A DNA stretch of 38,098 nucleotides, taken from Octopus sinensis. Its lineage: Eukaryota. The number at the start of each line of letters is the position of its first letter. Positions within the stretch are counted from its first letter, which is position 1. The translations under genes were made by a program, and so were the position numbers. A model generated the notes under the pieces. The model did not search any database, was not told where the DNA came from, and saw only the letters and a program-made list of their open reading frames with translations. The stretch is taken from assembly GCF_006345805.1 (NCBI RefSeq), contig NW_021835813.1:1-38098 (forward strand), written 5' to 3'. Of the stretch, positions 1-38,098 are shown one piece after another.

Positions 1-214
1 TGCTAGAGTGGTGGACATATTTGCCTTGCGGTATTCCTCTCATTTCTTTATATTCTGAGTTCAAATCGCAGCGGAGTTGACTGTGCCTTTCGTGTTTCTA
101 AAGGCGATGAGACATATACTGAATAAATAATAAGGTTTTCCATTTTGTTTTTCAGGTCGTCTAGAAAATAATGGTGAATTTCTGTCGTTGACAGCTAAAG
201 CAATTTTCATATTT

Positions 215-371
215 GCAGGAGTGGCTGTGTGGTAAGTAGCTTGCTAACCAACCACATGGTTCTGGGTTCAGTCCCACTGCGTGGCATCATGGGCAAGTGT
301 CTTCTGCTATAGCCCCGGGCCGACCAATGCCTTGTGCGTGGATTTGGTCGTCGGAAACTGAAAAGGAGCCT
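215..371 (+). mobile_element. tRNA-derived SINE, 5' part; tail interrupted by the Penelope-like insertion
   Basis: GGAGTGGCTGTGTGGTAAGTAGCTTGC...GGTTCTGGGTTCAGTCCC (A-box/B-box-like). Same head at ~17082, ~17905 and ~21865. Confidence 0.8.
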
Positions 372-1461
372 CACGCACGGGTATAAATGCAGGGTGTACA
401 CGCGCACGGCATGTACGTATACCCCCTCACATGTACATATGCATGCTAGTTGGGCTCTATATGTGCAACAATGTAATCGCGCCCGCATACATACATATGG
501 GCGAGTTGCACAATCAAAATACGCACACGTGTTTGTGTGCGTTCCCTGGTTGTGCAATTCACCCATCTGGGTGTGAGTGGGTGTAAGCGTATTGCTGTGG
601 ATGTCGAGCTTGATACGTATGTATATGAGTGTGTATTGGGGGGTTGTACGTATTTATTGCGTGCATGTGCTTCTCGCACGTGCGTCCATGTGTGGATGAA
701 TATATTGGGATTGCTATGTGGGTGTAAATTGGGTATAGAGGGGGGAGTTTTGTCATTGTATGGGTGTAGGTTTCATTTGTGATGGTGGTTTGTTGGTGAT
801 TTTTAATATGTTCTGTATATTTGGGTTAGTTATGTATTATTCTAGTGTGTATAATTGTATACATATGATTGGTGTGAGTGGGATTACGCCCATTTTGGGG
901 GATGTATGTGTTTATTTGTCCGTATAGGGCGGGAGTGGCCGTTTGGTGTATATGTTGAGGCTCACATGCAATTCCAGGTACGCGCGAATGAAGTGGGCAC
1001 TTATATTTGTTATGGGTGTGTATACTTTATTATAACAGACAATACCCAAATAAAAACTGTCAATTCAACATTCCAAATAAAAAACAAAAAACAAAGGGAT
1101 CGTAAACATTCACACATACATACAAAACTCAATAAAAACACCACTAAATAACACCCATCAACATATAAATATATCCTCCAAAATACATATAACAAATGCA
1201 TAATAAAAATACATAATAAAATAAAATAAAAATAAAAAAATATATAAATAAAGAAAATAAAAAATCTAATATAAATTATTAAAGTTTTAACATACCATAA
1301 ACTGTTATATTAATATACATTAAAAATGAACTAATTAAAACAAAGAAATATCAATAAAGACTAACTATAATTAAAGCCTAGACTACATAACCAAAAAATG
1401 TATTATCTAAACTAATTTAAACTAAACTAAACTAAAGTAACCTAATAGGGAACTATTATTG

Positions 1462-3060
1462 CTATTTGTCATAAAACTTATTATATAGGTAAAGTAACTT
1501 ATGTCTGCATTTTATTTTGCGCTCTTCACCAGTATTAAGTAAATTATCATACTTATAAAATAAAATTTCTTTAAACTCATTAGAGCATAAATAACAACAA
1601 TTAGCTCCTATAGTATAAGATTTAGTTTTACAAATTATTTCCCAAAATAAACTATAATTAATATTTAGTGATTTAAGACTCCAAATGTACTTACTAAGTC
1701 CGGTTGAGTTGATTAAGTTTTTATTTTTAAAAGAATTCATATGTTGTGCGATTCTTAGTTTTATTTTTGAGGAAGTAGAACCTATATAAACCGCTTTTGG
1801 GTAATTATTATTCTTAAAGTTATTATCATGTAATGTAACTATACATTTATACACTACATCGTTAATATCACAATTATTATTTAATATACAATTAGATTTA
1901 TCTCTACATGTACAATTAATATAAGTCTTATCATTATTAATATTATTATCAAATAATTTCTTTTTATAAAAATTATTCAGTTTATATTTATTAAATGAAG
2001 AAATAATGTTACCAACATTATTAGTGGTAGAATAACCAACTCCAAAATTATTAAAAGAGAAAATGTTTCTATATTTACGATTATCTCTAATAAATAGTTC
2101 TATAACATCTAAAATCTCTTTAATAATATTCGTTTTTACTTGATCTCCATAAGGAACTATTAACCATATTTTATTCTTAATAACCTTATTATTATTATCA
2201 TTATTATAAATATATTTATAATTCTTTATTTTATTAAAATTGTTATCAAAATTACATCTATGTACAGCATTTAAGGAATTATTAATATTATTAATTTTAT
2301 CAATTTTAGGAGGCGCAATGGCCTAGTGGTTAGGGCAGCGGACTTGCGGTCGGAGGATCGCGGTTTCGATTCCCAGACCGGGCGTTGTGTGTGTTTATTG
2401 AGCGAAAAAACACCTAAAAGCTCCACGAGGCTCCGGCAGGAGGTGGTGATCCCTGCTGTACTCTTTCACCACTCTAAAGGCGGTGCTCCAGCATGGCCGC
2501 AGTCAAATGACTGAAACAAGTACAAAAAAAAAAAAAATATAATTATTATAATAATTATTAAATTTATTTTTATTTTTATTATTCTTATTTATATTATTAT
2601 TATTATTATATTTATTATTATTATTATTATTATTCTTATTTATATTTTTATCATTTTTATTATTTTTTTTATAATATCTATTATTTTTACCACTAAACCT
2701 AACAAAATTATAATTATTATTAGAAGTATCTCGAAAATTATCAATTAAATCTTTATCACTAATATTATAAAATTTAATATTCCTATTATAACCTGCCCCT
2801 CTAAGGGCCTCATTATAATAATTAGCATGTTTATTAAAAATCTCTATATCATAAGAGAGTAATGAAATACGTTTACTTATATTATTAATCAACGATTTTT
2901 TAATAGAAAATGGGTGATTACTATTGACATTTATATATCTAAGGTTCTCATTAAGTTTATGATATGGTTGTGTTTTACCTGTAATAAGATTAAAATTAAC
3001 ATCTAAATAATTAACATTATAATTCTCCTTATATATAGTAATACTTAAACCAGTGGTAAA
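1462..3060 (-). pseudogene. PLE ORF, 3' part: RT thumb, Cys-rich linker and C-terminal GIY-YIG endonuclease; interrupted by a SINE
   Basis: My translation finds one stop-free frame either side of the SINE: GLSITI..ENYNVNYLDV, YINVNSNHP, SKRIS..YNEAL.GAGY, IWLIVPYGDQVKTNI, NCTCRDKSNC, VYIGSTSSKIKLRIAQHMNSF, CYLC..E, KCRH. Confidence 0.85.
2309..2537 (+). mobile_element. tRNA-derived SINE with A-tail inserted in the PLE ORF
   Basis: TGGCCTAGTGGT A-box and GGTTTCGATTCCC B-box-like motifs. 3' end AAAGGCGGTGCTCCAGCATGGCCGCAGTCAAATGACTGAAACAAG matches other SINEs in the window, followed by A14. Confidence 0.85.
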
Positions 3061-3440
3061 AAATATTGAATTCCATAAATACCCAAATAGAAATAATGAA
3101 TATTTAAGGAATTTAGCAATTAAAATTAAAGATATGAGAAATATGGATGGTATTATAGTACAATCTGATAAAACAAGGAACCTATATAAATTAGATGTTA
3201 AATTATATGATAAACTATTAGGAAAAGAAATAATTAAAAAATATAAAATTGTTCCAGATGATATTCTTTATAATATTAATAAGGCCTCTAAAGTAGTAAT
3301 GTTAAAATATGAGTTGGATAATAAAACTGAACCTTATGTACCTTTGCACCCCAGAATTACTCTTAAAGACCATAAAGATAATTTTTATTCAGACCCTAAA
3401 GTTAGATTAATTTGCCCATGTAAATCGGACCTAGGTAAAA
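3053..3440 (+). pseudogene. PLE reverse transcriptase N-terminal fragment, inverted relative to 1462-3060
   Basis: SDKTRNLYKL..YDKLL, ITLKDHKDNF..PKVRLICPCKSDLGK are typical PLE RT N-terminal motifs; breaks off into GT-rich sequence. Confidence 0.8.
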
Positions 3441-4700
3441 GTGAGTATGTATATGCGTATATGTGAGGGAGTATATGTATCTGTTGTGTGTGTGTGTGTT
3501 TTGCGTGTGTGTGTGTTTGTGTGTGAATGTGTATATGGGTTTGTTATTTAGGTTTTGGGATGTATGTGTTAATTTGTCTGTGTGGAGAGGGAGTGGGTTT
3601 TTGGTGTATATTGAGGTTTATAAGTTAGTATAGGTATGTGTATAAGTCGTGGGTCTGTGGTTTACGTGTGTGTTTTTTTGTGTGTGAATGTTTAGGTTAG
3701 GGGGATTGCTATATAGGTTTGTTATAGAGTTTAGAAAAGGGAGATTTTATCGTTATATGTTTTTAAGAGTTTTGGTTTATCATGGTTTTTTTTAGGGAAT
3801 TCGTGGTAATTTGTCTATTTTCGATGTTGGTTGTTTTATTACATTGTTTCATTCATAATTTTTGAGTGGTGTTCGTTTGCCACGTGAATATTATTTTTTA
3901 ATTCCATTTATTCCATTTCTCCATTCATTATTTTAAAAGATGTTCGTTTCCAGAGCGGTTATACTTTTTATACATATGTTAAGTTCCTTGGTAAAGTAAT
4001 TTTGTTTGGTGTATATGTTGAGGCTTATATGTACTTGTGGGTGTGTGTGAGTGGGGTGGGTGTTTGTATTTGTTATGGGTGTGTGGTTTACATGTGTGTA
4101 TTTGTGTGTGAATGTATAGGTTAAAGGGATTGCTATATAAGTATGTTATAGTGTTTAGTAAAGGGAGGTTTTATCATTTATGTTTTGTGAGTTTTAGCTT
4201 ATCATGGTAGTTTTATAAAAGAATCCATTCATAATTTTGTGTTTATTTGTCTGTGTGGGGTTGAGTGGGTTTTTGGAGTATATGTTGAGGTTTATATGTA
4301 TGTATAGGTATGTGTAAGTGGTGTGGGTATTTGTATATGTCGTGGGTGTGTGGTTTACGTGTGTGTATTTGTGTGTGAGTGTGTGAATGTTTAGGTTAGG
4401 GGGATTGCTATATAGGTATGTTATAGAGTTTAGTAAAGGGAGATTTTATCATTATATGTTTTTATGAGGTTTGGTTTATCATGGTAGGTTTGTTGAGGAA
4501 TTCGTAGTAATTTGTGTCTATTTGCGATGTCTGTTGTTTTATTGCATTGTTTCATTCATAATTTTTAAGTAGTGTTCGTTTTACCAAGTGAATATAATTT
4601 TTAATTCCATTTATTCCATTTCTCCGTTCATAATTTTAAGTGATGTCCGTTTTCTAGAGCGTGAATGTGGGTTGTATGTGTGTGTGTGGGGGAGTATGAA
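3440..4700 (+). repeat. Degenerate GT-rich tandem subrepeats, probably PLE UTR/pseudo-LTR; related copy at ~640-1025
   Basis: Recurrent motifs TGGTGTATA(T)GTTGAGG, GGGATTGCTAT, GGGAG.TTTT.TC at ~3600, ~4010, ~4275 and in 700-960. Confidence 0.6.
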
Positions 4701-5094
4701 TAAGTATTGTGTTGAAGTATTTAGCTATTTTATTTATTTATAGTTGCCTAGACGTTTTTATGTGTATGTATAGGGTTATATATATAGGGGTGTGATTTAG
4801 TGTATGTAGTTAGATATGGTTATATATAATTAGGTATATGTGTATGGGTGTATATATAGTTTATTATTATATTATTATTATTTTGTTTTGTTTTATATTT
4901 TATATTTTATATTTTTATATTTTATTTAATTGTTGATAGGTTTATTTTAGTTTATATATTGTTTATATATTGATTATATATGGATTATATATAGGTTATA
5001 TATGGATTATATATTATATTTTTTTCGTTCATACTTTAATTATTTTAAATTATTATTTTTATATTTTTAAATATTGATATTTTAGATTGGAAGT

Positions 5095-5137
5095 CCACCT
5101 GAAGATTGTCGATCAAGACAAGAAACAATTGTAGTGG
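5095..5137 (+). ncRNA. Minimal type I hammerhead ribozyme (PLE-associated)
   Basis: CCAC-CTGAAGA-TTGTC(GATCAA)GACAA-GAAA-C(AATT)GTA-GTGG: stem I CCAC/GTGG, CUGANGA core, 5-bp stem II, GAAA, palindromic minimal stem III, GUA cleavage triplet. Confidence 0.85.
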
Positions 5138-5223
5138 CGGTTTTTTTTTACTATTTATTAAAATTTTATGTATTGATTAAGTCTTACCTTGTTGTTTTGC
5201 AAATAGTGGTTTTGTCTCTAATA

Positions 5224-5276
<53 letters not shown>

Positions 5277-5438
5277 AGTTTTGGAGATGATGTACAGGTA
5301 TTATATATTAGAAGAAATGAGGTAATCAGAAGATCGGATGGTTTATATTTACAGATATTTATTTATATATATATCATATCACTTAGATCATTAGCGCTTT
5401 CTCTCATTCTAGTGGGGTTTTCAAATCAAAATAACTTC

Positions 5439-5588
5439 TGGGTTCTCTTTAAGAAGATGATCCAACATTTCACACGATGCATCTTCATGTTTCCATTTAT
5501 TATCTGCACTTCGATTTCAATTAATAAAACCTTCAAAGACATGCGAAAACGGCGCAAGTCCTAAACGGCGCATGTCCTAAAACGGCGG
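5439..5588 (-). pseudogene. SAMHD1-like fragment P1
   Basis: Encodes ..[29 protein letters not shown]; homologous to ~31765-31890; carries the 16-17 bp minisatellite. Confidence 0.8.
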
Positions 5589-6115
5589 CACCTTGAAAAA
5601 TTTGTTATCGACTATTTCGACCCCAATACTTTTTTTTAAAATCCTTTTAAGCTTGGTACTTACTCTATCGGGCTTATATGCCCAACCGCTAAGTTACTTG
5701 TTTTAGTCATTTGACTGCGACCATGCTGGTGCACCGTCGTAAAAATTTTTTAGTCGAATTTATTTACTCCTGTGTCTATTTTTAATGCCTGGTACTTATC
5801 CTATCGATCTCTTTGCCGAGCTTTTAATTTACGGGGATGTAACAAACGGGTACCGGTTGTCACACACACACACAGACACACACATTATTTTATTTGTTTC
5901 AGTCATTTGACTGCAGCCATGCAGGAGCACCGTCTTTAGTTGAACAAATTGACTCCAGGATTTTTTTTTTGTAGGCCTAGTACTTATATCGGTTTAAGTT
6001 TCGGGGATGTAACTTAGACCGATATAAATTACCGAGTTACGGGGACGTGAACACACCAGTGTCGCTTGTGAAGCGATGGTTGGGGAACAAACAGAGATAT
6101 ACAAACACATAATAC

Positions 6116-6214
<99 letters not shown>

Positions 6215-6307
6215 GAGTATTCTTTTTAAAAAAAACTTTTCTTTTAATTTTTCTAAATTTAATTATTTAATTGTTACAGTTGAAAAAGTCTCAATGACTG
6301 AAACCGG

Positions 6308-6437
6308 TACAGAAATATTTTTTATAAAATTATTTTAGCATTTTCTATCTTGACTTTTTTTCCATATATATATATATATATGGAAAAAAATTCAAGATAG
6401 AAAATGCTAACATAATTTTATTAAAAATATTTCAGTA
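6308..6437. repeat. About 130-bp palindrome centred on (TA)n; second copy 25314-25449
   Basis: Arms TATTTTAGCATTTTCTATCTTGA / TCAAGATAGAAAATGCTAA.ATA. Confidence 0.85.
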
Positions 6438-6530
6438 TATATTTATATATATATAAAGATAAGATCATTATTTAAATATCGATCTTATCAGGTGGTCAGC
6501 ATAGGAATAAGAACCTTCAAAGGTAATAAT

Positions 6531-6679
6531 TATTATTAAAATTATAATTTAGGTTATCTAAGAGATACCAACACGCTGCTAAAGCCACATCATTTGATGT
6601 GGTTATAGAGTCAAGTTTTGGCTGCTATTTCCAGCGTGTTGGTATCTCTTAGATACCCTAAATTTTAATTTTAATAATA
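6531..6679. mobile_element. Short MITE-like hairpin with 48-bp arms; second copy 25543-25691
   Basis: TATTATTAAAATTATAATTTAGGGTATCTAAGAGATACCAACACGCTG and its reverse complement (perfect in copy 2); inner hairpin CCACATCA-TT-TGATGTGG. Confidence 0.6.
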
Positions 6680-6707
6680 TATATATATGTGTATATATAT
6701 ATATATA

Positions 6708-6980
6708 TGACGGGCTTCTTTCAGTTTCCGTCTACCAAATTCACTCCCAAGGCTTTGGTCGTCGGCCCGAGGCTAAAGTAGAAGACACTTGTCCAAGGTG
6801 GCACTCGGTGGACTGAACCCGATAAAACATTCTTTCAGTTTCGTTTACCAAGTCCACTCACAAGAATTTGGTTGGCCCATGGTTACAGTAGAAAGCACTT
6901 GCTCAAAGTGCCACGCAGTGTGACTGAACCCCGAACCATGTTGTTGGGAAGCAATCTTCTTACCACACGGCCACACCTGC
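6708..6980 (-). mobile_element. Two adjacent SINE head fragments; paralogue ~25719-25990
   Basis: Reverse complement of the SINE head (GACGGGCTTCTTTCAGTTTCCGTCTACCAAAT...ACTGAACCC). Confidence 0.7.
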
Positions 6981-7437
6981 TATTGCAGTGATATATATAC
7001 TTATCTCACATTTTATTTCACTATCACTAGTTTTATCATGTATAATATAATTACTACTATAGGTAAAATTTAGTATATTAATTATAGTTAAGTTAAGTTA
7101 ATTTTTGGGGCTCAAAAAGCAAAAAGCAAGGCCACGTAGGGGGACATGGAGTTATGTACAGGGGTGTTCATGCAAAGAGTTCAGGCTATTTCTGGTCAAG
7201 ACAGTCTTTGAACCGAGCGGTCGTCGGTACGTCACTGCCCCATAAACTCAAACGTCCCCTTCGACATTCCCAGAGTCCCCTCGGGGCAGTACCATCTACG
7301 TTGAGAATCCTTGGTGTGGTCGTGCAGATCAGCCTCAGTAATTATTTTTAAGTTTGGTACTTAGTCTATCACTTCCTCTGTTGCCGAACCGGTATTGAAA
7401 CACAAACACAAGCACAACCACACACACACACACACAC

Positions 7438-7479
<42 letters not shown>

Positions 7480-7829
7480 TACGCACATACACACATACAC
7501 ACACTCACAAACAAACAAATAAATTCAAACGCATTTTTTTCTATCGTCCTGTTTTCTCTCTTGAGAAATTAGGCTTCTCAAAACCAGAAAGGAGAAAGCT
7601 AATTTGAAGACTACAGATCCAATCCATCACTGCAACTGTAAAAACCTGTAAAACTTTCCAGAAGTTTATCATTTAAATATATATGAGCATGTCTAGATAT
7701 GCATTGAAAGAATGGCCGAAATTCATTCTCGCTGCTAAGTGAAGTCCGTCAGCTCATCGCAGCCGAAAGGTATATCGCAAAACAGGTATTCAAGTGTGGT
7801 GAATCTGGTTGGTTTTTTTTTAGGGCGGG

Positions 7830-8866
7830 GGGGGTGAATAAAATGCCTAGAAGGACCTACATAGCTCCAGAGAAGAAAATGACAGGCCATAAGCCAATAA
7901 AAGATAGGCTAACTCTTGCCCTTCATACCAATGCGAGTGGAGACTTAAAAACCAAGTCGCTCTTTGTCTACCATTCCGAAAACCCACGAGCGTTCAAGTC
8001 GCACAAAATCCTAAAAGAAAAGCTGCAAGTCATGTGGAGGGTAAACGTTAAAGCCTGGGTCATCAGGCAATTCTTCACCCAGTTGGTCAAACTTGTCTTC
8101 GGACCAGCAATGAAAAAGTGCCTTCCGGAGAACGATCTTCTTCTCAACGTCATTCTCATCCTCGATAATGCTCCTGCTCACCCTCCTAACTTCCAAGATG
8201 ATATCCTGGACGAATTTAAATTCATAAAAGTTGTGTACTTTTCACACAACACCACCCCATCTTTCAGCCCATGGACCAACTGGTAATCTTGAATTGTAAG
8301 AAATTGCACACCAAACATCTGTTTCGTTGGTGCTTTGAAGTCACCGAAAATACAAATCTAACTCTTCATGAGTTTCGTATGGAGCACTACAACATTGTAA
8401 ACTGTCTGAAAATCATCGATATGGCCTGGCAGGGTGTAACAAGAAGAATGTTGAATTCTGCATGGAGGAAATTGTGGTATCGGAAAGCGACTTCGTGGGG
8501 TTTGAGTGTGAGACACTTGTACTTGAGGAGTGTATCTTGGCAAGTCCATAGGCCTCGAGGTTGTTGATAGGGACATTAACGATCTCGTCGAGGAACACTC
8601 CGAGGAGCTAACCACAGGTGAATTCTTTCAGCTTCAGGAGCAAAAGCACGTATGTGTGTGTATTAGGTGAACAGATGCGAAAGGAATGTGTATGTCTTTG
8701 AAGTAAAAAAATGAGTGAATCGCTTCAGAGTTAAAAATAATTTATTCACTGGACTTAATTTGTCGTTGGTACACATAATTCTTCACTACATGCAAAATGT
8801 TGACAACTGCTACGAGTTGCTAGAATTAAAAACAGGGTACATCTGTGGAAGTGATGTGTCAGAAAT

Positions 8867-8937
<71 letters not shown>

Positions 8938-10406
8938 TGTGTGTGTGCGTAATTCATCTGAGATCAGTAGTCTACCGTGGAACTTCGAATATTTCTCTCG
9001 AGTCTCTACGGCCAAACAAAACCTGTCGTCGTAGACATTTCTCGTTTGCCTGCTAGGCCTTTCTCCTCTCTGTCTGTCTGTTGACCACCGTATTTATAAT
9101 AATCGTGGCAGCTAGAAGGACAGACATACTGCGCAGGTTAGCTCCTGTCAATTTGAACTTCGCCTGACATGGCTGAGGTTGTAGATCAGTCACTTTTTGA
9201 CAGGACAAAGAAATCCGTTTTTTCACACCTGTTGATCGTGGTGGTTTGACGACCGAGAATTCTTAGATTCGCTTTCGAATCTAGGCTTGGAGAAGGAAGT
9301 GTTAATTTTTACAAGCATTTGAAAGCGGTGGAAGAGATTGATTCCCTGGTGGAGGACATTCTGGCGGAGAATGCTATCTCTACGAGTGACACAAGGGCAG
9401 TGTTGGCAAGGAGGCAGTGTTTTTCTGTATTTGTAGAAAATTATCATCTTGTAAAATTAGCTACAGGTCGTGCAGCTACTTTATTTAATGACACTGCTCT
9501 GACGAGTTTTCGCAACATTTTTGAAAGGCAGACTTCTTTTGGTAACTTTCTATTGAAACGGCCTGGAAGTGTAAAAAGTGAAGGAATTGTGTCCAAAAAG
9601 CCTAAATTAAGCAAAGTGAGACAGAAATTCCTGAAGTCTTAATGAACATGAATCTCCTTCCAAGCAGCAATCTTTCTCCTTCCCGCTCTATCGTCTTCCT
9701 CGCGCGCACAAATGTCCCATCTTTAAGGCCATTCAGTTAATAAAACCAGTTTACATATTCTTTTGCATTTTCTTTTTATAATTGTCACTTTACTTTTAAC
9801 AACAATTTTTCGAACTTTTCGGTTTGAACGGCAGTTTTTCAACGGCGGTGTCATGAAATTGTCACCCATAATTATGACCCTAGAATCGATTTGTTGCATT
9901 TCAATCTCTTTTAGGGTTAAGGTTAGTTAGGGTTAGGGGTGGGGGAAGGGTATCTTTTTTTCTTCACAAATGTAAATAAACCCAATCTGTTTCTTAAACG
10001 AGGGACATATTCATACGTCACAGAATGCTTTTTAATTCAATAGACGTCACTGGTTTGTTGAAATTGCAGAAAAATAACAACAAATATCTTACAAACTATA
10101 GAATTTTCTCAATAAAGCCAAGAGAAAAAGATGTTTTTTTAAACACATTCTACCAGTATAGGAAGTTTAAAATTTTAAAATTAACTAGATATTATTTTCA
10201 AAACTGCCGTTCAAACCGAAATGATCCCAATTTTTCTGCTTTAAAACCCATAAAAAAATATTTTGGGGTGATTTGGGGTGGGTGCTGAAACGGATTAATT
10301 ATATTTTAGTTCATTTCAATAGGGAAAATTGATTTGTAAAACGAGTAAATCGTAAAACGATTTCGGGCATAGAACGAATTAAGCTCGTTTTGCGAAGTAA
10401 TCGATG
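7830..10406 (+). mobile_element. Degenerate Tigger/pogo-type DNA transposon (DDE_1 transposase remnant) with nested insertions
   Basis: KDRLTL..NASGD, YHSENPRAF, WRVNVKAWV, LILDNAPAHP, NTTP/MDQ.VI frameshift, AWRKLW, then KLATGRA..LFND at 9319-9642. TIR-like end GAACGAATTAAGCTCG...GATG followed by TA at 10407. Confidence 0.85.
9809..10229. mobile_element. MITE nested in the Tigger 3' region; paralogue 28452-28873
   Basis: TIRs TTTCGGTTTGAACGGCAGTTTT / AAAACTGCCGTTCAAACCGAAA; internal TTAGGG-like tract; same family as 10590-11327. Confidence 0.65.
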
Positions 10407-10589
10407 TAATTCTAATTAAATAATTCTAGTTTAGTAATTACCTTCCCTTCTAATCTATTTTGTACTTGAAGAATTCGGTGCGAGCTCGGTAGAAGGAAAA
10501 ATGCCTATCTTCAAACCTTTCAAATGAGTGCAGGATGTAAATTCTTTCATCACAGAGAACTAAGAAACTTGAAGAAAAAAAAAAAATTA

Positions 10590-11327
10590 TGGGACCTTTT
10601 CCTTTTGAACGGCACTTTTCAACACAATTTCTAGTTAACTAAACACTTTTAAATTTCGTATACTGGTAGAATGTGTCAAAATAAAACATTTTTTCTCTTG
10701 GCTTTCTTGAGAAAATTGTAATTCGTTTGTTTAACGTAGTTTAATTTTTCGATTTTTAACCAATCCTATGCCCTCTATTTATCTAAATTCATTTGCTGCG
10801 TCTAAAACAGACAACATCCTGTCACTAACCCTAACCCTAAATTTTAGCCTTTCGTTTTTTTTTTCTTAATTTTTAAATTAATTTAAGGATAACAATTAAG
10901 AAGAAAAAAACGAAACCAATGGAAAATAATTTTAATTTAACAATTAAGAAAAAAAACACAAAGGCTAAAACGAAAGCAAAAACTCAAAACAAAAACAAAA
11001 CGAATAATTTTAGACACATGCGTAACAATTAAATTAATTTAACAATTAAGAAAAAAAAAACGAAAGGCTAAAATTTAGTGTTAGGGTTAGTGACAGGATG
11101 TTGTCTCAGTTTTAGACGCAGCAAATGATTTTAGCTCAATAGAGGGCATAGGATTGGTTAAAATTCGAAAAATTAAACTACATTAAACTTACAAATTACA
11201 ATTTTCTCAAGAGAGCCAAGAGACAAAAGGTTTTATTTTGACACATTCTACCAGTATACGAAGTTTAAAAGTGTTTAGTTAACTAGAAATTGTGTTAAAA
11301 ACTGCTGTTCGAAAGGGAAAGATCCCA
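10590..11327. mobile_element. Fold-back MITE with about 300-bp inverted arms, TA-flanked
   Basis: TA|TGGGA...TCCCA|TA; arms 10590-~10885 and ~11030-11327 are near-perfect reverse complements. Confidence 0.85.
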
Positions 11328-11424
11328 TAATTATGATCTTTACTTCATATTATTATTTTTTTTTAATTTTAAAATAACAATAATCATTAATCTTTCTACC
11401 TTTACGACAAATACTTTTATCATT

Positions 11425-11458
<34 letters not shown>

Positions 11459-11502
11459 GCAGCAGTAGTAGTAGTAGTAGTAGTAGTAGTAGCAGCAGCA
11501 GC

Positions 11503-11533
<31 letters not shown>

Positions 11534-11643
11534 GTAGTAATAGTAGTAGTAGTAGTAGTAGTAGTAACAGTGGCGGCTGCTGCTTCTAAATTTCACTTTC
11601 ACTATTAATCTACTGCGAATTAAATCCGTCATCTTAACCGCGC

Positions 11644-11688
<45 letters not shown>

Positions 11689-12026
11689 TGAGCGTCCGTT
11701 GGGGTGTGTTTAAAGGAGGTTCGTATGTGTTAGTGTATTGGTATACTTATGTGGGTGGGTGTTAGCGTGTGTTCGTCGTGTGAGAGGAGGAGTCTCTGTT
11801 TTTGTGTATTCGTGTGCTTAGCTATCTATATGAGTTTGTGAGTGTGTGCAGGTGGGTGTACGCCAACCAATCTCCAAAATTTCACCTACATGTATACTAC
11901 ATTAAATCGATATATTTTCAAAGTAAGAAAACATGCTAAAATTTAAAGAAATCGAAGACGTTTGGTTAAAGGAAAACATTTCCTGTAAAAGAAAGACAAA
12001 ACATTAAAATTATCTTTTATCATTTA

Positions 12027-13472
12027 CTAGTAGTATCGCCCGGCGTTGCTCGGGTTTGTTTCGACCCGCTGGAATTGTAATCTTGAAAAGTAAAAATTTT
12101 GTGAACATTTTTCTGGTCGAAATACACCGAAAGGTGGCGACACAGCAGTGAAAAAATCGTAAAAAATAGGGATTTTCATAGAAAAAAGCATCTTTTTGAT
12201 GTAAATAATTTTTGGTGTTAACATGGTCCGATTTGAATTTTATGTTCTACGGAAGGAAGAGCAACCCTTCTTCTACCATACTCTCAATTTTGGTCAACTT
12301 GCGCCGCAGGGTCTCGGAGGATAGTGTTAGTTGAAGGTTACCATTCTAGGTGCCTGAGTAACAACTCGCGGATTTACAGAGAAATGAATTAATTACTATT
12401 TTACAGAATAAAATTAAATAATTCTTGAAAATTATTAATATTAATATTTTTGAACAAAGTAAATAATTTTTAAAACTTAAATAATAATTTTTTTTACACA
12501 AACGCGAACGGGGAAAATTTGGGTGGCGAATTCGATTTACATACCTAAATTTTTTCTTTTTCATGACATTGTAGCAAAATAGTAGTGAATTATATAAATA
12601 CCAGCAGTATATTTTTTTTTCTGGGGTTTTTTTTCAACCTCGTCACATATTTGCCCCTTTCAATTTAAACAAAGTCTTATTAAGCAATTACGGCAGCTTA
12701 GCAATGGTTTCAATACAGGCGTGACATCTGTATCTCAATTGTTCAAAACCCTTCGAATTTTTTCGCACGTGATGATATCATAGTGAAAACTTTCAATTAC
12801 GCGCGCTTATTTCTGTCTTTCACTCTGTCTGTCTCTTTACACACACTAACAAAAGCACTTCACTTACACACCACACTTTCTGTGTCGCACAACCCATCAA
12901 ACACACACACACACATACACACACACTCACGCACGCACACATGTACATCAATGCTTTCGGAGTGAAATGTTAAAATATTGAGTTTTCTCGAATTTTGTCT
13001 TAATTGGGGGTGAAATTGAAAGAAATATATTATGGCATGACCGAATAGAGTACTTTGAAAAATCTTAGGTAAACTCTAATTGAAGAAATTGTGTGAGGAG
13101 TAAATCGTTATGTATTTATTTGTTTCTGTTTGCTGTGTTTTTTTATTTTTTGAGTAGTGGTTTAAATACTTTCAGTTTAGTCTTCCTCAAATCACTCTGT
13201 CGCTATTTACTTTCATTTTATTCGTTGCACACTGTGTGTGTGCGTGTGAATGTGGTGTAAACCACATTAAGAAAAGCATTTGACACACACACCAGAATGT
13301 GAGTTTTCTGTAAATTTTGCTTAATTGGAGTTTAAATTTTAAAAACTGACCTGGCATGACCCGATGCATTCTACTCTTAAAAATGCTAGGTAAATTGTAA
13401 TGAAGAAATCCTATATTGTAGATTTCTATAACTTACAAAGGGAGGTAGATAAATCTGCCTTTTATAATAAGA
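12027..13472 (-). mobile_element. Non-autonomous Helitron, unit 1
   Basis: Minus strand: 5' TC at 13472, 3' hairpin CCCG-AGCAACGC-CGGG then CTAG at 12027. Confidence 0.85.
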
Positions 13473-14959
13473 CTAGCAGAATTGCCCGCGTTGCTCGGGG
13501 CTGATTGCTTGAAAGTACTGTTAATGATTGCACTGAATTATGATGATTATTCAGGCAAATATTGAAATAAGCTTACGGTGGGAGATAAGGACTTAACGCC
13601 AAACGTTGCCATTGCATTGTTTTGGGGGAACCAAATTTCTGATGAGCATATAGGGGCACTAACTTTAAGTTTGAGAAAGTGTGGTGGTAGTCCGGGTGCT
13701 CAAAGGAATTGAGTACCTCTATTGGATAGTTGATGACGTCCTCTGGGTCAGGAGTTGTATCGATAGACTGATATACATCGACTTCCCCAGGAATGAGTTT
13801 TAGCATTTCATCATTAATATGGTGAACAGTTTTATTCCTCGGGGCCAGTATAGCCTTTTTGCCAATCCAATCCATATTCTGATAATTAGCTTGTAAATCT
13901 GGGAACACTGCATCTCTGAGATCAGAAGGCGTCTTCAATGGTACAAATGGAATCGATGGCAATATTACCATTTTCATCCCCTGGTATTTTGCCTTCGCCA
14001 AGTGCAAGGAGAGTGTGAGGAAATGCTGGTTATGTGATATTACGTCGCATATGAGCACGCATATTGGTGTGAAGTTTGAGAGTTACTTCCGTTTATTTAA
14101 AAAAATATGCATTAAAATGGAATAAATGATGGTAAATTATTTGTAAATCATAGACTCATCGTAGACGCGCGCTAATACCCAGAAGGGCTCGATATGAATC
14201 ACGACTATAAGATACCCGGTTTTTGGTTAAACTGCATCGCAAAATGTGGAGTAGTTAGGAATCTAAATCGAAGTAGACAGACACACACCCTTTCTTTTTT
14301 TATATAAATACATACATACACACACACATACATACCACACACACACACACATACATGCATACATACATATACACATAAACCGAGTAAAAAATTTCAGTTA
14401 TCTCTCTCTTTCACACATTACTCTCTCTGTCTCTTCACACACACTAACAGAAGCACTTCACTTACACAACATACTGTCTGTCTCCCCACTCCATCAAACA
14501 CACACACACACACACATGTACATCAATGAGTCCCATGCACGGGACTTCTAAGGAACTTCCCTCGTCATACAATCGCTTTCTCTTAGTCTCTTTCGCTCTC
14601 ATTACTTATGTGAAAAAATAAAAGTTTTTTCTATGTGTGTAAAGAGGAAGTGGGAGGCAGAGTGAAAGAATCACTCACTACAGTAAGTGAATTACTTTCA
14701 TTTTATTCCTTGCCCACTGTGTGTGTGCGTTTGCGTGTGTGTAAACCACTAAGAAAAGCATTTGACACACACACCAGAATGTGAGTTTTCTGTAAATTTT
14801 GCTTAATTGGAGTTTGAATTTTAAAAACTGGACCTGGCATGACGCGATGCATAGTACTCTTAAAACTGCTAGGTAAATTGTAATTGAAGAAATCCTATAT
14901 TGTAGATTTGTATAACTCCCAAAGGGAGGCAGATAAAATCTGCCTTTTATAATAAGAGA
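13473..14959 (-). mobile_element. Helitron, unit 2, with helicase remnant
   Basis: Minus strand: A|TC 5' end at 14959, hairpin CCCG-AGCAACG-CGGG and CTAG at 13473. Shares its 5' ~300 bp with unit 1. Confidence 0.85.
13573..13960 (-). pseudogene. PIF1-like RepHel helicase fragment, frameshifted
   Basis: VFPDL..NY, AILAPRNKTV..IN, YQSID...NYPIEVLNS match Helitron helicase motifs; the LKV and GTRL-like continuation is shifted out of frame. Confidence 0.8.
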
Positions 14960-15225
14960 TCAGCTTCTGCTAGAGCTGCGGCCACGCTGAAGCACCAAAA
15001 ACTATTGTTCGTTTAGTATTTCTAACTTTTGAAATTTTTCAGTAGTTAAGTATATTTTTATGATTTTTAACTTTCACCAATTTTCACTTCAATTCTCATA
15101 CTGTTTCATTGGTTTATTTTCTTTGATTAGTAATTTTCCCATATGATTGTTTTGTCGTTGCTTTTTCTCTAGATTCTTGTTTTTCAGTTTGCTTTTTTTT
15201 TATATCCAGTAATTATTATTTTCTC

Positions 15226-16225
15226 TTATCTTTCAACTTCATTTTTGTTTGGCTCTTCCTTTTCCTTTTCCTTTTCCCTTTCAAAAGAATATTTGACCTT
15301 CATTTGAAATTTGCCTAGCAGTAACAGCATCTCTTCTAGTTCATCTGGTTCATAATTGAATGATACTTTTTTTATATCCGTACTTTTTTTATAAAATGGG
15401 ATTTTTACGAGTGGGTTTTCCTCTCCAGCTCCATAATCGAAATTAGCTTCACAGACTATATTGCCCGGTTCTTTGCCTTGGTCATTTCTATCCTCGACTG
15501 TGCCTTTGTACTTATAAGATCGATACATTATATCCTTCAATTTATTCTGGGCCTCTTTGAGGTTTTCATTATCCTCATTCTTTAATATCTCCTCCAAAAT
15601 ACTATCTGTAAAATAAGTAAATTTCTTCATATCGTCGACCTTTTCGAAAATTTTCAGGTGTTTATCTGCGGATTTGAAGGCCTCGCCAAGTAGTTTATTA
15701 AACAGAAGAACAGTTTTGTGTTGGTAAGCTGTTTTATGTAATCGATATCGGGATTAAAACATATCAAAGAAATTATCAAGAGTTTTGTCTCCGTAGCATG
15801 TTTGATCACCTATTACTTTGGACATTTTTATCATTCTTTCGTGATCAAATGACTTTCCAATACCAAGAAAATGGGAATCTCTCGCTAGATTATCCCATTT
15901 ATCAACGTCGATGTTATAGGAAGAATTGTTGATAATTTGGTAAAGAAATTGTGGTTTCGCGGAATTTCCTGATTTACCAATGATAAGATCTTTTATGAAA
16001 GCAATTTCATCGGGCTCAAGTTTTTCTTTAACATGTGGGTTCTCTTTAAGAAGATGATCCAACATTTCACATGATGCATCTTCATGTTTCCATTTATTAT
16101 CTGTTTTTAGATTTTCTGCATCTTCATGTTTCCATTTATTATCTGTTTTTCGATATTCATCAATAAAATCTTTAAAGACATGCGAAAACGGCGCATGTCC
16201 TAAATCATGACACAAACCAGCAATT
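15226..16225 (-). pseudogene. SAMHD1-like pseudogene P2 (3' two-thirds)
   Basis: IAGLCHDLGHAPFSH to ..EEPNKNEVER*. 5' part replaced by (TAC)n; TAT>TAA stop at 15754-15756; DY>DN; 42-bp internal duplication. Confidence 0.9.
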
Positions 16226-16314
<89 letters not shown>

Positions 16315-16330
16315 TGTAGTAGTAGTAGTT

Positions 16331-16401
<71 letters not shown>

Positions 16402-17081
16402 CAACAAGAACAGCAACAGTAGGATCGAATAAGTTTCACTTTCTGTAGTAAAGTACTGCGAAGATTGTCAGTTGTTTTGATAATTGTATGCGTGTGTGTA
16501 TGCATGTGTATATGTGTGTCTGAATAACTGTGTGTAAATGTGTTCGTGTGTATGTCTGTGTACGTGTCTGATCTACATGTGTGTGTGTGTGTGTTGGTTT
16601 GTGAGTGCGTGCGTGCGTGCGTGTGTATGTCTGTGAATGTGTATGTGTGTGAGAGAGAGAAAGAGAAAGAGAGAGGGGGGGACGTATATGAACTCTACCA
16701 ACTGATCTAAATGTTTGTTTACTCGCTGCACTGCTCTCGTACGCCTACTACAATATCAGTATTAATCTAACAGTTAGTTAATGTTGTGCATAGCTCTTCA
16801 AGAGATTTCGATGTTTATATCCTGTTTGTAGCGCAACGAGAAATCTAACAGCGATAAGTATTAAGTCGTATAACGAGTTGTTTCCTTGGATAGCTTTACA
16901 GCGTCAAGGGAGACTATTCATTTTGAAGTTTCTATGCTCAAATTCTTTTCTAATTTTCACACAAGTCAGCAAATTTGAGGGGAAGACCAAGTCGCCTACA
17001 TGGACCCAAAGTACTCGACTGGTAATAATTTTATCGATCCTGAATTGATTAAAGGAAAAGTCGACATTCAATAAAATTGAA

Positions 17082-17247
17082 GGCGTAGAAGTAGCTGTGT
17101 GGTAAGTAGCTTGCTTACCAACCACATGGTTCCGGGTTCAGTCCCAGTGCGTTGCACCGTGGGCAAGTGTCTTCTACTATAGCCTTGGGCCGACCAAAGC
17201 CTTGTGAGTGGATTTGGAAGATGGAAACTGAGAGAAGCCCGTTAAAT

Positions 17248-17320
<73 letters not shown>

Positions 17321-17558
17321 TGTGTATGTATGTATGTGTGTATATATGTTTGTGTGTCTGTGCTTGTCTCTCCAACATCGCTTGACAACCGAAGCTAGTG
17401 TGTTTACGTCCCCATAACCTAGCGGTTCGGCAAAAAGAGACCGATAAAATTAGTACTAGGCTTACAAAGAATAAGTCCTGGGGTCAATTTGCTGGACTGT
17501 AATGGCGGTGTTCCCATATGGCCACAGTCAAAATGACTGAAACAAGTAAGTAAAAGAA
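17082..17558 (+). mobile_element. Full-length tRNA-derived SINE with internal (TA)n/(TG)n
   Basis: Head GGCGTAGAAGTAGCTGTGTGG, body CTTGACAACCGA...GCGGTTCGGCAAAA, tail CAGTCAAAATGACTGAAACAAGTAA. Confidence 0.85.
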
Positions 17559-18276
17559 GTATTATGAGACGAATGAAATGCCTCTAACCATTTTGTCCGG
17601 CGCGGAAACGATTCTACCAGCTCGCCACCTTTCTCTGCTCTTAAACAAGTATATATTTCAACGTGAGGATGGACGTTTTATTGCAGAAATGCTAGAGTGA
17701 TGGACATATTTGTCTTGCGGTATTCCTCTCATTTCTTTATATTCTGAGTTCAAATCGCAGCGGAGTTGACTGTGACTTTCGTTTTTCTAAAGGCGATGAG
17801 ACATATACTGAATAAATAATAAGATTTTCCATTTGGCTTTAGGTCGTCTAGAAAATAATGGCGAATCTTCTGTCGTTGACAGCTAAAGCAATTTTCATAT
17901 TTGCAGGAGTGGCTGTGTGGTAAGTAGCTTGCTAACACACCACATGGTTCCGGGTTCAGTCCCAATGCGTGGCATCATGGGCAAGTGTCTTCTGCTATAG
18001 CCCCGGGCCGACCAATGCCTTGTGCGTGGATTTGGTTGTCGGAAACTGAAAATAAGCCTGTCGTATATATGTATATATATATATATATATATAGTGGAAG
18101 GTTTGGACATGATGTACAGGTATTATATATTAGAAGAAATGAGGTATTCAGAAGATCGGATGGTTTATATTTACAGATATTTATTTATATATTACATTTT
18201 TTACATATATATCATATCACTTACATCATTAGCGCTTTCTCCCATTCTAGTGGGGTTTTCAAATCAAAATAACTTC

Positions 18277-18593
18277 TGGGTTCTCTTTAAGAAGATGATC
18301 CAACATGTCACACGATGCATCTTCATGTTTCCATTTATTATCTGCACTTCGATTTTCATTAATAAAACCTTCAAAGACATGCGAAAACGGCGCATGTCCT
18401 AAACGGCGCAAGTCCTAAAACGGCGCATGTCCGAAACGGCGCAAGTCCTAAAACGGCGCATGTCCACAAACCAGCAATTTCCACGCAAAGTATATCGCGT
18501 TCAGATACTTTCGGAGGGGCTTTTTGTTGGTTAAGATGACGAATCATTTCCACAGCTAAATAACATGTCCCCAGGCAATGCTCGAATCTATTA
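18277..18593 (-). pseudogene. SAMHD1-like fragment P3, HD codons deleted
   Basis: NRFEHCLGTC..AVEMIRHL..ERDILCVEIAGL, then a five-unit minisatellite in place of CHDLG, then [14 protein letters not shown]. Confidence 0.85.
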
Positions 18594-18609
18594 CGAAAGG
18601 CAACAGCGT

Positions 18610-18610
18610 C

Positions 18611-18676
<66 letters not shown>

Positions 18677-18699
18677 GGTGGCGGTTGTAGTACTAGTAA

Positions 18700-18742
<43 letters not shown>

Positions 18743-18892
18743 TGATAGTGGTGGTGGTGGTGGTGGTGGTGGTGGTGGTGGTGGTGGTGGCGGTGGTTGT
18801 AGTAGTAGTGGTAGTAGTAGTGATGGTGGTGGTGGTGGTGGTGGTGGTGGTGGTGTGGTGGTTGTAGTAGTAGTAGTAGTAGTATACTACTA

Positions 18893-18923
<31 letters not shown>

Positions 18924-18953
18924 TGTTGTTGTTGTTGTTGTTGTTGTTGTATT

Positions 18954-19009
<56 letters not shown>

Positions 19010-19072
19010 GGTAGTTGTAGTAGTAGTAGTAGTAGTAGTAGTATAGTAGTAGTAGTAGTAGTAGTAGTAGTA
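18610..19072. repeat. Compound (GTA)n/(GGT)n/(GTT)n microsatellite; similar tracts at 16226-16400, 20250-20330, 20733-20823, 22630-22860, 23908-24105
   Basis: Directly visible trinucleotide runs. Confidence 0.95.
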
Positions 19073-20175
19073 CAACAAGAACAGCAACAGATGGATCGAA
19101 TAAGTTTCACTTTCTGTAGTAAAGTACTGCGAAGATTGTCAGTTGTTTTGATAATTGTATGCGTGTGTGTATGCATGTGTATATGTGTGTCTGAATAACT
19201 GTGTGTAAATGTGTTCGTGTGTATGTCTGTGTACGTGTCTGATCTACATGTGTGTGTGTGTGTGTTGGTTTGTGAGTGCGTGCGTGCGTGCGTGTGTATG
19301 TCTGTGAATGTGTATGTGTGTGAGAGAGAGAAAGAGAGAGAGAGAGAGAGTTTATTGGAAAAGGAAGATAGAATTATCTACTGTAGAATTTTCTATACAA
19401 GAGAAGCTATAGCTTCGAGAAGGTGTGCTTCGTATAGAAGTATGGCGAGTAGCTAAACGTCTTCAGAAACTTTATATAAATCTCTTAGATCAGGTCACTT
19501 ATATATGGGACGTATATGAACTCTACCAACTGACCTAAATGTTTGTTTACTCGCTGCACTGCTCTCGTACGCCTACTACAATATCAGTATTAATCTAACA
19601 GTCATTAGTTAATGTTGTGCATAGCTCTTCAAGAGATTTCGATGTTTGTATCCGTTTGTCGAGCGATAAGATCTATAACAGTTAAGATTTGTCGTTAGGG
19701 TCAGGCTATTCATGAAGTTCTTATGCTCAATTCTTTCAAGAAAATTCAAGTGAAAATTCAAATAAAAGCGCTACAAGTCAAGCCCAAGCACTGATGGAAT
19801 AATCCTACATGACCCAATGTACTCAACTGGTAATAATTTTATCGATCCTGAATCGATTAAAGGTAAAGTCGACCTAGAATAAAATTGAAGGCGTAGAAGT
19901 AGCTGTGTGGTAAGTAGCTTGCTTACCAGCTTTGCAGGTTCAAGGGAGACTATTCATTTTGATTGGTTCAAATTGTAGAAATTGAAGAAAAAAACAACAA
20001 ATATCTTACAAACTATAGAATTTTCTCAATAAAGCCAAGAGAAAAAGATGTTTTATAAACACTTTCTACGAGTATAAGAAGTTTAAAATTTTTTAGGTAC
20101 CTAGAAATTATGTTAAAAACAGCCGTTCAAACCGAAAAGATCCGACGTCACTGATTGGTTGAAATTGCAGAAATT

Positions 20176-20249
20176 GAAGCTGATGGAAAAACATAATAAC
20201 ACAAACCTAATTGTTTGATGTTCCGTAATCTCTGAAATTGTACTGTATT
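20176..20249 (-). pseudogene. Isolated SAMHD1-like 5' motif fragment
   Basis: Near-identical to ~32026-32099 (TVQFQRLRNIKQLGLCYYVFPSAS), between a MITE end and (GGT)n. Confidence 0.85.
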
Positions 20250-20286
20250 GGTGGTGGTGGTGGTGGTGGTCGTGGTGGTGGTCGTG

Positions 20287-20331
<45 letters not shown>

Positions 20332-20402
20332 ACAGTGGCGGCTGCTGCTTCTAAATTTCACTTTCACTATTAATCTACTGCGAATTAAATCCGTCATCTT
20401 AA

Positions 20403-20456
<54 letters not shown>

Positions 20457-20460
<4 letters not shown>

Positions 20461-20731
20461 TTTCGAGGAATTTCCTGATTTACCAATGATAAGATCTTTT
20501 AGGAAAGCAATTTCATCGGGCTCAAGTTTTTCTTTAACATGTGGGTTCTCTTTAAGAAGATGATCCAACATTTCACATGATGCATCTTCAAGTTTCCATC
20601 TTTTATCTGTTTTTCGATTTTCTGCATCTTCATGTTTCCATTTATTATCTGTTTTTCGATATCCATCAATAAAATCTTTAAAGACATGCGAAAACGGCGC
20701 ATGTCCTAAATCATGACACAAACAAGCAATT
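20457..20731 (-). pseudogene. SAMHD1-like fragment P4
   Basis: CLCHDLGHAPFSHVFKDF...IIGKSGNS; sister of P2 (same 42-bp duplication); bounded by (GT)n and (GTA)n. Confidence 0.85.
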
Positions 20732-20734
20732 ATT

Positions 20735-20824
<90 letters not shown>

Positions 20825-21124
20825 CAACAAGAACAGCAACAGTAGGATCGAATAGGTTTCACTTTCTGTAGTAAAGTACTGCGAAGATTGTCAGTTGTTT
20901 TGATAATTGTATACGTGTGTGTATGCATGTGTATATGAGTGTCTGAATAACTGTGTGTAAATGTGTTCGTGTGTATGTCTGTGTATGTGTCTGATCTACA
21001 TGTGTGTGTGTGTGTGTTCGTTTGTGAGTGCGTGCGTGCGTGTGTATGTCTGTGAATGTGTATGTGTGTGAGAGAGAGAAAGAGAGAGAGAGAGTTTATT
21101 GGAAAAGGAAGATGGAATTATCTA

Positions 21125-21243
21125 CCGGGTTCAGTCCCAGTGCGTGGCACCGTGGGCAAGTGTCTTCTACTATTGCCTTGGGCCGACCAAAGCCTTGTTA
21201 GTCGATTTGGTGGAAGGAAACTGAGATAAGCCCGTTGTATATA

Positions 21244-21321
<78 letters not shown>

Positions 21322-21518
21322 GTGTGTATATGTTTGTGTGTCTGTGCTTGTCACTCCAACATCGCTTGACAACCGATGCTGGTGTGTTTACGTCCCCGTA
21401 ACTTAGCGGTTCGGCAAAAAGAGACCGATAGAATAAGTCCTGAGGTCGATTTGCTCGACTGTAATGGCGGTGTTCCCATATGGCCACAGTCAAAATGACT
21501 GAAACAAGTAAGTAAAAG
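21125..21518 (+). mobile_element. 5'-truncated SINE, paralogue of 17082-17558
   Basis: CCGGGTTCAGTCCCAGTGCG...CAGTCAAAATGACTGAAACAAGTAAG. Confidence 0.8.
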
Positions 21519-22066
21519 AAGTATTATGAGACGAATGAAATGCCTCTAACCATTTTGTCCGGCGCGGAAACGATTCTACCAGCTCGCCACCTTTCTCTGC
21601 TCTTAAACAAATATATTTCAACGTGAGGATGGAAGATTTATTGCAGAATTGCTGGAGTGGTGGCCATATTTGCCTTGCGGTATTCCTCTCAATTCTTTAT
21701 ATTCTGAGTTCAAATCGCAGCGGAGTTGACTGTGCCTTTCGTGTTTCTAAAGGCGATGAGACATATACTGAATAAATAATAAGGTTTTCCATTTTGTTTT
21801 TTAGGTCGTCTAGAAAATAATGGTGAATTTCTGTCGTTGACAGCTAAAGCGATTTTCATATTTGCAGGAGTGGCTGTGTGGTAAGTAGCTTGCTAACCAA
21901 CCACATGGTTCTGGGTTCAGTCCCACTGCGTGGCATCATGGGCAAGTGTTTTCTGCTATAGCCCCAGGCCGACCAATGCCTTGTGCGTGGATTTGGTAGT
22001 CGGAAACTGAAAAGAGCCTGTCGTATATATGTATATATATATATATGTTATATATATATATATATA

Positions 22067-22165
<99 letters not shown>

Positions 22166-22329
22166 GAAGTTTTGGAGATGATGTACAGGTATTATATATT
22201 AGAAGAAATGAGGTAATCAGAAGATCGGATGGTTTATATTTACAGATATTTATTTATATATATATCATATCACTTAGATCATTAGCGCTTTCTCCCATTC
22301 TAGTGGGGTTTTCAAATCAAAATAACTTC

Positions 22330-22613
22330 TGGGTTCTCTTTAAGAAGATGATCCAACATTTCACACGATGCATCTTCATGCTTCCATTTATTATCTGCAC
22401 TTCGATTTCAATTAATAAAACCTTCAAAGACATGCGAAAACGGTGCAAGTCCGAAACGGCGCATGTCCTAAAACGGCGCATGTCCACAAACCAGCAATTT
22501 CCACGCAAAATATATCGCGTTCAGATACTTTCGGAGGGGCTTTTTGTTGGTTAAGATGACGAATCATTTTCCCAGCTAAATAACATGTCCCCAGACAATG
22601 CTCGAATCTATTA
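22330..22613 (-). pseudogene. SAMHD1-like fragment P5, HD codons deleted
   Basis: Same structure as P3 with three minisatellite units. Confidence 0.85.
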
Positions 22614-22630
22614 GGAAGAGCAACAGCGTC

Positions 22631-22670
<40 letters not shown>

Positions 22671-22782
22671 TAGTAGTAGTAGTAGTAGTATTGGTGGTGG
22701 TGGTGGTGGTGGGGTGGTGGTGGTGGTGGTGGTGGTGGTGGTGGTTGTAGTAGTAGTAGTAGTAGTAGTAGTAGCAGTAGTA

Positions 22783-22823
<41 letters not shown>

Positions 22824-23273
22824 ATGGTGGTTGCGGTGGTGGTTGTAGTAGTAGTAGTAGTTACTGTTGTGCATAGCCCTTTAAGAGATTTCGATGATTA
22901 GATAGTGTTCTTAGCGCAACTAGAAATCTAAGAGCGATAAGTATTAAGTCTTATAACGAGTTGTCTCCTTGGATAGCTTTACAGAGTCAAGGGAGACTAT
23001 TCATTTTGGTTGGTTGAAATTGTAGAAATTGAAGAAAAAAAAACAACAAATATCTTACAAACTATAGAAATTTCTCGATAAATCCAAGAGAAAAAGATGT
23101 TTTATAAACACATTCTAATAGTATACGAAGTTTCAAATTTTTTAGTTACCTAGAAATTATGTTAAAAACTGCCGTTCAAACCGAAAAGATCCAAATCAGG
23201 TACTTAACCAACACAAAATGGGTCAAATATACGTAGAGGTTGACAGCAAAAAATGGACCTACACACACACAGA

Positions 23274-23325
<52 letters not shown>

Positions 23326-23907
23326 TACATACATACATACATACATACATACATACATACATACATACATACATACATACATACATACATACATACATAC
23401 ATGCATGCACGGCGGCACCTTGAAAAATTTGTTGTCGACTATTTCGACCCCAATACTTTTTTTTTTAATCCTTTTAAGCCTGGTACTTACTCTATCGGGC
23501 TTTTATGCCCAACCGCTAAGTTACTTTTTTTAGTCATTTGACTGCGACCATGCTGGTGCACCGTCGTAAAAATTTTTTAGTGGAATTTATCTACTCCTGT
23601 GTCTATTTTTAATGCCTGGTACTTATCCTATCGATTTTCACACGATGCATCTTCATGTTTCCATTTATTATCTGCACTTCGATTTCAATTAATAAAACCT
23701 TCAAAGACATGCGAAAACGGCGCAAGTCCTAAACGGCGCATGTCCTAAAACGGCGCATGTCCACAAACCAGCAATTTCCAGGCAAAATATATCGCGTTCA
23801 GATACTTTCGGAGGGGCTTTTTGTTGGTTAAGATGACGAATCATTTTCCCAGCTAAATAACATGTCCCCAGACAATGCTCGAATCTATTAGGAAGAGCAA
23901 CAGCGTC

Positions 23908-23950
<43 letters not shown>

Positions 23951-24021
23951 TTGGTGGTGGCGGTGGTGGTGGTGGTGGTGGTGGTGCTGGTGGTGCTGGT
24001 GGTGTTGGTGGTGGTTGTAGT

Positions 24022-24066
<45 letters not shown>

Positions 24067-24502
24067 ATGGTGGTTGCGGTGGTGGTTGTAGTAGTAGTAG
24101 TAGTTACTGTTGTGCATAGCCCTTTAAGAGATTTCGATGATTAGATCTTGTTCTTAGCGCAACTAGAAATCTAAGAGCGATAAGTATTAAGTCTTATAAC
24201 GAGTTGTCTCCTTGGATAGCTTTACAGAGTCAAGGGAGACTATTCATTTTGGTTGGTTGAAATTGTAGAAATTGAAGAAAAAAAAACAACAAATATCTTA
24301 CAAACTATAGAATTTTCTCGATAAATCCAAGAGAAAAAGATGTTTTATAAACACATTCTAATAGTATACGAAGTTTCAAATTTTTTAGTTACCTAGAAAT
24401 TATGTTAAAAACTGCCGTTCAAACCGAAAAGATCCAAATCAGGTACTTAACCAACACAAAATGGGTCAAATATACGTAGAGGTTGACAGCAAAAAAAGGA
24501 CC

Positions 24503-24568
<66 letters not shown>

Positions 24569-24893
24569 TACATACATACATACATACATACATACATTCA
24601 TACATACATACATACATACATACATACATACTACATACATACATACATACATACATACATGCATACACGGCGGCACCTTGAAAAATTTGTTGTCGACTAT
24701 TTCGACCCCAATACTTTTTTTAAAATCCTTTTAAGCCTGGTACTTACTCTATCGGGCTTTTATGCCCAACCGCTAAGTTACTTGTTTTAGTCATTTGACT
24801 GCGACCATGCTGGTGCACCGGCGTAAAAATTTTTTAGTGGAATTTATCTACTCCTGTGTCTATTTTTAATGCCTGGTACTTATCCTATCGATC
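22361..24893. repeat. Direct tandem duplication of about 1.27 kb (22361-23635 and 23636-24893)
   Basis: Two consecutive near-identical blocks: pseudogene fragment, microsatellite, MITE end, (CA)n(CATA)n, SINE remnant. Confidence 0.85.
23636..23890 (-). pseudogene. SAMHD1-like fragment P6, HD codons deleted
   Basis: ORF 23701-24117 reads ..[44 protein letters not shown]. Confidence 0.85.
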
Positions 24894-26449
24894 TCTTTGC
24901 CGAGCTTTTAATTTACGGGGATGTAACAAACGGGTACCGGTTGTCACACACACACACATTATTTTATTTGTTTCAGTCATTTGACTGCAGCCATGCAGGA
25001 GCACCGCCTTTAGATGAACAAATTGACTCCAGGATTTTTTTTTTGTAGCCCTAGTACTTATATCCGTTTAAGTTTCGGGGATGTAACTTAGACCGACATA
25101 AATTACCGAGTTACGGGGACGTGAACACACCAGTGTCGCTTGTGAAGCGATGGTTGGGGAACAAACACAGATATACAAACACATAATACTTCTAATATAT
25201 ATATATATATATATATATACGAGTATTCTTTTTAAAAAAAACTTTTCTTTTAATTTTTCTAAAGTTAATTATTTAATTGTTACAGTTGAAAAAGTCTCAA
25301 TGACTGAAACCGGTACTGAAATATTTTTTATAAAATTATTTTAGCATTTTCTATCTTGAATTTTTTTCCATATATATATATATATATATATATGGAAAAA
25401 AAGTCAAGATAGAAAATGCTAAAATAATTTTATTAAAAATATTTCAGTATATATTTATATATATATAAAGATAAGATCATTATTTAAATATCGATCTTAT
25501 CAGGTGGTCAGCATAGGAATAAAAACCTTCAAAGGTAATAATTATTATTAAAATTATAATTTAGGGTATCTAAGAGATACCAACACGCTGCTAAAGCCAC
25601 ATCATTTGATGTGGTTATAGAGTCAAGTTTTGGCTGCTATTTCCAGCGTGTTGGTATCTCTTAGATACCCTAAATTATAATTTTAATAATATATATATGT
25701 GTATATATATATATATATGACGGGCTTCTTTCAGTTTCCGTCTACCAAATTCACTCCCAAGGCTTTGGTAGTTGGCCCGAGGCTAAAGTAGAAGACACTT
25801 GTCCAAGGTGGCACTCAGTGGACTGAACCCGATAAAACATTCTTTCAGTTTCGTTTACCAAGTCCACTCACAAGAATTTGATTGGCCCATGGTTACAGTA
25901 GAAAGCACTTGCCCAAAGTGCCACGCAGTGTGACTGAACCCCGAACCATGTGGTTGGGAAGCAATCTTCTTACCACACGGCCACACCTGCTATGGCAGTG
26001 ATATATATACTTATCTCACATTTTATTTCACTATCACTAGTTTTATCATGTATAATATAATAACTACTATAGGTAAAATTTAGTATATTAATTATTGTTA
26101 GGTTAAGTTAAGTTAATTTTTGGGGCTCAAAAAGTAAAAAGCAAGGCCACGTAGGAGGACATGGAGTTATTTAGAGGGGTGTTCATGCAAAGAGTTCAGG
26201 CTATTTCGTGTCAAGAGAGACTTTGATCCGAGCGGTCGTCGGTACGTCACTGCCCCCTAAACTCAAACGTCCCCTTCGACATTCCCAGAGTCCCGTCGGG
26301 GCGGTACAATCTACTTCGAGAATCCTTGGTGTGGTCGTGCAGATCAGCCTCAGTAATTATTTTTAAGTTTGGTACTTAGTCTATCACCTCCTCTGTTGCC
26401 GAACCGGTATTGAAACACAAACAGAAGCACAACCACACACACACACACA

Positions 26450-26492
<43 letters not shown>

Positions 26493-26667
26493 ACGCACAT
26501 ACACACATACACACACTCACAAACAAACAAATAAACAAACAAGCAACGTAACCGTTAATTCAAACGCATTTTTTTCTATCGTCCTGTTTTCTCTCTTGAG
26601 AAATTAGGCTTCTCAAAACCAGAAAGGAGAAAGCTAATTTGAAGACTACAGATCCAATCCATCACTG

Positions 26668-29050
26668 AAAACCATTCCGAAAACCCACGAGCGTTCAAGT
26701 CGCACAAAATCCTAAAGGAAAAGCTGCAAGTCATGTGGAGGGTAAACGTTAAAGCCTGGGTCATCAGGCAATTCTTCACCGAGTTGGTCAAACTTGTCTT
26801 CGGACCAGCAATGAAAAAGTGCCTTCTGGAGAACGATCTTCTTCTCAACGTCATTCTCATCCTCGATAATGCTCCTGCTCACCCTCCTAACTTCCAAGAT
26901 GATATCCTGGACGAATTTAAATTCATAAAAGTTGTGTACTTTTCACGCAACACCACCCCATCTTTCAGCCCATGGACCAACTGGTGATCTTGAATTTTAA
27001 GAAATTGCACACCAAACATCTGTTTCGTTGGTGCTTTGAAGTCACCGAATATACAAATCGAACTCTTCATGAGTTTCGGATGGAGCACTACAACATTGTA
27101 AACTGTCTGAAAATCATCGATATGGCCTGGCAGGGTGTAACGAGAAGAATGTTGAATTCTGCATGGAGGAAATTGTGGTATCGGAAAGCGACTTCGTGGG
27201 GTTTGAGTGTGAGACACCTGTACTTGAGGAGTGTTTCTTGGCAAGTCCATAGGCCTCGAGGTTGTTGATAGGGACATTAACAATCTCGTCGAGGAACACT
27301 TCGAGGAGCTAACGACAGGTGAATTCTTTCAGCTTCAGGAGCAACAGTACGTATGTGTGTGTATTAGGGGAACAGATGCAAAAGGAATGTGTATGTCTTT
27401 GAAGTAAAAAAATGAGTGAATCGCTTCAGAGTTAAAAATAATTTATTCACTGGACTTAATTTGTCGTTGGTGCACATAATTCTTCACTACATGCAAAATG
27501 TTGACAACTGCTACGAGTTGCTAGAATTAGAAACAGGGTACATCTGTGGAAGTGATGTGTCAGAAATGAACGTGTGTGTGTGTGTGTGTAATTCATCTGA
27601 GATCAGTAGTCTACCGTAGAACTTCGAACATTTCTCTCGAGTCTCTACGACCAACCAAAACCTGTCGTCGTAGACATTTCTCGTTTGCCTGCTAGGCCTT
27701 TCTCCTCTCTGTCTGTCTGTTGACCACCGTATTTATAATAATCGTGGCAGCTAGAAGGACAGACATACTGCAGCAGGTTAGCTCCTGTCCATTTGAACTT
27801 CGCCTGACATGGCTGAGGTTGTAGATCAATCACTTTTTGACAGGACAAAGAAAACCGTTTTTTCGCACCTGTTGATCGTGGTGGTTTGGACGACCGAAAA
27901 TTCTTAGATTCACTTTCGAATCTAGGCTTGGAGAAGGAAGTGTTAATTTTTACAAGCATTTGAATGCGGTGGAAGAGATTGATTCCCTGGTGGAGGACAT
28001 TCTGGCGGAGAATGCTATCTCTACGAGTGACACAAGGGCAGTGTTGGCAAGGTGGCAGTGTTTTTCTGTATTTGTAGAAAATTATCATCTTGTAAAATTA
28101 GCTACAGGTCGTGCAGCTACTTTATTTAATGACACTGCTCTGACGAGTTTTCGCAACATTTTTGAAAGGCAGACTTCTTTTGGTAACTTTCTATTGAAAC
28201 GGCCTGGAAGTGTAAAAAGTGAAGGAATTGTGTCCAAAAAGCCTAAATTAAGCAAAGTGAGACAGAAATTCCTGAAGTCTTAATAGAACATGAATCTCCT
28301 TCCAAGCAGCAATCCTTCTCCTTCCCGCTCTATCGTCTTCCTCGCGCACAAATTGTCCCATCTTTAAGGCCATTCAGTTAATAAAACCAGTTTACATATT
28401 TCTTTTGCATTTTCTTTTTTATAATTGTCACTTTACTTTTAACAACAATTTTTCGAACTTTTCGGTTTGAACGGCAGTTTTTCAACGGCGGTGTCATGAA
28501 ATTGTCACCCATAATTATGACCCTAGAATCGATTTGTTGCATTTCAATCTCTTTTAGGGTTAAGGTTAGTTAGGGTTAGGGGTGGGGGAAGGGTACCTTT
28601 TTTTTCTTCACAAATGTAAATAAACCCAATCTGTTTCTTAAACGAGGGACATATTCATACGGCACAGAATGCTTTTTAATTCAATAGACGTCACTGGTTT
28701 GTTGAAATTGCAGAAAAATAACAACAAATATCTTACAAACTATAGAATTTTCTCAATAAAGCCAAGAGAAAAAGATGTTTTTTTAAACACATTCTACCAG
28801 TATAGGAAGTTTAAAATTTTAAAATTAACTAGATATTATTTTCAAAACTGCCGTTCAAACCGAAATGATCCCAATTTTTCTGCTTTAAAACCCATAAAAA
28901 AATATTTTGGGGTGATTTGGGGCGGGGGCTGAAACGGATTAATTATATTTTAGTTCATTTCAATAGGGAAAATTGATTTGTAAAACGAGTAAATCGTAAA
29001 ACGATTTCGGGCATAGAACGAATTAAGCTCGTTTTGCGAAGTAATCGATG
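26668..29050 (+). mobile_element. Tigger/pogo remnant, duplicate copy with a 5' deletion
   Basis: WRVNVKAWV, LDNAPAHP, MDQLVI, AWRKLW, KLATGRA; same TIR-like end with TA at 29051. Confidence 0.85.
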
Positions 29051-29234
29051 TAATTCTAATTAAATAATTCTAGTTTAGTAATTACCTTCCCTTCTAATCT
29101 ATTTTGTACTTGAAGAATTCGGTGCGAGCTCGGCAGAAGGAAAAATGCCTATCTTCAAACCTTTCAAATGAGTGCAGGATGTAAATTCTTTCATCACAGA
29201 CAACTAAGAAACTTGAAGAAAATAAAAATAATTA

Positions 29235-29975
29235 TGGGATCTTTCCTTTTGAACGGCACTTTTCAACACAATTTCTAGTTAACTAAACACTTTTAAACTT
29301 CGTATACTGGTAGAATGTGTCAAAATAAAACATTTTTTCTCTTGGCTTTCTTGAGAAAATTGTAGTTCGTTTGTTTAACGTAGTTTAATTTTTCGATTTT
29401 TAACCAATCCTATGCCCTCTATTTATCTAAATTCATTTGCTGCGTCTAAAACAGACAACATCCTGTCACTAACCCTAACCCTAAATTTTGGCCTTTCGTT
29501 TTTTTTTGTTAATTGTTAAATTAATTTAAGGATAACAATTAAGAAGAAAAAGACGAAAGCAATGGAAAATAATTTTAATTTAACAATTAAGAAAAAAAAA
29601 ACAAAGGCTAAAACGAAAGCAAAAACTCAAAACAAAAACAAAACGAATAATTTTAGACACATGCGTAACAATTAAATTAATTTAACAATTAAGAAAAAAA
29701 AAACGAAAGGCTAAAATTTAGGGATAGGATTAGGGTTAGTGACAGGATGTTGTCTCAGTTTTAGACGCAGCAAATGATTTTAGCTCAATAGAGGGCATAG
29801 GATTGGTTAAAATTCGAAAAATTAAACTACGTTAAACTTACAAATTACAATTTTCTCAAGAGAGCCAAGAGACAAAGGGTTATTTTTGACACATTCTACC
29901 AGTATACGAAGTTTAAAAGTGTTTAGTTAACTAGAAATTGTGTTAAAAACTGCCGTTCGAAAGGGAAAGATCCCA
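29235..29975. mobile_element. Fold-back MITE, duplicate of 10590-11327
   Basis: TA|TGGGATCTTT...AAAGATCCCA|TA with about 300-bp inverted arms. Confidence 0.85.
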
Positions 29976-30078
29976 TAATTATGATCTTTACTTCATATTA
30001 TTATTTTTTTTTAATTTTAAAATAACAATAATCATTAATCTTTCTACCTTTACGACAAATACATTTATCATTTTTTAT

Positions 30079-30185
<107 letters not shown>

Positions 30186-30281
30186 TAGTAGTAGTAGTAG
30201 TAGTAGTAACAGTGGCGGCTGCTGCTTCTAAATTTCACTTTCACTATTAATCTACTGCGAATTAAATCCGTCATCTTAACC

Positions 30282-30338
<57 letters not shown>

Positions 30339-31007
30339 TGTGAGCGTCCGTTGGGGTGTGTGAAAGGAGGTACGTCTGTGTTAGTGTATTGGTATACTTA
30401 TGTGGGTGGGTGTTAGCGTGTGTTCGTCGTGTGAGAGGAGGAGTCTCTGTTTTTGTGTATTCGTGTGCTTAGCTATCTATATGAGTTTGTGAGTGTGTGC
30501 AGGTGGGTGTACGCCAACCAAATCTCAAACAAACATTCTCCACTCCTTGTATTTGTCACTACAGTTATACAATCAAACGATATATTTTCAAAGTAAGAAA
30601 ACATGCTAAAATTTAAAGATCGAAGACGTTTGGTTAAAGGAAAACATTTTCTATAAAGAAAGACAAAACATTAAAATTATCTTTTACCATTTAGTTTCTA
30701 CTACAGAGCTGCGGCCACGCTGAAGCACCAAAAACTATTGTTCGTTTAGTATTTCTAACTTTTGAAATTTTTCAGTAGTTAAGTATATTTTTATGATTTT
30801 TTAACTTTCACCAATTTTCACTTCAATTCTCATACTGTTTCATTGGTTTATTTTCTTTGATTAGTAATTTTCAATATGATTATTTTGTTGTTGCTTTTTC
30901 TCTAGATTCTTGTTTTTCAGTTTGCTTTTTTTTTATATCCAGTAATTATTATTTATTATTTTAATCATTTTCTCTTATCTTTCAACTTCATTTTTGTTTG
31001 GCTCTTC

Positions 31008-32207
31008 CTATATCCTTTCAAAACAATATCTGACATTCAGTTGAAATGTGCCTGGCAGAAACAGCATCTCTTCTAGTTCATCTGGATTATAATTGAATGA
31101 TTCATGCATATTTCCTCTTTCATAAAATGGGATTTTCACTAGTGGGTTTTCATTTCCAGCTCCATAATCGAAATTAGCTTCACAGACTATATTGCCCGGT
31201 TCTTCGCCTTGGTCATTTCCATCCTCGACTGTGCCTATGTACCTATAAGATCGTTTGATTATATCATTCAATGTATTCCGAGCCACTCTGAGGTTTTCAT
31301 TATCCTCATTCCTTAATATCTCCTCCAAAATACTATCTGTAAAATAAGTAAATCTCCTCATATCGTAGACATTTTCGATAATTCCCAGGTGTCTCTCTGC
31401 GGATCTTAAGGTCTCGCAAAGTAGCGTATTAAACAGAAGAACAGTTTTGTGTTGGTAAGCTGTTTTATGTAATCGATATCGGGAATAAAACATATCAAAG
31501 AAATTATCAACAGTTTTGTCTCTGTAGCATATTTGATCACCTATGACTCTGGACATTTTTATCATTCTTTCGTGATCAAATGACTTTCCAATACCAAGAA
31601 AATGGGAATCTCTCGCCAGATAATCCCATTTATCAACGTCGATGTTATAGTCTCTATTGTTGACAATTTGGTAAAGAAATTGTGGTCTCGCGGAATTTTC
31701 TGATTCACCAATGATAAGATCTTTTATGAAAGCAATTTCATCAGGCTCAAGTTCTTCTCTAACATGTGGGTTCTCTTCAAAAAGATGATCCAACATTTTA
31801 CATGATGCATCTTCATGTTTCCATCTATTATCTGGTCTTCGATTTTCATTAATAAAACCTTCAAAGACATGCGAAAACGGCGCATGTCCTAAATCATGAC
31901 ACAAACCAGCAATTTCCACGCAAAGTATATCTCGATCAGATATCTCCAGATCGGGATTTTGCTGTTTTAGACGACGAACCAATTTCCCAGCTAAGTAACA
32001 TGTCCCCAGACAATGCTCGAATCTATTATGCGAAGCTGATGGAAAAACATAATAACACAAACCTAATTGTTTGATGTTCCGTAATCTCTGAAATTGTACT
32101 GTATTAATAATTTTAACACAGAGAGGCGGCAACTCCATAGATCCGTGAATAGCGTCATGAAAAACCTGATCCGAATCCATACGGCTTGAATTTTCAGATT
32201 GAGTCAT
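31008..32207 (-). CDS. SAMHD1-like: Intronless SAMHD1-like HD-domain dNTP triphosphohydrolase, gene A (399 aa from first ATG; frame open to TTG at 32348)
   Basis: FHDAIHG, QFQRLRNIKQLG, HNRFEH, GLCHDLGHAPFSH, WKHE, DVDKWDYLARD, R..LH..AYQHK, TDSI, DYG..NP align colinearly with the human SAMHD1 HD domain. All four metal ligands (H167, H206, D207, D311, human numbering) are present. No SAM domain. Confidence 0.92.
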   Translation of the reverse strand: MTQSENSSRMDSDQVFHDAIHGSMELPPLCVKIINTVQFQRLRNIKQLGLCYYVFPSASHNRFEHCLGTCYLAGKLVRRLKQQNPDLEISDRDILCVEIAGLCHDLGHAPFSHVFEGFINENRRPDNRWKHEDASCKMLDHLFEENPHVREELEPDEIAFIKDLIIGESENSARPQFLYQIVNNRDYNIDVDKWDYLARDSHFLGIGKSFDHERMIKMSRVIGDQICYRDKTVDNFFDMFYSRYRLHKTAYQHKTVLLFNTLLCETLRSAERHLGIIENVYDMRRFTYFTDSILEEILRNEDNENLRVARNTLNDIIKRSYRYIGTVEDGNDQGEEPGNIVCEANFDYGAGNENPLVKIPFYERGNMHESFNYNPDELEEMLFLPGTFQLNVRYCFERI

Positions 32208-32747
32208 TATTAAATTATTAGGAAAACAGCTAAATTTTTGGTGGGGCTTTCGTTTATGTTGCTGTTGTTGTTGGTTTTGTTGGTGGTGGTCTCGTTGTTG
32301 CTGCGTGTGTTGGTTTTGAAATGTGGAGCAGAAATATAAGTTATCCAATTATGTTTAGTTGGCTATTTCTAATATTTGATTTGAAGAGATCTCAGTTGTA
32401 TTGGCATTTAGATATGTGATGTCAGAAATAATATCAGCGATCCCGAAATTGGTTCTGTGTTTGGTGGCAACAAAACAAAATAAACAGTGTTGTTATATCA
32501 GAAGTCAGCTGACAACCGAACCCGATTGTCACAGCTGTTATCTCATTCGATACACAACTTTTACTTTGTTTTATAAGCATAAACAACTTCAACATCAACA
32601 ACACCACCACCGCAGCAGCAGCAGCAGCGGCACTAATAGCAGCAGGAGCAGCAATAGGAAAAGCAACAGCGTCAGTAGTTGGTGGTGGTGGTGGTGGTGG
32701 TGGTTTTGGTGGTTGTGGTGGTGGTGGTTGTGGTAGTAGTGGTACTT

Positions 32748-32792
<45 letters not shown>

Positions 32793-32886
32793 ACAGTGGC
32801 GGCTGCTGCTTCTAAATTTCACTTTCACTATTAATCTACTCTACTGCGAATTAAATCCGTCATCTTAACCGGTATTGTGTGTTGTG

Positions 32887-32927
<41 letters not shown>

Positions 32928-33507
32928 GTGTTGTGTGTGTGTGTGTGTGTGTTAGCGTGCGTTCACCGTGTGAGAGGAAGAGTGTCTGTTTTGTGTATTC
33001 GTGTGCTTAGCTATCTATATGAGTTTGTGAGTGTGTGCAGGTGGGTGTACGCCAACCAAATTTCAAACAAACATTCTCCACTCCTTGTATTTGTCACTAC
33101 AGTTATACAATCAAACGATATATTTTCAAAGTAAGAAAACATGCTAAAATTTAAAGAAATCGAAGACGTTTGGTTAAAGGAAAACATTTCCTGTAAAAGA
33201 AAGACAAAACATTAAAATTATCTTTTATCATTTATTAGCTTCTACTACAGAGCTGCGGCCACGCTGAAGCACCAAAAACTATTGTTCGTTTAGTATTTCT
33301 AACTTTTGAAATTTTTCAGTAGTTAAGTATATTTTTATGATTTTTAACTTTCACCAATTTTCACTTCAATTCTCATACTGTTTCATTAGTTTATTTTCTT
33401 TGATTAGTAATTTTCCATATGATTATTTTGTTGTTGCTTTTTCTCTAGATTCTTGTTTTTCAGTTTGCTTTTTTTTTATATCCAGTAATTATTATTTATT
33501 ATTTTAA

Positions 33508-34731
33508 TCATCTTCTCCTTCTTCTTTGGCTCTTCCTTTTCCTTTGAAAACAATATTTGATTTTCATTTGAAATTTGCGTGGCAGTGACAGCATCTCTTC
33601 TAGTTCATCTGAATTATATCTCAATAATTCATGCGTACTTTTTTTATAAAATGGGATTTTCACTAGTGGGTTTTTCTTTCCAGCTCCATAATCGAACTTA
33701 GCTTTACAGACTATATTGCCCGGTTCTTCGCCTTGGTCATTTCTATCATCGACTGTGCCTTTGTACTTATAAGATCGATAGATTATATCCTTCAATTTAT
33801 TCTGGGCCTCTTTGAGGTTTCCATTATCCTCATTCTTTAATAATTCCTCCAAAATACTATCTGTAAAATAAGTAAATTTCTTCATATCGTCGACCTTTTC
33901 GAAAATTTTCACGTGTTCATTTGCGGATTTGAAGGCCTCGCCAAGTAGTTTATTAAACAGAAGAACAGTTTTGTGTTTGTAAGCTGTTTTATGTAATCGA
34001 TATCGGGAATAAAACATATCAAAGAAATTATCAACAGTTTTGTCTCTGTAGCATATTTGATCACCTATTACTTTGGACATTTTTATCATTCTTTCGTGAT
34101 CAAATGACTTTCCAATACCAAGAAAATGGGAATCTCTCGCCAGATAATCCCATTTATCAACGTCGATGTTATAGGATTTATTGTTGATGATTTGGTAAAG
34201 AAATTTTGGTCTCCTATAGATTTCTGGTTTACCAGTAATGAGATCTTTTATGAAATCAATATCATTACGCTCAACTTTAATACGTGGGTTCTCTTTAAAA
34301 AGATGCTCTAACATTTTACATGATGCATCTTCATGTTCCCACTCTTCACCTCCATTTTCCTTGCGATACTCGTTGATAAAACCTTCAAAGACATGAGAAA
34401 AAGGCGCATGTCCTAAATCATGACACAAACCAGCAATTTCAACACAAAGTATATCTCGATCAGATATTTCCAGATCGGGATTTTGCTGTTTAAGATGGCG
34501 AACCATTTTCCCAGCTAAGTAACATGTCCCCAGACAATGCTCGAATCTATTATGCGAAGCTGATGGAAAAACATAATAACACAAACCTAATTGTTTGATG
34601 TTCCGTAATCTCTGAAATTGTATCGTATTGATAATCTCTACACAGAGAGGCGGCAACTCCATAGATCCGTGAATAGCGTCATGAAAAACCTGATCCGAAT
34701 CCATACGGCTTGAATTTTCAGATTGAGTCAT
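33508..34731 (-). CDS. SAMHD1-like: Intronless SAMHD1-like HD-domain dNTP triphosphohydrolase, gene B (407 aa from first ATG; frame open to TTG at 34872)
   Basis: Same motifs as gene A with intact metal ligands; AYKHK variant; basic tail RKRKSQRRRRR. Tandem unit spacing to gene A is about 2.5 kb. Confidence 0.92.
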   Translation of the reverse strand: MTQSENSSRMDSDQVFHDAIHGSMELPPLCVEIINTIQFQRLRNIKQLGLCYYVFPSASHNRFEHCLGTCYLAGKMVRHLKQQNPDLEISDRDILCVEIAGLCHDLGHAPFSHVFEGFINEYRKENGGEEWEHEDASCKMLEHLFKENPRIKVERNDIDFIKDLITGKPEIYRRPKFLYQIINNKSYNIDVDKWDYLARDSHFLGIGKSFDHERMIKMSKVIGDQICYRDKTVDNFFDMFYSRYRLHKTAYKHKTVLLFNKLLGEAFKSANEHVKIFEKVDDMKKFTYFTDSILEELLKNEDNGNLKEAQNKLKDIIYRSYKYKGTVDDRNDQGEEPGNIVCKAKFDYGAGKKNPLVKIPFYKKSTHELLRYNSDELEEMLSLPRKFQMKIKYCFQRKRKSQRRRRR

Positions 34732-35281
34732 TATTAAATTATTAGGAAAACAGCTAAATTTTTTGTGGGGCTTTCCTTTATGTTGCTGTTGTTGTTGGGT
34801 TTGTTGGTGGTGGTCTCGTTGTTGCTGCGTGTGTTGGTTTTGAAATGTGGAGCAGAAATATAAGTTATTCAATTATGTTTAGTTGGCTATTTCTGATATT
34901 TGATTTGAAGAGATCTCAGTTGGATTGGCATTTAGATATGTGATGTCAGAAATAATATTCAGCGATCCCGAAATTGGTTCTGTGTTTGGTGGCAACAAAA
35001 CAAATAAACAGTGTTGTTATATCAGAAGTCAGCTGACAACCCGAACCCGAATGTCACAACTGTTTTCTCCTTCGATACACAACTTTTACTTTGTTTTATA
35101 AGTATAAACAACTTCAACATCAACAACAACACCACCGCAGCAGCAGCACAGCGGCACTTATAGCAGCAGGAGCAGCAATAGGAAAAGCACAGCGTCAGTA
35201 GTTGGTGGTGGTGGTGGTGGTGTTCGTGGTGGTTGTGGTGGTGGTAGTAGTAGTAGTAGTAGTTTTAGTATAACGACTTGG

Positions 35282-35576
35282 GCCTTTTGAGTGGATTGGT
35301 AGACGGAAACTGGAAAGAAGCCCGTCGGTATATATGTATATGTATATATGCCTGTGTGTGTTTGTGTGTCTGTGTTTGTCCCCCTAGCATTGCTTGACAA
35401 CCGATGCTGGTGTGTTTACGTCGCCGTAACTTAGCGGTTCGGCAAAAGACTCCGATAGAATAAGTACTGGGCTTACAAAGAATAAGTCCCGGGGTCGATT
35501 TGCTCGACGAAAGGCGGCGCTCCAGCATGGCCGCAGTCAAATGACTGAAACAAGTAAAAGAGTAAAAGAGTAAAAA
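35282..35576 (+). mobile_element. 5'-truncated SINE
   Basis: GGTAGACGGAAACTG...GGCGCTCCAGCATGGCCGCAGTCAAATGACTGAAACAAG followed by (TAAAAGAG)n tail. Confidence 0.85.
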
Positions 35577-36194
35577 ATATATATAGGGCATATGTTTTTA
35601 TCTTAACATTCCTTTCCTTCACTTTACACTTTATATTAATCATTCCCAGCATAGCTGAACGAAAATGACCGTACGAAAATTCTTATGATTCAAATAGGAG
35701 AAGAATATTTCTGAAATTGCATGAGGCGTCAGCTAGCATTTAGCCCAAGACCGGTCCTTGTTTGGCACACAACAGCGTTGCTTCCAGAGGTTTCATCGAA
35801 GTGGTGAGAGAACGAGTGTGGCTAGAGTGTGTCGCCCAGGGCAGCCTTCACTTTGCCGCCCCTTGCCCCTCACGAAAATACGTATTGCTTACAGCAAATG
35901 AGAGTGGTGCTGCGCCTCGATAAAAGAGCCGCCAAAGGCGATGCTGTCAATTACAATATCTTTTGTGTTTCAGTTTCTGTTATTGGCCTTTCGTTGTTTT
36001 TGCGGGGGGGGGTTCGGCCTTCTGCTGAGAGCAACTAAAGGTTGTCGTAGTAATCACGTAAGTCCATAACTGCCTCAGACAGAGTGCAATGCAGCACTTT
36101 TTAGTAACGGAGTGAACCAAGATGAACAGTAATAAGAATTTTACTCGCTGGACCCAGGATATTCCACGGAGTACCATCTTCAACTATATTATTA

Positions 36195-37098
36195 CCGTAA
36201 ATCCTTGAGAATAATCCGCATTTTTTTCCCAAAATTTAAAGGTCAAAATCCCTAGTGCGTACTATATACGAGGTCAAAATGAAAATTATTTTCTAACAAT
36301 GTCCGAGTCTCGATTTGCGGTCTGGCAATATTCATTCAGACGCATTTTGTGATGTCGGGCGCGCGAAAATACCTTAAGCTAAGCCTGAAAGCAATGAAGT
36401 TATAAAAGAATATCCATAACTTGCAATAAGCAACATTTATTAAACGTTATTACTGTTATCTATTTTCTGCAAACAAAATGCACAAAAAAGCTACACGTTT
36501 GCATTATGTTATATACAACTAGCAGTATCGACCGGCGTTGCTCGGGTTTGTAGGGAAATAACTATATAAGCATTTTTAGAGAGTTACTTCCCTTATATAA
36601 TAGCAAAAAAAATGCATTAAAAATAAAAAAATCTATGGTAATTTTTTTTAAATCGTTGTCTCATCGTAGACATTTTTTGAGAGTTACTTCCCTTATATAA
36701 TAGCCAGGAAATGCATTAAAATGGGAAAAATGATGGTAATTTTTTTTTAAAATCGTAGACTCATCGTAGACGCGCGCTAATACCCAGAAGGGCTCGATAT
36801 GAATCACGACTATAAGTTACCCGGTGTTTGTTAAATTGCACCGCAAAATATGGGAGTAGTTAGGAATCTAAATCTTAGGAGACAGACACTCAACTTCACT
36901 TTTATATATAAAGAAGATAATAATAAAGGACGTTACCAAATACAGTTTTACAAACCAAGGACGTTATATAAACCTCCTTGACTCAAGTTAGAGAAAGGGT
37001 GCATATTATATACAAGGTTTAGGCTTTTCAGAGGTACAGCTTCCTAAAATTCCCCTGCGTATTATACTCAAGAGCGAACTATACTCGAGGGTTTACGG
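36195..37098. mobile_element. pogo/Tc1-mariner-type MITE with TA flanks
   Basis: TA|CCGTAAATCCTTGAGAATAATCCGC ... GCGAACTATACTCGAGGGTTTACGG|TA. Confidence 0.7.
36519..36917 (-). mobile_element. Short non-autonomous Helitron nested in the MITE
   Basis: Minus strand A|TC...CCGAGCAACGCCGG...CTAG|T; body similar to ~14080-14290. Confidence 0.8.
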
Positions 37099-37187
37099 TA
37101 TATATTCCGATTATACTTTCCGATATGCACATTGCAGTAAAATGAAGTGTAATAATTTTGTTTTTGCTTTTGTTTGTTTGATTATTC

Positions 37188-37428
37188 TTTTATTCTTTTA
37201 CTTGTTTCAGTCATTTGACTGCGGCCATGCTGGAGCACCGCCTTTAGTTGAGCAAATCGACCCCAGGACTTATTCTTTTGTAAGCCTTTTACTTATTCTA
37301 TCGGTGTCTTTTGTGGAACCGCTAAGTTACGGGGACGTACACACACAAGCATCGGTTTGTCAAATGATGCTGGGAGACAAACACACAGACACACAAACAT
37401 ACACACATACACGCACGCACACACACGC

Positions 37429-37490
<62 letters not shown>
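37188..37490 (-). mobile_element. SINE 3' part with (CA)n/(TA)n
   Basis: CTTGTTTCAGTCATTTGACTGCGGCCATGCTGGAGCACCGCC... is the reverse complement of the SINE tail. Confidence 0.85.
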
Positions 37491-37493
<3 letters not shown>

Positions 37494-38098
37494 ACGATAA
37501 ATAATTTGTAAAATGGTAGAGATTGATTGCAACGGCATGTAGTAAGATGTGAAAGATGAATTACAAAGAGATATAGTATGATGTAATTACAAAGAGAGAT
37601 AGAATGATGTTGTGAGAGAACAGAATTAGAGCTAGTAAGAGTAAGAGAATGTGAGACAAATTGTCATGTACAGTCGTTGATAGTAAACTTCATTTCTCCC
37701 TCTGACCAAGGTTCTAGCTGGTCAGCCAAGCTTCATTCTCACTGAGTTGTCACTGAAGTGACTAACTGATTTTTGCTTGGAATATTCTTGCTTTTATAAC
37801 TATCCAGAAGGATAGACATATCATTGAGAACAATAGATTTAGTTGATGGTCTTGTTATCTTCATTCTAGCTTTTGGTGAAGTGGAAGAAGTTAGAAAGGT
37901 GAAGACATTATATCGGCATAGTTAAAGGCATCTGGAGAATGTAAACTGCCACAGAAAAACCGTGTGAAAAGTTCTGTTGAAGTGTTAATTTAAATTCGGC
38001 TACGGCGGATCGAATTTACTTCATGCTAGCAAGATCCACTGCATGTGTGTGTGTGTGGTGTGTGTGTGTGTGTGTGTGTTGTGTGTGTGTGTGTGTGT

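What the first reader, a model, noticed from the sequence alone, without database searches (positions are those of the whole stretch)
31008..31427. Gene A has lost almost all lysines from its C-terminal lobe
From the first ATG I count 15 Lys in A (399 aa) and 43 in B (407 aa). After HKTVLLFN the counts are 2 vs 24, and P2 has 21 in its last 134 aa. Many changes are A>G (K>R, K>E), but others are K>T (ACA, ACG), K>N (AAT), K>I (ATA) and AAG>TAG. Several mutation types converging on Lys loss point to protein-level selection. One hypothesis is escape from ubiquitin-dependent degradation, the route lentiviral Vpx uses against primate SAMHD1 via CRL4-DCAF1. An alternative is genomic fixation of ADAR-type recoding through cDNA-mediated conversion, as K>R and K>E are typical A-to-I outcomes. 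Shared flanks argue against A being an independent retrocopy.
Basis: partly seen in the sequence, partly recalled or inferred. Interest (0 to 1): 0.85.

Follow-up and report, generated by a model that had tools for sequence, protein, structure and literature searches.

The report
Lysine-purged octopus SAMHD1-like paralogue
One of two tandem, intronless SAMHD1-like enzyme genes on this Octopus sinensis scaffold has replaced almost every lysine in its C-terminal half, often with arginine, in a way that fits selection on the protein far better than a mutation or RNA-editing bias; the purpose, perhaps dodging ubiquitin-type tagging, is untested.

Summary
Gene A (minus strand, 31008-32207, 399 aa) has 15 Lys and gene B (33508-34731, 407 aa) has 43. 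After HKTVLLFN the counts are 2 and 24.

The window is an unplaced Octopus sinensis scaffold. It carries a 2.3-kb tandem duplication of an intronless SAMHD1-like HD-domain gene.

Outgroups show that the Lys-rich state is ancestral. Twenty other octopod copies have 13-36 Lys in this lobe. About 4-5 of B's lysines are gains on B's side.

A lost about 17-19 of about 18-20 ancestral Lys codons: 8-9 to Arg, the rest to Thr, Asn, Ile, Glu, Gly or stop.

- Lys codons changed in 19 of 20 cases; other codons in 17 of 119 (P=1e-12).
- Simulations with the same mutation spectrum lose 5.3 Lys on average (maximum 14 in 20,000); 17 were observed.
- A>G hits in-frame AAR codons (8/18), never out-of-frame AAR (0/23) and never synonymous A sites outside Lys codons (0/31).
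- dN/dS is about 4 in this lobe and 0.23 in the catalytic core.
- Catalytic residues are intact, and the equivalents of human K455 and K523 are Arg.

Protein-level selection against lysine is well supported. ADAR hard-wiring and neutral decay are disfavoured. Escape from ubiquitin is plausible but untested.

The parts
31008..32207 (-). Gene A: intact single-exon SAMHD1-like HD-domain ORF, 399 aa from the first ATG, stop TAG at 31008-31010
   Evidence: ORF list. Pfam HD PF01966, E=7e-11. Human SAMHD1 PDB chains, E=6e-88. AF2 model pLDDT 93.5, pTM 0.92.
31008..31427 (-). Lys-depleted C-terminal lobe of A (codons 261-400): 2 Lys (K318, newly gained; K358, retained) against 19-24 in the nearest copies
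31428..31778 (-). Upstream extension of the Lys loss (codons 144-260): K144E, K150R, K152E, K168E, K174R, K185R, K220R. The Lys kept here are at positions that are Lys in nearly all copies.
   Evidence: 7 Lys in A against 13-15 in B and P2 over codons 141-260.
31242..31244 (-). Codon 322, AGG (Arg). It aligns with human SAMHD1 K455 (a cationic residue near allosteric site 1) and is Lys in B, P2 and canonical SAMHD1.
   Evidence: phmmer alignment to 6tx0_A; codon table; PMC10711556.
31116..31118 (-). Codon 364, AGA (Arg). It aligns with human SAMHD1 K523 (contacts the triphosphate in allosteric site 2). It is Lys in 12/12 other octopod copies and in at least 90% of 50 homologues.
   Evidence: PMC7854603.
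33508..34731 (-). Gene B: intact Lys-rich tandem paralogue, 407 aa. It gained about 4-5 Lys, and its tail (RKRKSQRRRRR) is read in a different frame from P2's.
30401..32740 (-). Tandem duplication unit that contains A. It pairs with 32940-35260 (92% identity, 136 mismatches). Flanks differ by about 1-3% and the CDS by about 10%.
32940..35260 (-). Tandem duplication unit that contains B
15226..16224 (-). P2: 5'-truncated SAMHD1-like pseudogene. It has an in-frame TAA at codon 241 that the O. vulgaris copy shares, and a (TAC)n tract replaces its N-terminal part. It keeps 19 Lys in the aligned C lobe, so it serves as a neutral control.

Best explanation
Gene A is an intact member of an octopod-specific family of intronless, SAM-domain-less SAMHD1-like dNTP triphosphohydrolases. 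The family is tandemly amplified and exchanges sequence by gene conversion.

A's C-terminal half descends from a Lys-rich sequence like those of B and P2. It then went through a short burst of directional selection on the protein that removed nearly every dispensable lysine. About half became arginine, including the two lysines equivalent to human K455 and K523. The rest became T, N, I, E or G, and the Lys-containing tail was cut off by AAG>TAG. The catalytic core stayed under purifying selection.

What is shown: the polarity of the changes, their specificity for Lys codons and for the reading frame, dN/dS above 1, and intact catalytic residues.

What is inferred: selection acted on lysine as a chemical group rather than on charge. 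The most likely benefit is that this surface can no longer receive a lysine-directed modification. Ubiquitin or a ubiquitin-like tag that leads to degradation is the leading candidate; acetylation and SUMOylation are alternatives. Such tagging could come from the host's own turnover machinery or from an antagonist in an arms race.

My confidence by layer: selection on Lys identity about 0.8; avoidance of a Lys-directed modification about 0.45; ubiquitin-dependent degradation specifically about 0.3.
For: Polarity:
- 20 other octopod copies, including two from Argonauta, have 13-36 Lys in this lobe with K/(K+R) of 0.55-0.96. A has 2 Lys and K/(K+R) of 0.14.
- The per-position table shows Lys in the majority of outgroup copies at most of the lost sites.

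Specificity for Lys codons:
- Lys codons changed 19/20 against 17/119 for other codons (P=1e-12).
- Codons hit by changes other than A>G are also enriched for Lys (10/24, P=0.001).
- Spectrum-matched simulation never reached the observed loss: mean 5.3, maximum 14, observed 17.

Not a mutational bias:
- A>G hit 10 of 36 first and second positions of Lys codons but only 4 of 125 other A sites (P=5e-5).
- A>G hit 0 of 31 synonymous A sites outside Lys codons.
- The middle A of AAR triplets changed to G in 8/18 in-frame cases and 0/23 out-of-frame cases (P=5e-4).
- A>G occurred at 14/161 sites and T>C at 0/100, which excludes GC-biased gene conversion.
- The pseudogene P2 keeps 19 Lys.

Selection:
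- In the C lobe, A versus B gives dN 0.174, dS 0.045 and omega 3.9 (P=0.01). A versus the reconstructed ancestor gives omega 4.3 (P=0.026).
- In the catalytic N lobe omega is 0.23.

Charge is not the target:
- 8-9 of the losses are charge-conserving K>R.
- A's net lobe charge of -12 lies inside the family range of -15 to +12, whereas its K/(K+R) is an outlier.

Function is retained:
- The ORF is intact. H65, H104-D105 and D192 (human H167, H206/D207, D311) are present.
- The K455 and K523 equivalents are Arg.
- The AF2 model is confident.

The changes were stepwise and continued:
- The chromosomal copy As keeps K261 and K299 but has lost K358.
- Another O. vulgaris copy (VL2g) carries only K307R, Q310R and K322R.
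- The O. vulgaris copies Vg1 and Vg2 carry K299R and a K275E intermediate.

Precedent: lysine-to-arginine replacement that limits ubiquitination has been described for VHL and SOCS1 (PMC10665810).
Against: - No expression, protein, turnover or modification data exist for A.
- The second O. sinensis copy (As) has ATG>ATA at the start, an in-frame TAG and indels. The A-like O. vulgaris copy (Vg1) is frameshifted and Lys-rich in codons 261-335. A-type genes may therefore be dispensable or decaying, although homopolymer indels in this long-read assembly may be errors.
- The dN/dS significance is modest (P=0.01-0.09) because there are few synonymous sites.
- Gene conversion among paralogues blurs the ancestral reconstruction. 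Some Aw-only changes (codons 261-281) could come from a donor copy that was not sampled.
- A keeps 13 Lys in its first 260 residues, so it is not protected from ubiquitination in general.
- The longest Lys-free run is 63 aa, which does not meet the published definition of a lysine desert.
Confidence: 0.6

Rival explanations
1. Selection acted on surface charge, nucleic-acid binding, localisation or the tetramer interface (for example to stop A mixing with its paralogues in tetramers), not on lysine as such. Lys loss would then be a by-product of making the lobe acidic.
For: - The lobe's net charge differs by 24 between B (+12) and A (-12).
- B moved the other way: it gained Lys and has an Arg-rich tail.
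- About half of the losses go to neutral or acidic residues.
- Cationic residues of the human C lobe lie near bound RNA (PMC10711556).
Against: - 8-9 of the changes are charge-neutral K>R. They were fixed at many times the synonymous rate, which a charge model does not predict.
- A's net charge is within the family range (P0006 -12, P0011 -15), but its K/(K+R) of 0.14 is far outside the range of 0.55-0.96.
Confidence: 0.2
2. A-to-I (ADAR) recoding was hard-wired into the genome. In this view B-type transcripts are edited at these Lys codons, and an edited cDNA converted the A locus, writing many A>G changes in at once.
For: - A>G is the largest class of change (14-15 of 35-39 substitutions), with no T>C.
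- The host is a coleoid, where recoding is abundant. K>R and K>E are what A-to-I editing of Lys codons would produce.
- Synonymous divergence in the lobe is near zero, as a single-event origin would predict.
Against: - 8-10 of the Lys losses are A>C, A>T or G>T.
- A>G is restricted to one reading frame (8/18 against 0/23) and is absent from 31 synonymous A sites outside Lys codons.
- Different copies carry different subsets of the changes, and both O. sinensis copies went on losing different Lys, so this was not one event.
- In coleoids a genomic G at conserved recoding sites is selected against (PMC8382921).
Confidence: 0.05
3. Relaxed constraint or early pseudogenisation, combined with an A-depleting mutation bias, eroded the A-rich Lys codons.
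For: - The chromosomal copy As and the O. vulgaris copy Vg1 carry disabling lesions.
- The family is full of fragments and pseudogenes.
- Lys codons are A-rich.
Against: - Omega is about 4, not about 1.
- Spectrum-matched simulations lose only 5.3 Lys on average.
- 88% of those simulations create a stop codon, yet A's 399-codon ORF is intact.
- The true pseudogene P2 keeps 19 Lys, and its copy in O. vulgaris differs by only about 1%.
- The catalytic core of A has omega 0.23.
Confidence: 0.07
4. The Lys-poor tract was not made in place. It was copied into A by gene conversion from a Lys-poor paralogue elsewhere in the genome that was not sampled here.
For: - Mosaic conversion is common in this family. 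Segments of A match P2 and not B, and the reverse. The O. vulgaris copies Vg1 and Vg2 are homogenised. Another O. vulgaris copy (VL2g) shares the R-V-A-R motif with A.
- Seven changes unique to the window's copy of A cluster within 63 nt, at codons 261-281.
Against: - No other Lys-poor octopod protein appears among the database hits; only P0007 and P0121, which are A itself.
- Synonymous sites of A's lobe are nearly identical to those of B and P2, so any donor would be just as young.
- This only moves the question of why Lys was purged to another locus.
Confidence: 0.08

Closest known systems
Human/vertebrate SAMHD1 (dNTP triphosphohydrolase, antiviral restriction factor)
   Same: - HD-domain fold and full-length sequence similarity (E=6e-88 to PDB chains).
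- The catalytic His/Asp residues and most substrate- and allosteric-site residues are conserved.
- The C-terminal lobe is the regulated and antagonist-targeted part in primates.
   Different: - No SAM domain, no N-terminal extension and no long C-terminal tail. About 400 aa, intronless and tandemly amplified.
- Residues of allosteric site 1 differ in the whole octopod family (K116>Q, N119>H, D137>N).
- In A the K455 and K523 equivalents are Arg.
- No antagonist or antiviral role is known in cephalopods.
Lysine deserts / lysine-to-arginine replacement in VHL, SOCS1 and other ubiquitin-system proteins (Szulc et al. 2023, PMC10665810; PMC10169902)
   Same: - Evolutionary depletion of Lys, largely through K>R.
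- It affects a surface region of a folded protein while function is kept.
   Different: - A's longest Lys-free run is 63 aa, not the required 150 aa or 50% of the protein.
- The protein is not a component of the ubiquitin system.
- The purge happened quickly in one young paralogue, not gradually across orthologues.
Positive selection of primate SAMHD1 driven by lentiviral Vpx/Vpr (own knowledge: Laguette 2012; Lim 2012; Fregoso 2013)
   Same: Paralogue- or lineage-specific excess of non-synonymous change, concentrated away from the catalytic core.
   Different: - In primates a few residues at the antagonist-binding interface change. There is no wholesale removal of one amino-acid type.
- No antagonist is known here.
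Arginine-over-lysine bias in the A chains of ER-translocating AB toxins (own knowledge: Hazes and Read 1997)
   Same: Selective avoidance of Lys while basic charge is kept, interpreted as escape from ubiquitination.
   Different: Unrelated proteins and a different cellular context. Named only as a conceptual precedent.
Coleoid A-to-I recoding (PMC6881472, PMC8382921)
   Same: The same host clade. K>R, K>E and K>G are the amino-acid outcomes that A-to-I editing of Lys codons would give.
   Different: The changes here are in the genome, depend on the reading frame, and are mixed with transversions. Editing status is unknown.

Membership tests
SAMHD1-type HD-domain dNTP triphosphohydrolase | HD domain (PF01966) and full-length similarity to solved SAMHD1 structures | tested here: met
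   Pfam HD E=7e-11, above the curated cut-off. phmmer against PDB: 25 human/mouse SAMHD1 sequences at E of about 1e-85 to 6e-88.
SAMHD1-type HD-domain dNTP triphosphohydrolase | Metal-binding His...His-Asp...Asp residues (human H167, H206, D207, D311) | tested here: met
   A has H65, H104, D105 and D192 in the aligned positions. H65 and H104 are invariant columns, and D105 and D192 nearly invariant (at least 90%), among 50 homologues.
SAMHD1-type HD-domain dNTP triphosphohydrolase | Allosteric-site residues (human K116, N119, D137, Q142, R145, R451, K455, H376, K377, K523) | tested here: inconclusive
   The Q142, R145, R451, H376 and K377 equivalents are kept. K116>Q, N119>H and D137>N occur in A and B alike. 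K455>R and K523>R occur in A only. The effect on activation is unknown.
SAMHD1-type HD-domain dNTP triphosphohydrolase | N-terminal SAM domain | tested here: not met
   No SAM domain hit. The ORF begins at the HD core. The same holds for the whole octopod short family.
SAMHD1-type HD-domain dNTP triphosphohydrolase | dNTPase activity and tetramerisation | not testable with these tools
   Needs recombinant protein.
Lysine desert (Szulc et al. 2023) | Continuous Lys-free region of at least 150 aa or at least 50% of the sequence | tested here: not met
   Definition from PMC10665810. The longest Lys-free run in A is residues 255-317, which is 63 aa or 16% of the protein.
Lysine desert (Szulc et al. 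2023) | Evolutionary replacement of ancestral Lys, largely by Arg | tested here: met
   8-9 K>R among about 17-19 losses. K/(K+R) is 0.14 against 0.55-0.96 in the other copies.
Lysine desert (Szulc et al. 2023) | Reduced ubiquitination of the region | not testable with these tools
   Needs ubiquitin-remnant proteomics or cell assays.
Genomically hard-wired ADAR recoding | Changes are A>G only and follow RNA context rather than the reading frame | tested here: not met
   21 of 35 substitutions are not A>G. The middle A of AAR triplets changed to G in 8/18 in-frame cases and 0/23 out-of-frame cases.
Genomically hard-wired ADAR recoding | The same sites are edited in transcripts of the paralogues | not testable with these tools
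   No RNA-seq access.
Restriction-factor-like gene under positive selection | dN/dS above 1 localised to a surface region, with a conserved catalytic core | tested here: met
   Omega is 3.9-4.3 in codons 261-398 (P=0.01-0.03) and 0.23 in codons 31-140.
Restriction-factor-like gene under positive selection | A known antagonist or pathogen target | not testable with these tools
   None is known for cephalopods.

The most novel reading that the evidence does not exclude
A is a paralogue hardened against an antagonist. In an octopod-specific, rapidly diversifying SAMHD1-like defence family, one copy would have removed the lysines that a virus- or retroelement-encoded (or host) ubiquitin-ligase adaptor uses as acceptors on the C-terminal lobe. 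It would have kept dNTPase function by using Arg at the essential basic positions. This would be the first example of wholesale lysine removal as a counter-measure in an invertebrate restriction-factor family.
Probability: 0.2. Interest if true: 0.8.

Novelty: new variant of a known kind. Interest (0 to 1): 0.55.

Why it matters
If real at the protein level, this is a natural experiment. Two neighbouring genes share near-identical promoter and UTR flanks and near-identical catalytic cores, but one has lysines across its regulatory lobe and the other has almost none.

That makes it directly testable whether lysine-directed modification controls SAMHD1-like enzymes outside vertebrates. It also points to an undescribed SAMHD1-like gene family in octopods that is amplified, undergoes gene conversion and evolves fast, which is the pattern expected of an immune arms race.

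The finding also gives a clean case where codon-frame tests separate protein-level selection from the A-to-I editing signal expected in a cephalopod.

Tried and rejected
- GC-biased gene conversion: rejected. A>G occurred at 14/161 sites and T>C at 0/100.
- Context-driven or transcription-coupled A>G bias: rejected by the AAR frame test and by the absence of A>G at synonymous sites outside Lys codons.
- Treating L001 as a second species: corrected. The cluster look-up shows that the window itself is an O. sinensis scaffold. Its unique flanks differ from the chromosomal locus by only 0.4-1.2% in substitutions. A and As are therefore alleles or very recent duplicates, not orthologues from two species.
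- Looking for the same state in O. vulgaris: the positional counterparts (L003 Vg1 and Vg2) are frameshifted and Lys-rich in codons 261-335. The purge can therefore not be dated with confidence to before or after the species split.
- Formal lysine-desert membership: fails the length criterion.
- Literature search for octopus SAMHD1: found only a skin-mucus proteome that lists SAMHD1-like proteins without resolving paralogues.
- Not run: a second database search with the C lobe alone. The first search already ranked all octopod relatives at the top, and no further Lys-poor copy appeared.
Full report
**What the window is.** Base composition (27-42% GC), microsatellites and the protein hits identify an octopus genome. 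An exact cluster look-up shows that XP_036355961.1 (P0121, Octopus sinensis) lies on a contig of exactly 38,098 bp. The window is therefore an unplaced scaffold of the O. sinensis assembly GCA_006345805.1.

Two intact single-exon ORFs lie head to tail on the minus strand:
- Gene A, 31008-32207, 399 aa from the first ATG.
- Gene B, 33508-34731, 407 aa.

Both carry a Pfam HD domain. A matches solved human and mouse SAMHD1 chains at E=6e-88. The two genes sit in a tandem duplication (30401-32740 and 32940-35260, 92% identical).

A 5'-truncated pseudogene, P2 (about 15226-16224), and several shorter fragments lie upstream.

The chromosomal counterpart in the same assembly is L001 (CM016869.1, 10.67 Mb). 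In unique flanking sequence it differs from the window by only 0.4-1.2% in substitutions. Most of the apparent 3% difference is indels. The window is therefore a haplotig or a very recent duplicate of that locus. O. vulgaris has related loci, L002 and L003.

**Checking the observation.**
- 15 Lys in A and 43 in B.
- 2 and 24 after HKTVLLFN.
- 21 Lys in the last 134 residues of P2.
- The interval 31008-31427 is codons 261-400 of A.

**Polarity.** In the lobe after the HKTVLLFN motif, 20 other octopod copies have 13-36 Lys and K/(K+R) of 0.55-0.96. These include two Argonauta proteins and the conceptual translations of P2 and three O. vulgaris copies. A has 2 Lys (K/(K+R) 0.14), and its chromosomal twin As (P0007) has 3.

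A per-position table shows Lys in most outgroup copies at the lost sites. Examples, out of 12 outgroup copies:
- Position 279: 12.
- Position 284: 11.
- Position 299: 10.
- Position 364: 12, plus all canonical SAMHD1.
- Positions 307, 312 and 314: 9 each.

At about 4-5 positions (252, 343, 345, 352, 353), however, B gained Lys.

Across 119 SAMHD1 homologues from many phyla, A (1.4% Lys) and P0007 (2.1%) have the lowest Lys fraction in this region. The others average 10.1% (sd 3.0%, minimum 4.1%).

The loss also extends upstream to codon 144. After codon 140, apart from K318 (new) and K358, A keeps Lys only at positions where nearly all copies have Lys.

**Chance and mutation bias.** I reconstructed the pre-A sequence from seven non-A copies under a liberal rule and a strict rule.
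- Lys codons changed in 19 of 20 cases against 17 of 119 for other codons (P=1.3e-12). The strict rule gives 13/15 against 9/124 (P=7e-11).
- The losses are 8-9 K>R, 1 K>E, 1 K>G, 3 K>T, 3-4 K>N, 1-2 K>I and 1 K>stop.
- Codons hit by substitutions other than A>G are also enriched for Lys (10 of 24, P=0.001).
- When the same number of each mutation type is placed at random on matching bases, 5.3 Lys are lost on average, with a maximum of 14 in 20,000 runs. The observed number is 17.
- A>G hit 10 of 36 first and second positions of Lys codons but only 4 of 125 other adenines (P=5e-5).
- A>G hit none of the 31 synonymous A sites outside Lys codons.
- The middle A of AAR triplets changed to G in 8 of 18 in-frame Lys codons and in 0 of 23 out-of-frame AAR triplets (P=5e-4).
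- A>G occurred at 14/161 sites and T>C at 0/100, which excludes GC-biased conversion.
- P2 is a real pseudogene: its in-frame stop is shared with O. vulgaris and its interspecific divergence is about 1%. It still has 19 Lys in the aligned lobe.

Because the changes depend on the reading frame, a mutation process cannot explain them, and neither can RNA editing, which does not follow the reading frame.

**Selection and mosaic history.** For A versus B (NG86):

| Region | dS | dN | omega |
|---|---|---|---|
| Codons 31-140 (catalytic core) | 0.28 | 0.064 | 0.23 |
| Codons 261-398 (C lobe) | 0.045 | 0.174 | 3.9 (P=0.01) |

A versus its reconstructed ancestor gives omega 4.3 (P=0.026), or 5.2 under the strict rule (P=0.09).

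The flanks of the two duplication units differ by only about 1-3%, while the CDS differs by about 10%. Different segments of A group with different copies:
- Codons 120-186 group with P2, not with B.
- In the C lobe, B and P2 group together and A stands apart.

So this family evolves by frequent gene conversion, with selection acting on top of it.

Different copies carry different subsets of the A-type states:
- As keeps K261 and K299 but has lost K358.
- Another O. vulgaris copy (VL2g, the P0003 gene) has only K307R, E308V, Q310R and K322R.
- The O. vulgaris copies Vg1 and Vg2 have K299R, Y318K and GAA at codon 275, which is intermediate between AAA and A's GGA.

The purge was therefore stepwise and was still going on in both O. 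sinensis copies.

**Is A still a working enzyme?**
- The ORF is intact, whereas 88% of the spectrum-matched simulations create a stop codon.
- The metal-binding residues are present: H65, H104-D105 and D192, equivalent to human H167, H206/D207 and D311.
- Two lysines with known roles in human SAMHD1 are Arg in A (R322, R364) and Lys in B, P2 and nearly all homologues. One is K455, a cationic residue near allosteric site 1 (PMC10711556). The other is K523, a triphosphate contact in site 2 whose K523A mutant reduces tetramerisation and activity (PMC7854603).
- An AlphaFold2 model from a 50-sequence alignment is confident throughout the lobe (mean pLDDT 93.5, pTM 0.92). This mostly reflects the family alignment.

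Arg at the functionally needed basic positions, and non-basic residues elsewhere, is what selection against lysine itself would produce in a protein that must keep working.

Charge is unlikely to be the target. Half of the changes conserve charge, and A's net lobe charge (-12) lies within the family range (-15 to +12). Its Lys/Arg ratio does not.

The most economical mechanism is avoidance of a lysine-directed modification on this surface. Ubiquitin-type tagging is the leading candidate, by analogy with VHL and SOCS1, where Lys>Arg replacement limits cullin-RING ubiquitination (PMC10665810). Acetylation or SUMOylation of C-terminal lysines also regulates human SAMHD1 (for example K580, PMC11389391, seen; SUMO sites from my own knowledge). 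Nothing here identifies which modification is involved, or whether any antagonist exists.

A still has 13 Lys in its N-terminal 260 residues, so any protection would be regional.

The ADAR/cDNA alternative is disfavoured on four grounds:
- The transversions.
- The frame dependence.
- The stepwise pattern.
- The published finding that genomic G is selected against at conserved coleoid recoding sites (PMC8382921).

It cannot be excluded without RNA-seq.

**Caveats.**
- As has ATG>ATA at codon 1, a compensated indel pair that creates a TAG at codon 72, and a further insertion. Bs has a 1-nt deletion. The O. vulgaris copies Vg1 and Vg2 are frameshifted. Some of these may be homopolymer errors of long-read assemblies. 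Others may be real, which would mean that A-type genes are often lost.
- Gene conversion complicates any single tree. The seven changes unique to the window's copy of A, within 63 nt (codons 261-281), may come from a donor that was not sampled.
- The dN/dS tests rest on 1-4 synonymous differences.

**Comparison and novelty.**
- A belongs to the SAMHD1 family by domain, catalytic residues and fold. It lacks the SAM domain, and the whole octopod family has changed residues in allosteric site 1.
- It behaves like a lysine-desert protein but fails the formal definition: its longest Lys-free run is 63 aa.
- I found no literature on an octopod SAMHD1-like expansion or on this lysine purge. The only hit is a skin-mucus proteome that lists SAMHD1-like proteins.
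- I rate it a new variant of a known kind. It is moderately interesting and easy to test, but no functional data exist yet.

Noticed in passing
window 31008-34731 (RefSeq model XP_036355961.1 = P0121): The annotated 399-aa protein on this scaffold is a chimera. It has B-type residues (E32, I37, M76, H79) at the N-terminus and A-type sequence from about residue 122 onward. The model therefore splices B's 5' part onto A. Neither A nor B is annotated as its own uninterrupted ORF.
   Followed up: partly
window 33508-33560 (3' end of B) compared with 31008-31060 (A) and about 15226-15290 (P2): B's C-terminal tail (RKRKSQRRRRR, which looks like a nuclear localisation signal) is read in a different frame from P2's tail (EREKEKEKEEPNKNEVER), because B lacks 13 nt there. 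A's TAG truncates the P2-type tail. B also gained about 4-5 Lys, so the two neighbours diverge in opposite directions.
   Followed up: partly
window 30401-35260: The coding sequence of the tandem pair is about five times more diverged (about 10%) than its flanks (about 1-3%). Synonymous divergence is 0.28 in codons 31-140 but 0.02-0.05 in codons 187-398. This is strong mosaic gene conversion among family members.
   Followed up: yes
window 15226-16300 (P2); L002 4600-5800: In P2 a long (TAC)n microsatellite replaces the N-terminal third. P2 also has an internal duplication ([25 protein letters not shown]) and an in-frame TAA at codon 241. All of these are shared with the O. vulgaris copy, so this is an old pseudogene.
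   Followed up: partly
window 5433-5564, 18271-18601, 20175-20730, 22324-22621, 23637-23898 (all minus strand): There are further short SAMHD1-like fragments (residues about 84-216). They are embedded in repeated units of about 1.3 kb that also occur in the O. sinensis and O. vulgaris chromosomal loci.
   Followed up: no
window 7834-8286 (+): This ORF has a DDE_1 (pogo/Tigger-type) transposase domain, E=2e-16. It is a DNA-transposon remnant.
   Followed up: no
L001 9448-10789 (As) and 6940-8231 (Bs); L003 7127-8479 and 9638-10954: The chromosomal O. sinensis copy of A has ATG>ATA at the start, an in-frame TAG at codon 72 and indels. The chromosomal B has a 1-nt deletion. Both O. vulgaris counterparts are frameshifted. 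These are either widespread pseudogenisation or indel errors in the long-read assemblies.
   Followed up: partly
window 32100-32170 (codons 14-35 of A) and the same codons of B: The whole octopod short family differs from vertebrate SAMHD1 at residues of allosteric site 1 (human K116>Q, N119>H, D137>N). This suggests that activation by GTP may work differently.
   Followed up: no
window 32401-32736 and 34900-35400: Upstream of both genes lie (CCA)n/(TGG)n and (CAA/CAG)n tracts. They create long spurious ORFs rich in Trp or Gln and extend the A and B reading frames upstream of the first ATG without a stop.
   Followed up: no
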